A stretch of 64,000 bases of DNA from an uncultured Verrucomicrobiae bacterium (GCA_963765205.1 CAVXVB010000005.1:1-64000), one strand, 5' to 3'; shown: positions 1-64,000, counted from the first letter of the stretch. A program made the numbers and translations. Notes: generated by a model not told the origin, from the letters alone.

Positions 1-159
1 AAATAAAACGGGCCGTAGCGGCTTGAAAACATTGAAAACCGCGAAATCGCGGATTTCGCGGCCCAACGATTTCAAGGGGTTGCGAGGGCGAAAACGAAAT
101 GAAAAATTTCGCATGCGAAAGGTTTCGTTTCGCGCGCGAAATCCGCCGACCGCCCGGCC

Positions 160-1331
160 TCAGAGCGTCCGCGCGATAAGAATCTTCATGATCTCGTTGG
201 TCCCGCCGTAAATGCGCTGCACGCGGCTGTCACGGAACATGCGGGCGATCGGATATTCGTTCATGTAGCCGTAGCCGCCGAACAATTGCAGGCACTGATC
301 GACGATCTTGTTCTCGAGATCGGTGATCCAGTATTTGGCCATCGAGCGGTCGCCGCGTCGAGCTTGCCCTCGCAAATGCAGGCCAATCAGGTGGTCGACA
401 AAGACGCGGCCGACCGTCGCCTCGGTCTTGCATTCGGCGAGCTTGAACTGGGTGTTCTGGAAGTCGATCAGCCGCTGGCCGAAGGCCTTGCGCTCCTTGA
501 CATAGTCGATAGTGAGCTGCCAGCGCGCGCTCGATCGTCGCCATGCCGCCGACGGCGATGTTGAGCCGCTCCTGCGGCAATTGCTGCATCAACTGGATGA
601 AGCCCTTGCCTTCGTCCGGCCCGAGCAGGTTGGCGGTCGGAACGCGGACGTCGTTGAAGAACAACTCTGACGTGTCCTGGCGTCCAGTCCGATCTTGTCG
701 AGATTGCGGCCGCGCTGAAAGCCTTCGGCGTCGTCGGTCTCGACGACGATCAGCGAGGTGCCCTTGGCGCCGGCGCGGGGTCGGTCTTGGCGACGACGAT
801 GATCAGATTGGCGGTCTGGCCGTTGGTGATGAAGGTCTTCTGGCCCGAGACGACATAGTGGTTGCCTTCCTGCGCGCGCTGAGTGCGCACGCCCTGCAGG
901 TCGGAGCCGGCGCCGGGTTCGGTCATCGCGATCGCGCCGACCAGTTCGCCGCGTCGCCATCGCGGCAGCCATCTGCGCTTCTGCTCCTCCGAGCCGTAAT
1001 GGAGGATGTAGGGCGCGACGATCGCGTTGTGCAGCGAGGCGCCGAAACCGTCGACGCCTTTACGCGCCCAGTTGCTCCATGAACACGACCTCATGGCGAT
1101 AGTCGCCGCCGGCGCCGCCGTATTCCTCCGGCATCGGCAGACAAAGCAGCCCTGCCTCGCCGGCCTCTGTCCACATCGCGCGCTCGACGACGCCCGTCGT
1201 TGCGCCATTTGGCGACGCGCGATTCGGGCGCGTGGGCGTCGAAGAATTTTCCAACCAAGTCTTCGAATTGCGCGACGATCTCTTCTTCGCGCATGAAATC
1301 GGGGCGCTGAATATCGATGAGGACACGACAT
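160..1331 (-). pseudogene. Acyl-CoA dehydrogenase, multiple frameshifts
   Basis: Pieces in several frames: [62 protein letters not shown]. Confidence 0.85.
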
Positions 1332-1352
1332 TCGTTCTCCTGGCTCCTTCCC

Positions 1353-2232
1353 TCAACCCCGCGCCGCGCGGTCTTTGCGCGTTCTGCGCCTGGATGGCCT
1401 CGCGCGCCGCCTGCCATTCGGCGTCGCCCCATTTGCGCAATTCATAGAAATTGCCGCCGGTGGCGAGCGCCTGCGCGCCGTCCATGGCGATGGTTTCGCC
1501 GCGAAAGCCAGTTGCAGCCGTCGGACAGCAGGAAGGTCGGCGAGGTTCTGCAATTCCTCGATGCGTGCCGACCCGGCCCTGCGGATTGCGTCTCGCGCGT
1601 GCGCGCGCCCGGATCGACGCCGGGGGACAGGCGCTTGCTCATGCCCTCGGTCGGGATTTCGCCGGGCGCGATGGCGTTGAGGCGGATGCCGTAGCGGCCC
1701 CATTCGGTCGCCAGCGACATGGTCATCGCCTGGATCGCCGACTTGCTCATCGCCGAGGGCGACGACGAACGGGCCGCCGTTGCGCGTCCAGGTGACGGTG
1801 ATCGAGACGCACGGAGCCGCGATGGCCGCCCGCGATCCAGCGCTTGCCGACCGCCTGGGTGACATAGAACGTGCCGTGCATCACGATATTGGCGATCGCG
1901 TCGAAGCCGCGCGTCGAAAGGTCCTCGGTGCGCGAGATGAAATTGCCGGCGGCGTTGTTGACGAGGCCGGTCAGCGGGCCGGCGGCGAAAATGTCCTCGA
2001 CCATCGCGTCGACCGCGGCGGCGTCGCGAATGTCGACGCCATAGGCTCGACGACCGCCGCCGTGCGCCTCCATCAGCGCCTCCGCGGTCGCGTCGCAGAC
2101 CGCCTTGCGCCGGCCGCAGATCGCGATCTCGGCGCCGAGGGCGAGGAACCGCTCGGCCATCGCCCGCCGAGGCCCGGTGCCGCCGCCGGTGACGAGGATC
2201 TTCTTGCCCGCGAACAGGCCGTCGCTGAACAT
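1353..2232 (-). pseudogene. SDR oxidoreductase (2,4-dienoyl-CoA reductase-like), frameshifted
   Basis: KILVTGGGTG, LVNNAAGNFIS, SAMSKSA and RLNAIAPG motifs spread over several frames. Confidence 0.8.
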
Positions 2233-2291
2233 GGCTGTTTCCTCCGTTTGTTTCCTGATCCTCGCTCGCAAGTCGGGAGAGGGGCGACATG

Positions 2292-3103
2292 CTAATCCGG
2301 ATCGACGAAACCGCGCCGTCCGGTTTTCGACGCCCGCCCGGATCGCCTCGACCTGGTTGGCCGAGCCGATCAGCGCGCTCTGCTCCTGCGGATTCCGCCA
2401 TCAGGATCTCGCCGGCGTCGGCGTCGTGGATGCGGTTCATCAGGCGCTTGATCGCGCGCACCGCGTCGGGGCTGCGGCCCGCGATCTCCTCGGCCGTGCG
2501 CGAGGGCGGCGGCGAGCGGATCGGCGTGGACCGCGGTCGCGAAGCCGTAGCTCGCGCCTCGGCGCCGGTGAAGATGCGGCCGGTCATGCGTGAGCTCGCG
2601 GATGACGTCGTCGCGCGCGAGTTCGCGCATCAGCGCGAAGCCGGCCATGTCGGGAACGAGGCCCCATTTGACCTCGAGGATCGAAAGCCGCGCGTCGGGC
2701 GCGACATAGCGGATGTCGGCGCCGAGCGCGATCTGGAAGCCGCCGCCGAGCGCGACGCCGTGGATCGCGGCGATCACGGGAACCGGGAATTCGCGCCAGA
2801 CGAACGCAGCCTGCTGCGGCGCGTTGGCGATGCCATGGGTGCGCGCATCAGATCGCGAGACGCCGGCCGCGGCGCGGCCGGCCGCCATCGCCGCGAAGTC
2901 TCCTTGTCGAGCCCGGCGCAGAAGCCGCGCCCCGCGCCCGAGAGCACGACCGCGCGCAGGCCCGGCTCGCGCCGCAGCCGTTCGCCCGCCGCGACGATCG
3001 CCTCGAACATGGCGGGATCGAGCGCATTGAGCTTGTCGGGACGATTCAGCCTGACGTCGGCGACGCCGCCGGAGATCTCGATCGCAACCCGGTCGCCCGC
3101 CAA
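2292..3103 (-). pseudogene. Enoyl-CoA hydratase/crotonase family, frameshifted
   Basis: [47 protein letters not shown]. Confidence 0.85.
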
Positions 3104-3257
3104 GCTCCGCCCCCCTTGTCCGATTTCGGGCCAAAACGGTCGCGGATTTTACCATGGGAGTCAAACGCGCGCGAAGTTGGCATTGCGCCGCGAATATGTC
3201 TTGATGCCGCGGCCGACGGCGGCCGTTGAATCGCCGCGGCCTGGGGAGGGGACGGGC

Positions 3258-3698
3258 GTGCAGGAACTCGATTATGTCATCGTCGGCGCGGGCTCGGCGG
3301 GCTGCGTGCTCGCCAATCGCCTGACCGAACGGCCCGACGCGACCGTGCTCGCGCTCGAGGCGGGCGGGCAGGACAACAGCGTCTTCATGAAGGCGCCGCT
3401 CGCCTGGCGCCAGATCTGGCGCGGGCCGAAATACAACTGGAACTACGCGACCGAGCCCGAAGCCTATTGCGACGGGCGGCGCATCTCGCTGCCGCGCGGA
3501 AAAGTCCTCGGCGGCTCCTCCTCGATCGACGGCATGCTCTATGTCCGCGGCAATCCCCGGGACTACGACCTCTGGCGACAGGCGGGCTGCGAGGGCTGGA
3601 GCTATGCCGGAGACGTCCTGCCCTATTTCAAGCGGGCGGAAGGCTCGTGGCGCGGCGAGGGCGATTTATCACGGCGGCTCGGGCCCGCTCGGCGTCAT
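3258..3698 (+). pseudogene. GMC oxidoreductase N-terminal fragment
   Basis: DYVIVGAGSAGCVLANRL, RGKVLGGSSSI; breaks off after [10 protein letters not shown] at the junction with pgi. Confidence 0.85.
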
Positions 3699-5048
3699 GC
3701 CCGCCTCGACCCCCGGCTGGTGGTAAGCATTGATGCCCACAAGGTTGCCGTAGAAGCCCACCGCCCGCTCGAAAAGCGCGATCACCTGCCCGACCGAGCG
3801 CGCCGAGGTGTCCGCCAACGTCAAGGTGATGGAGGCGCGGCCTTTTTCCGCGAGCGCCGCGCGCGTGCCGAGCAGGAAGCCTTGCAAATAATCGCCCGCC
3901 GTTGTGTCCGGTTCGATGTCCAGCGCGGGGCCGTCGCGGTCCTTGAGCACCTCGATAAAGACGGCGAAAAAATTCGGGACGCCGTCGCGCAATTGCTGCA
4001 CGTAGGCGTGCTGGTCGGTCGAGCCTTTGTTGCCGTAAACGGAAATGCCCTGATGGACGACGCGGCCCTCGAGATCCAGTTCCTTGCCCAGCGATTCCAT
4101 GACGAGTTGCTGCAGGTAGCGCGAGAGCAGCAGCAACCGGTCTTTATAAGGCAGAATGACCATGTCCTTGCGGCCGCGGCCGTCGGTGAGGAAATACCAC
4201 GCGAGGGCGAGCAGGGCGGCGGGATTGTTCTCGAGGGGGCGGGCGCGCGTGAGTTCGTCCATCTCTTTTGCGCCGGTGAGCAGTGCGCGGATGTCCGCGC
4301 CTTGCAACGCGCCCGGCAGCAGGCCGACGGGGCCGAGCTCCGAAGTGCGCCCGCCCACCCAGTCCCACATCGGGAAGCGCGCGAGAAAGCCGTTTTTCTG
4401 CGCGTGTTGGTCCAGGTGGCTGCCCGCGCCGGTGGTGGCGACCGCATGGGCGGCGAACGAGAGACCCGCGCGGGCGTAGGCGGCCGTGGCCTCGACCATG
4501 CCATTGCGCGGCTCGGGCGTGCCGCCGGACTTCGAGGTGACAATCGTGAGCGTGCGGCCCAGTTGTCCGTCGAGTTGTTTGAACACCATATCAATCCCGT
4601 CGGGGTCGGTGTTGTCTATAAAGAATACCTTGAGCTTGTCGGAACCGTGGTGGGCGAGAGCGTGGGCGACGAACTGCGGCCCGAGCGCCGAGCCGCCGAT
4701 GCCGATGCAGAGCAAATTTTGAAACGCGCCGTGCGCGCCCTTGATTTCGCCGCGGTGGATTTTCGCGGCAAAGTCCTCGATGGCTTTAATGGTGGCCTCG
4801 ATCTCGCCGGCGATTTCCGGCGTGGGCGCGAGCTTGGGGTCGCGCAGCCAGTAATGGCCGACCATGCGTTGCTCATCCGGGTTGGCGATCGCGCCGCGCT
4901 CGAGGGCGTCCATCGCGTCGAAGGCCGCGGCCATCGGCGCGCGCATCCGCTGGAAAAAGTCGTCCGGAAAGCCGACGAGGGAAAAGTCCGCGGCAAAGCC
5001 AAGGGACTCGAAAGGCAGGTAGGATTTTTGGAATTGGTCCCAGCTCAT
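3669..5048 (-). CDS. pgi: Glucose-6-phosphate isomerase, C-terminus truncated at ~3699
   Basis: [48 protein letters not shown]. Confidence 0.92.
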
Positions 5049-5428
5049 GGCGTGAAAGGTGGTTGGAGGGATGGAGGAATTTGAACCCCAGAGAACACGG
5101 AGAACGCGGAGAAAGACAAGCCAACATTGTGCGGAGGCCCTACTCACCCGGCAGCACACCTTCGCTATTATGGCGCGTAGTCGACGGCGGAAGATTCATT
5201 TAAAGAGCTTCAATGTGCTGTCTAAATCTCAATTTTTACCAGGAGCCGGCCCCGCCCGGATGTAGTCACGGTAAATCCCAGCGACTAGTTGCATGCTTTT
5301 GCGCAACGTATTCTTGGTTGGTTTCCTCTCCTTCAAATAACCTAGACAGTATCCCTCAGGAATATTTTGCGGTCTTCTTCTGTGCCTAATACCCGCAAAT
5401 GGGTGCAAAGATCGCCGGAACTATGCAC

Positions 5429-5457
5429 TTGACAATCCCAATGAACTGTGCTAAAGC
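5429..5457 (+). promoter_or_regulatory. Sigma70-like promoter upstream of IS1595 transposase
   Basis: TTGACA-17 nt-TAAAGC. Confidence 0.45.
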
Positions 5458-6411
5458 GTGGGTATTATGAAAGCCCAACTGAACCCAACGGCAGAAGAAT
5501 TGACCCTTACCACGCTCGCCAAGCGTTTTGACACCGAAGACAAGGCGCGCGCCTACCTAGAGGCAATCCAGTGGCCTGATGGCCCTGTTTGCCCACACTG
5601 TCAATCAAAGGACGTGTATCGCCTGACGCCAAAGGCCACGTCACAATCACCGGGGCGCGAAGGGCTTTGCAAGTGTGCCGATTGCCGCAAGGCGTTCACG
5701 GTGACGGTGGGGACAATTTTCGAGTCGAGCCATATCCCCTTGTCGAAATGGCTCACTGCATGGTATCTCCTTAATGCCAGCAAAAAGGGGGTATCAGCAC
5801 TACAAATCCAACGGATGCTTGGCCTTGGCTCTTACCGCTCTGCGCTGTTTATGATGCACCGAATACGTCATGCGTTGAAAGACCTGACGCCACCGGACAA
5901 GCTAGACGGCACTGTCGAGGTAGATGAAACCTATGTAGGCGGGCGCTGCCACGGTGAACGCGGCCCGCGAGCAGGGGGCAAGGTGCCAGTGTTTACCATG
6001 GTAGAACGCGACGGGAAAGCACGCTCGCGGGTGGTAAATTGCGTGACGGCGAACAATCTTAAACGCATCTTGCATGAGAACGTGGAAACCAGCGCGAGCA
6101 TTATGACGGATGATTATCGCCCGTATCGCAAAGCCACGGTTGAATTTGAATCGCATGACGCGGTGAATCACTCGGCAAAAGAGTATGTCCGGGGCGACGT
6201 TCACACAAACACCGTGGAGGGCTTTTTCAGCATCCTAAAGCGTGGCATCAATGGCACATTCCACAGCGTCAGCAAACAGCATCTTCCGCTCTACCTCGCG
6301 GAGTTCGATCATCGCTATAACACCCGCAAGTTGACCGATGGACAGCGCACAGTGGCGGGTCTTGGTAAAGTGCGGGGCAAGCGGCTGATGTATCGCAAGC
6401 CTGCGGCCTGA
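5458..6411 (+). mobile_element. IS1595-family transposase
   Basis: Zn ribbon CPHC...CADC, VEVDETYVGG, IMTDD, VNHS, HTNTVEGFFS, YLAEFDHRYN; element ends not identified. Confidence 0.92.
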
Positions 6412-6461
6412 AAAAATGGAGTTGAATGACTGCGGGAATAGGGTAGGCTTGGGGCGTGAAC

Positions 6462-6632
6462 ATGACCCGCGCCATCACCAAGAAGGAATATCCGGCACTC
6501 AAAATGCCGTTTGATGACCTTATGCGCCGGGTGCTGAAGGTGAAGCCGGAGAAGAAGGCTCTGCCGAATCGTCAGAAAAAAATGGCGGCTCGTTGTAATT
6601 TGGATAATGTTTCAGTGCCGAAAATTCCTTGA
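6462..6632 (+). CDS. Small basic hypothetical protein (56 aa) downstream of the IS1595 transposase
   Basis: Manual translation MTRAITKKEYPALKMPFDDLMRRVLKVKPEKK... Confidence 0.4.
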   Translation: MTRAITKKEYPALKMPFDDLMRRVLKVKPEKKALPNRQKKMAARCNLDNVSVPKIP

Positions 6633-7356
6633 CTATTTTATGTCCTAATTCCGCGTTGATTTTGCGGTGAGCTTGAATTGCGGATGCCTCTAGGGTGTCT
6701 ATGTCTGGATTATCCTTGTGGGAAATATGTATCCCGCCTTCTTTAATAAAAATCCAGCTTAGTTGACATTTTCCCGAGCAAAATAAGTCGTAGCTCTTGC
6801 ATCCTACAATGACATAAACTGCCAACGCTGAGGCGAGGGCTAAATTTATTTCTCGTAATCTTGGAAAGGCGTTAAGAAAAAAAGCCGCAATGTTTCTGGC
6901 CGAACCAACGGTTGAAAAACTCTTGTTTGTCTCTGGTATGGCAACTGCTATTTCTAGGGTGAGGCGGAAAATGTAAGGCTTATGTTCAAATGCGTAGGCT
7001 AGTAAAATTTCACACGCATTTTTTTTGAGATGTTCCCTGGCTTGTTCTGGCGTGAAGGCAGGATGCTTAAATCCGTCCAAAATTTTAGCCTTGGTTTCTT
7101 TTACCGCCTCTTCTGCCGTATCTGCAATAGTGCGTGAGCTTGTCACGTTTTTGGCTTCGGCTAATCTTGAAAAAACGTCCTGAAATATCAGAGCAGCGTC
7201 AACCTCCCCAGCAAATGCAAAAACAGCTTTTAAGCCGCCGGCAAATTTCGCCTCGTGAATCTTTTGCATTTCCAGCTTCGTTTCCCCGCTAGTCATCTGG
7301 CTATCGCTCGCTAAAACGATGGCATCGGCACAAATGAATCCAATAACGGCGGTCAC
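6520..7356 (-). CDS. Ntn-hydrolase / proteasome beta-subunit-like protein
   Basis: GTG start then TAVIGFICADAIVLASDSQMTS (Thr1, D-S, later K), AFAGEV, STVGSA; low GC. Confidence 0.6.
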   Translation of the reverse strand: MTAVIGFICADAIVLASDSQMTSGETKLEMQKIHEAKFAGGLKAVFAFAGEVDAALIFQDVFSRLAEAKNVTSSRTIADTAEEAVKETKAKILDGFKHPAFTPEQAREHLKKNACEILLAYAFEHKPYIFRLTLEIAVAIPETNKSFSTVGSARNIAAFFLNAFPRLREINLALASALAVYVIVGCKSYDLFCSGKCQLSWIFIKEGGIHISHKDNPDIDTLEASAIQAHRKINAELGHKIVKEFSALKHYPNYNEPPFFSDDSAEPSSPASPSAPGA

Positions 7357-7452
7357 TTTGGGAGCGTTTCGCCTAAGTCTCGCGTAATAATCGTCTGAGT
7401 CGAGGGAATTTTTCATGTTGCAAAGAGGGTTTTTAGATAAGAAAATCAGCAA

Positions 7453-7719
7453 ATGAATGAGATATATTTACGCGCTGAAATCGTTTTCCTAAAAGCACAA
7501 ATGAAGGCTTTGGAAAGCCGGGTTATAGAAACAGTTTTCACAAGTCCAAAATACAACATGATTGCTAGTGAATCACAGCGGGCTAAATTTAAGGAAAATA
7601 TAACGACAGAGCTAAAAGCAGACATAGCCCGTTATATTAACGAGGAAGTTGCTGAAATTCAGAAAAAAGAGCCGCAAGCCGCTGCCGCGATTCTCGCGCA
7701 CATTTCCGGTCGGCAATAA
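7453..7719 (+). CDS. Hypothetical protein (88 aa, low GC)
   Basis: ATG ORF divergent from the Ntn-hydrolase gene. Confidence 0.5.
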   Translation: MNEIYLRAEIVFLKAQMKALESRVIETVFTSPKYNMIASESQRAKFKENITTELKADIARYINEEVAEIQKKEPQAAAAILAHISGRQ

Positions 7720-7758
7720 TTATTTTCAAGAGTCTTTTGCCAGCCCCGGCCATACTTA

Positions 7759-8640
7759 GAGCTTATCCGTAAATAAGGATTGCGTTGAGAAGGCGGCGGG
7801 ATAAACTGCGGGGATGCCGCGACTATCCTCCTGGGAAATCTCTGATGAATTCTGGGCCAAAGTCGAGCCTTTGGTTCCCGCGCGCGCCGGCCGGAAGGCG
7901 GGCGGGCGCTACCGTCGCGCCGCAGGCGCGGGCCGCAAGGCCCTCGCGCCTCGACGCATCTTCGAGGCGGTGGTTTACGTGCTGCGCACGGGTTGCCAGT
8001 GGAAAGCGCTGTCCAAGGCCCGGTATGGCAGCGCCAGTTCCGTGCACAAATACTTTCAGCAGTGGCACGCCGCCGGATTCTTCGAGGCGTTGTGGCGGGC
8101 CGGTCTGGCCGACTACGATGAATTGGAGGGCATCGCGTGGCGGTGGCAAAGCATCGATGGCTCCCTGGTCAAGGCCCCTCTGGCGCGCGAAGCGGTGGGA
8201 GCCAACCCCACCGACCGGGGAAAAAAATGGGAGCAAGCGCAGCGTGCTGGTGGACGCCCGTGGCGTCCCGCTGTCGCTCATCGTCGCCGGGGCCAATGAA
8301 CACGACGTGACGCTGGTGCGCCGCACGTTGCGCCAGCGCCACGACCGGCGCACGGCCCATTTGTGTGCCGACAAGGGTTACTGGGGGAAACCGGGCCTGC
8401 GCACCATGCGCCAATACGGCTACCGTCCGCATGTGCCTGCCCGCGGAGCCAAACCAGCCCCGCGCCGATCCACCGGCCAAGCCCGTCGCTGGGTGGTGGA
8501 ACGCACCGCTTCCTGGCTCAACCGCTACCGCAAACTCCTCGTGCGGTTTGAGAAAACCGCCGCCTCCCACGAAGCCTTGCTCTGTCTCGCCAGCGCGCTT
8601 ATTGTTTACAGACGAACAACTTTTATTTACGGATAAGCTC
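7759..8640 (+). mobile_element. IS5-family IS; transposase in two ORFs (7814-8299 and the frame ending 8636), probable programmed -1 frameshift
   Basis: 18-bp perfect TIR GAGCTTATCCGTAAATAA, TTA duplication at 7756-7758 and 8641-8643, GGGGAAAAAAA slippery site at ~8217; LRTGCQW, ADKGY, RWVVERT. Confidence 0.93.
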
Positions 8641-9006
8641 TTAGGTCAATGTCTTTTGCTGTGAGTTTTTTGAGTTTCATGGTCTTGTTTTATTGGCAAG
8701 GCTCCGCCTGCTCCCCGTTGTGGGGAGGCAAAGGAGCCGGGTTGGAATTTGGGCAAAGCTCCGCCCCGGAACATTCCGGTATTACGTCAACAATTTCCGG
8801 CTTTACTTGGGGCGGGCAATCGCTTGGGATTGCCAAAGGCATAGTTCCGAAGATCGCTGAATTGGTTACCCACGAGCGCGTATCAATTACTTTAGCATCC
8901 CGGCGCACAAATGTGCGGTCATCGCCCCCCCGTTATAATCACCGCCCGAAATTGGAATCGTTTTCTCCTCGCCAAGGGGCGGGGTGGGGGCGAGAATTTG
9001 GGCACT

Positions 9007-9600
9007 ATGTTTATCGCACTTATTGTTCTCGTGGTTTTGGTCGGCGGCGTGTTTTTATACGCCGTCGGGATTTACAACGGGCTGGTGGCGCTGCGCAACC
9101 GGTTCAAGAACGCGTTCGCACAGATTGATGTCCAGCTCAAGCGCCGCTACGACCTGATTCCCAATCTGGTCGAGGTGGCCAAAGGTTACCTCGCGCACGA
9201 GCGTGGGACGCTGGACGAGGTGGTCGCCGCGCGCGGCGCGGCCGTGTCCGCTGGCCAGAAGGCGGCGGCCGACCCGACCGACCCGGCGGCGATGAAGGCC
9301 CTCTCCGGGGCGGAGTCGCAACTGGCGGGCGCGATGAGCCGCCTGATGGTGGTCGTCGAGGCCTACCCGAACCTCAAGGGCAACGAGACGATGATGCAAC
9401 TGACCGAGGAGCTGACCTCGACCGAGAACAAGGTGTCCTTCGCGCGGCAGGCCTACAACGACTCGGTGATGCAATACAACACGACGCGGGAGCAGTTCCC
9501 GGCGGTGATCATCGCGAGCATGGGCGGGTTCCAGGCCGCGGAGCTGTTCGAGATCACCAACGTGCAGGAACGCGACGCGCCGAAAGTGAAGTTCACCTGA
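9007..9600 (+). CDS. lemA: LemA family protein
   Basis: QIDVQLKRRYDLIPNLVE, EAYPNLK, TENKVSFARQAYND. Confidence 0.95.
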   Translation: MFIALIVLVVLVGGVFLYAVGIYNGLVALRNRFKNAFAQIDVQLKRRYDLIPNLVEVAKGYLAHERGTLDEVVAARGAAVSAGQKAAADPTDPAAMKALSGAESQLAGAMSRLMVVVEAYPNLKGNETMMQLTEELTSTENKVSFARQAYNDSVMQYNTTREQFPAVIIASMGGFQAAELFEITNVQERDAPKVKFT

Positions 9601-9692
9601 ATGGAAAATGGAAGATGGAAAATGGAAAAAAAGAAATTCCCCCGCAAAAAGAGGCGGATTTTTCCATCTTCCATTTTCCATCTTCCATTTTT
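9601..9692. repeat. Inverted pair of heptamer tandem repeats (ATGGAAA/ATGGAAG)
   Basis: atggaaaatggaagatggaaaatgg ... ttccatcttccattttccatcttccatttt. Confidence 0.8.
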
Positions 9693-9700
9693 TCCCTCCC

Positions 9701-11617
9701 ATGGATTTCTTCGCGGCCCAGGAGCGCGCCCATGCGCGCACGCGTCTGCTGGTGGTGTATTTCATCCTCGGCGTGGCCGGGCTGGTGATTTGCCTTAACG
9801 TGCTGGCGATGATCGGGGTCGGCGTATCCCGCGCGAACCACGGCGGCGCGCGCCGGGGTTATTACAGTTCCGACTACGGCCAGGGTTCCGACGAAACCCA
9901 AGACACTGGCTTGGGCTGGAACCCGGCGGTGAACGTGTTCGTGACCCTGGGCACGCTGGCGGTCGTCGGCGGGGCGTGCATGTATAAAATTTCCGAGCTG
10001 CGCGCGGGTGGTTCGGCGGTCGCGCTGAGCCTGGGCGCGCGGCTGGTCTCGCCGCAAACGACCGACCTCGCCGAAAAGCGGCTGCGCAACATCGTCGAGG
10101 AAATGGCGCTGGCCTCGGGAGTGCCCGTGCCGGATATTTATGTGATGGAGGAGGACGGCATCAACGCCTTTGCGGCGGGCTTCCGCCCGGAGGACGCCTG
10201 CGTGACCGTCACGCGCGGCGCGTTGAACAACCTCAACCGCGAGGAACTGCAAGGCGTCATCGCGCACGAGTTCAGCCACATTCTCAACGGCGACATGAAG
10301 CTGAACATCGAGCTGGTGGGCGCGGTCTTCGGGCTGCTGGTGCTGTCCATCATCGGTCGGCAGATTGTGTTTTCGATGCGCGGCGGCGGGCGGCGCAACG
10401 GCCAGGGCCAGGCGGCCATATTCGCGGCGGGGTTGGCGCTCATTGTATTGGGTTCGCTGGGCGTTTTATTTGGCCGGCTCATCCAGGCGGCGGTGGCCCG
10501 CCAGCGCGAGCGCCTGGCCGACGCCTCGGGCGTGCAGTTCACGCGCAATCCCGAGGGCCTGGCCAACGCGTTGAAAAAAATCGGCGGCCTCGCGGCCGGC
10601 TCCGAGATTGAGCACGCGCACGTGCAGGAGACCGCGCACATGTTTTTCGCGCCGGCGCTTAATAGTATGTTCGCCACGCATCCGCCGCTGGAGGAGCGCA
10701 TCCGCGAGCTCGAACCGCAGTGGGACGGCCGCTTTATCGTTCCACGTCCGATGGCGGATCACGCAGACGAACTCCAAAATCAGCCGCCGCCAACGCTCTC
10801 CTCCATCCTGCCGCCGCCCTTGCGCAACGCTGCCGGGTTGCTGGCGCCCGCGAGCGTCATCGCCGCGGTATCGCTGGCCAATGTGCAGGCCTGGCGCGCC
10901 AATCTGCCCGCGTCCCTCGCCGCCGCGCTGGCGGACGCGGGCGGCTGCCGCGCGCTCGTTTTGGCGTTAGCGTTGGACGAAAATACTCCGAAGCGCGAAG
11001 CCCAGTTGGAAAAATTGCGGCAAACCGGCGAGCCGGTCGCGGCGGCCTGCGCGGCGCTGGCGGTGGACGTTGCAGCGGTGCCGCCCGGACAGCAATTGCC
11101 GCTGCTCGAGCTGGCGCTCGGCAGCCTTGCCAGTCTTTCACCGGAGGAAAAAAACTCGCTGCTGGCGCGCCTGCGCGACTTGACCGGCTTTGACCGCGGA
11201 CCGACGCTGCACCAATTTGCGCTCTGGCGCGTGGCCGAATACCGGCTCAAACCCCGTCCGCCGCGCGAGGGCCCGGCCGCGCCGGAAAATTATCGCAACG
11301 ACGTTTCCGTGGTGCTGTCCGCGCTCGCGGATTTATCCACCAAGGACGACGCCGCAGCGCAGCCGGTGTTTGCCCAGGGTCTGGCGGCGCTGCCGACGGA
11401 ACTGTCCGGCCTCACCTTGACGCCGCGCGCGCAGGCGACGCTCGACCGCGTGGAGATGGCCTGCCTGCGGCTGGAAGGCGCGCCGTTCGCGCTGAAAAAA
11501 CAGTTGCTGCACGCCGGCGCGCTCATCGCCCAGGCCGACGGCGTCGTCGAGCCGGCCGAAGCGGAATTGTTACGCGCTCTCGCCGCGTCGCTCGGCTGCG
11601 CGCTGCCGCCGGGGTGA
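9701..11617 (+). CDS. M48 (HtpX-like) zinc metalloprotease with C-terminal extension
   Basis: INAFAAG, ELQGVIAHEFSHILNGD, RERLADA, FATHPPLEERI. Confidence 0.9.
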   Translation: MDFFAAQERAHARTRLLVVYFILGVAGLVICLNVLAMIGVGVSRANHGGARRGYYSSDYGQGSDETQDTGLGWNPAVNVFVTLGTLAVVGGACMYKISELRAGGSAVALSLGARLVSPQTTDLAEKRLRNIVEEMALASGVPVPDIYVMEEDGINAFAAGFRPEDACVTVTRGALNNLNREELQGVIAHEFSHILNGDMKLNIELVGAVFGLLVLSIIGRQIVFSMRGGGRRNGQGQAAIFAAGLALIVLGSLGVLFGRLIQAAVARQRERLADASGVQFTRNPEGLANALKKIGGLAAGSEIEHAHVQETAHMFFAPALNSMFATHPPLEERIRELEPQWDGRFIVPRPMADHADELQNQPPPTLSSILPPPLRNAAGLLAPASVIAAVSLANVQAWRANLPASLAAALADAGGCRALVLALALDENTPKREAQLEKLRQTGEPVAAACAALAVDVAAVPPGQQLPLLELALGSLASLSPEEKNSLLARLRDLTGFDRGPTLHQFALWRVAEYRLKPRPPREGPAAPENYRNDVSVVLSALADLSTKDDAAAQPVFAQGLAALPTELSGLTLTPRAQATLDRVEMACLRLEGAPFALKKQLLHAGALIAQADGVVEPAEAELLRALAASLGCALPPG

Positions 11618-11621
11618 GAAA

Positions 11622-11718
11622 AGAAGTTAGAATCTAGAAGTTAGAAGTCAGAATCAAAAGATCGTCGAGGGTCGTTCTTAACTTCTAACTTCTAGCTCCT
11701 AACCTCCAGCTTCTACTT
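11622..11718. repeat. Inverted pair of degenerate heptamer repeats (TAGAAGT)
   Basis: agaagttagaatctagaagttagaag ... aacttctaacttctagctcctaacctcc, between convergent genes. Confidence 0.7.
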
Positions 11719-11724
11719 GCTTTC

Positions 11725-11991
11725 CTACGACGGAATGCCGGCCTTTTTGCGGCGCATTTGGTCCACCAACGTCACGCGGAAGCCCTGGACGCAAAGCCAG
11801 AAAACGCCCGTGATGCAGAGCGAACAAAAGGCCGCGGAGATTTGCCGGCCGCGCTCGGAAAAGTCGGGGGTGTGGGCGTAGGCTACATACCACATGAACA
11901 GGAAAAACACGGCGGTGAGGCCCAAGTCGAAAATGATGGCCAGGGGGCCGACGAGTTTCTTGTCCGGCTTCGGCGCGGTGTCGTTATTCAT
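11725..11991 (-). CDS. Small two-TM membrane protein
   Basis: Two hydrophobic segments. Confidence 0.65.
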   Translation of the reverse strand: MNNDTAPKPDKKLVGPLAIIFDLGLTAVFFLFMWYVAYAHTPDFSERGRQISAAFCSLCITGVFWLCVQGFRVTLVDQMRRKKAGIPS

Positions 11992-12138
11992 GGTGGGAGG
12001 AAACTTAAGCTCCGGCCCGGCCCGTTGTCAAGCCGGGAAGGGGTGGGGTGGCCCGGCCGGGTGGAAACCGCACCCTCGACTTTAACGTTGCCTGCCCCCG
12101 GCGGGATGTGCATGGTGGGCGCTTCGACAAATTTATCC

Positions 12139-12318
12139 ATGAGTGGACGCATCCAAAGCTTCAAGAAAGCCAAACGCACGCCCGTCAAAAAGCGCGCGCA
12201 CACCCGCATCAACCCGCACCGTCAGCGCTGGCTGGCGGACAAGCGCCGTCGCGCCGCCGCGCGCGTCTTCAAGGCCGCCGAGGAAGCCCGCAAGGCCGCC
12301 ATCCCGGCCGGGGCGTGA
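12139..12318 (+). CDS. Small Lys/Arg-rich protein
   Basis: MSGRIQSFKKAKRTPVKKRAHTR..., host-like codon usage. Confidence 0.55.
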   Translation: MSGRIQSFKKAKRTPVKKRAHTRINPHRQRWLADKRRRAAARVFKAAEEARKAAIPAGA

Positions 12319-12471
12319 AGGCAATTCTGAGTGCTGATTTCTGATTGCTGAATTTCGCGCGCCGTGCTTTGAGGTCATAGCTTCGCAGACTTGCTTCACT
12401 TTTCAGGGGCAGATAAGGTGGACGAGGCACTAAGCACCAGAATACTAAGCACTAAATCACCCAGTGTTTTT

Positions 12472-12548
12472 GGGGGAATAGCTCAGTTGGTTAGAGCGCC
12501 TGCTTCACACGCAGGAGGTCCAGGGTTCGAGTCCCTGTTCCCCCACCA
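12472..12548 (+). tRNA. tRNA-Val(CAC)
   Basis: Cloverleaf with GGGGGAA/TTCCCCC acceptor stem, CCTGC-TTCACAC-GCAGG anticodon arm, GTTCGAG T-loop, CCA end. Confidence 0.97.
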
Positions 12549-12932
12549 TTTAATATATGATGGTCAATAACTTATGATTTCATCAAATTTGGTTGTACCC
12601 TGTTCCCTCGGAGTTTAGTTGAAATCAGGTGCAGATTGTCACATGAAGAAGTGAACGAGGATGCAAGAATTGAAGATTGATTTGCGATGGACGGGCTTTA
12701 TTCCGGTCCCCCTGAAGTGATGGGCCTAGCGCGGAAGCGCGAAAATATTTTACCGCCTGAAGAAGCAGAATAAAATTATCACGTTCCGTTTAGATGAAGT
12801 AGCTGAACGCCCCGATGCCATGGAGCAAGATAGTGGGGAAATACCCCATAGCGGGTGCGCTATTGCGAAGCGTATACTCGTGGTTTAAGGCCGGATGTCG
12901 AACGATGGTGAACTCCTATTGAATCCAATACC

Positions 12933-14354
12933 ATGGAAAATGCGCAACAAACTCATGAACTCGGCATGGTCGGGTTAGGGGTCATGGGGCGCAACCTAGT
13001 GCTCAATTTCGCTGACCACGGTTCTACCGTGGCTGGTTACGACAAGGATCAAACCAAGGTTGAGGCGCTGCGGAAAGAGGCTGCGGAAGGCAAGATCAGT
13101 GCTGCGGCAAACATGGTTGATTTCATTGCTCTGCTGCGCAGACCGCGCGCCATCATGATGCTGGTGCCCGCCGGTGCACCGGTGGATTCAGTCATCAAGG
13201 ATTTGCTGCCACATTTGGACAAAGGCGACCTTATCATTGACGCCGGAAACTCGCACTACGTTGATTCCGATGTGCGCGCCCGCAATTTGGCGGCGAAAGG
13301 CATTGAATTTCTCGGTGTGGGAGTATCCGGCGGTGAAGAAGGTGCTCGTCACGGGCCAAGTATCATGCCCGGCGGGCCTAAAAAGGCCTATGCACGGGTC
13401 CGAACCATTTTTGAAGCGGCTTCGGCGAAGGTAAACAATGAGCCCTGTGTGACCTGGCTGGGGCCCGGATCTGCGGGGCACTTCGTGAAGATGGTCCACA
13501 ACGGCATCGAATACGGACTCATGCAACTCCTGGCGGAGACCTATGACTTGATGAAGCGCGGCTGGGGAATGAACGATGATGAAGTGCGGGATGTCTATGC
13601 TTTTTGGAACAAAGGCGAGCTCAACAGCTATTTGGTTGAAATTACCAGACAGATTTTTGCCAAACGTGACGAAAAGACCGGCAAAAGGCTGATTGACGAA
13701 ATCCTCGACGTGGCCAAACAAAATGGCACCGGCCTATGGACTTCGCAAAGCGCGATGGAGCTGCAAGTGCCGACTCCGACGATAGACTTGGCCGTGGCAA
13801 TGCGGGATTTGTCCATGCTCGCCAAGGAACGTGAGCGGGCCGGGGCGATATATCCACAACCTCCGCGGCGCATAACCGGCGACCGGAGTGCGTTCCTCAT
13901 CCAATTGGGCCGCGCGCTTTATGCCGGGATGATCATCACCTATGCGCAAGGCATGGCGCTGTTAGCGGTAGCTTCGGTCAAATATAAGTATCGGCTTGAT
14001 TTGGAAGCGGTAGCACGGATTTGGCGAGGCGGCTGTATCATTCGCGCGGCGTTGCTGGAGGACATCTGCGCGGCGTTTCGCGCGAAACGTGATCTGCCCA
14101 ATTTGCTGCTCGATCCCAATTTGTCGCGCAAACTCATGGGACATCAGAATGATTTGCGCGCGGTGGTCGGCCAAGCGGCCGAGTCCGGAGTGCCGACACC
14201 GGGGTTGATGGTTTCGCTGGGTTATTTTGACGCCTATCGCAGCGCGTGGCTGCCGGCCAATCTCATTCAGGCCCAGCGCGACTTTTTCGGCGCGCACACC
14301 TATGAGCGCATTGATGCCAAGGGCACCTTTCACGAGGAATGGGAGAAAAAATAA
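12933..14354 (+). CDS. gnd: 6-phosphogluconate dehydrogenase (decarboxylating)
   Basis: [51 protein letters not shown]. Confidence 0.96.
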
Positions 14355-14358
14355 GACC

Positions 14359-15858
14359 ATGAATGCGAAAACAGAACTCAACCCAACGGTGTTCGTCATT
14401 TTTGGCGGAAGCGGTGACTTGACCTGGCGGAAACTCGTGCCGGCCTTGTTTGACCTCTACCGTGATGGACGAATGCCAAAAAAATTCGCGATTATCGCCA
14501 TGGGACGATCCACTTTTTCCGACATCCAGTTGCGCCAGCGTTTCCTTGACGGCGTGAATCGCTTTTCGCCGAAAGGAAAAGCGAAAAGCGCGGACTGGAA
14601 AAGTTTCAGCGGGCACGTCACCTATCAACAGGGTGATTACACGGACCCGGCGAACTACGCTCGCTTGGGAGAGCGCTGCGCCAAACTGGACAAGGGCTGG
14701 GAGGAAAAAGCCATCCGCATTTTTCACCTGGCCACTCCACCCGAGTTGTTTGGCGTGATTCCGAAAATGCTTGCTGACGCGGGCCTGAATCAGGACCGGC
14801 AGCGGGCTCGGATTGTGGTAGAAAAGCCAATCGGCCATGACCTCGACTCGGCGCGGAAATTGAACGGTTTGCTCACGGAAAGTTTTCAGGAAGCGCAAAT
14901 TTTCCGCATTGATCACTACTTGGGCAAGGAGCCGGTGCGAAACATTCTGGCTTTCCGTTTCGCGAATCCGCTCTTCGAGCCGATTTGGAACCGGCGTTAT
15001 GTGGACTATGTGACCATCACAGTGGCCGAGGCGGTGGGCGTCGGACATCGCGGCGGCTATTATGATGAGTCGGGGGCGCTGCGCGACATGATGCAGAATC
15101 ACCTGATGCAACTGCTCTGCCTGGTTGCCATGGAGCCGATGGTTTCATTCGACGCCGATGAAATCCGCAATAAGAAAGTGGATGTGCTCCACGCATTGCG
15201 ACCGATTGCCCGCCAAGATGTTCAGCGGTGCGCGGTGCGCGGACAATATGGCCGGGGCACCCTTCAGGGCAAAAAAGTGTGCGGCTATCGCCAGGAGGAT
15301 GACGTATCGCGTCACTCAAAAACGGAGACGTTCGCAGCCCTGAAGTTGTTCGTGGATAACTGGCGCTGGCAGGGAGTACCCTTTTATCTCCGCGCGGGCA
15401 AGTGCCTCGCGCAACAGGTTTCGGAAGTGGCCATCCAATTTCGCGCGGTGCCGCATGAGGCCTTCCCGCCCGAGTCCAGGCACGATTGGCAGCCGTCCCG
15501 GCTCATCCTGTCCATTCAGCCGGAAGAAGGCATCGTGCTGGGCTTTCAGGCCAAAGTTCCCGGGCCGAAGATGCAACTGCGGCCAGTGGAAATGCGGTTC
15601 AATTATCGCGGGAACCCTCCCGTGCCTTCGCCCGACGCCTATGAAATTCTGCTTTGGGACGTGATGCAGGGCGACGCCACGCTTTTCATGCGTACAGACC
15701 AAGTGGAGGCGGCTTGGCGGGTGGTGATGCCGGTGCTTGAGGTTTGGGCGAAAACAAACCCAGGCGATTTTCCGAATTACGCGGCCGGCACTTGGGGGCC
15801 CAAGGCGGCGGACGAATTGCTTGCGCGGGCGGGACATGCCTGGCGGCCAATCATTTAA
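14359..15858 (+). CDS. zwf: Glucose-6-phosphate 1-dehydrogenase
   Basis: [29 protein letters not shown]. Confidence 0.96.
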
Positions 15859-15940
15859 ATATTTTGGCCTGAAAACAAATTCCTATCCGCAATCTTTCCT
15901 CTTGAACACGCCTGAATGAATTGATTTTCAATCCTTGGGT

Positions 15941-16933
15941 TCACGGAACAATGACGGCCGATCCATGCGTGGTTTCTTCTTTGACGGCGAGCAGCGCCTG
16001 GTTGGCATTATCCAGTGAAAATACCGTGGCTTGCGGCTTGATTTTAAGCTCATGGGCGAGCTTGAGAAAATCACGAGCGTCCTGCCGGTTCATGTTAGCC
16101 ACGCTGCGAATCTGCCGTTCTCCCCAAAGCAGTGTATCGTAGTCAAAGGCGGGCATCTGATCGAGGTGAATGGCATTGATGGCCACGACCCCGCCTTTGC
16201 GCAAACTGCCAAGTGCGGCGACGATCACCTTCCCGCTGGGAGCAAACGTGATGGCGCGATCAAGCGGCACCGGCGGTTTCACTTCTTCATCTCCAACCCA
16301 GGTGGCCCCCAGGGATTCGGCCATTTTTCGATGAGATTCCCCTCGGGTGGCGACATACACTTCACATTTCCAGGATCGCAATATAGCAATCGCCAAACTG
16401 GCTGAGCTGCCAAAACCAAACAGTCCAACTCTTTCGCCGGGTTGAATTCCAGCCACCCGCAGGCTGCGAAAGCCAATAATACCGGCGCAAAGCAAAGGCG
16501 CCACATGAACATTATCCATTTCGACCGGAAGCGGATAAGTAAAATCTGCGCGCACAAGGACAAATTCGGCGTAGCCGCCATTCACGGAGTAGCCCGTAAA
16601 TGTGGGCTGATCGCAAAGATTCTCCATCCCGTGTTGACAGAACCAGCAGGTGCCATCCACGTCCCCCATCCAGGAAACACCCACTCGCGTGCCCATGGGC
16701 AGGTCCATCGTTCCGCCTTCGACAACTTTTCCGACAATTTGATGGCCAGGAATCAGTTCGTCTTTTAATGGCGGCAGGTCACCTTCGGCAATATGAAGGT
16801 CAGTGCGGCAAACACCGCAGGCCAAGACTTCAAGTAATACATGCCCGTCCTTAGGTTTCGGACGGGGCACGTCCTCGATATGGAGAAACACTCCGGGTGC
16901 TTTGGCGGCAGCCGAATAAACTGCGGCTTTCAT
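15941..16933 (-). CDS. Zinc-dependent alcohol dehydrogenase family
   Basis: CGVCRTDLH, PGHQIVG, APLLCAG. Confidence 0.9.
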   Translation of the reverse strand: MKAAVYSAAAKAPGVFLHIEDVPRPKPKDGHVLLEVLACGVCRTDLHIAEGDLPPLKDELIPGHQIVGKVVEGGTMDLPMGTRVGVSWMGDVDGTCWFCQHGMENLCDQPTFTGYSVNGGYAEFVLVRADFTYPLPVEMDNVHVAPLLCAGIIGFRSLRVAGIQPGERVGLFGFGSSASLAIAILRSWKCEVYVATRGESHRKMAESLGATWVGDEEVKPPVPLDRAITFAPSGKVIVAALGSLRKGGVVAINAIHLDQMPAFDYDTLLWGERQIRSVANMNRQDARDFLKLAHELKIKPQATVFSLDNANQALLAVKEETTHGSAVIVP

Positions 16934-16955
16934 TGGATAATTATTGGTGGTGAAT

Positions 16956-17990
16956 TTAACGGCTCGCAAAATCAAGCACCACGCGTGACGCCACATCGCC
17001 ATGTTCAAGCCGCTCCAAGATCAGATTGATTGACGACAGAGGTTGTAACTCGATATCGGCCTTGACCCTGCCTTCGGCGGCAAAGGCGAGCGCTTCGGCC
17101 ATATCCTCGCGTGTGCCTACTAATGAGCCACGGATGGTGATGCAGTTCATCACCATGTCAAAAAGTGGGGCAGGGAATTCGCCGGGTGGCAGACCAACCA
17201 GCACGCAAGTCCCGCATTTGCGCGTCATGCCGACATCCTGCTTGAATGCGGCGAGCGAGGGTGCGGTGATCAGAACGCCATGCGCTCCACCGCCGGTTCC
17301 CTTCTTCACGGCGGCCATCGGGTCGCCTGATTTGGCGTTAACTACGAGGTCAGCGCCAAGGCGTTTGGCATGGGCGAGCTTGCCGTCATCAATGTCAATC
17401 GCACAGACATGGAGTCCCATGGCCTTGGCGTATTGGATTGCGAGATGGCCGAGGCCGCCGATGCCGGAGATGGCGATCCATTCTCCCGGTTTTGCTTCGG
17501 TCATCTTGATCCCTTTATAGGTGGTGATTCCGGCGCAGATAAGCGGGGCTGCTTCCGTGGCCGCAAGGCCGGGCGGCACATGGGCAACATAATTCGGATC
17601 GGCCAGGAGGTATTCAGCGAAACCGCCGTTCCTGGTATAGCCGCCAAACTGCGCCTCGGCGCATACCGTCTCCCAAGCCGACAGGCAATATTCGCAATGA
17701 CCACACGTCGAGTAGAGCCAGGGCACCCCGACCCGGTCTCCTTCCTTAACCGCCGTCACACCGATTCCTCGGGCAACAACCAGCCCAATGGCCTCATGGC
17801 CCGGAATGAATGGTAGGGTAGGCTTTACCGGCCAGTCGCCACGCGCCGCATGGACATCCGTGTGACATACGCCGCAAGCCTCGGTCTTGACCAGAATCTG
17901 GCCCGGTCCCGGAGTGGGAATATCCCATTCTTGAAACACCAAAGGTTTTCCAAACTGCTCGACCATGGCGACTTTCATCTTTTGTGGCAT
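16956..17990 (-). CDS. adhP: Alcohol dehydrogenase AdhP-like
   Basis: CGVCHTDVH, PGHE, CGHCEYC, GIGGLGH. Confidence 0.9.
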   Translation of the reverse strand: MPQKMKVAMVEQFGKPLVFQEWDIPTPGPGQILVKTEACGVCHTDVHAARGDWPVKPTLPFIPGHEAIGLVVARGIGVTAVKEGDRVGVPWLYSTCGHCEYCLSAWETVCAEAQFGGYTRNGGFAEYLLADPNYVAHVPPGLAATEAAPLICAGITTYKGIKMTEAKPGEWIAISGIGGLGHLAIQYAKAMGLHVCAIDIDDGKLAHAKRLGADLVVNAKSGDPMAAVKKGTGGGAHGVLITAPSLAAFKQDVGMTRKCGTCVLVGLPPGEFPAPLFDMVMNCITIRGSLVGTREDMAEALAFAAEGRVKADIELQPLSSINLILERLEHGDVASRVVLDFASR

Positions 17991-18039
17991 AAGTAGTCCC
18001 TTCGTCTAAATTGAGGTCGGTCGATTTTGCGGCCATCGC

Positions 18040-19434
18040 TTAGGCTGGCGCGTCAATTGAAGCGGTGCGCACCAGTTTTTTGTTAACGAATTCCTGGATG
18101 CCCAGACTGGAGAGTTCGCGTCCGTAGCCGGAGTTTTTGATGCCTCCGAATGGCAGGTCCGCTGTCGTCCAAGTTGGGTGATTGATGAACATCATGCCGG
18201 TGTCCACGCGGTTCGCGACGCGCTTGCCGCGCGCAATATCCTTGGTGAAGACCGCGCCCCCCAGACCGAATTCTGAATCATTGGCGAGCGCCACTGCCTC
18301 GTCCTCGTTCTTGACCCGGAAAAAGAGCGCGACCGGCCCGAAAAACTCTTCCCGAAATGCGGGATTGCTGGATTTGATATTCGTCAGGATCGTCGGCTGC
18401 ATGAAGGAGCCCGGTCGGTCAATCCGTTTGCCGCCCAGCACCACGGTGGCACCTTTGGCCACGGCCCGTTTGACCTGGTCGAGCAATTGCACCAAGGCCG
18501 CTTCGGTGGACAGTGGGCCAAGCGTCGTGGCAGGATCCATCGGATCTCCCGGCTGGAGTACCGCCAGAGCTTGCTGAAACTTTTCAAGAAAACGATCGGC
18601 CAATTTTTCAACGACGATGAAGCGCTTCGCGGCGACGCAGCATTGGCCTGTGTTGTTCATCTTGCCCCAAACCGCCCACTTGACCGTCTTGTCGAGATCG
18701 GCATCTTTTAACACAATAAACGCATCACTGCCGCCTAGCTCCATGGTTGATTTCTTGAGATTTTGCCCTGCGGCAGCGGCCACGCTCCGGCCTGCTTCCA
18801 CGCTCCCGGTCAATGCGACTCCTTTGATTCGGGGATCGGCAATCACTCGATTTACCTGGTCGTGAGAGATTAGAAGGTTGGTGTAGGCGCCTGCGGGCGC
18901 ACCGGCATCCAGCCAGAGCTTGGCAAAGGCAATGGCGCATTGCGGCACGCAACCGGCGTGCTTCACCATTACGACATTTCCCGCCATCAAGTTGGGCGCG
19001 GCAAAGCGCGCGAGTTGATAGTAGGGAAAGTTCCAAGGCTCGACGCCAAAAAGCACGCCAAATGGACTGCTGACGACCTCGGCTTTACCCGAATGTGGCT
19101 TGAGATGTTGCGGCGCGAGAAAGCGTTCGGCGTTCTTGGCGTAGTAGGCAATGATATCCGCGCTGAGTTCGACTTCACCCCTCGCTTCGTTGATGAGCTT
19201 GCCCATCTCAAGCGTCATCGGGCGAGCAAATTCGTCCGCCCGCACTCGCATGAGTGAGGCGGCTTTGGCCACGATGGTGGCCCGCTGCGTGTAAGTCTTT
19301 TGCCGCCAGGTCTCGAAACAAGTCGCAGCGGTTTTAAGAGCCGCATCAAGTTGTTTATCGGTGAGTTCCTTGAACTTCTTCAGGAGTTTGCCGTTGTAAG
19401 GATTGACGCTTTGGTAGCTCATGGAGGCCACCAT
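18040..19434 (-). CDS. NAD-dependent succinate-semialdehyde/aldehyde dehydrogenase
   Basis: PWNFP, ELGGSDA, GQCC, EEFFGP, PFGGIKNSGYGRE. Confidence 0.92.
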   Translation of the reverse strand: MVASMSYQSVNPYNGKLLKKFKELTDKQLDAALKTAATCFETWRQKTYTQRATIVAKAASLMRVRADEFARPMTLEMGKLINEARGEVELSADIIAYYAKNAERFLAPQHLKPHSGKAEVVSSPFGVLFGVEPWNFPYYQLARFAAPNLMAGNVVMVKHAGCVPQCAIAFAKLWLDAGAPAGAYTNLLISHDQVNRVIADPRIKGVALTGSVEAGRSVAAAAGQNLKKSTMELGGSDAFIVLKDADLDKTVKWAVWGKMNNTGQCCVAAKRFIVVEKLADRFLEKFQQALAVLQPGDPMDPATTLGPLSTEAALVQLLDQVKRAVAKGATVVLGGKRIDRPGSFMQPTILTNIKSSNPAFREEFFGPVALFFRVKNEDEAVALANDSEFGLGGAVFTKDIARGKRVANRVDTGMMFINHPTWTTADLPFGGIKNSGYGRELSSLGIQEFVNKKLVRTASIDAPA

Positions 19435-19738
19435 ACACTTCCGTGTTGACGAGAGCTATGGGGTGTTTCCCGACTAGACCCCTGTCAATGCTGGCGTGCT
19501 GAACGAACGCCCTTAGATGGTGGGTGGACACCCCATTGTCGTGGCATTGTTGCCTGGTCTACACTTGTTCAAGGAGAGGCTGTCACAAGATTGGGATCTA
19601 ATCGGAGCTAATGCCATGGAAATTCCCAACTGCGACAGCGATACAAAATCGGTCGGGTCGGCTGGGTGCCATCGAGCGCTACCTTTGGATGAAATAGGGC
19701 CGAAAAAATTGATCCGCCCATGAATTAAGGACCATCAC

Positions 19739-21070
19739 ATGGATGATTTTTTCTTTGCCCGTTCGCAGATGGCCACGTCGCTGGCTTTCCACATCATCTT
19801 TGCCGCCCTTGGCATCGGGATGCCGCTGCTCATGGTTCTGGCGGAGGGAATGTATCTGCGCACCGGCCAACCGGTTTATCTCGATCTGTGCAAGCGCTGG
19901 GCGCGTGGCACGGCCATTCTGTTTGCCGTGGGAGCCGTATCCGGCACGGTGCTTTCGTTCGAGCTTGGTTTATTATGGCCGGGTTTCATGGCCAAGGCTG
20001 GAGCAATTATCGGGATGCCATTTTCCTTGGAGGGATTCGCGTTTTTTACCGAGGCGATTTTTATTGGAGTGTATTTCTACGGCTGGAAGCGCCTTTCGCC
20101 CCGGCTGCATTGGGCGGTGGGATGGGTCGTCGCCGCAAGCGGCATTTTGTCCGGCGTTTTCGTCGTGACGGCGAATGCCTGGATGAACGCGCCAGCCGGC
20201 TTCAAGATCGTTGACGGCCAGGTCACTGATATTGATCCGATCGCAGCAATGTTGAATCAGGCCAGTCTTCATGAAGTCATCCACATGACCCTGGCGGCGT
20301 TCGTGGCGACGGGTTTCGCAGTGGCGGGGGTTCATGCGTTTTTCCTGCGGCAAAACCGGAACAGTCTTTTTCATCGGAGCGCCCTGGGCATTGCACTGGC
20401 GGTCGCCTGCGTCAGTATACCGCTGCAAGTCCTGAGCGGCGACCACAGCGCCCGGGCGGTGAGCCGGTTGCAGCCAGCTAAGTTGGCAGCGATGGAAGCG
20501 TTGTATCATACGCAAACCGGAGCGCCCATACGTATCGGCGGAATTCCAAATAATGAGACGCGCTCGACCAAATATGCCCTCACCATTCCGCACGGCTTGA
20601 GTCTACTGTTAAACGACAATCTCAACGGCAAGGTTGTCGGCCTTGAAGAGTTCCCGCAAAGCGACTGGCCCAATGTGCGCATTGTGCATTGGTCGTTTGA
20701 CCTGATGGTTGGCGCAGGCATGGTCATGCTGGCTTTGGCCCTGTGGACGGGCTGGGCTTGGTGGCGACATCCGCCGCTGGCCGACCATCCTCGGTTGCTG
20801 CGCGCGTTGGTAGCTGCCGGGCCGCTGGGTTTTATCGCGATAGAATCCGGCTGGGTCGTCACCGAGGTCGGACGGCAGCCCTGGATCATTTACGGTGTAA
20901 TGCGAACGAAAGACGCCGTCACGCCGATGCCGGGTATTGCGGTGCCTTTCGTCGTCTTTTCGGCCTTGTACGTCTTTCTCGCCGTGATGGTTTTCGTTCT
21001 TTTGCGTCGTCAATTTATCGAGACTTCCGCCACACCTTCTGCGGCGCCGCCCGCTTCAACCGATGTTTGA
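19739..21070 (+). CDS. cydA: Cytochrome bd oxidase subunit I
   Basis: FHIIF, GAVSG, QPAKLAAME, GWVVTEVGRQPW. Confidence 0.95.
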   Translation: MDDFFFARSQMATSLAFHIIFAALGIGMPLLMVLAEGMYLRTGQPVYLDLCKRWARGTAILFAVGAVSGTVLSFELGLLWPGFMAKAGAIIGMPFSLEGFAFFTEAIFIGVYFYGWKRLSPRLHWAVGWVVAASGILSGVFVVTANAWMNAPAGFKIVDGQVTDIDPIAAMLNQASLHEVIHMTLAAFVATGFAVAGVHAFFLRQNRNSLFHRSALGIALAVACVSIPLQVLSGDHSARAVSRLQPAKLAAMEALYHTQTGAPIRIGGIPNNETRSTKYALTIPHGLSLLLNDNLNGKVVGLEEFPQSDWPNVRIVHWSFDLMVGAGMVMLALALWTGWAWWRHPPLADHPRLLRALVAAGPLGFIAIESGWVVTEVGRQPWIIYGVMRTKDAVTPMPGIAVPFVVFSALYVFLAVMVFVLLRRQFIETSATPSAAPPASTDV

Positions 21071-22061
21071 ATTCATCGTCATCATTTTTCTTTTCCTGTC
21101 GCTGATCCTCTACGCCTTGATGGGTGGCGCGGATTTTGGCGGCGGCGTGTGGGATTTGCTGGCGACGGGATCGCGCGCCCGCGAGCAAAGACAGGCCATC
21201 GCCGGGGCCATCGGCCCCATTTGGGAGACTAATCACGTCTGGTTAATCCTCGTGGTGGTGTTGCTCTTTACTGGTTTTCCAGGCGCTTTTGCGGCAATAA
21301 TGACTGCGCTGAACATCCCGCTGACCATCATGCTCGTGGGCATCGTGTTGCGGGGCTCGGCGTTTATTTTCCGCAAATACGACGCTCAAACGCAATCGGT
21401 GCAGCGCCACTGGAGCCGGGTGTTCGGCATCGCCAGCCTGCTCTCGCCGTTTTTCCAGGGCGTAATCGTTGGGGCGCTTGTCTCCGGGAAAATCCGCGTC
21501 GTGAATGGCATCGTTACCACCGGCTTTTTTGCGGGCTGGCTGACGCCGTTCGCGCTGGCCTGCGGGGCGTTTGCGCTTGGGCTTTTTGCATTTCTGGCGG
21601 CAACGTATATGACTATTGAGACGAGGACGCTGCCCGATTTGCAAAATGATTTTCGGCGGCGGGCGCTTTGGTCGGGCGCGGCCTTGGCCCCCATTACCCT
21701 CATCATCTTCCTCACTTCCCGGCAAGGCGCGCCGGAGATGTATCATGGATTGACGCACTGGTGGGCGCCTTTGCTCTTGGTGGCGACGAGCATTTGCGCC
21801 ATTGCCGCGCTGACCACGCTGTGGCTGCGGTGGTTTGCCTTGGCGCGCATGGCCGCCATTGGCCAAGTTACGCTCATTCTCGTGGGATGGAGCTTGGCGC
21901 AATATCCCAATCTTGTCACCCCGGACGTTACTTTTACCAACGCTGTTGCGCCAGAAGCCACATTGCACTTGCTGGTTCTAGCCTTGGGTGCCGGCTCGAT
22001 TTTGCTACTGCCATCCCTGGCCTTTCTTTTCCACATTTTCAAAGGCATGAAAAGCCATTGA
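21063..22061 (+). CDS. cydB: Cytochrome bd oxidase subunit II
   Basis: GADFGGG, IGPIWETNHVWL. Confidence 0.93.
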   Translation: MFEFIVIIFLFLSLILYALMGGADFGGGVWDLLATGSRAREQRQAIAGAIGPIWETNHVWLILVVVLLFTGFPGAFAAIMTALNIPLTIMLVGIVLRGSAFIFRKYDAQTQSVQRHWSRVFGIASLLSPFFQGVIVGALVSGKIRVVNGIVTTGFFAGWLTPFALACGAFALGLFAFLAATYMTIETRTLPDLQNDFRRRALWSGAALAPITLIIFLTSRQGAPEMYHGLTHWWAPLLLVATSICAIAALTTLWLRWFALARMAAIGQVTLILVGWSLAQYPNLVTPDVTFTNAVAPEATLHLLVLALGAGSILLLPSLAFLFHIFKGMKSH

Positions 22062-22085
22062 TGAAGTAATCAGACACACATTAAG

Positions 22086-22655
22086 TTACGCCGGCATCAA
22101 AGCGTCGTCTTTTACGTCAGACTTTGGCGCAAAGAAATCTGCTCCCGCGGCCCAAGCGGAATTTTTTAAAAACCGATAACGGGGTGAATCGGGTGTGTCC
22201 ACCCGTTCATTGGAACTGAGCAAAGCCATTACGGCGGATTCGTTCGCGCGTTTTTGGGTGAGACAATCCTCGATCCATTTTTTGAGAGACAGGGGAAAGT
22301 CGCCTGGGCTGTTGTAAGAGACGATGATCACGTCAGCCGAGTTTGCGTCAAAGAGCAAGCGGTCAAAGCGGGAAGGTTAATCCAACTGGGCTACGGGCAC
22401 AGACATAAAGTGTTGCTGCGCCATGCGGAAATTGCGCCCCACGCGTTCAAGAGCTTCCGCCGCCCGCAACGCGGCGTGCATGTCGTTGTAAACAACAACG
22501 AAGGACAACGCCTGGTGGCTGTTCTCGCGGATGCTTGCGTCTGTGCTTTGGAATCTGTTGACGGCCTTTTTTTTCACTTGATCGCGGGCAATGGCGAAAT
22601 GTTCGTAGTCGGCACCTAATCGCGTACACAGATTACCGAGGAATACGTTACTCAT
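22086..22655 (-). pseudogene. Hypothetical protein interrupted by one in-frame TAA at 22377-22379
   Basis: ORFs 22377-22655 and 22086-22358 are in the same frame. Confidence 0.55.
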
Positions 22656-22899
22656 GTTTTAAAGAGGTAAATTATTTTGGTCAGGGCAGAGGCAATTTTA
22701 GGCGGCGTGGGGGTGAACAGCTTACCCGCTTTGCGTGTCAGCTACTATGGGGTTTTACCCTGCCCCATCAGCGGACAACCCGACTCTTGCAGAAATTAAG
22801 GCAATAGTAGTGGAACACCCCATAGTAATCGGCCAGTCAAAAACTTATGAGTACGAATCCAAAGTTAAAAATAAAACGTTACCTACGAAAGAAAATGAC

Positions 22900-23454
22900 A
22901 TGAAGACTATCAATAATGCCGTCGTGGCAATTTACAAATCCCACACCGAAGCTGAAGGTGCCGTCAAGGAACTGCAACAATCCGGTTTCGACATGCAGAA
23001 ACTCTCGATAGTCGGACGCGATTATCACACGGACGAAAACGTGGTCGGCTATTATAACACGGGAGATCGCATGAAATACTGGGGAACGAGGGGAGCATTC
23101 TGGGGCGGCCTATGGGGATGGCTGTTTGGTTCCGCAGCCTTTTTTATTCCCGGTGTCGGGCCAATGCTCGTGGCGGGGCCGCTCGTCGGCTGGATCATTG
23201 GCGCGCTTGAGGGCGCGGTGGTAGTTGGCGGGGTAAGCGCGATTGGGGCGGGAATTTACAGCATGGGCATCCCCAAGAACAGCGTTTTGCAATATGAGAC
23301 TGCTCTCAAAACCGACAAATTTCTTGTGATTGCCCACGGAACGGCAGAGGAAGCGGTACGTGCGCGCGAGATCATCAATCGCACCAATCCTGAGTCCTTG
23401 GCGGAACATCAGCTTTCACCGGCCAACATTGAGGCTGGTGTGGCGGCAAACTAA
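22900..23454 (+). CDS. General stress / Gly-rich membrane protein (YflT/DUF1269-like)
   Basis: AEGAVKELQQSGFDMQKLSIVG, GAFWGGLWGWL, IPGVGPMLVAGP. Confidence 0.7.
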   Translation: MKTINNAVVAIYKSHTEAEGAVKELQQSGFDMQKLSIVGRDYHTDENVVGYYNTGDRMKYWGTRGAFWGGLWGWLFGSAAFFIPGVGPMLVAGPLVGWIIGALEGAVVVGGVSAIGAGIYSMGIPKNSVLQYETALKTDKFLVIAHGTAEEAVRAREIINRTNPESLAEHQLSPANIEAGVAAN

Positions 23455-23497
23455 GTTGGTTAAATAGCGCAACGGGCAGCATGGCTGAAGCACCCTT

Positions 23498-25144
23498 ATG
23501 AAAATCAGCCCTTTAGCAGGAAAACCGGCCACGCCGGAAATGTTGGTGGACGTGGCGAAGCTCGTCACGGCCTACTACACCGATGCCCCGGACCCCACGG
23601 TGCCCGCGCAGCGGGTGGCGTTCGGCACCTCTGGTCATCGCGGCACGGCCTTCAAGCGGTCTTTTAATGAAGATCATATCCTCGCGATTACCCAGGCGAT
23701 CTGCCTTTATCGAAAACAGCAGGGCACGAAAGGCCCGTTGTATCTGGGGATAGATACCCACGCACTGTCGTTCCCGGCCTACGCCACCGCACTGGAGGTT
23801 TTGGCGGCCAATGGGGTCGAGGTGATGCTCGCGGTGGGAGACGAATATACCCCGACCCCGGTAATTTCTCATGCAATCTTGACCTACAACCTTGGGCGAA
23901 AAGACGGGCTGGCCGATGGCATTGTCGTCACGCCTTCGCATAATCCGCCGGAGGATGGCGGCTTTAAATACAATCCGCCCAATGGCGGCCCGGCGGATAC
24001 TGCGACCACCGGCTGGATCGAAAAGAAGGCCAATGAGATTCTCGAATCGCGATTGGCCGGTTTGCAGCGGATTGCATTTGTGAAAGCCCTCAATGCCTCT
24101 ACGACGCATAGGCATGATTACCTCAGCATCTACATTCCCGATCTCGGCAGCGTAATTGACATGGATGTCATCCGCGACGCGAAACTCAAGCTGGGGGTTG
24201 ATCCACTCGGGGGTGCGGGCGTGCATTATTGGGGCCGGATTGCCGGGCAGTATCATTTGAATCTTAATGTGGTGAATGAAGTGGTTGATCCTACCTTTCG
24301 ATTCATGACGGTGGACTGGGATGGGCGGATCCGCATGGATCCTTCCTCGACGTATGCGATGCAACGGTTGATCGGGATGAAGGACCGCTTTGACCTTTCG
24401 TTCGCCTGCGATACCGATCATGACCGACACGGAATTGTCACCAAAAGCGAAGGCTTGCTGCCGCCCAATCATGATCTTTGTGTGGCGGTTTCTTATCTTT
24501 TTCAGAACCGGCCAAAGTGGCCCAAGACGGCGGCGGTCGGCAAGACGGTCGTGAGCAGCCAGATGATTGACCGGATAACCGACAAACTGAACCGAAATCT
24601 CTTTGAAGTTCCGGTTGGATTCAAGTGGTTCTCGGAAGGATTGCTCGACGGCTCCCTCGGTTTTGGCGGAGAGGAGAGCGCTGGCTCCACGTTCTCTCGT
24701 TTGGATGGCAAGGTTTGGACAACCGACAAGGACGGATTCATTCCCTGTCTGCTGGCGGCGGAGATTATGGCCCGGACGGGCAGAGATCCGAGCAAACTTT
24801 ACCATCAACTCACGCAAGAGTTTGGGAATCCGATTTATGACCGAGTGGAAGCTCCCGCCACTCCTGGGCAAAAGAAATTGCTGGCGAAACTCTCGCCCCA
24901 GCAGGTAAAAATTACCGAACTGGCGGGCGAAAAAATTCAAACTATCCTCACTCATGCGCCGGGCAACGGCGCGCCCATTGGCGGGTTGAAGGCAGTCACG
25001 AAAAGTGGCTGGTTCGCCGCGCGTCCTTCTGGAACCGAAGATATCTACAAGATTTACGCGGAAAGTTTTCTGGGGGCGGATCATTTGCACCGCGTCCTGG
25101 CGGAAGCCCAAACCATCGTCAACACGACGCTGGCGGCGAAATAA
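23498..25144 (+). CDS. pgm: Phosphoglucomutase
   Basis: FGTSGHRG, TPSHNP, DTDHDR, GEESAG, RPSGTE. Confidence 0.96.
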   Translation: MKISPLAGKPATPEMLVDVAKLVTAYYTDAPDPTVPAQRVAFGTSGHRGTAFKRSFNEDHILAITQAICLYRKQQGTKGPLYLGIDTHALSFPAYATALEVLAANGVEVMLAVGDEYTPTPVISHAILTYNLGRKDGLADGIVVTPSHNPPEDGGFKYNPPNGGPADTATTGWIEKKANEILESRLAGLQRIAFVKALNASTTHRHDYLSIYIPDLGSVIDMDVIRDAKLKLGVDPLGGAGVHYWGRIAGQYHLNLNVVNEVVDPTFRFMTVDWDGRIRMDPSSTYAMQRLIGMKDRFDLSFACDTDHDRHGIVTKSEGLLPPNHDLCVAVSYLFQNRPKWPKTAAVGKTVVSSQMIDRITDKLNRNLFEVPVGFKWFSEGLLDGSLGFGGEESAGSTFSRLDGKVWTTDKDGFIPCLLAAEIMARTGRDPSKLYHQLTQEFGNPIYDRVEAPATPGQKKLLAKLSPQQVKITELAGEKIQTILTHAPGNGAPIGGLKAVTKSGWFAARPSGTEDIYKIYAESFLGADHLHRVLAEAQTIVNTTLAAK

Positions 25145-27707
25145 TGATGAGTGCCATCAAACATTTTGCGAATAAATCAAATACCATGAGCGCAACAAAA
25201 TCCAGCACTTCCCTTTCTAAAAAACCGACCCAAGGCCTTGAAGCTCTCACCGAGCTGGCCATGGACCTGCGCTGGTCATGGAATCACAGTTCGGACGAGT
25301 TATGGCGGCGGCTCGATCCCGCGCTGTGGGCGCTCACCTGCCATCCCAATGTGGTGCTCCAAACCGTCGCGCGTGAAAAAATTGCCAGCGCGCTCGTGGA
25401 CCCGGACTTTTGCCAATTACTCGACCGTCTGATTCAGGAAAAGCGGGAGGCAGTCAAAGCACCCGCATGGTTTCAGCATAAATATCCCCAAGCGCCCCTC
25501 ACTTGTATCGCCTATTTTTGCATGGAGTTCATGTTGAGCGAAGCCCTGCCGATTTATTCGGGCGGCCTTGGCAACGTGGCTGGCGATCAGCTCAAAGCCG
25601 CCAGCGACTTGGGCGTTCCGGTGGTCGGCGTGGGGCTACTCTACCAGCAGGGTTATTTTCGCCAGATGATTGACCGCAATGGAGCGCAGCAAGCATTCTA
25701 TCCCTATAACGACCCCGGCCAACTGCCGGTTACGCCCTTGCGCCTGGCCAACGGGGAGTGGCTGCGCCTGGAAATCGCCTTGCCTGGTTACTCGGTCTGG
25801 CTGCGCGCCTGGGAGGTCCAGGTCGGCAGAGTGAAACTTTACCTATTGGACAGCAATGACGCGGCCAACTTTCCCATCCATCGGGGAATCACCAGCGAGT
25901 TATATGGCGGGGACTCGGAATTGCGTTTAAAGCAAGAGATGCTTTTGGGGATCGGCGGTTGGCGATTGCTAAACGCACTTGGAATAAAACCGGACGTCTG
26001 CCACCTTAACGAAGGTCACGCGGCGTTTGCCTTGTTGGAACGCGCCCGGAGCTTCATGGCCGAGACTGGGCAATCATTCGCCGCCGCCTTGGCTGCCACG
26101 CGTGCGGGCAATCTTTTTACCACCCATACCGCTGTCGCTGCGGGATTCGACCTTTTTTCTCCAGGATTGATGGAGCAGTATCTCGGCAGGTATGCGAAGG
26201 AAAAACTAGGTCTTTCGCTGCGTGATTTGCTGGCACTGGGACGCCAAAATCCCGATGATGGAAACGAGCCTTTCAACATGGCCTACCTGGCGATGCGCGG
26301 AAGCGGGACGGTCAATGGGGTCAGCCGATTGCATGGCCGGGTGAGCCGGCATATCTTTAGATCGCTTTTCCCGAGATGGCCCGAGAGCGAAGTGCCGGTC
26401 GGCCATGTGACCAATGGCGTGCATATGCCAACTTGGGATTCAGCCGCGGCGGATAATCTTTGGACGGAAGCCTGCGGCAAAGAGCGTTGGCGGAAGGCGA
26501 CAACAACGCTGGATGCGGACATCCTCAAGGTCCCCGAGAATAAATTGTGGGCGCTGCGCACCACGAGTCGAAAAGCACTCGTGGAATTTGCGCGCGAATA
26601 CGTCGGACGGCAAATGGCCGTCCTCGGGGTGGGGGCAGAGGAAATTGCCCGTACACAAGCCCGGCTGGACCCGGGAGTGTTGACCCTTGGTTTCGCGCGC
26701 CGTTTTGCGACCTACAAAAGGCCCAATCTCCTCTTGCACGATCCTGAGCGGCTGCTCCGCATTCTTAAAAATCCCCAGCGCCCGGCCCAACTCATCATCG
26801 CGGGCAAAGCGCATCCGGCGGACCAAGCCGGCCAGGCGCTGATACAGGAATGGACGCGTTTCATCCGTCGCAGCGATGTCAATCCACCGGTGGTTTTTTT
26901 GGCGGATTACGACATGCTTTTGGCTGAACACATGGTGCAGGGAATTGATGTCTGGATCAACACACCCCGCCGACCATGGGAAGCCAGTGGCACAAGCGGC
27001 ATGAAGGTGCTCGTCAACGGCGGCATCAATTTGTCCGAATTGGACGGCTGGTGGGCGGAAGCTTATATGCCGAAAGTCGGTTGGGCCTTGGGCGACGGAC
27101 AGGAGCACGGTGATAATCCCGACTGGGACGCCGCCGAGGCCCAGGCGCTGTATGAGCGGCTTGAGCAAGAAATCATACCAGAATTTTATGCACGCAATGA
27201 GAAAGGCATCCCTGGCGCCTGGGTGGCGCGCATGCGCGAAAGCATGGCGCGGTTGACGCCACAGTTTGCCGCCAGCCGCACGGTGCGCGAATATACCGAG
27301 CAACATTATCTCCCCGCAGCCACCGCCTATCGCGCGCGCGCGGCGAACAAAGGCGCCACGGGCAAGAACATGATTGATTGGCGTAGTGAGGTGGAACGGA
27401 AATGGGCGGCGCTGAGCTTTGGCGAAGTGAAGATTGAAACGCGAGGCGAGCAACACGTTTTTGAAGTCCTGGTATATCTTCATGACCTGGACCCTGGGAC
27501 CGTGCGGGTTGAGCTTTATGCCGATGGCATCAAGGAAGGCGTTCCCCTGCGGCAGGAAATGAAACGTCTTCGTCCGCTGGCCAATGTATCAGGCGGCTAT
27601 GTGTACGGCGCGATGGTGTCAGCGGGCCGCCCGGCGTCGGACCACACTGCGCGGGTAATCCCGCACTGCGACGGCGTCGCGATTCCACTGGAGGACAACC
27701 GTATTCT

Positions 27708-27720
<13 letters not shown>
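25144..27720 (+). CDS. glgP: Alpha-glucan (glycogen) phosphorylase
   Basis: YSGGLG, HLNEGH, ARRFATYKR, EASGTSGMK. Confidence 0.95.
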
Positions 27721-29861
<2,141 letters not shown>

Positions 29862-29886
29862 ACAAATGCTTAAGGGGCATAGCCTA

Positions 29887-30519
29887 ATGAAAAAGACCCC
29901 TCCCATCACAACGCTGTTTCTGGATATCGGCGGAGTTCTACTCACCAATGGGTGGGATCACCATGCCCGCAAGCGGGCGGCGAAGAACTTTAATCTGAAC
30001 TGGAACGAGATGCAGGAACGGCATGAGATCAACTTTGCCACCTATGAAGAAGGCAAGCTCACGTTGGAAGATTATTTAGAGCGGGTGATTTTCTACCAAA
30101 GGAGACCGTTTACCAGAACGCAGTTTCGGCGCTTCATGTTCGCGCAGTCCAAGCCGCATCCCCGGATGATCGAATTGGTCCGCAAACTCAAGGCCCGGCA
30201 TGGATTGAAGATCATCGTGGTCAGCAATGAAGCGCGGGAATTAAATTCTTATCGAATCCGAAAGTTTAAGCTGGATGGGTTTGTGGACGCTTTTATTTCA
30301 TCCTGTTTCGTCCACCTTCGCAAACCTGACGAGGACATCTTTCGACTTGCGCTGGACATCGCCCAAACACCGGCCCAACAAATCGTCTATATTGAAGACA
30401 CCCCGCTGTTCGCCCAGATGGCGGAAGGCTTGGGGATTCGCAGCATTCTGCATACGGATTACCAATCCACCCGCGCGAAACTGGCTTTGATCCGATCTCG
30501 TCTAACACCGGACGTGTGA
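29887..30519 (+). CDS. HAD family phosphatase
   Basis: FLDIGGVL, SN, RKPDEDIF. Confidence 0.88.
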   Translation: MKKTPPITTLFLDIGGVLLTNGWDHHARKRAAKNFNLNWNEMQERHEINFATYEEGKLTLEDYLERVIFYQRRPFTRTQFRRFMFAQSKPHPRMIELVRKLKARHGLKIIVVSNEARELNSYRIRKFKLDGFVDAFISSCFVHLRKPDEDIFRLALDIAQTPAQQIVYIEDTPLFAQMAEGLGIRSILHTDYQSTRAKLALIRSRLTPDV

Positions 30520-30813
30520 GGGCGATATGCGCCATTCGCGCAGCCAAAGAAGCAATGATCGCGCGTTAAGTGCGTCGCATGTTTGGACTCGCCCAAGGTC
30601 AGTTGAAAAAGCGGCAGCGGTTCAAACACATACTTACTTCCGAAATCTGTTTTCGGCGGCAGGCGTCGCCCCATAATTCATGGTCGGGTTTTACCCCATA
30701 TATTACTGGCGGGCGGTGGGTGTACACTCGGTTCCCCAGAAGAGTGACGGGTGTGGGCGCCAAATTGAGTAAAAAATCAGCTCCCGTCGGGAGCCAAACC
30801 GGAAATTATCAAA

Positions 30814-31800
30814 ATGAACCAAAACCGATCGTTTTCAATATTGATATTTTTTATAATTTTGAGTGTCGGTGCCGCGCTCGCCTACGCCAGATACAGCGTT
30901 GGGGCCAACGGGGAAGCCATCGGGATTGGAGTTGTCGCCTTTGTCATCGCGCTGGTTGTCGCTTCCGCCATTCAGGTTGCGAATCAGTGGGATCGAGCGG
31001 TGATCTTGCGGCTTGGTCATTTCGACTCCCTGCGGGGGCCGGGACTGTTTTTCATTTATCCCGTCATAGATGCGATTCCATACTGGATTGACACCCGTGT
31101 CATTACGACGGGTTTTAAGGCGGAAAAGACGCTGACCAAGGACACGGTGCCCGTGGATGTGGATGCCGTGCTGTTTTGGAAAGTGGTGGATCCAAAGAGG
31201 GCGGCTCTGGATGTGGCCGACTATCAAAGCGCCATCAGTTGGGCCTCCCAAACTGCTCTGCGTGACGTGATCGGGAAAACTATGCTTTCAGACATGCTGG
31301 AAGGCCGGGATAAAATCAGCAGCCTGTTGCAAAAGATCATTGATCAGCGCACGGAACCTTGGGGCATCAATGTGATTTCCGTGGAGGTGAAGGATGTCCT
31401 GATTCCACCGGGTCTTGAGGATGCGATGTCCATGCAGGCCCAGGCGGAACGGGAGCGGCAGGCCCGGGTGATTCTGGGTGACGCCGAACGTCAGATTGCG
31501 GAAAAGTTTGCTGAGGCCGGAAAAAGCTACGAACACAATCCAATCGCCTTTCATTTGCGGGCCATGAACATGCTTTATGAGGGTTTGAAGGAGAATGCCA
31601 CGATTGTGATTGTTCCCAGCACCGCTGTGGAATCCATGCAATTGGGCGGGCTGGCCGGTTTAACCGCCTTGACCATGGGAATTGGCCAGGATGGGGCCAA
31701 CGGACATAAAGAAGCCGAGCTTAAGCGTCAGCAATCACTTCAAGGCCAACCACTCGGCGTCACCTCGGAACCTGCGGCTCAAAGAGGGCCAGTTTCATAG
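30814..31800 (+). CDS. SPFH/stomatin (slipin) family protein
   Basis: RAVILRLG, TKDTVPVDVDAV, QTALRDVIG, QAQAERERQA. Confidence 0.92.
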   Translation: MNQNRSFSILIFFIILSVGAALAYARYSVGANGEAIGIGVVAFVIALVVASAIQVANQWDRAVILRLGHFDSLRGPGLFFIYPVIDAIPYWIDTRVITTGFKAEKTLTKDTVPVDVDAVLFWKVVDPKRAALDVADYQSAISWASQTALRDVIGKTMLSDMLEGRDKISSLLQKIIDQRTEPWGINVISVEVKDVLIPPGLEDAMSMQAQAERERQARVILGDAERQIAEKFAEAGKSYEHNPIAFHLRAMNMLYEGLKENATIVIVPSTAVESMQLGGLAGLTALTMGIGQDGANGHKEAELKRQQSLQGQPLGVTSEPAAQRGPVS

Positions 31801-31951
31801 TGTTGGCACGGTGACATGGGAGTAACGACGCCAATCGCGGTGCAACCGATTCCTTAAACATACTCTAAGCCAAACACCGTCCGTGAAAAAACATCGTCAA
31901 TGCCCTGAGACCGCGGAAGTGCGCTGTGACTTAATTCCGAAAATTAAACCA

Positions 31952-33164
31952 GGGCGCCTCTATTAACCCCCAAGCCGCTTGACATTGATAAGACAAGGTG
32001 ACAGAACGTGACATGCACTACCGAAAATCCGAGTCGCAAGGAGGTTTGTTCGATTATCACCAGCATTGCGCCGGGTTGGCGGCGCGGGGCACGAGTCTGG
32101 ACCGGCTGAAGGCGGCGGTGGACTGGGAAGCCTTCCGCGCCCCACTCGAGCGCCACCTGGCCTATGAGGACGGGGCCAAAGGCGGGCGTCCGGCGTGGGA
32201 TCCGGTGCTGATGTTCCAGGTGCTGGTGCTGCAAAAGTTCCACGGGCTGAGCGACGCGCAGACCGAGTTTCAAATCCTCGATCGGTTCAGCTTCCAGCGG
32301 TTCATGGGCCTGCGGGCGGGCGACGCCGCGCCGGACGAGAAGACGATCTGGGTGTTCAAGGAGCGCCTCGGCCCGGACGGGGTGCGGGCGTTGTTCGAGT
32401 TGTTCAACGCGCAACTGGCCGCGCGGGGGCTGATCGGCCAGCAGGGCAAGATCGTGGACGCCACGTTTGTCGAGGCCCCGCGCCCGCGCGCCGCGCGCCA
32501 GCCGGAGCATCCCCCCGCCGCGCGGCAGCAGGACGCCGACGCCCGCTGGACCGAGCAAGGCGGCCAGGCGCACTACGGTTACAAAAACCACGCCAAGGCC
32601 GACGCGCGCAGCAAGCTCGTGGCGGACTACACGGTGACCCCCGCCAACACCCACGACAGCCAAAAACTCGACGAGCTGGCCGCGCCCGGCGACCGCGTCA
32701 TTTACGCCGACAGCGCCTACAGCGGCGGGCCCATCGCGAAACAACTCGCGACCAAAAAGCTCGCCGGGCGCATCCTGGAAAAAGCGCGGCGCGGCCATCC
32801 GCTGACCCGCGCGCAGGAAAAACGCAACCGCCGCCAAAGCGCCGTCCGCAGCCGGGTCGAGCACGTCTTCGCCCGGCTGGCCCACTGGCGGGCAGACTGG
32901 TTCCGCCGCAAAGGTTTGGCCCGCGCCCGTTTTGAAATCGGCCTGGCCAACCTGGTTTACAACCTTGACCGCTACGCCTGGCTGCAAAGTGCCGGTTAGA
33001 GCCGGACGAATCGCGCCCCGCTGCCGGTTCAGAGCAAGAAACCCACTCATCATCCCGCCAAACCACCGCGGGCAACTCATGCCGGGCGCTTCCCTCCCGG
33101 ATGCCGCTAGAAAATCACGCAAAATTACCCTTGTGTGGCCCAAGCCAAGTTGTTAGAAGTGCCC
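31952..33164 (+). mobile_element. IS5-family IS (transposase ~32013-32999)
   Basis: Imperfect TIR GGGCGCCTCTATTAAC / GTTGTTAGAAGTGCCC, ACCA duplication; GGRP, IVDATFV, YGYK, ADSAY, RSRVEHVF. Confidence 0.92.
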
Positions 33165-33167
33165 ACC

Positions 33168-35666
33168 ATGAAAACCGACATTCTTCCCGCGGAACTACTC
33201 CAGAAGATTAACGCTTACTGGCGCGCCGCCAACTACCTATCCGTCGGTCAGATTTATCTCTATGATAATCCGCTGCTGAAACAGCCGCTGAAACTGTCGC
33301 ACGTCAAGCCGCTGGTGGTTGGGCACTGGGGCACAACGCCGGGCCAGAACTTTATCTATGTGCATTTGAACCGGGTCATCAAGAAGTATGACTTGGACAT
33401 GTTCTATATCGCCGGTCCCGGCCACGGCGGTCCGGCGCTGGTAGGTAATGTCTATCTCGAAGGCACCTGGAGCGAAATTTATCCGAATGTCACCCAGGAT
33501 GAAGCCGGGCTGAAAAAGCTGTTCAAGCAATTTTCGTTTCCCGGCGGAATTTCCAGCCACGTTGCGCCAACAACGCCGGGGTCAATTCACGAGGGTGGCG
33601 AATTAGGCTATTCGCTCAGCCACGCCTTCGGGGCGGCTTTCGACAATCCTGATTTGATTGTCGCCTGCGTCATCGGCGACGGCGAGGCGGAAACCGGTCC
33701 CTTGGCGACTGCCTGGCAATCCAACAAACTGCTCGATCCAATATCTGACGGCGCGGTGCTCCCGATTCTGCATCTAAATGGCTACAAAATCAGCAACCCG
33801 ACCGTCCTGGCCCGCATCGAACATGAAGAGTTGGAGCAATTTCTGCGCGGCTGCGGCTGGACGCCCTACTTTGTGGAGGGTGATGAACCGGAGAAAATGC
33901 ATCAACTCATGGCTGCAACTTTGGAAACGGCTATTGAGGGCATCCGGCAAATCCAAAGCAATGCACGGAACAATCACGACCCTTCTCGACCACGTTGGCC
34001 CATGATTGTCCTCCGGTCACCCAAAGGCTGGACGGGGCCGAAAATTGTTGATGGCCTGCAAATCGAGGGAACTTTTCGAGCGCATCAGGTGCCACTTTTG
34101 GTGGATGCTGAACACCCCGAGCATGTTCAACAGCTTGAAAGCTGGATGAAAAGCTACAAAGCCGAGGAGCTGTTCGATAAAAATGGCCGTCTTATACCAG
34201 AATTGGCCGAATTGGCACCCAAAGGCAACCGACGGATGGGCGCGAATCCTCACGCCAATGGCGGCATTCTGCTGCGCGACCTGCGGATGCCGGACTTTCA
34301 TGTCCACGCGGTAAATGTCCCTTCGCCGGGTGCGGTTGACGGCCAGGATACGCTCGTGCTGGGCAATTTCCTGCGCGATGTGACCAAGCTGAATCAGGAC
34401 CAGCATAATTTCCGCATCTTCGGCCCCGATGAGACGCTCTCCAATCTCTTGGGCGCAGTATTTGAAGTCACGAGCCGCCAGTGGGATGCCCGTGAAGTAA
34501 AAAATGATGAATTCCTCGCGCCGGCGGGACGCGTGCTGGATTCAATGCTTAGCGAGCACCAATGCGAAGGCTGGCTGGAAGGCTATCTGCTCACCGGCAG
34601 GCATGGGCTGTTCAACAGTTACGAGGCCTTCATTCGTATTGTGGACTCAATGTTTAGCCAGCACGCCAAATGGTTAAAGGTAACGCTGGAACTGCCTTGG
34701 CGGCGGAAAATTGCGTCGTTGAACTACCTGCTGGCCTCCCATGTCTGGCAACAGGACCACAATGGTTTCACACATCAGGATCCCGGTTTCCTTGACCATG
34801 TCATCAACAAGAAGGCTGATATCGTGCGCGTTTATCTTCCGCCCGATGCCAATTGCCTACTGTCCGTCTTTGATCACTGCCTGCGCAGCCGCCATTACGT
34901 CAATGTGGTGGTGGCGGGCAAACACGCCCTCCCGCAATGGTTGACCATGGATGCCGCTGTGGTGCATTGCACGGAAGGAATTGGCATTTGGCAATGGGCC
35001 AGCAACGATCAAGGCGCAGAACCGGACGTGGTCATGGCTTGCTGCGGCGACACACCCACGCTCGAGATTCTGGCTGCGGTTTCGATTCTGCGCCAGTATT
35101 TGCCCGATCTGAAAATCCGGGTGATCAATGTGGTTGATCTGATGAAACTTCAGCCTGCGAGCGAGCACCCTCACGGCCTGAGCGAAACAGACTACGATTC
35201 GCTGTTTACGAAAGACAAGCACATCATCTTTGGCTTTCATGGCTACCCTTGGCTGGTTCACCGGCTGACCTACCATCGCACCAACCGCAACCTCCATGTG
35301 CGCGGATACAAGGAAGAAGGCACCATCACGACGGCCTTTGACATGAGGGTGCAGAATGATTTGGACCGCTTCCATCTCGTGCAAGACGTGGTTGATCGCC
35401 TGCCGCAGTTGGGGGCCAAGGGGGCTTACCTGAAGCAAATGGTTCAAGACAAGCTCATCGAGCACAAACAATACATTAACCAACATGGCCAGGATTTGCC
35501 GGAAATCCGCAACTGGAAGTGGGGCAGAAGCGAAACCCATAAAGTCCAACCGTTACCGGAAAGGAAGCGGGTGAACGGAACGGCCATTGGAAATGCTGAA
35601 GCAAAGCCCGATAAAATTGCCCGGAAAAAAAACGAAGGAATCCCCCATGCCTATTCAACTCCATGA
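33168..35666 (+). CDS. xfp: Phosphoketolase (XFP)
   Basis: [44 protein letters not shown]. Confidence 0.96.
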
Positions 35667-36069
35667 AGAAAATGACGGGAAGATACTCGTCGTTCACGTC
35701 ACCGGAAGGCTGGTAAAGAAGGATTACGGGCACTTTGTGTCGGAATTCGCGCGACTCCTCCGGCTGCATGGAAGATTGCGCGTGCTCTTCGACATGACCG
35801 GTTTCCAGGGCTGGAACGCGGCTGCGATGTGGGAGGACATCAAGTTCGATTTCAAACACTTTGCCGACATCGAACGACTCGCGATGGTTGGGGACAAGCA
35901 GTGGCAGCATTTCATGGCGATCTTCTTCAAGCCTTTCACCAACGCGGAGAGCCGCTACTTCGACCACGCCGACCTAGTGAAGGCGCGGAAGTGGCTGCAC
36001 GCAGGAAATCGCACCCGAAAAAAACTGGAGCCAAGCAAGCGCAACCCCGGCCCAAAATTATTCCTCTAA
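35647..36069 (+). CDS. STAS/SEC14 (SpoIIAA-like) protein
   Basis: VTGRL...[15 protein letters not shown]...WEDIKF...RLAMVGD. Confidence 0.8.
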
Positions 36070-36073
36070 AGAC

Positions 36074-36319
36074 ATGGAAAGCAGGGAAAAGCCAATGAAT
36101 GACCATCAAAACAGTGACAGCGCGCACGGCGGCCCGAACCCCGACGGCATTCACCATGTCCAGCGCCCTTACTGGAAGCGCGCGCACCATGACTGGCGCT
36201 TCTGGGTCGCCGCTTTTTTTATTTTTGCGGCAATGATTTTCTACGTGGTGACAGTGGAGTTTTCGCTGGCACCTGGTCGCCACTCACCACAACTGATTGT
36301 AAGCCCGGCCGGAAAATAA
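36074..36319 (+). CDS. Small single-TM hypothetical protein
   Basis: HHDWRFWVAAFFIFAAMIFYV. Confidence 0.55.
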   Translation: MESREKPMNDHQNSDSAHGGPNPDGIHHVQRPYWKRAHHDWRFWVAAFFIFAAMIFYVVTVEFSLAPGRHSPQLIVSPAGK

Positions 36320-36360
36320 CCGGACCAACACCGGGTCTTCCATCCAGGAAATTCTCCCCA

Positions 36361-37428
36361 ATGAATGTGCAGGATTTAATCAACACGGCGAAGGCCCTCG
36401 TCGCAGACGACAAGGGCTTGCTGGCGATGGATGAAAGCAATCCCACCTGCAACAAACGATTTGCCCAGTTGGGGATTCCGCAGACGGTGGAGGCTCGGCG
36501 CGCCTATCGGGAGTTGATTGTGACGACACCCGGTCTCGGTGAGAGCATTGGCGGTGCGATCCTCTACGACGAAACAATCCGCCAGGAGAAAAAAGACGGG
36601 ACTCCCTTTATTAAAGTCCTTGCCGATGCGGGAATCATTCCCGGCATCAAGGTTGACGCCGGGGCCAAGGACATGGCGGGTCATCCCGGCGAAAAAGTAA
36701 CCGAAGGGCTGGATGGATTGCGCGACCGTCTGGCGGAATATTCCCAAATGGGCGCCCGTTTTGCCAAATGGCGCGCGGTAATTGCCGTGGGCGAGAGCAT
36801 TCCCAGCCGAGGTTGTATTGAGGCCAACGCGCACGCGCTGGCCCGTTACGCCGCATTATGCCAGGAAGCTGGGCTGGTTCCCGTTGTTGAGGCGGAAGTA
36901 CTCATGGGCGGCGAGCATATTTTAGAACGGTGCCGCGAACTGACGGAGGAAGCCCTGCGATCGGTTTTTATTCAGCTTAACCATCAACGCGTGATGCTGG
37001 AGGGCCTGATCCTCAAACCCAACATGGTGCTGCCGGGATTGACCTGCCCAAAGCAGGAAACGGTGGACGAGGTCGCCGAAACTACGGTGAAGAGTCTCTT
37101 ACGAGTTGTGCCTGCGGCCGTTCCGGCGATTGCATTCTTATCTGGCGGCCAATCCGGCGAACTGGCGTCCGCCCGTCTTAATGCCATGAATGTCCAATTC
37201 AAGTCGCGCCTGCCATGGGCGCTGGCGTTTTCGTTTGCCCGCGCCATTCAGCAACCGGCTTTGGAAATTTGGCACGGCCAGGAGAGCTATGTGCCAGCGG
37301 CGCAGCAAGCACTTTTACATCGTGCGAAGTGCAACCGCGCCGCGCGCCGAGGCGAATACAGTTCCACCATGGAAAAAAACATGCTGAGGGCAACGACGTT
37401 CCCGCAACCTGCGAAACCCGCAGCCTAG
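36361..37428 (+). CDS. Class I fructose-bisphosphate aldolase
   Basis: KGLLAMDES, GARFAKWR, LKPNMV, FLSGGQ. Confidence 0.93.
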   Translation: MNVQDLINTAKALVADDKGLLAMDESNPTCNKRFAQLGIPQTVEARRAYRELIVTTPGLGESIGGAILYDETIRQEKKDGTPFIKVLADAGIIPGIKVDAGAKDMAGHPGEKVTEGLDGLRDRLAEYSQMGARFAKWRAVIAVGESIPSRGCIEANAHALARYAALCQEAGLVPVVEAEVLMGGEHILERCRELTEEALRSVFIQLNHQRVMLEGLILKPNMVLPGLTCPKQETVDEVAETTVKSLLRVVPAAVPAIAFLSGGQSGELASARLNAMNVQFKSRLPWALAFSFARAIQQPALEIWHGQESYVPAAQQALLHRAKCNRAARRGEYSSTMEKNMLRATTFPQPAKPAA

Positions 37429-37451
37429 CGAAGATAGAAAGAACATCCCAT

Positions 37452-40166
37452 ATGAACACTGACACCAACAAGCCTTCTGCGCCCGAATCAAAGAACGATG
37501 CGCCCAAAGAATCGAAGCCCAAGGCCCCCGAATTGAAACCGGGAGCGAAGCCCGATGCCAAGGCCGCCCCGCAGGACGATTTGAAAACGCTGCCTTTACC
37601 CGAAGTGGAGAAAAAATTGCAGTCGTCTCCAGACGGCCTCACTCAAGCTGAGGCGGTAAAGCGGCTGGCTCAATATGGACCGAACGAAATTGAAGAGAAG
37701 AAGACTAACCTGTTCCTAAAATTCCTCACTTATTTTTGGGGTCCCATTCCATGGATGATTGAAATCGCGGTGATTCTGTCGGGTGTGGTCCGGCATTGGC
37801 CGGATTTTTTCATCATCCTCGTTTTGCTTGTTTCCAACGCCGTGGTCGGATTCTGGGAAGAACGCGCGGCGGGCAATGCCATCGAAGCCCTGAAGGCCAA
37901 GCTGGCGATCAAGGCCCGGGTGAAACGAGACGGCAAGTGGCTCAACCCACCAGCGCGGGAACTCGTGCCGGGCGATGTCATCCGTATGCGACTGGGCGAC
38001 ATTGTGCCGGCGGATGCGCGCCTGCTGGATGGCGATGAGATTTCTGTGGATCAGTCCGCACTTACTGGTGAATCGTTGCCGACCACGCGCAAACCCGGCG
38101 AAGCGGTGTTTTCCGGTTCAATCATTCGCCGGGGTGAGATCGGCGCCTTGGTCTATGCCACGGGTGGAAAGACTTACTTCGGCAAGACGGCGCAATTAGT
38201 GCAGGACGCGCATACCGTAAGCCACTTTCAAAAAGCGGTTTTGAAGATCGGTAATTACCTTATCATTCTCGCGGTGGCTTTGGTGGCGGTGATTATCACC
38301 GTCGCGATCTTCCGCGGCGACCCCATCCTCACTACGTTGCAATTTGCCCTGGTGTTGACCGTGGCCGCGATCCCGGTGGCGATGCCGACGGTGTTGTCGG
38401 TGACGATGGCTGTCGGCGCGCGCCTGCTCGCCAAGAAACAGGCGATTGTCAGCAAGTTAGTGGCCATCGAGGAATTGGCGGGGGTGGACGTGTTATGCGC
38501 GGACAAGACCGGCACTCTGACCCAGAACAAATTGACGCTGGGCGACCCGTTCAGCGTGAACAATATTCCCGCCGAGCAAGTCATCCTCAACGGCGCGCTG
38601 GCGTCGCGCGCGGATAACAATGACACCATTGATCTGGCCGTGCTGGGTGGCCTGAAAGACAAGGATGCCATGAAGGGCTATCAGGTGCTCCACTTCCAGC
38701 CCTTCGATCCGGTGCATAAACGCACCGAGGCTACCATCAAGGGCTCGGACGGCAAAGAATTCAAGGTGTCAAAAGGTGCGCCGCAGGTGATTTTGCAGTT
38801 GTCGGCCAACGCCGGCCAAGTGAAGAACGCCGTTGACAATGCTGTCAACGAATTCGCGGCGCGCGGCTTTCGTTCGCTGGGCGTCGCGCGAGCCGGTGGA
38901 GACGGCCAATGGCAATTTCTGGGAGTGCTGCCCTTATTTGACCCGCCTCGTGAAGATGCCAAGGCCACCATCGCAACTGCGCTGGCCATGGGGGTAAAGG
39001 TCAAGATGGTGACGGGAGATGCATTGGCCATCGCCAAAGAAACCGCCCAAAAGTTGAACATGGGCGCAAATATCCTCGACGCCGCCGGCCTGGGTGACTC
39101 GAAGCATGATGAGACGGCGGCGGTGGCCGAGTCCATTGAAAAAGCGGACGGTTTCGCCCAGGTGTTCCCCGAGCACAAATACCACATTGTGGATGTGCTG
39201 CAAAAACGCGGCCACATCGTCGGCATGACGGGCGACGGGGTGAACGACGCCCCGGCCTTGAAGAAAGCCGATTGCGGCATCGCCGTTTCGGGCGCGACGG
39301 ACGCGGCGCGCGCCGCCGCCGCCATCGTGCTGCTGACGCCCGGCCTGTCGGTGATTATTGATGCGATCAAGGAGAGCCGGCGCATCTTTCAACGGATGAA
39401 CAGCTACGCGATTTACCGCATCGCCGAAACGCTGCGCGTGCTGTTCTTTATGACCCTGGCGATCCTGGTGTTTAACTTTTATCCCCTGACGGCGGTGATG
39501 ATCGTAATGCTGGCATTGCTCAACGACGGCGCCATCCTGTCCATCGCGTATGACAACGTTCACTACAAGGATAAGCCCGAGGCGTGGAACATGCGCATGG
39601 TGCTGGGAGTCTCCACGGTGCTGGGGGTGATCGGAGTCGTCTCTGCATTCGGTTTGTTTTATCTCGGTGAGCGCGTGTTTAAACTCGACCGTGCGCACAT
39701 TCAGACTCTGATGTATTTGAAACTGTCCGTGGCGGGACATTTGACAATTTTCCTCACTCGCACGCGCGGCCCCTTCTGGTCCATCCGCCCGGCCAAGACT
39801 TTATGGATCGCCGTGCTCGGCACGCAAATCGTGGCGACACTGATCGCCGTTTATGGACTTTTTATGACCCCACTTGGCTGGGGTTGGGCCGCGTTTGTTT
39901 GGGTTTATGCGCTGGCCTGGTTTCTCGTGAATGACCGTTTGAAACTGCTCGCCTATCGGATTTTCGATCCAGTGAAAGCCCCGGCCCCGACCGATTTGAC
40001 GCCGCAAATCGCCCGGCAAGCTTATGCACTCTATGAGCAACAGGGCCACCACGAAGGCCACGCCGTAGAGAATTGGCTGCAGGCGGAGCAAAAGATCCGA
40101 AAAGATGAGTCCCCGCAGCAAGCCGACGTGAAACCAACGGTGGTTACGACGAAAGGATCAAAATGA
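37452..40166 (+). CDS. Plasma-membrane-type (P3A) proton-efflux P-type ATPase with DUF2934-like tail
   Basis: [55 protein letters not shown]. Confidence 0.93.
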
Positions 40167-41026
40167 AAATCCGGTCAAAAAATTTCCGCGTGCCGCCCGA
40201 AAAAGAGGTTAAACTCACAGAGTGGCCGACAAAGGTGAAGCCCTTTTTCAAATCGAAGAAGCAGTATCAAAAAATTCTAAGCGAACACGTCGAGGGGTTG
40301 AGTTCGCTGCAACGCCTGCATTATGCATCCAGTCGCTACGCGCTGCTGCTGATTTTTCAGGGCATGGACTCTGCCGGAAAGGACGGCGCCATCCGTCACG
40401 TCATGTCCGGGGTGAATCCACAAGGCTGTGAGGTCTTCAGCTTCAAACAGCCGAGCGAGGAGGAATTGAAGCACGATTTTCTTTGGCGAGAGACCCGCTG
40501 TTTACCGGAACGCGGGCGAATCGGAATTTTCAATCGCTCCTATTACGAAGAGGTGCTTGTGGCGCGCGTGCACCCGGAGATTCTCCGCCGCCAGGAATTG
40601 CCAGTCAAGTTGCTCGACGAGAAAACGATTTGGGAGAAGCGATTTCGGTCGATCGTGGATTTAGAGAGACATCTTCACCGCAATGGCACACGCGTTATAA
40701 AGTTCTTTCTCCACCTATCAAAAGGCGAACAGCGCAAGCGATTCCGCGAGCGCATTGATGAGCCGGAAAAGAACTGGAAATTCAGCCTTGCGGATATTCA
40801 CGAGCGGAAATACTGGAAGCATTACATGGCGGCTTACGAGTCTTGCCTGCGCGCGACCAGCACGCATCACGCCCCATGGTATGTTGTTCCCGCCGACGAC
40901 AAGGAGAACGCCCGATTGATTGTTTCCCAAATTGTTCTTGATGCGCTTAACGGCCTCAAAATGGCTTATCCCGAGACCACCGCAAAACGCCGACAGGAAT
41001 TGAAAGCCATCCGTAAACAGCTCTGA
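40163..41026 (+). CDS. ppk2: Polyphosphate kinase 2 family
   Basis: [26 protein letters not shown]. Confidence 0.93.
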
Positions 41027-41199
41027 ATGCAAACGATCTGACATAAGGCAACAGTGCGGCGCATAGTAGGCAGCTTTGACCATCGGAAGGAGTTTCAGTC
41101 CATCTGCAAGCTGGTCGTGCAAAAACTATCTCGAAGCCTCGGCATGAGCACTATATAGCTCTCACGCTGATAGTGGTGAGTTAATCTGAAACACTCCCT

Positions 41200-42396
41200 G
41201 TGGAGCATTCTAATCCCCAATCAAGTTCTTCGACCTTTAGCCGACTTTTGCGCTGCAAAAGGCGGTTTGCGGCGCTTTGGCCGCAAGGCCCAATTGCCCT
41301 CGCCCTCGTGCTGATTGGTGCTGTCAATATTCTCGATGGGTTGAGCATGCCCTGGGCTGTTTTGCAGCAAGTCAGCCCCCTTAACGGAATTGCGGAATCT
41401 CTTTCCGCCCTTGGCGGCACGGTCCAGTGCATCTTGGGTTTGATGCTTGTGCTGGTGAGTTTGGGTCTTTTGTGGCGCTTGGTTTCCGCTTGGATGCTGT
41501 CGCTTTTGTTGCTGGCAATCATGATGGGGGTCAGCGTGGCTGTGCGGCGCTGGGGCTTTGGGCTCGCGCTCCAAGCCATTTTGTTCGCAGCCTTGTTGTG
41601 GGCAAAGCGTAGTTTTCGACGCCGGACTGCCGTGGCCAACCTCGTTTTCTCTATAAGCAGTGTCGTCGGCATAATGGCTTATGGGATCTTTGGCAGTTAT
41701 CTGCTGGGACAGGGCTTTAAGCCGGAGATTCACGACCTGAACACAGCCGCTTATTTCACCGTCACCACCCTCACCACAGTCGCATTTGGCGATATTGTGC
41801 CGGTTACGAACGAGGCACGCTGGTTCGTCGTCTCGCTGGTGGTGATTGGAATCGGTGTGTTTGTTGGCACCATTGCCACGGTGATTGTCCCGAGAATATC
41901 GAGTGAACTTAGCCGCATATTCAATCCAAAGGAAATTATTATGGAACTCAAAGATCATGTCATTCTTGTCGGTCAAGGATCCATTGCGCGAAACACCGCA
42001 GAGGAACTCAAGCGGCGCGGCGTGTCCTTTGTACAAATCGTGGCCACCAAGGTTGGCGCGGACGCACCTGGCCATTTGATCATCGAAGGCGATGCCACCA
42101 CTGATGCCGTCTTGCAAAAAGCCGGCATTCAACATGCCCGCATGGTCATTGCCGCACGGGAAGACGATGGTGAAAATGCTTTCATTTCACTGGGGGCCAA
42201 AGACCTCAATCCAAATGTGCGGGTCATGGCCGTGGCTAGTTCGGCGCTTTCGATGCGACGGTTAAAACTGGCCCGGGCCGATTTGGTGTTTTCGCCTGCC
42301 GCAGTGGGCAGCCGATTGTTGGCCGATCTGGTGGAGGGAGGTCAAATCTCCCCAGAATTTAAGGACTTACTGGAAGGTCACCCCAAAAAGGTTTAA
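41200..42396 (+). CDS. Potassium channel with RCK/TrkA-N domain (Kch-like)
   Basis: TM helices, pore TLTTVAFGD (non-canonical filter), HVILVGQG, GDAT. Confidence 0.8.
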   Translation: MEHSNPQSSSSTFSRLLRCKRRFAALWPQGPIALALVLIGAVNILDGLSMPWAVLQQVSPLNGIAESLSALGGTVQCILGLMLVLVSLGLLWRLVSAWMLSLLLLAIMMGVSVAVRRWGFGLALQAILFAALLWAKRSFRRRTAVANLVFSISSVVGIMAYGIFGSYLLGQGFKPEIHDLNTAAYFTVTTLTTVAFGDIVPVTNEARWFVVSLVVIGIGVFVGTIATVIVPRISSELSRIFNPKEIIMELKDHVILVGQGSIARNTAEELKRRGVSFVQIVATKVGADAPGHLIIEGDATTDAVLQKAGIQHARMVIAAREDDGENAFISLGAKDLNPNVRVMAVASSALSMRRLKLARADLVFSPAAVGSRLLADLVEGGQISPEFKDLLEGHPKKV

Positions 42397-42542
42397 GCCC
42401 ATGAAAATCAGCTTACTGACAGTAAAGGGAAGGGTTCTTGGATTGATAATGCTGCACAATCTGCTGCGAGCCCAAGTGTCTGTCGCAAAAGAAAACCAAT
42501 AATATTTTGAGCTGTGAAAATGCCGAATTTAGGTTGCCAGAA

Positions 42543-44121
42543 GGCAATGTTGCCCAAATCCGGTCAACGGTGGCTTCAATCCGCAATGATGGCATGTAAG
42601 ATGCTGTATTGTAGGACATCATGATGGGAATAAACGATCCGCAGAAGCAACTGTTCAACTACAACGTGGATTTAGACCGTCGGGTGCGGCGGGACAATCC
42701 ACTGCGAGCAATCCGGGAGAAGATCGACTTTGCCTGGGTGCGCGACGAGGTGGCGCACTGCTACGGCTACAATGGGAACGAATCGGTGGACCCGGTCGTG
42801 ATTCTCAAGCTCCTATTTCTGCTTTTCTTCGATGCGGTGAAGAGTGAACGGGAGCTCATGCGCATTGTGCCGGAGCGGCTCGATTATCTATGGTTCCTGG
42901 GCTACGGTCTGGATGACGAGATTCCCGATCATAGCGTCTTGTCCAAGGCGCGGGCGCGCTGGGGCCGCGTGGTGTTCGAGCGACTGTTTGTCCGCACGGT
43001 TTCCCAGTGTGTGGCGCTGGGTCTGGTTGACGGCAAGAAGATCCACATGGACAGCAGCATGGTGGATGCGAACGCTGCGTATGAGTCCTTTGTGGTAACG
43101 TCGCCCGAGTTGGTCAACGCCCTGCGGGCCGCTTACGCGGTCGAGGAGTCCAAGTTTGAAATTGACGAGGAACGCCAATCCCGCCTGCCGAAAAACCGGA
43201 CCAGTTTTTGCCAGACCGATCCAGACGCCACCATTGCCGCCAAGGAGCGGTGCGGCGGCTATTCTGTCGCCAAACCGCGCTACAAAAGCCATCGGGTGGT
43301 GGATGACCAATGCGGCGTCATCACCGCCGTCGAGACCACGCCGGGACACATCTATGATGGGGCCTGCCTGGTGGCGCTGACCGAGCAGCATCACCTCACC
43401 ACCGGCATCGGCGCGCAGACGGTCGTGGCTGACCAGCATTATGGCACCCGCGAAAACATCCGGGCATTACAAGCGCAGGGCATCCGTACCCACATGAAGG
43501 TGATTCGCAACACTGGCCTGACGGACAAGAAAGGCATCTTTCACGCCAGTGACTTCAAGTATGAGCCAGCGACCGACACCTACCGATGTCCCGCCCAACA
43601 AACGCTAACGCGCCGCAGTTACGACCGGTTTCAGCGCGGCTGGCTCTTTCGGCCAGACGCGAGTGTGTGTCGCGCCTGTCCCATCCGGAACCAATGCACC
43701 ACGGCGCGATTGGATGCCCCAACCGGTCGCGTCATCGTTCACCCGGACGGCTACGAACTGGTGGTCAAAGGATGTGCGCAGGCCAACAGTCCCGAAGCCA
43801 AGCGCGACCGACGGCGGCGCATGACGCTGATTGAGGGCAGCTTTGGGCAGGCTTCACAAAACCATCACTTCAAACGCGCCCGCTGGCGGCGACTCTGGCG
43901 CCAGCGCATCCAAGATCACCTCATCGCCGCCGTGCAAAACGTCAAAAAGATACTCCGGCACGGGCCGGAGAACGGCAAATCGACCACAACCAACCCATAC
44001 CCGGCAAGTTCGCCACTTTTTTCGCCGCAGTCACTAACCCTGATCGGTTGGTTTAACAAAATCTTTGCCACACTCTCGCCCGGCTGGAACTGAGTCCGCA
44101 AATCATTCGGGCAACATTGCC
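42543..44121 (+). mobile_element. IS1182-family IS (transposase 42621-44093)
   Basis: 13-bp TIR GGCAATGTTGCCC, AGAA duplication; PDHSVLSKAR, MDSS, TDPDA, ADQHYG, IEGSFG. Confidence 0.92.
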
Positions 44122-44196
44122 AGAAGGTTGCCAAAAATCATGTTTTTTCTTGCATTTTTCAACATTTCAGTGCATCTTGTTTCCAGTTCTAAAACA

Positions 44197-45531
44197 TTAA
44201 CAATCAACTAAGTCCGCGTTATTGAACGACTTAGCTTCGCGGGGGAAATTAAGTTCGAGTCCCTGTTCTCCCACCACTTTCAAAATCGGACAGTCTTGGA
44301 CAACGAGGGACGGCAGTGGATAAACTGCCTCACTTTCAACGGGTTGCGAACCAGATGTTAAGTTTTGAGATTTTTTAGGATGGACATCGATTTCCTTCAA
44401 AACCCCCTTTTGACCACTTTTTAGTGGCTCAGGAAGTGAAACTGGCGCAAGGTTGGGGGTGCCAGCTTTGACGAGGTTTGCCAGCGTTTCGATGCCCTCC
44501 CGCAAGGGGAGTTGGGTGGCGTCGGTGTAGGTCACATCCGTCATCCGCAAGCTTTTGTGCCGGGCGAGTTGCATGATCACGCGGGAGTGAACGCCACGCT
44601 TTTGCAGGTGGCTGATGAAAGTCCGGCGAAAAGTATGAAATCCGGCAGCGCGCCCAAGGTCATCTTGATGCTGAATGCCCGCTTTGGCGAAGTCGCGATG
44701 CAGCGTTTCCATATTAGGCGCACCCTTCCAGAACACCCGAGTTTCGGGCTTGGCGAAGACCGGGCGAGCCGCACGAAACTCCGGCACCAGGTCTTTCAGG
44801 ATGGGAAGCCAGTCGGCCCGGCGGCTCTTGGTTGCCTCGGGGCGCAGGAACAGGCCCGGATTGTCGCCGTCCAGGCGGACATCGGCCCAAATCAAACGGC
44901 TGGCCTCTTTGTGGCGCAGGCCCGTTAAGGCCAAGAGACGATAGAAAAACCGACGGCGAGGCGCAGCCGCGTAGAGCCGGCTTAGCTCATCCTCAGTAAA
45001 TGCGCGGGGACCATCGGAGGACGGCTGCGGCACGCGCAGCTTTTGGAGGTGTTTGAGCGGGTTGGGGGTTTGATAGGTGCGTTCAGCCCAATTGAGAAAG
45101 ACGCGCATGGCGTCGAGGAAATGGTTTTGATAGCGAACGCTGAACCCGTGGTTCGAATTTCGCCAGTCGAGGAGGCTTTTTGGGGTTATATCGCTCAATG
45201 TCTTCCAGCGGCAGTATTTTACGATCTGCGGGAAGCGAAGCCGGAGATTGTTTAAGTAATCCACCGAAACCTCGGATTTGCGTTTCTCCTTCATGAATTC
45301 TTCAAACAATTCCAGGAGAGGCCGCTTCATGGCCGAACGAGTTACCTTGCCTGGGATCAGCCCGGCGTCTTCCTTCTGGGCGTCCTCGTAGGCTTCATTA
45401 AGGCGCTTTTCCGCGACCTCCTTGACGGTGGTATACAGCGCAACCTCGTGGATTTTGGGATTGTCGCCGACGCGGAAGCGGCCGCGGTATTCCCGGCGTT
45501 TGCCCTTTGGTTTGAGTAGAAATTTAAGCAT
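44197..45531 (-). CDS. Tyrosine integrase reading through the att site
   Basis: LTGLRHKE, ATKSRR, FHTFRRTF, LARHKSLRMTDVTY. Confidence 0.92.
   Translation of the reverse strand: MLKFLLKPKGKRREYRGRFRVGDNPKIHEVALYTTVKEVAEKRLNEAYEDAQKEDAGLIPGKVTRSAMKRPLLELFEEFMKEKRKSEVSVDYLNNLRLRFPQIVKYCRWKTLSDITPKSLLDWRNSNHGFSVRYQNHFLDAMRVFLNWAERTYQTPNPLKHLQKLRVPQPSSDGPRAFTEDELSRLYAAAPRRRFFYRLLALTGLRHKEASRLIWADVRLDGDNPGLFLRPEATKSRRADWLPILKDLVPEFRAARPVFAKPETRVFWKGAPNMETLHRDFAKAGIQHQDDLGRAAGFHTFRRTFISHLQKRGVHSRVIMQLARHKSLRMTDVTYTDATQLPLREGIETLANLVKAGTPNLAPVSLPEPLKSGQKGVLKEIDVHPKKSQNLTSGSQPVESEAVYPLPSLVVQDCPILKVVGEQGLELNFPREAKSFNNADLVDC
44253..44276 (+). other. att site (tRNA-Val 3' end copy)
   Basis: GTTCGAGTCCCTGTTCTCCCACCA, one mismatch to the tRNA. 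Confidence 0.9.
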
Positions 45532-45739
45532 AAGATTCACCTTTGCCTTTGGCGATTTGACGTTGGATGTATTTATGCACTTCCGAGGGCAGAACATGGC
45601 GGCCAGCCCCAATTTTGAAGCTGGGCAAATGGCCCTGGCTGATCAGGCGGCGAACCGTTTTGACGCTTTTACGCAGCAGTTTCGCCACCTCTGCTAGAGT
45701 AAGCGGCGGCTCAAAGTTGGTGGGAAGGGGAGTGTTCAT
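45524..45739 (-). CDS. Excisionase-like HTH protein
   Basis: LTLAEVAKLLRKSVKTVRRLISQGHLPSFKIG. Confidence 0.85.
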   Translation of the reverse strand: MNTPLPTNFEPPLTLAEVAKLLRKSVKTVRRLISQGHLPSFKIGAGRHVLPSEVHKYIQRQIAKGKGESYA

Positions 45740-46143
45740 GGTTTGGCTTTGTCTTTTTTGCTTTTGGCTTTCTTGGGGAGAGTGGGCGGTAATTCGAAAT
45801 CAACCGGCACAGCGTTTGGCTCAAGGAAGGTTGTCTCCGCCATCTCATGCTCATCCTTTGCATCTTGCATATTTTCTTCTTCCTCGTGCGCATCATCTAC
45901 GCCAAGCGCGACAGGATCGGCCGTCAAAATGTACACCACCTGACTGCGATTTACTTCAATTCCCAGGGTTTCCGTAGCCCATAGGGCGATTTCACGAAAC
46001 GAGTATCCTTTGTCGCGCATTTTTTGTAATGCGCCTTGGTAGTTACGCAGGTTGATCTTCGGCGGCATGTCTGCCGCGATTTCAAAAGCTTCGTCTGGCG
46101 AAGGCGGCCTCGCATCGCTTTCTTGTTCTTGTTCATTATTCAT
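45736..46143 (-). CDS. Hypothetical HTH-like DNA-binding protein
   Basis: MRDKGYSFREIALW; ATGA overlap with xis. Confidence 0.6.
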   Translation of the reverse strand: MNNEQEQESDARPPSPDEAFEIAADMPPKINLRNYQGALQKMRDKGYSFREIALWATETLGIEVNRSQVVYILTADPVALGVDDAHEEEENMQDAKDEHEMAETTFLEPNAVPVDFELPPTLPKKAKSKKDKAKP

Positions 46144-46212
46144 CGTTTTTATACGATATTAAACAGTCCAGTCGCTTGCAAGCATAAATTTCATCTTTTT
46201 TACGCTCGGCCC

Positions 46213-46265
46213 GGTTGCCGGGTGGACCGCGAGCTCGCGGGGCGGCTACGTTCCACCCGGCAACC
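46213..46265. repeat. 14-bp inverted repeat with internal palindrome
   Basis: GGTTGCCGGGTGGA ... TCCACCCGGCAACC enclosing CCGCGAGCTCGCGG. Confidence 0.75.
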
Positions 46266-46276
46266 CTGCCTCGCTA

Positions 46277-46359
46277 TAGCCCGCCTGACGCAGACCGTGC
46301 ATTATATCGCAAATTGCCCTGGGCGACATAACGCACGGACTGCGCTTAACCGGCGGCTA
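46277..46359. repeat. Long imperfect palindrome, candidate terIS of the IS91 element
   Basis: TAGCCCGCC..GCAGACCGTGCATTATATCGC / GCGACATAACGCACGGACTGCG..GGCGGCTA. Confidence 0.55.
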
Positions 46360-46543
46360 AAACACTTTCCCTTGCCTTTGTGGCTGTGTTCCGTTGGCCT
46401 GATGACAGCCAATCTGTCCCTTGCCGCCTGCGGATTGCCGGTGCTTCGAGGAAATTGACGAGAGTGGATTCCTGGCCCCACGCGCGCTTCTTTGTGAATA
46501 ACTTCCGCTTGATTCATTAGATGCCCATTTGTTCACTTATAGA

Positions 46544-48108
46544 ATGGGGGCCAGTTATCGCGCCAGACGACCGCGGGCTTCGCCTTGGTGGCAATGCCTC
46601 CACGCCTGCCTTGGTGATTTTCTGGCTAACTATCCCACACACTACGAAAAGGCCTCTGGCCCCTTGCGCCCGGTTGTGGCGACCAGTCTGCGCGCTTTTC
46701 TGCGCTGCGGCGACCTCGCCCAAGGCTTTGCCCGCATCCGCTGTGCGGATTGCGCCCACGAATACCTGCTCCCTTCACCTGCAAGAAACGCGGCGCCTGC
46801 CCGTCCTGCCACCAACGGCGCAGCGTGGACGCCGCCCACGTCATCGCCGGCGAAATCTGCGCGCCCGTGCCGCACCGGCAGATCGTCCTGACCGTGCCCC
46901 GCGCCTTGCGCTGGCCCTTCCGGCGCCATCGTGAACACCTCGCCCTGCTCTTCGCCGCCGCGCACGAATCCCTCCTGCTCTGGTTGCGCGAACGCACCGG
47001 CCAGCCCGCCGGCCAAATCGCCACCATCGCCGGCCTCCACACCTTTGGCGATTACCTGGTCTTTCATCCCCACCTGCACATTCTCGCCGCCAACGGGGTG
47101 TTCGACGAATCCGGCGCCTTTCACCTCGCCCCCAGCGGAGGGGGAGCCGACCTCGCCGAACTCTTTCGCCATGCCATCCTGCGCCGGTTCGTGGACGCCG
47201 GCGTCATCGAAGCCTGGCAGGCGCACCGCTTCCTCTCCTGGCGGCACAGCGGTTTTCAAGTGGATGTCGGTGAAGCCCCCCTCGCCGCGGACGATGCCGC
47301 TGGCCGCCAACGCCTGGCCGAATACCTCCTGCGCGCTCCGCTCGCGCTGGACAAGATGCACTGGAACCCCGCCACCCGCTCCGTCCTCTACCGCTCCGCG
47401 CGCAGTTGGCATACCAAGCGCAACTATGAAATCTTCTCCGGGGCCGACTTCGTCGCCGCCCTCGCCGAACACATCCCCGAAAAATCCAACCAACTGATCC
47501 GTTACTATGGCCGCTACAGCAACAAATGCCGGGGCCGCGAGGCGAAGGCCACCGCCGCGCGCGCTCCCTGGGCTGGGGAACGGCCCGCGGCGGTCATTCC
47601 GCCAGCGCCCATCCGCCCCCGCCGACGCACGTGGCGCGCGCTCCTTATCCGCGTGTGGGGAACCGACCCGCTCCGCTGTCCCTGTTGCGGCGGCCAGATG
47701 CAAAATATTGGCCTCATCAAAAAACCCACGGCCATCCGCGATTGGCTCACCCGCCTCGGTCTCTGGGAAGGCATCAGCGCCATCCCTCCCGCCCACGCCC
47801 CGCCGCTGCCCGTCAAAACCATCCTCTGGGGCGTGGACACCTGGGACAGCCGCATCGTGGAATTTGAACCCGGCATGGAAATGGTTGGCCTGCCCGACCG
47901 CCACCGCCAGCACAAATCCCCCGGCGAGCGCTACCGCACCTACCCCCGCGAAGAATGGGACGAGCCGAGTCTGGAAACACACGAGGCCGACGAAAGCCAG
48001 GAGCAACCCTGGCAACCTCCGGCCCAACCGCGTGAAGGCGGCCTGCTCCTCATCTTTGATGGCGACCCGCCGCCCTCGGACGACCTCCCTGTCTTCTGGA
48101 CCGATTAG
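46544..48108 (+). mobile_element. IS91-family Y2 HUH transposase (one frameshift near 46770)
   Basis: LRCGDLAQGFARIRCADC / FTCKKRGACPSC zinc domain, HPHLH HUH motif, RYYGRYSN Y2 motif, C-terminal CPCCGG. Confidence 0.92.
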
Positions 48109-48549
48109 TCGAACCCCGGGTTGCGCCCAAAATCGTCGTCTCAACCCTGAGACGGAGGCGGAGCCAGGCTTGCCCACGGACAAATACCCTTGCCACCCGC
48201 TCACCAACTGCCCATTTTGCGAGCCATGAAGCGGCCATGCATGAAACGACGCTGCTGCAATCTTCATCCCGCTTTATTTGGGGGACTTAACGGGGCCTAT
48301 CCGTCCTCCCCCTTAACCCCCTCCCCCAAACCCAATCAACCCCAAAAGAGCAAATTCCTTTCAGTTTAACCCCCTCCCCCAAACCCAATCAACCCCAAAA
48401 GAGCAAATTCCTTTCAGTAATCAAGGTACTTTGGATGCAAACTGGGCCGGCCCGGATGACGCTGGAGATATTGATAGTGGTGCTTGTTAATATATGCTTT
48501 TTAAAAAAGAGTAAATGAATCCTTCGAATACCGATCTTTAAATCTGACC

Positions 48550-48876
48550 ATGGGCCCCACTTTTGCTTTTCTTGCCTTCCTGAACACCATGTCGCCATTC
48601 GTCGGCTCGATCTGGTGGGGCGCGAAAACAGGAGGGGTTCATGGCGCCTTGATCGGTTTGATTGTTGGATTGGGAATTGGTATAAGTAATTTTTTTGGGA
48701 TTAGAGCGATATACAAGATCTGGTGGCGTTGGTATTCGCGTTGCAGAGAAAAAAACGATTCGATGTATTGGCCTGAGAATGTAGGAAGGCTTTTGTTTAT
48801 TGGGTTATTTTTCTGGACGTTTGTATCCGGTCTTTTTGGACTGTTAATTACAACATTAGTGATTAACGCAGTTTGA
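48550..48876 (+). CDS. Low-GC membrane protein inside the 945-bp spacer
   Basis: Hydrophobic segments, AT-rich codons. Confidence 0.55.
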   Translation: MGPTFAFLAFLNTMSPFVGSIWWGAKTGGVHGALIGLIVGLGIGISNFFGIRAIYKIWWRWYSRCREKNDSMYWPENVGRLLFIGLFFWTFVSGLFGLLITTLVINAV

Positions 48877-49120
48877 AATGAACCCACGCGCCAACCATAA
48901 CTGGGACAACTACATCCAGAAGTCTAGCGGGAGCACGATGCTGGACCAGGACCGGGAGTCGTCGGTGTTCAACCAGTTGGTGGCGGTGTACAACACGGGG
49001 ACGCCGATAGACGTGGATTACGACGCGGGGGGGCACCTGATCCTCGCGCCGGCGGGCGGGAACTGGAGCACGCTTTTGGGCCTCATCTACGACGCGTAAA
49101 TGAACCCACGCGCCAACCAT
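48876..49120 (+). repeat. 23-bp direct repeat flanking a 199-bp high-GC insert
   Basis: AAATGAACCCACGCGCCAACCAT at 48876-48898 and 49098-49120. Confidence 0.9.
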
Positions 49121-49670
49121 GGCAGCGGAAGTGCCCCGTGCCACTTTCCAAGATCCGTGCCATTATTTTGCGTCACTGGGTCTAGCTTCTCGGTCGTGAA
49201 CCCATTCTTTTTTCAAATGCGAAGTGGACCTACGTCTGACTCAACACCCCAACGGCTTGCCCTCCTCGGACCGCTTGTCCCGGTGAACCACCCGCATACC
49301 CGGCGGCCTCTTTCATCCGCCGTGGCCCGGTCGAAATTGGTAGGGATGCGACTGCCCAAGCTATTAACCCCCTCCCCCAAACCCAATCAACCCCAAAAGA
49401 GCAAATTCCTTTCAGTTGACAAAGCGATTCCAGTGGACCCGAGACAGGCCGTTGACGGTTTCGCCGTCAAAGCCATCAATGTCGAGACCCGCCTGATAAC
49501 ATCGGTCACTGTAAGCCGCAGCCTCCGCTTCGCTTAACCCCCTCCCCCAAACCCAATCAACCCCAAAAGAGCAAATTCCTTTCAGTACCCGGATTCAGGA
49601 AAAATCCACCAGGAGAAACCAGTGAATGGCAATGGTTGACCAGCCGGGGCGGACATGCTAGGGTATCCGC

Positions 49671-49910
49671 ATGGACAAACGATACGCATACACCATTGAA
49701 TTGCATCCCGCCGAGGAGGGCGGTTACGTCGTGACTGTCCCGGCCTTGCCAGGCTGCCACACCCAGGGCGACACCTATGATGAAGCCCTTACGCACGCCG
49801 AGGAAGCCATCCAGGGTTTCATCGAGTTCCTTCAAAAGACCGGACGCCCTGTGCCGGTTGAAAACGAGCATCCATCCAAACTTCGCCTTGGAGTCAAGGT
49901 GGCCGCTTGA
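49671..49910 (+). CDS. hicB: HicB family antitoxin (orphan)
   Basis: EEGGYVVTVPALPGCHTQGDTYDEAL. Confidence 0.88.
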   Translation: MDKRYAYTIELHPAEEGGYVVTVPALPGCHTQGDTYDEALTHAEEAIQGFIEFLQKTGRPVPVENEHPSKLRLGVKVAA

Positions 49911-50124
49911 ATATTCAATAAACCCTCTTGTATTATCGGGAGTACCGCCGTATAAGGCGGATGAATTTATCGAAAGCCTTCGACCCCATGCCCGCAAGCA
50001 CTTAAATGCCAGCAGCTTATCGCTTCATAATCTTGGCAAGAAAGGCTTTCGGGCCCCTTTGGTTGGTAAGCATTTCGGATTCTAGCACTATTTTCTTTAG
50101 TAATTGAATTTGGCTGAATGCTTT

Positions 50125-50949
50125 ATGATATCTCGCATACTTTTGGGCATTTCTCTTGTCGCAGCGTTTGTCGTTGTGATTTGGTTAATTTGTAAGTTGC
50201 CATCTTCGGAACCCGTTAGAATCACCTCGATTGTCGCGGTTCCTCCCACCGTGTCACAGCCTAGCAACAACGCGTTTGCGATACCAATGCACCTTGTGTC
50301 CTCGATCGCACCGTCATCTGCTGCCGGTCCCAATAACGCGGTTTTATCGGCAGCCAGCCAGAAACCGATGACGGAACCCACTGTACCGATTCGATTTGCG
50401 GAGGGGCCGGCAGACGGCTCGGAACGAGTCATAGCCGCTGCGAAGGGAAGTGCTTGGATGCCTGTGAAAATCCCAACTGACAATTTGGTAGCCCGGCCTC
50501 CGCTTGCCTACTATCGCATGCAAACTAGATACGACGACTTGGAGGCTTTAACCCCGATGGGGTATTTCTATTTTGTCGAAAGTAATGGTAAGGTTGTCGC
50601 TATCGCCCGGATTAATAATGCCAGCGGGAGTGTATCGCCGTTTGGGGCAGCCAATGTAGATGAAATTCAATGGGCTAAAATAATTGACCAACTGGCAACG
50701 TTCGACCAGGTCAAAGGCGGCTCGTACGAAGTGCGCCTCCTGGCCATACCTACCCCAAATGTGTATTATCGCCAAACCTTCAACGTGCTCTGGCTTAAAT
50801 CCGATCCGGGCGGCACCGATCTCATTTACCAACTCCCCAACAGCGGTCTTTTGAGTTCACCCTACGGCGAGAAGCCGGGCACATTCTACAAGGCCGACGA
50901 TTTTCTAAAAATGATTCGACCTGCAACTGAACAGTTAGACAAAACTTAA
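50125..50949 (+). CDS. Membrane-anchored hypothetical protein, paralog A
   Basis: N-terminal TM; PIRFA, GSYEVRLL, WLKSDPGGTDLIY shared with the next ORF. Confidence 0.7.
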   Translation: MISRILLGISLVAAFVVVIWLICKLPSSEPVRITSIVAVPPTVSQPSNNAFAIPMHLVSSIAPSSAAGPNNAVLSAASQKPMTEPTVPIRFAEGPADGSERVIAAAKGSAWMPVKIPTDNLVARPPLAYYRMQTRYDDLEALTPMGYFYFVESNGKVVAIARINNASGSVSPFGAANVDEIQWAKIIDQLATFDQVKGGSYEVRLLAIPTPNVYYRQTFNVLWLKSDPGGTDLIYQLPNSGLLSSPYGEKPGTFYKADDFLKMIRPATEQLDKT

Positions 50950-50971
50950 ATGGATTAATCGAATTTCCACC

Positions 50972-51874
50972 ATGAAATTGCGCATTATTTTGGCTGTTAT
51001 TCTCATTGCCAGCATTGCTAGCGGCGTGGTTTGGTGGCTGGAGCAGTCCCCGGCTGCAGAACCCGAAAAAATAGCCGTCACTCTGAATTCCACCCTTGCG
51101 GCGTCAACGGGTAACTCTACGACCGTGATGCCCGCGCTCAAAGTAGTTGCGCCGGCCACTAGCGAGAATGTATCCTTGCCCGTCCCGTCGGGGATCAAGC
51201 GAGTAGTGATTGCGCCACCACCCATAATGGCCATTATGCCACCCGCAAATATAACCAGCATGCCAGCCAATAGTTTGGAAACGAACGCCACACGCACTGG
51301 ACCGATTCGATTTGCCGTTGCCCCCGTTAACGGCTCGGCGCTAGTCCTCAAGCGCTTGGCTTCAATGGGCACCGAGCCTCGGTACGCTGACCAACTGGGT
51401 GATCCGGCCAAACTGAAGTTGCTACCCCCGCTAGCCACCTATTATTTGCAGTTGAACTTGCTCGACCAAGGTGGCACCTTGGAGAGTGCAGCGCTATTGG
51501 AGGGATTTAATTATGTAGTCCTGTCCTCTGAGCAGGCATTTGCGAATGTAACCGTGGTTGCAAATAATTCTGGCAAAGCACAGAGCCTACGTATGTTGGC
51601 TACCGGCGCTAATATTGGGGACGTACCAAACGCCCTCGATCAACTGCGAATCCTCGACCAACTTCAGTCCGGGTCCTATGAAGCGCGACTCTTAAGTTCG
51701 CCGGGACTCTTCAGGGCGATCTGGCTCAAGTCCGACCCCGGCGGCTCCGATCTGATTTATATTGTCGCGCCCGCACCGCCGCTGGAAGCGGGGAAGTTGT
51801 ATACGGTAGAAGAATTTGTAAAAACTATCCTGATGATGTATCATGATCGTCAAAACCAGAACGGATTCGGTTGA
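50972..51874 (+). CDS. Membrane-anchored hypothetical protein, paralog B
   Basis: N-terminal TM; PIRFA, GSYEARLL, WLKSDPGGSDLIY. Confidence 0.7.
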   Translation: MKLRIILAVILIASIASGVVWWLEQSPAAEPEKIAVTLNSTLAASTGNSTTVMPALKVVAPATSENVSLPVPSGIKRVVIAPPPIMAIMPPANITSMPANSLETNATRTGPIRFAVAPVNGSALVLKRLASMGTEPRYADQLGDPAKLKLLPPLATYYLQLNLLDQGGTLESAALLEGFNYVVLSSEQAFANVTVVANNSGKAQSLRMLATGANIGDVPNALDQLRILDQLQSGSYEARLLSSPGLFRAIWLKSDPGGSDLIYIVAPAPPLEAGKLYTVEEFVKTILMMYHDRQNQNGFG

Positions 51875-51972
51875 GCAGGACACCGTCAAACGTGACAATT
51901 CGCCTTCCCGGTGGAACGGATTTCCCTTTGCGCATTGCAGGGGCGCTGGTTCGCGGGTAGGGTGGGGTGCTT

Positions 51973-52311
51973 ATGGCTTTGCTTAGTCTGCTCGATCTCG
52001 ACCTCTCGTTTGGCGGTCCGCTCATCCTGGACAAGGTCAACCTGCAGGCGGACCCCGGCGAGCGCGTGTGCCTCGTGGGGCGCAACGGCGCGGGCAAATC
52101 CACCTTGATGCGCGTCATCGCCGGCGAATTGGCCGCCGACTCCGGCTCGGTGTTCCGGCCCGACGGCTCCGTCGCCACCCGGCTGACCCAGGAGATTCCG
52201 ACCGACGTGCGCGGCACGGTCCACGACATCGTGGCGGCGGGCCTGCGCGACCCCGGCGGGCATGAGGAGGATTGGGAAAAGGACGTGCGCCTCGAAGACT
52301 TGCTCGCGCGC
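51973..52311 (+). pseudogene. 5' fragment of an ABC-F ATPase (Uup-like), cut by repeat copy 5
   Basis: LSFGGPLILD, ERVCLVGRNGAGKSTLMRVIAGE; host-like high GC; reads straight into the repeat. Confidence 0.88.
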
Positions 52312-52359
52312 TTAACCCCCTCCCCCAAACCCAATCAACCCCAAAAGAGCAAATTCCTT

Positions 52360-53382
52360 TCAGTAGTTAGTCCGCGCGCGTCTGACCCCATGCAGAAGTT
52401 CCCCAATGACAAAGCGATTCCAGTGGACCCGAGACAGGCCGTTGACGGTTTCGCCGTCAAAGCCATCAATGTCGAGACCCGCCTGATAACATCGGTCACT
52501 GTAAGCCGCAGCCTCCGCTTCGCTTTCAAAAATCAGGTAAGCACAGTCTTTCGGTGGCACCAGCCGGGGGGCGTAATCTATCATTTTTTTTCCCCACCTT
52601 CGCCCGAAAATTTCACGCATTCCTTCTTTGAAATTTGAGGTGATGCCAAGGGCGTTCGCCATCATGGCTTTTTGAATCTTGAACATCCGCGCGCCAGGAC
52701 TCTCCCACCGGAATGGCAGCATTTTCGCACGCGGGAATTTCCGGCCATAGTTGTAGCAGCGTGGCCGTCTCTGCTTGCCAACGGGAGGATCCTTCATTTG
52801 GGCTTTAGAAATGTAGTTCGAGATGTAGCCAGCCAGGTTGCCCGCCTTCCCGGGTCGGACAGGTTCAGCGAGCCAGCGACCAAGTCCACGGTATCGTCTC
52901 CCTGGCTTTTTTTTGCTGCACCAGGGTTTACGAACCGCTCGTTTCAGCGCATCGTGAACCTTCCTCATCGGTGTCCCACGAGGAACCGCCAAGTCGTAGA
53001 GCTTTTCCGCCTCACGATCAGGATGCCAGCGCAGCCGCTGCATCCGTTTTTTGTAGGCTTCCCAAGCGGCCCAGTTGAAACCCTCATTGAAGTCAATTCC
53101 ACGGGTGCTAAGGCCCACGCAATGGTCATGAACCCGGCCGTTTTGCTCGCCTTCTTCACGTGCACGGAAATAGCTCGTCAGGCCCATTTCTCCAAACAGG
53201 CCTGTCCTTACCCGGTTGAACACCTTGGACGCTTCCTCGTGGGTGGGAGGCCTGGTGGCACCGCCTTCCTGGACATCCAAGTAAGTGAAGGTGGCCACCA
53301 AGGCGGACCGGAAGAGGTTCACGGCCGTTTCGATGTTCTCGATGTTGGCTGCCCTGGACTTTACCTGGTAAGTCGAGCTCAC
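52360..53382 (-). CDS. Rolling-circle replication initiator (HUH, two-Tyr type); stop supplied by the repeat
   Basis: Motif I ATFTY, motif II EEGEQNGRVHDH, motif III YISNYISK. Confidence 0.82.
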   Translation of the reverse strand: MSSTYQVKSRAANIENIETAVNLFRSALVATFTYLDVQEGGATRPPTHEEASKVFNRVRTGLFGEMGLTSYFRAREEGEQNGRVHDHCVGLSTRGIDFNEGFNWAAWEAYKKRMQRLRWHPDREAEKLYDLAVPRGTPMRKVHDALKRAVRKPWCSKKKPGRRYRGLGRWLAEPVRPGKAGNLAGYISNYISKAQMKDPPVGKQRRPRCYNYGRKFPRAKMLPFRWESPGARMFKIQKAMMANALGITSNFKEGMREIFGRRWGKKMIDYAPRLVPPKDCAYLIFESEAEAAAYSDRCYQAGLDIDGFDGETVNGLSRVHWNRFVIGELLHGVRRARTNY

Positions 53383-53444
53383 AATGCCCTCCCTCTTCCA
53401 CCCTGAGAACCGCTCGTTTGAGTTATGACTATTCTTACAAGGAA

Positions 53445-53499
53445 GGCCGTCGTCGGGCCGGGGGACGCGCGTAGCGCGTCCCCCGGCCCGACGACGGCC
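53445..53499. other. Perfect 26-bp-stem hairpin, candidate rolling-circle origin
   Basis: GGCCGTCGTCGGGCCGGGGGACGCGC-GTA-reverse complement; adjacent CCTTGTAAG on the minus strand. Confidence 0.6.
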
Positions 53500-53527
53500 A
53501 TTCCCGACGCCGCAATGAGTTCATTGC

Positions 53528-53735
53528 TCATGGCTTGCCTCCTTTCGCGGCTTGAACGAGTGCCAGGATGGCCGCGCGGACTTTCTCGGACAAGTTTGCC
53601 CAAGCTAAGACAACGTCCGACAGGTCTTCCCCAGGCTGGACAGAATTGAGTGGCCGAGGAAGTGAAACGCCTTTTTCTGCGACGGGCTTAACTGTCGCGC
53701 TTGGATTTGCTTCTAAAATCTTAGCTGAGGGTTCG
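53528..53735 (-). pseudogene. Detached 3' end of the element-2 integrase
   Basis: In frame with int across att: PSAKILEANPS...DLSDVVLAWANLSEKVRAAILALVQAAKGGKP*. Confidence 0.75.
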
Positions 53736-53753
53736 AGTCCTGTTCCCCCACCA
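53728..53753 (+). other. att site (tRNA-Val 3' end copy)
   Basis: AGGGTTCGAGTCCTGTTCCCCCACCA, one C fewer than the tRNA. Confidence 0.9.
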
Positions 53754-53826
53754 CTTTACTCTCTGATAGTTAGAGGGTTAAGTTTTCCGCGAAGCTAAGT
53801 TGCCCAGTTGACGTGGCAACTCTAGC

Positions 53827-55011
53827 ATGAAACAGTCAACATTCGCGCTGACGCGATTTGAAAATCAGAGCGGTCTCCTCTCCTGGCGGGTGGAGGGAAG
53901 GCTGCATGGAATCCGCATTCGCAAGAACTTCCAAAGCCGCGAGGAGGCCGCCGCCGAAAAGGCCGCGTTGGAATTGAAATCCATGCAGGCCGCTTCGGGC
54001 CTGCGCATGACCACCACGTTTCTTACTGATGGGCAGTTGCGCGAGGCTGAGGCAGCCTACCAGCGTCTAATCGGCCAGCCGCGATCCCTGGCCTGCTACC
54101 TCGACTATGCGCTGACGAATTATCGCGCCCCGGAGTTGGAAGTGTCGCTGCCCGATGCGGCGGCTGAATACGTCGCCGCCAAGTGGGCAGAGTGCAAGCG
54201 GGGGCTGGTATCTGACCTCCAATGCCGTGCAATCAAGTGGGAATTGGAGAATCTCAAGAAGTGGTTCCCGGCGCACACAATGGCGAAATTCACGGCCGCT
54301 GCGCTGGTGCCTTACCTTGAACGGAATTCGCCGTGCCTGAAAACTTACAACAATCGGCGCGGGGTCCTCTCGACCTTCTTTAAGTTCGCCTTTCGGAAGG
54401 ATTGGGTTTTGACCAATCCAGTCGAAAAGACTCCGCACCATCGCATCAATCATCGGCGCGGTTCGGCGGTCACGATTACGGCGGAACAGGCGGGCAAGCT
54501 CATGGCTCATGTCGAAAGCATCAACGGCGGCGCGATGGTGCCGTATTTCGCGCTCTGCCTCTTTGCGGGCATCCGCCCCAATGTGAAGTTTGGAGAAATC
54601 AAGAAACTCCGGCCTGAGCATGTTCGTCTCGACACGGGCGTTATCCATATCGAGCCGGAAGTTTCCAAGGTGCGGATGAAACGGCATGTCACGATTCAAC
54701 CCAATCTTGCGATGTGGCTGCGGGCATATCCGCTGGAGAAGTTCCCCATCGTTCCAAAGAACATGACGAAAATGCGGGGTCGGGTTTTCGATGCATTCGG
54801 CCTGACGCATGATGTTCTGCGGCACACGTTTATTTCGATGTTCGTGGCAAAATTCCGTTCGATGGGCGAAGCCGCCCTGCAAGCGGGCAATTCGGAGAGC
54901 ATCATCCGCAAGCACTATCTCGACTTGAAAAACCCGTCTGAGGCGGAACGGTTTTTCAACATCGTGCCGCAGAGCGGCGAAAAGACGATTGCCTTCCCCA
55001 TTGCGGTTTAG
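53827..55011 (+). CDS. Tyrosine integrase
   Basis: LFAGIRP, VSKVR, HDVLRHTFIS, AGNSESIIRKHY. Confidence 0.92.
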   Translation: MKQSTFALTRFENQSGLLSWRVEGRLHGIRIRKNFQSREEAAAEKAALELKSMQAASGLRMTTTFLTDGQLREAEAAYQRLIGQPRSLACYLDYALTNYRAPELEVSLPDAAAEYVAAKWAECKRGLVSDLQCRAIKWELENLKKWFPAHTMAKFTAAALVPYLERNSPCLKTYNNRRGVLSTFFKFAFRKDWVLTNPVEKTPHHRINHRRGSAVTITAEQAGKLMAHVESINGGAMVPYFALCLFAGIRPNVKFGEIKKLRPEHVRLDTGVIHIEPEVSKVRMKRHVTIQPNLAMWLRAYPLEKFPIVPKNMTKMRGRVFDAFGLTHDVLRHTFISMFVAKFRSMGEAALQAGNSESIIRKHYLDLKNPSEAERFFNIVPQSGEKTIAFPIAV

Positions 55012-55030
55012 CCGCAGTTGACTGGCTGGA

Positions 55031-55267
55031 ATGGGTATGGAAACACTACCAAAATCCCCTGTTCTCACCAATCAACTCACCGATGTCGTCGGGCTTCGCT
55101 TCTGCGGCATCTTCCCGACGGGCAAGGAACCGTCAATCCGCACGCTGCGCGAATGGACGAAGCTGCGGCGCATTCCATTCCACAAGGTCGGGCACTTCAT
55201 CTACTACGATGCTGCCGAGGTCGGAGTGCATATTCGCACCAAGCTGAAAGTTCCGGCGCGAGGCTGA
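55031..55267 (+). CDS. Excisionase-like HTH protein
   Basis: PSIRTLREWTKLRRIPFHKVGHFIYYD. Confidence 0.7.
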   Translation: MGMETLPKSPVLTNQLTDVVGLRFCGIFPTGKEPSIRTLREWTKLRRIPFHKVGHFIYYDAAEVGVHIRTKLKVPARG

Positions 55268-55451
55268 CAATCCCTCGCCCTTACCTTTGACGCCGCGCTG
55301 GTTCTGCCAGCGCGGCGTCTTGCTTTTCAATTGTAAAAAAACGAACCGCCGGTTCGTTTTTCTAATTAGGACAACCGCCCGCCTGCGGAATGGTGACCCT
55401 ATTTTGAATGGGTGGATGGAGCTAAAATGGCGGTGTAACCCAATTCCACCT

Positions 55452-55736
55452 ATGAAATACACCAACGATGATTCATTCTTCACGGAACCACTCAACCCGG
55501 AGCAGGAGGCGCGTGCGCAAATGGTCGAGGCAATGGCGCAACTGCTACTCTGGGTTTCCCATGTCCCCAGCCTCGAAGATCGCGGCCTGCGGGCAACCGT
55601 CGTGCTCTTCTGCGTGCGGCCCGATTTGATTAACGGGGCGACCCTCGAACAAATCGGCCAATCGTCGGGACGAACCAAACAACACGTTTACAACCTGGTG
55701 CGGAGCTTTCGCCGGGCCACCGGCTTCAAGCCATGA
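55452..55736 (+). CDS. Hypothetical HTH protein
   Basis: TLEQIGQSSGRTKQHV. Confidence 0.6.
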   Translation: MKYTNDDSFFTEPLNPEQEARAQMVEAMAQLLLWVSHVPSLEDRGLRATVVLFCVRPDLINGATLEQIGQSSGRTKQHVYNLVRSFRRATGFKP

Positions 55737-56308
55737 ACACCTCCATTGTTGTCGCCAGCGCCGAAGGCGAAATCAACCGGCTTCATGCGGAAGTCGTGCG
55801 ACTCTCCACTGAATCCAAACAATCGCTGCTCGGGGCGCTGGCGGCGGCATGGAAAGCAGGCGCCCTCTTGATTGAGGAAAAGCGGCGGGTTCGCCGCACG
55901 ATGGGGCCGGGCGCATGGTTGCTCTGGCTAGAGGAACGTTTCCACGGTTCGGACCGCACCGCACAGAAATATATGCGGTTGGCGCAGACTGTGGACGATT
56001 TCTCTAAACTTCAAGGAATGAGTCTGCGGCAGATTTATTTCCAATTGGGAATCGCAACGGAGCCAAAATCCCGGCTGGAATCGGCGCGGGCGCATCCGTT
56101 GCCTGCCCGCATTCTCCTGGCGGGCAAACTTGTGGAAGAAATTCGTCCGTGCCTGGACGCCCGCTTTGCCACGGCGGAACAGTGGGAATCCTGCCGCCGC
56201 GACCTGCGGCCATTATATGAACTACTGCGGCGTCTGTTCGAGACGGGTTCTGCGGGAAACGTTCTGAAAAAAGCCGGAATCATCCAAGTAAAGGCAAGCC
56301 GTCCGTAG
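55733..56308 (+). CDS. DUF3102-like protein
   Basis: AGALLIEEK, GAWLLWL, SDRTAQKYMRLA. Confidence 0.6.
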   Translation: MNTSIVVASAEGEINRLHAEVVRLSTESKQSLLGALAAAWKAGALLIEEKRRVRRTMGPGAWLLWLEERFHGSDRTAQKYMRLAQTVDDFSKLQGMSLRQIYFQLGIATEPKSRLESARAHPLPARILLAGKLVEEIRPCLDARFATAEQWESCRRDLRPLYELLRRLFETGSAGNVLKKAGIIQVKASRP

Positions 56309-56322
56309 TAATCTAGCGGTTA

Positions 56323-57141
56323 ATGAAGAAGGTCGCAAATCACTCGGCAGGCGACGAATCGCTTTTGCGCCGATTGGCAGAAAACAGCAATGAATCCGCC
56401 ACCGTGGCGATGCTGATTCAGCTTTGCCGGGAATCGCCGCAACTGCGGCACTGGCTGTGGGAAGACTTTGGCCGGGAGGCTAAAGTGAGGGAGGATTTCG
56501 CCGAAATTGTGGGCAATCCTGCCGCGCCATCGGTGGGCCGATTTATCGAGTTGACAGAGGACGGCCCAGCGTGGCTGGAGGAGCGTCAGCGGTTGCGCGA
56601 GCAAATGCCCGCTGGCATCTACGGCGGTCTCAAGTGGGGCGAAGTCACGCGCTTAATTCGTCATTTCCAAGCGGGCACGATTGATCTCGGCGTTTTCCTG
56701 CTGGCCCATAGTTGGCGAAAAGACGGAAAGGCGTCGCCGCTTTTGCGGTGGGCCGGCCTTGAATTTCTTGAACGGGTCTTGCCGTCAGGCCGTCGCCGCT
56801 TGCTCGTGCATCTGGAAAGGGCGCTGGCCTTCGTCAACGGTTACAAGAATAAAGCCAACCGTCGCGCCATGCTCGGCCCTGCCGACCGCTGGAAAATGCA
56901 CGTCCTGTTCTACATGCTGCGGCATCCTGCCGCATCCTATCGCACCCGCGACCTCTGCGCCCATGTCAAAACGCTGGGGATGACGGTATCCGCAAGGGAG
57001 ATGCGGCGGTTCTGCGTTCGGCACCACATTCGTCGCGACATGCGCGCCGGCCGCCCGCCCAGAAAGCCCGGAGCCAAAGCCACGCCAAAATACTTCAATC
57101 CCACCGGCACGCGCAGAAAAAAGAAAGGCGGCGGCCCGTGA
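56323..57141 (+). CDS. Hypothetical protein
   Basis: 272-aa ORF in operon context. Confidence 0.6.
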   Translation: MKKVANHSAGDESLLRRLAENSNESATVAMLIQLCRESPQLRHWLWEDFGREAKVREDFAEIVGNPAAPSVGRFIELTEDGPAWLEERQRLREQMPAGIYGGLKWGEVTRLIRHFQAGTIDLGVFLLAHSWRKDGKASPLLRWAGLEFLERVLPSGRRRLLVHLERALAFVNGYKNKANRRAMLGPADRWKMHVLFYMLRHPAASYRTRDLCAHVKTLGMTVSAREMRRFCVRHHIRRDMRAGRPPRKPGAKATPKYFNPTGTRRKKKGGGP

Positions 57142-57289
57142 TTAACGAACCCACTTTCCTCCACCACACATCCATAACCGCGCCTCTTCCGCCGCAGTCA
57201 AGGTGGAGAGCGAAGCGGACCTTGACGGCGGCGATATAATTGAGGCGCGATGGGGTGGTGGTTAAAAGATACTGCGACTGCCAGTAATG

Positions 57290-58411
57290 CTAATGCGCCT
57301 CGCCCAGGTGTTTCAATTCGCGGTTCATCGCCGTCTTCAATTCGGTCTCGGTCGGCAAATGCAATTGGTAACGGCTCGTGAAAATCTTATTCTTCTGCTC
57401 GGGGCCAAGGGTGTATTTAACGACCGCATCGTTCTTGTCCGTGCACAGCACCAGCCCGAGGGTTGGGTTGTCGCCTGCCGTGCGAACCTCGCGGTCGAAG
57501 TAGTTTACATAAAGCTGGAGCTGGCCCAGATTTTCATGGGTGAGCTTTGCCACTTTCAAGTCCACCACCACATAGCACTTCAAAATTGTATGGTAGAAAA
57601 CGAGGTCAATATAGAAGTGGTCGCCATCGAGAGTGATGCGCTTCTGACGGGCAACAAAGGCAAATCCTTTGCCAAGTTCCAAAAGGAACGTTTGAAGGTT
57701 ATTGATGAGCGCCGTTTCAAGGTTGGCCTCAACGAGGCGCGGCGATTCCGGCAAGCCGAGGAATTCAATTACCATCGGGTCTTTGAAGAGATCCGCTGGC
57801 TGTTGGATTTCCTGGCCCTTAGTAGCGAGTTCAAGCACCCCGGCCTTGTCCTTGCTCTTTGACACCCGCTCAAACAGCAAACTGGCTATCTGTCGCTCAA
57901 GTTCACGGGCTGACCATGCGTTGGTCACGGCTTCTATTTCGTAGAAATTCCGTGTATTCACCGATTCGACCCGGAGTAACACCCGATATAGCGACCAAGA
58001 CAAAGAGGGGTGCCATTGGCCGGGTCGCCAAGATTGGTTACACACTGTGTAACCGATCTCAGTTTCGGTCGTTGCGGGCAGAGCATGGGCCGATTGGTTA
58101 CACAGTGTGTGACCAATCTGGCCTAACTGGAAACGCGGGTAATTGAGGTAGAATTGGCGGAAGAGTTTCAAATTGGTCGTGCTATAGCCTTGCGCAAACT
58201 CCTTCTGGAGCCGGACGGACAAGTCGGCTATGACTTTGTCGCCGTAGTTCGTTCCGTGAGCGCCCTTTTGCTCTTCCTCGACGATTTGTTGACCGATGAG
58301 CCAATTGGCCGCCACTTGGGCGGAATTGACCGACCGGGCAACCCCGGCCTGTGCTGATGCCAGGATGCGCCGGACTCGTTCAAAGATGGGGGAATGCTTG
58401 GTAGTGTTCAT
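57290..58411 (-). CDS. YhcG/DUF1016 PDDEXK nuclease family
   Basis: NWLIGQQIVEEEQ, KDPMVIEFL, FLLELGKGFAFVARQ, IDLVFYH, GQLQLYVNYFD. Confidence 0.92.
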   Translation of the reverse strand: MNTTKHSPIFERVRRILASAQAGVARSVNSAQVAANWLIGQQIVEEEQKGAHGTNYGDKVIADLSVRLQKEFAQGYSTTNLKLFRQFYLNYPRFQLGQIGHTLCNQSAHALPATTETEIGYTVCNQSWRPGQWHPSLSWSLYRVLLRVESVNTRNFYEIEAVTNAWSARELERQIASLLFERVSKSKDKAGVLELATKGQEIQQPADLFKDPMVIEFLGLPESPRLVEANLETALINNLQTFLLELGKGFAFVARQKRITLDGDHFYIDLVFYHTILKCYVVVDLKVAKLTHENLGQLQLYVNYFDREVRTAGDNPTLGLVLCTDKNDAVVKYTLGPEQKNKIFTSRYQLHLPTETELKTAMNRELKHLGEAH

Positions 58412-58503
58412 GGGAATTCAGGTGTTACAAGGCGCAAGTGCGCCCATACCCTGCTCTCCCCGTCAACTGGACCGGATTTCCATAGTCGGCCAATTGGCCG
58501 GAC

Positions 58504-58959
58504 TCATCCGATAAGTCCGGCGTCGCGGAAGCTATAAAAGCCCCTCCCTGAGGGGTCGTCGTCCTGGTGGCCGATGACGATATGGTCTAACAACTCGATA
58601 CCGATAATCTTGGATGCTTCATTCAATTGTCGCGTCACCTCCAAGTCGGCAGAACTTGGCGAAGGGTCGCCACTAGGATGATTGTGAACACACACTATGG
58701 CGGCGGCTGACGCCAATATCGCGATTCGGAATACCTCCCGAGGATGCGCCAGCGTTGAGGTAGCCGTTCCCAGCGTCACGCGGTTTCGGCAAATTGGCCG
58801 ATGCTTCCGATTAAGGCATACCACGTAAAAGCTCTCCTGCAAGGGAGCATCGTCGAAAGCTCCCCTCATGTATTCGACAATTCCCGGTGGGGTGTTGGTC
58901 ATCTCCTGATGACTGGTTCTTACCACCGTGTATTGAATGCTTGCTTCATAAACTTGCAT
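58504..58959 (-). CDS. RadC-like JAB domain protein
   Basis: HPREVF, HNHPSGDPSPS..D, LLDHIVIG. Confidence 0.92.
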   Translation of the reverse strand: MQVYEASIQYTVVRTSHQEMTNTPPGIVEYMRGAFDDAPLQESFYVVCLNRKHRPICRNRVTLGTATSTLAHPREVFRIAILASAAAIVCVHNHPSGDPSPSSADLEVTRQLNEASKIIGIELLDHIVIGHQDDDPSGRGFYSFRDAGLIG

Positions 58960-59217
58960 AGTTGGTGCGAAATCGCGCCAGTTCCGGTTCCGGCAACGTG
59001 CCGGGTTATCCAGTCAGCCCGATCTCGCCTCCATGGTCACGCCAAGGCAAAGCGCGCCCGGCCAAGTGGCCGGGCGCGCGTGGTGGAGGCGACGAAGGAG
59101 CACTACCTTGCCTGGCGTGATAAAATGGGGCGACAGAGGGCAGGCCCAGGCGGTTCAATTCAGTTGGCTAACTTTGCTCTCGCCTCGGATAGGCACCGTT
59201 AACGTGCCCACTGGACA

Positions 59218-59613
59218 TTAACTGTGTAGGGCCAGTTCTTTTTGGGCGGGGCTAAGCCATCTTACAAAGCGCTCAAATACCTCCCGTTGGTTATCGTTGA
59301 TTAGCGAGTCTCGTCCTCTGACTCCGTCCGCCACTTTTCTTTCCAAAGCCAATTTACCGGTATCCAAGGCTTCCTCGCGGGTCGCATAACTTTCATATTT
59401 CCCGGTTAACGGGCCGCCGTGGCCGGCGTAATTCCCGGTGTGGTAGGCATGTTCAGTTGCCATAATCCATCGTCCATTTTGGAGCCGGGTCACATGGATT
59501 TCTGCGGACAGGTATTTGTCTTTAAACGAAAGCACCTCGACCTGTTCGCGGTCAACGAATTCGTCACATGATTGCAGCAAATGCTGAGTATCTTCATTGG
59601 TGGATTGGTTCAT
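59218..59613 (-). CDS. Hypothetical protein
   Basis: 131-aa ATG ORF. Confidence 0.55.
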   Translation of the reverse strand: MNQSTNEDTQHLLQSCDEFVDREQVEVLSFKDKYLSAEIHVTRLQNGRWIMATEHAYHTGNYAGHGGPLTGKYESYATREEALDTGKLALERKVADGVRGRDSLINDNQREVFERFVRWLSPAQKELALHS

Positions 59614-60326
59614 GGGATCATGCGCCCGTGCGAACCCCGTCCGGGCTTCCTTGCCCGGTTATCAAGGCGCACTCCGCGCGCTGAACCGCGCAGTCACGCC
59701 TCGCCACCGACAAGGCCGCCGAGCGAGGAGCCTTGTTGCTCCTCGCGAGGGGGAAGGACGAAGGAGGGAATGGAGGAGCGCAGCGCAGCGAGAACTCCAT
59801 GGCGGGCGTGACAAAATGGGGCAGCGAGCGGAGGCGGGGCATTCTATTCAATTCATCTTTTCGTGGATGTCGCCCGATGTCGGTTTTGGTCTGTGTCCAT
59901 ATCGCATCAATTTGCGCCATTTTGCCAGGCTCAACGGGAGTCTCGGGCTGCGAGGCGCGGAGCCGGGCCGGAAGCCATAAGCTGCCGCCAAGTGGCGGCG
60001 AGCGGTGGCGGACGGCGGCGGAAGTGACTCGCGCCCGGGTCTCCCGGTCAGTGCCAGATTCATTCCGTCTGCTTCACGAGGGCGCGCCGATTAAGCGAAG
60101 CGCGGCGCGTTGTCGTGAGCGTCGGAATGGACGCAACTGCGAATGGCCGCCAAGTCCACTTTGAGCAGGCGATACCCTGCCCGGTTGACGGCGTTCCTTG
60201 GGTAACGGCGGGCGTCACTTACGCAACCTGAAACCTTACGCGAAGCGTTAAGGAGTAGGGCGTCCCCCTGAAAGAAAACGCGACTGCGCTTTCGTAACTA
60301 AACACTGCAAGTCAGACTTTATTGCC

Positions 60327-63098
60327 ATGTTAAGTCCCAAAGCACAGCTAAATCTAAAGAGCGCTAAAGAATACTTTCGCGAACATCTGGACGTGGGTGA
60401 CTACTATGCCGAGGGTCAAAAGGTGAAAGGCGAATGGTTCGGGATTGGGGCTGAAAAGCTGGGTCTGAAAGGAGTCGTCAAGGAAGCTGAATTTATAGCC
60501 TTGTGCGATGGATTGCACCCGCAGACAGGTGAGCAATTGACGGTACGGAAGAATACGAATCGGCGTAACGCTGATGGCCGGACAATGGCGAATCGGCGGG
60601 TATTCTATGACTTCACGATTAGTCCGCCAAAGTCGGTGTCGGTGGTCGCACTTTTGCAAGATGACCGGATTGTGGGGCTGCATAATGAGGCGGTGAAAAT
60701 GGCGATGTTGGAACTGGAAAAGTTCGGCGCAACGAGAGTGCGGAAGGCCGGACAGCGTTGCGATAGAGCGACCGGGAATGTGGTGGTGGCGGCGTTCCGG
60801 CATGACACCAGCCGCGAACTTGATCCGCACTTGCATACCCATTGCGTGGTGCTAAACGCCACCTTTGACCAGGTGGAAAATCGTTGGAAGGCATTGGAAG
60901 TATCGGGAATGTATCGGGCGCAAAAGTTGGCCGAAAACCTCTATTACCATGAACTCGCCAAGGGCCTGCGGGCGCTCGGCTATGAAATCGAATCCAACGC
61001 TCGTGACTTTGAAATCAAGAATGTTCTGGCCAACGTCATTACGACGTTTTCCAAGCGGAATCAGCAAATAAGCGAAGAAACCCGAAAGCGGGTAGAAGCC
61101 GAAGGGCTGAGGGGTAACGTCAAGGAGGTCAGAGAACAGGTAGCTCGGGACGAGAGAAGGCGGAAGATCAAGGATTCGACGGCCAGCAATTTGCGTCCAA
61201 TGTGGGGAAAGCAACTGACGAAATCCGATCAAGCCTCTTTGGATGCCTTGCGGATGGTCTCGCCGCGACCCTTGGAAAGAACCGATTTGAACAATGTTGT
61301 TGCCTGGGCGGATGAACACCTTTTTGAGCGGCGCTCGGTCGTGAATGACTATGAATTGATGGCTACGGCGTTGGCGCATGGACGCGGACAAGATTTTGAT
61401 TTGGCCTCATTACGGTCGGCCATTGAAGGTCGTGGCTATGTCCGCGAAGCGGGCACACATAAGCTCACGTCTCGCGACATGCTACGCTGCGAATATGGTA
61501 TCGTGGTAGCCGCTCGCGATGGGCGCGGCATGGAAATGGCGCTAAATCCAAGTTACCCTCCGGCTTCCGCATTGTCGCGGGAACAAGCGACGGCGGTGAA
61601 AAGGATTCTCAATAGTCGGGATTTTATCACTTTGTTTCGGGGCAGCGCGGGCACTGGCAAAAGCTTTACCTTGCGTGAGGTGACACAGGGAATTCAGGCC
61701 GCTGGTCTGCCCGTGGTCGTATTGGCCCCGCAACGTCAGCAAGTGGCCGATTTGTGCGCCGATGGCCTTGCTGCGGACACTCTCGCACATTGCCTGCTTA
61801 CGAAAACATTGCCACGTCGCGCCGTGGTGCTCGTGGATGAGGCGGGTCAGATTGGAGGAAAGCAAATGAATTTGCTGATTACCTTGGTGAAGGCTCACAA
61901 TGGCCGTTTAATTCTGTCCGGTGACACGCGGCAGCATGGCGCGGTTCAAGCTTCGGATGGGTTGCGAGCCATCGAGAAATTCAGTGGATTAAGGGCGGCG
62001 GTGCTGCGGGATATTCGGCGGCAAAATCCGGCACTGGCAAAATCGGCCAGGGAACGAGCCTTCGTGACTGGATACCGACAGGCGGTTAAGGCGGCTGCGT
62101 CCGGGTTCGTCGGTGAATCTTTCGACCGCCTTGATGGGCTGGGCTGCATAGTCGAAACGACGCCGGACGAGCGCCGTGAGATGCTGGCGCGGGAATACCT
62201 CGCCAGCCTTGACCGCAAGGAACGTACTTTAGTTGTGGCGCAAACGTGGACTGAGGTAAACGCGGTGAACGAGGCCATCCGTGAACAAATGAGGATGAGC
62301 GAAAAATTGAGCGGCGGCACGACACTCACCGCCTATCAGGCGGTGGATGCCACTGAGGCGCAGAAGCGCGAGGCCAGTTTCTACCAGGTCGGTCAACACG
62401 CTTATTTCTTTCGACGGTATGGGCGTTTTACCAAGGGTGATCTCTGTCTCGTTGCCGGCGCAAATGAACATGGCGTTGTGCTAATCAAGAATGGGCGGCG
62501 GTCAACCGTGAGCTATCGTTACGCCAATAGATTTTCGATAACCACTGAAAGGGAATTGGAGGTGGCCTTGGGTGATCGCCTGCAATTGAAGTTTAATGGC
62601 GAGTCGAAAGAAGGACAGGTGATAAACAACGGCGAACTGGTGACCGTCCGCCGTGTGCGCAAGAACGGCTCGCTAGTGGTCGAGGACGATGTCGGGATGC
62701 GGAAAACGCTCTCCCCCGCCCAAAGAATGTTCAACCGTGGATATGCGGTCACCTCCTACGCCTCACAAGGCAAGACGGTTGACACGGTACTGATTTCCGA
62801 TGCGGGCTCCCGCATGGCAACGAACCGCAACCAATGGTATGTCGCCATCTCGCGTGGGCGAAAACGGGTGATGGTTTTCACGGATAACAAGGCGGATTTG
62901 CGAGCCAACATCGAGCAAAGTGGCGACCGGAGCCTTGCCTTGGAAATGAAACTCCCCGTTGGGCTGTCGGTTGCCAAAGAAGTGCGCGCGTGGCTCCCGG
63001 AGTTATCGCAACAGGCCATGTGTGACCAAGCCCAGCGGCATGAGGCCATCATGCAGTTGACTAATCAATCTACGGTGCATCCAAAAATTTCTATATGA
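60327..63098 (+). CDS. MobF (TrwC/TraI-like) relaxase-helicase
   Basis: GDYY, DFTISPPKSVS, HDTSRELDPHLHTH, GSAGTGKS, VDEAG, YAVTSYASQGKT. Confidence 0.95.
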   Translation: MLSPKAQLNLKSAKEYFREHLDVGDYYAEGQKVKGEWFGIGAEKLGLKGVVKEAEFIALCDGLHPQTGEQLTVRKNTNRRNADGRTMANRRVFYDFTISPPKSVSVVALLQDDRIVGLHNEAVKMAMLELEKFGATRVRKAGQRCDRATGNVVVAAFRHDTSRELDPHLHTHCVVLNATFDQVENRWKALEVSGMYRAQKLAENLYYHELAKGLRALGYEIESNARDFEIKNVLANVITTFSKRNQQISEETRKRVEAEGLRGNVKEVREQVARDERRRKIKDSTASNLRPMWGKQLTKSDQASLDALRMVSPRPLERTDLNNVVAWADEHLFERRSVVNDYELMATALAHGRGQDFDLASLRSAIEGRGYVREAGTHKLTSRDMLRCEYGIVVAARDGRGMEMALNPSYPPASALSREQATAVKRILNSRDFITLFRGSAGTGKSFTLREVTQGIQAAGLPVVVLAPQRQQVADLCADGLAADTLAHCLLTKTLPRRAVVLVDEAGQIGGKQMNLLITLVKAHNGRLILSGDTRQHGAVQASDGLRAIEKFSGLRAAVLRDIRRQNPALAKSARERAFVTGYRQAVKAAASGFVGESFDRLDGLGCIVETTPDERREMLAREYLASLDRKERTLVVAQTWTEVNAVNEAIREQMRMSEKLSGGTTLTAYQAVDATEAQKREASFYQVGQHAYFFRRYGRFTKGDLCLVAGANEHGVVLIKNGRRSTVSYRYANRFSITTERELEVALGDRLQLKFNGESKEGQVINNGELVTVRRVRKNGSLVVEDDVGMRKTLSPAQRMFNRGYAVTSYASQGKTVDTVLISDAGSRMATNRNQWYVAISRGRKRVMVFTDNKADLRANIEQSGDRSLALEMKLPVGLSVAKEVRAWLPELSQQAMCDQAQRHEAIMQLTNQSTVHPKISI

Positions 63099-63490
63099 CC
63101 ACTTTGAAGGAAGAACTTCAAAAGCGGCGATTGGCGGAACCGCAAGTCGTCCGTTCCTACGAGTTGGCGAAAGAGCCGGTTCGTTCGCTGCAAATCCATT
63201 CGTGGAACGGCGAAAAGCTGGTGCTGCCGTGGTCGCAGTTTCATTCTGCCGCCCACCGGGCCGCGAATGACGGTGAGCAGTTGGTGCTCGGATTCTCCAA
63301 GCATGAGGTTGTATTACAAGGCGGGCGTTTGGCGATCCTGTTGCCAAAGATTGCCAGTTTCCATCTTGCTTGCGTTTGGGGTGAGTCGGCGGAATTCCAA
63401 AATGAATCGGACCTAAAAGAAGCATTTATCAGCCGGGTCGCGGTGCGCTGTCTGACGAATTTGACCGGGCGAGGCCCGGAAACGTTCTGA
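63095..63490 (+). CDS. Hypothetical protein coupled to the relaxase
   Basis: ATGA overlap with the relaxase stop. Confidence 0.6.
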   Translation: MTTLKEELQKRRLAEPQVVRSYELAKEPVRSLQIHSWNGEKLVLPWSQFHSAAHRAANDGEQLVLGFSKHEVVLQGGRLAILLPKIASFHLACVWGESAEFQNESDLKEAFISRVAVRCLTNLTGRGPETF

Positions 63491-63584
63491 AAAATTCCGG
63501 GATTGTCCAAGTAAATGCGGCTGGGGACGGGTAGATTGGGGATGGCTCCGTTACCCCGATGGTGACGGTTCGCCGTCCGTCGCC

Positions 63585-64000
63585 ATGTCGGCCAATTTCT
63601 TTCTTTCCGTTGGGAGCGCCTTTATCGCCATGGCATTATGGGCGCAGACAGGAATCAGCCGCACGGTTCCCTTGGCTTTTGGGCTGCTTTCCATTTGGCA
63701 GTTGCGCTGCGCCATGGAACGCCGTGTGGAGTCCTCCATCATTCTTCGGTTGGGCGGATTCGCCTGGGACGTGCACAGTTTTTGCCGGGGCTGGCTCATT
63801 ACCGGGCAAGTGGGCACGGGTAAGACGGCTGGGGCCATAAACACGATGCTTTGGCAGGTATCGAAAAATTGCCCCACTTGGGGCGGCGTTTGTGTGGATG
63901 ACAAGGGGCTGTATTGGGAAGCCCTGTCGGCGATGCTCAAACATCAGGGCCGCGCCGCTGATCTCATCCTATTGCAAGTGCGCCCAGAAAACGCCGGGGC
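63585..64000 (+). CDS. Type IV coupling protein (TraG/TraD/VirD4-like), partial
   Basis: Manual translation MSANFFLSVG... with N-terminal TM, GWLITGQVGTGKT Walker A and VDDKG; open at window end. Confidence 0.75.
   Translation, partial: MSANFFLSVGSAFIAMALWAQTGISRTVPLAFGLLSIWQLRCAMERRVESSIILRLGGFAWDVHSFCRGWLITGQVGTGKTAGAINTMLWQVSKNCPTWGGVCVDDKGLYWEALSAMLKHQGRAADLILLQVRPENAG

Follow-up and report, generated by a model that had tools for sequence, protein, structure and literature searches.

Insertion sequences (ISs) of the IS91 and ISCR type are held responsible for assembling clusters of resistance and virulence genes. How DNA reaches the origin side of these elements is still argued. For IS91 itself, 82 bp of the right end is reported to suffice for ori function, termination to fail in 18 to 53% of events, and the working intermediate to be a bottom-strand single-stranded circle (PMC13181058). 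Right-end fragments of IS801, 229 to 679 nt long, are described as experimentally mobile and as ending at GAAC, GGAC, CAAG, CGAC, or GCAC (Bardaji et al. 2011, PMC3189936). On the oriIS side of ISCR elements lies a variable, gene-bearing region (PMC6218425), and composite and tandem structures of ISCR2 are known (PMC7722449). One-ended transposition has been proposed for ISCR elements and is described as shown for the miniature IS801 fragments. Here, we describe a locus in an uncultured Verrucomicrobiae bacterium that consists of an IS91-family (Y2 HUH) IS followed by four solo minimal ori ends, on balance probably made by one-ended rolling-circle transposition. Together with its relatives, it provides natural material on the question.

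The window (the whole stretch analyzed, 64,000 nucleotides; GCA_963765205.1 CAVXVB010000005.1:1-64000) carries an IS of 1955 bp at 46411..48365 (+), running from its left (terIS) to its right (oriIS) end. Its limits were set by alignment with a second copy in the same genome (G000:C9:231179-229413(-), 85% identical); the alignment begins at 46411 (AATCTGTCCC), not at 46277 as in the original prediction, and extends to the first of the 53-nt units described below. The left terminus, AATCT, is common to IS copies of another lineage (L067, L071), and the flanks of the C9 copy (left ...CCATCTTG, right TTTTTTCT...) contain no direct repeat, i.e., no target-site duplication. Within the left-end (terIS-side) region (46411..46543, +), an imperfect 9-nt palindrome was read from the sequence (GTGAATAAC at 46494-46502, TTTGTTCAC at 46528-46536), and the stretch from about 46493 is kept in the copies of genome G009 and in a relic on contig C8. 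The predicted fold of this end was no better than shuffles (z = +0.46 and -0.03), and no inverted repeat linking the two IS ends was found.

By translation and Pfam, tnpA (46544..48108, +) is a pseudogene of a Y2 HUH transposase, with HPHLH and RYYGRY motifs and a Y2_Tnp match (2.4e-16). A 1-nt deletion at 46770/46771 shifts its frame (CTGCT-CCCTTC, where the C9 copy has CTGCTGCCCTTT); the extra base is present in related ISs of other runs and absent in the contigs of run X1, which hold most of the window. An intact paralogue on contig C9, 83% identical to the window transposase, passes NCBIfam NF033538 (IS91 equivalog; 146 bits, cut-off 125) and matches Pfam Y2_Tnp (4.9e-16) and Zn_Tnp_IS91 (7.5e-16). 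The window transposase is thus of the IS91 family, as was claimed, although its own gene is frameshifted, and any movement from now on would depend on the paralogue acting in trans. Identity to the annotated IS91, ISVsa3, and ISCR1 transposases is 23 to 26% (tblastn); membership of ISCR clade Ia was rejected (NCBIfam NF052416, 138 bits against a cut-off of 925).

A 53-nt unit (TTAACC...TTTCAGT) occurs in five copies with no mismatch, all on the + strand, separated by 0, 945, 117, and 2725 bp, as in the original prediction. Unit 1 (48313..48365) starts 204 nt after the tnpA stop at 48108 (205 bp had been given). Sequence 84% identical to it lies beside the C9 copy and a relic on contig C4, with homologous IS-internal sequence to its left, so that the unit accompanies the IS. 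Units 2 (48366..48418, in direct tandem with unit 1), 3 (49364..49416), 4 (49534..49586), and 5 (52312..52364) stand as solos. A search of the 4.02-Mb genome allowing up to 3 mismatches yielded no sixth copy, and 100 shuffles gave an expectation of 0 matches, even with 3 mismatches allowed.

The unit carries the AAAAG..GC..TTCCT motif of the real ISCR2 and of another IS91-family element. From the tnpA stop to its end (AAAAGAGCAAATTCCTTTCA) there are 247 nt, and the motif GAAAAGGGCGTTT..CTTCCTATAC lies 226 to 242 nt after the stop in ISVsa3/ISCR2 (L106) and in the other element (L105). Because motif and distance are both common to these elements, we take the unit to be the minimal ori end of the IS, in keeping with the predicted resemblance to oriIS, and units 2 to 5 to be four solo minimal origin ends. 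The sequences that follow the units vary (TTAA, AATC, TGAC, ACCC, AGTT, TTTT, and others), with no conserved CTTG/GTTC-type tetranucleotide in the window, in G009, or in other relatives; with the last GT of the unit assigned to the target, GTTN becomes no more than a common sequence there. Folds of the unit on both strands were not significant against shuffles (z = -1.57 to +1.70, IS left end included); the bottom-strand G runs could form a quadruplex. Rfam at permissive thresholds (41 to 57 kb) gave nothing relevant and no match to the unit, and a tRNA scan also gave nothing relevant.

The DNA adjoining the left edges of the units includes pieces of three genes, in line with the mid-gene breaks of the original prediction. 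Spacer A (48419..49363, +) begins with AATC, the left-end tetranucleotide of the IS, holds small ORFs, and ends inside a gene of a multi-copy 'MNPRANH' family, whose matches in this and related genomes all end at 49362-49364. Spacer B (49417..49533, +; 117 bp) is an exact copy (100% identity) of 52407-52523, an internal piece, in antisense orientation, of a Rep-like gene, so that its source lies about 3 kb downstream. This gene (52365..53382, -; a 340-aa ORF; Pfam REP_ORF2-G2P 3.1e-5, below cut-off) has lost its last 4 to 8 codons or so to unit 5: four full-length homologues (60 to 67% identical) have ...RRAPIERNSAA where the window has ...RRARTNY*. The main part of spacer C (49587..51881, +) encodes a HicB-like antitoxin (49671-49910; Pfam HicB_lk_antitox 1.2e-13) and two paralogous proteins of unassigned function (50104-50949, 50972-51874); it matched nothing elsewhere in the genome or in 9 genomes of the family. 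The source is shown for two spacers, B and, through its end, C. The end of spacer C (51882..52311, +) is the 5' fragment of an ABC-F ATPase gene, comprising about 91 bp of upstream sequence and codons 1 to 113 of 605. It shares 98.4% identity over 431 aligned bp with G000:C10:29950-29520, part of an intact copy of the gene, but only 72 to 80% with the orthologues of other family species; it breaks off at position 48/137 of the Pfam ABC_tran profile, precisely where unit 5 begins.

In the window, the sequences on either side of units 3, 4, and 5 do not form a continuous stretch. The native continuation of spacer B is TTTCAAAAATC, but spacer C opens with ACCCGG, and unit 5 has the ABC-F fragment on its left and the Rep-like gene, by its 3' end, on its right. 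At 51881/51882, two pieces meet with no unit between them and with TTGAG..G microhomology. Neither the intact C10 copy of the ABC-F gene nor position 52523/52524 of the Rep-like gene holds a donor solo, although rolling-circle transposition is replicative; the donors must have been other strains or lineages since lost. Continued into the left flank of the IS and into the other spacer ends, the Rep-like frame gave no recognizable native C-terminus, and the simple version in which everything was inserted at one target therefore fails. The array region is ICE-like, flanked by genes for an integrase (44197-45612) and a TrwC relaxase (60327-63095). The integrase, a generic Phage_integrase match 0.8 kb upstream of the IS on the opposite strand, was rejected as part of the element, since the integrases beside the two IS copies are unrelated (21% identity).

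The prediction extended to homologous transposases, and in 12 of 18 related Verrucomicrobiota loci (10 genomes), further near-identical ori ends lie on the same strand 0.2 to 5.5 kb downstream of the IS; none lies upstream in the 12 loci having at least 7.4 kb of upstream sequence. Units within one locus are 98 to 100% identical to the IS-linked unit, and unit length varies between lineages from 53 to 83 nt. Solos have an exact left edge in common and unrelated left flanks (about 11 diverged copies in this genome; also in G009), which bears out the predicted ori-only mini-elements. Across six lineage types, this inner edge reads 0 to 1 nt, then TAAC, GAAC, CAAC, GCAC, or AGAC, then CCCC; the left edge of IS-linked units is no different and invariably follows a C5 run inside the IS. 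Units joined directly to a 5'-truncated IS occur at L087 and L097, and unit ends in relatives show terminal tandem duplications of about 12 to 13 and 31 nt and (CAGT)n runs. Independent metagenome contigs reproduce two G009 pairs at spacings of 935 and 1400. The exact 28-nt unit end had 0 matches in the metagenome contigs, and a degenerate pattern of it recovered 8 short contigs, all of the G009 type.

In other lineages, the spacers contain whole genes of ordinary kinds, such as those for a LeuC-like aconitase, a sulfatase, and an ECF sigma/FecR pair, which could equally be native flank. At L094, a block of 5'-truncated IS, unit, sulfatase, and unit stands in place of other DNA in the closest relative, between flanks 90 to 94% identical; among 30 relatives, no orthologue of this sulfatase exceeds 45% identity, and, judged from this comparison, the block does look like one moved from its outermost ori. 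Searches for unoccupied sites (L060 against 41 genomes, L080 against 26) met flanks that were not conserved or matches that were scattered. After in silico removal of solos, the open frame across the join had a median minimum extent of 96 codons at random points and 64.5 at chimeric joins, a measure that does not discriminate in this GC-rich DNA, and Pfam searches of the two halves of the joins found no family spanning any join.

One-ended transposition would account for these features as follows. A round would begin at the nick beside the ori end and proceed leftwards, and an early stop at the ter-like tetranucleotide 53 nt in (TTAAC plus the C run) would yield a 53-nt ori-only mini-element, by the same process as the IS801 miniatures. 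A solo would be an origin lacking a proper terminator, so that later rounds starting from it would run into the DNA on its left, carry a piece along, and give a module of captured DNA plus unit. Products of any length would tend to re-insert directly after a resident ori end, and arrays would then extend on the ori side in one orientation. Such re-insertion is suggested by the sequences of tandem units 1 and 2, the L087 and L097 junctions, the terminal duplications, and the (CAGT)n runs. From the solo ori ends, the captured left flanks, and the 5'-truncated copies we infer one-ended transposition, and with it the order of events and a capture driven by the transposase rather than by recombination. 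Several observations speak against this account: the left ends of the modules are only partly ter-like (AATC, TGAC, ACCC, CACC), no conserved GTTC/CTTG-type flank follows the units, the local tnpA is frameshifted and the units beside the intact paralogue share only 84% identity with those of the window, the two traced sources hold no donor solo, the Rep-like frame does not recognizably continue in the left flank of the IS, no spacer recurs beside two IS copies of a genome, and the complete genes in relatives could equally be native flank.

A stronger form of the same account is possible but doubtful. The 53- to 83-nt minimal origin of this clade of IS91-family elements in Verrucomicrobiota would be a self-contained capture module mobilized in trans, its outer nick site serving as both start and preferred re-integration point and its inner edge as a built-in terminator, so that captured DNA and origins build up in directional stacks. 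If so, the stacks could include DNA from earlier hosts of the carrier ICE, and the module would parallel, in bacteria, the capture of gene fragments by Helitrons, with a growth point like that of an integron.

The original prediction held that a 53-nt mini-element lands downstream of the IS and that the next round starts from the outermost ori and takes the intervening flank, which would make the array a chronological record of insertion sites. The downstream, same-strand polarity of the 12 related loci, the complete ordinary genes in their spacers, and the L094 block, which fits movement from an outer ori, are all in its favor, but we consider it unlikely for this locus. Because the flanks of units 3, 4, and 5 do not join up, simple landing in former flank does not account for the inner units. 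At the CBDBEZ and G009 loci, no two IS copies from the same genome have a spacer in common, contrary to the shared proximal spacers that it led one to expect, and composite inheritance therefore cannot explain the polarity. It also offers no mechanism for landing only downstream; a GC-skew test of whether the polarity is coupled to the replication fork gave no clear bias, with 6 of 9 loci oriented one way, opposite to the prediction.

Less probable again is that solos were scattered by transposition and the mosaic then made by host homologous or illegitimate recombination between units and IS ends, on the chromosome and in the circular form of an ICE. Bardaji et al. judged most IS801 fragments in finished P. 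syringae genomes to be products of reorganization rather than of one-ended transposition (PMC3189936), and the ICE-like setting and the microhomology at the unit-free junction 51881/51882 agree with such a history. The layout unit 3-B-unit 4-C-unit 5-42 bp-B is also that expected if a circle of 42 bp-B-unit 4-C-unit 5 integrated via the 117-bp homology of B. Recombination leaves unexplained, however, tandem units 1 and 2, the one-sided polarity, and, in relatives, both the terminal duplications of 12 to 31 nt and the junctions of unit and truncated IS exactly at the nick site, and 53 bp is short for RecA-dependent exchange.

We think it very improbable that the unit is an independent repeat or preferred target, with the IS inserting at its left edge and solos as empty sites. 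The identical left edge of IS-linked units and solos, after the C5 run, would suit such a target, but unit and IS have diverged in step (84% and 85% identity, respectively, between the C5 and C9 copies), its outer end bears the ori motif of IS91/ISCR elements, spaced from tnpA as is usual for them, units agree within a locus and differ in length between lineages, and the exact unit is found nowhere else in the genome. That assembly fused the flanks of several IS copies, or of several strains, through the repeated end is hardly credible: the source is a soil metagenome, k=31 contigs break at every unit, and one contig of run X2 joins 52364 to 52407 (which may simply be a path through the repeat), but every read is longer than a 53-nt repeat, which makes each triple of left flank, unit, and right flank directly readable, the genome is in 12 contigs with the array on one of 690 kb, and 10 other genomes, as well as independent metagenome contigs, show the same architecture.

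We regard the locus, read as one-ended transposition, as a natural example of a known gene-shuffling mechanism, not as a new system. It offers a minimal ori end with a conserved inner cut (a GAAC-like tetranucleotide plus C run), identity within each locus, a strict downstream same-strand arrangement, and traceable spacers such as the same-species ABC-F fragment. These are concrete substrates for three questions, namely, whether ori ends alone are mobilized in trans, where termination occurs, and whether products re-insert at resident ori junctions, and they place the behavior widely in a phylum of the environment, remote from the clinical contexts in which ISCR elements were described.

Eukaryotic Helitrons, likewise rolling-circle HUH transposons, also acquire pieces of genes when termination fails. 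Their protein is of another family branch and carries a helicase fusion, and capture occurs on the 3' terminator side of one element, not via multiplied origin ends. The comparison with an integron does not hold, as there is no IntI/attC-type machinery, the only nearby integrase being generic and the units showing no significant fold. Like IS91, the window element has an oriIS end, a putative distinct terIS end, and, at its C9 copy, no target duplication; in contrast, no orf121-like gene is seen upstream of its tnpA, and its units lack the conserved flank corresponding to the CTTG/GTTC that IS91 is described as needing next to oriIS (PMC13181058). ISCR1 and ISCR2 (= ISVsa3) have a homologous transposase and a similar ori-end motif and geometry, and their variable origin side resembles that of the window, whose cargo, however, is gene fragments and ordinary soil Verrucomicrobiota genes rather than resistance genes and whose repeats are uniform minimal ori ends rather than whole or variably truncated copies. 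The closest likeness is to the IS801 miniatures as described in P. syringae, transposase-less ori fragments that stop at an internal left-end-like tetranucleotide and carry left-hand DNA along (290 to 1431 nt) (PMC3189936); their reported mobility runs counter to the original statement that such elements do not multiply their ori ends. The Verrucomicrobiota fragments differ in being only 53 nt long (53 to 83 in relatives), in having one dominant conserved inner edge, and in forming, in the window, same-strand arrays directly downstream of the parent IS, and their activity is putative.

The locus is a genuine case, well preserved and unusually regular, of origin-end multiplication combined with gene-fragment capture by an IS91-family insertion sequence (IS), in which the array is attached to a decayed parent IS; it is typical of a clade of Verrucomicrobiota. 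A 53-nt unit (TTAACCCCCTCCCCCAAACCCAATCAACCCCAAAAGAGCAAATTCCTTTCAGT) occurs five times on the + strand of the window (units 1 to 5, starts 48313, 48366, 49364, 49534, and 52312). A pattern search of the window and genome confirmed the original observation that the copies carry no mismatch and are separated by 0, 945, 117, and 2725 bp. At up to three mismatches, the 4.02-Mb, 12-contig genome contained only these five copies, and shuffled sequence yielded none even at three mismatches. The inner edge of the unit falls between CCCCC and TTAACCCCC, and its outer end directly follows TTTCAGT. About eleven further, diverged unit-like sequences were found in the genome, including three same-strand pairs 0.5 to 3.5 kb apart; several are solos, with similarity beginning exactly at TTAACCC and unrelated DNA to the left. 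On another contig (C9:1414395-1419123), two diverged solo units are each followed, after 125 to 170 bp, by an unrelated IS of 1031 bp that exists in at least eight nearly identical copies in the genome. In a peat metagenome (run X5), five contigs whose depths add up to 122 covered the unit (window 48325), with a C>T variant, and only one contig (depth, about 14) covered the transposase body; this contrast suggests that unit contexts far outnumber IS copies in the peat community.

The left end of the parent IS was set at 46411 (AATCTGTCCC...) by aligning the window copy with a second copy on contig C9 (C9:231179-229413, minus strand; 85% DNA and 83% protein identity; open frame of 569 to 572 aa). 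Translation placed the transposase gene at 46544-48108 (+ strand), with a frame shift near 46771; its downstream part matched Pfam Y2_Tnp (2.4e-16) and the end of Zn_Tnp_IS91 and contained the HPHLH and RYYGRY motifs. The intact C9 paralogue matched both Pfam domains and the NCBIfam "IS91 family transposase" equivalog (146 bits; cut-off, 125), and tblastn recovered the annotated IS91, ISVsa3 (ISCR2), and ISCR1 transposases at 23 to 26% identity. Alignment with the C9 copy located a 1-nt deletion in the window gene (CTGCT-CCCTTC versus CTGCTGCCCTTT). Since the base is also missing from contigs of metagenome run X1, in which most of the window is present, and occurs in related ISs from two unrelated soil and peat runs, the local transposase gene at the array is a pseudogene. 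Left of the IS, an imperfect hairpin (46202-46279; 22-nt arms, 86% complementary) recurs at 94 to 95% identity at C2:121241-121317 and C9:828820-828866. The array lies at the margin of an ICE-like region (42621-45612 and 57293-63095), which has a DDE transposase along with a tyrosine integrase on the left and RadC, a YhcG nuclease, and a TrwC relaxase-helicase on the right.

A resemblance of the unit's end to oriIS, as originally put forward, was borne out by comparison with ISVsa3/ISCR2 and another IS91-family element (both on plasmids), because a matching motif occurs at a similar distance after the stop in these two real elements: GAAAAGGGCGTTT..CTTCCTATAC is located 226 to 242 nt past the tnpA stop, and AAAAGAGCAAATTCCTTTCA of the window unit 247 nt past the transposase stop codon. 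The C9 copy and a relic on contig C4 end in units 84% similar to that of the window, preceded by homologous IS-internal sequence. Judged from these sequence matches, the unit is the origin end of the window IS itself.

A second species of the genus (an Opitutales MAG) gave 19 matches to the unit core, with 0 in reversed-pattern controls. Some of its IS-linked units are followed 935 or 1480 bp downstream by an identical solo, and two solos lie 1400 bp from each other; independent metagenome contigs repeat two of these pairs at unchanged spacing. A transposase-anchored scan (one genome per species) returned 51 loci, of which 49 were labelled Verrucomicrobiota, 1 an unclassified uncultured bacterium, and 1 Opitutales. 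The region downstream was surveyed in the 18 loci with their own ori end visible and at least 2 kb beyond it. Twelve of these (10 genomes) had one or two extra copies of the terminal 55 to 83 nt, 98 to 100% identical and on the same strand, 238 to 5538 bp downstream; the other six had no further ori-end copy downstream. Upstream sequence of 7.4 kb or more was available at 12 loci, and no copy lay upstream in any of them. Exceptions to this downstream, same-strand pattern were direct junctions of a unit with a 5'-truncated IS (L087 and L097), a unit 392 nt ahead of a truncated IS (L081), and inverted copies (L088 and contig C109 of the Opitutales MAG). In all lineages the inner edge reads 0 to 1 nt plus TAAC, GAAC, CAAC, GCAC, or AGAC, followed by CCCC, and inside the IS a C5 run precedes it in every lineage. 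Terminal tandem duplications of about 12 to 13 and 31 nt, or repeats of the (CAGT)n type, are frequent at unit ends; at four loci (L066, L067, L073, and L077), (CAGT)4-6, (CATT)n, or AGC repeats lie exactly at the units' outer end. Such runs would be consistent with cycles of nicking and rejoining accompanied by slippage. In a non-exhaustive literature search, no paper turned up that describes directional arrays of minimal ori ends or connects IS91 with Verrucomicrobia.

The spacers contain fragments of genes found elsewhere. Spacer A (48419-49363) begins with AATC, the left-end tetranucleotide of the IS, and breaks off within a gene of a multi-copy family; every match to this family ends at the left edge of unit 3. 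Two adjoining ORFs at 48876-49363 share an identical 23-nt start, AAATGAACCCACGCGCCAACCAT (MNPRANH...); this family is multi-copy, with members on C9, C11, and several related genomes. Spacer B (49417-49533) is a 100% copy of 52407-52523, within a Rep-like gene on the minus strand. Comparison with four full-length homologues identified the 42 bp from unit 5 to 52407 as native coding sequence, the gene having lost only its last few codons at unit 5. Just upstream of this gene, a perfect 26-nt inverted repeat with a 3-nt loop (53445-53499) could be a replication origin or terminator of a Rep-bearing element; Rfam returned only chance miRNA-like matches for it. The last 430 bases of spacer C (49587-52311) align over 431 bp, at 98.4% identity, with C10:29950-29520, where an intact gene for a 605-aa ABC-F ATPase has its promoter region and its first 113 codons; the match breaks off precisely at unit 5's left edge. 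As the family's other species have orthologues with just 72 to 80% identity, the fragment came from the window's own species, possibly from another strain. Nine nucleotides past the end of the captured fragment, the native gene (C10:29519-29500) reads TGAACCCCCACC, close to the units' left terminus; the likeness may reflect a preferred target or a cue for recombination, or it may be coincidental. Neither the genome nor nine genomes of the family contained a match to the remainder of spacer C. This remainder holds a HicB-like antitoxin gene (49671-49910), which starts 85 bp past unit 4 and has no recognizable HicA partner, and two neighbouring paralogous genes (50104-51874), whose products of 281 and 300 aa both have a hydrophobic stretch at the N terminus; neither Pfam nor NCBIfam matched them, and the family's genomes contain no relative.

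Most of the observed architecture is accounted for by known IS91-family biology. According to PMC13181058, IS91-family transposition proceeds from oriIS to terIS, and termination is leaky; PMC3189936 describes for IS801 mobile right-end fragments of 229, 360, and 679 nt, stops at tetranucleotides like its left end, and the carriage of 290 to 1431 nt of left-hand DNA. Because of this leaky termination and these right-end fragments, the 53-nt unit can be read as an early-termination product, stopped at a ter-like site just inside the minimal origin. Modules of a gene fragment followed by a unit would be one-ended products begun at solo units. Tandem units, terminal partial duplications, and junctions of a unit with a truncated IS all lie exactly at the nick site, which suggests that products may often be re-inserted directly after a resident origin end, giving one-sided growth in a single orientation.

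Host recombination may have contributed to the array, since the layout of unit 3, spacer B, unit 4, spacer C, unit 5, 42 bp, and spacer B sequence is also expected from circle integration through the 117-bp homology; Bardaji et al. favored reorganization for most IS801 fragments in finished genomes (PMC3189936). The originally predicted movement of a block from the outer ori is partly borne out at a related locus (L094), where a block of 5'-truncated IS, unit, sulfatase, and unit occupies a site at which the closest relative has other DNA (flanks, 90 to 94% identical); the sulfatase had no close orthologue among 30 relatives. It does not fit the window, where the ABC-F, Rep-like, and gene-family sources of the spacers make the DNA flanking units 3, 4, and 5 non-contiguous across each unit, so that the inner spacers never formed one continuous flank. 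Three points speak against transposition as the only force in the array's history: the dead transposase gene, the lack of donor solos at the ABC-F or Rep-like source sites, and the lack of a conserved tetranucleotide flanking the units on the right. Nor is the array a simple chronological record of insertion sites, as first proposed, because its inner spacers are non-contiguous and no spacer common to two IS copies of one genome was found.

For IS91 itself, 82 bp of the right end suffices for origin function (PMC13181058), and the 53- to 83-nt units are of the same order.
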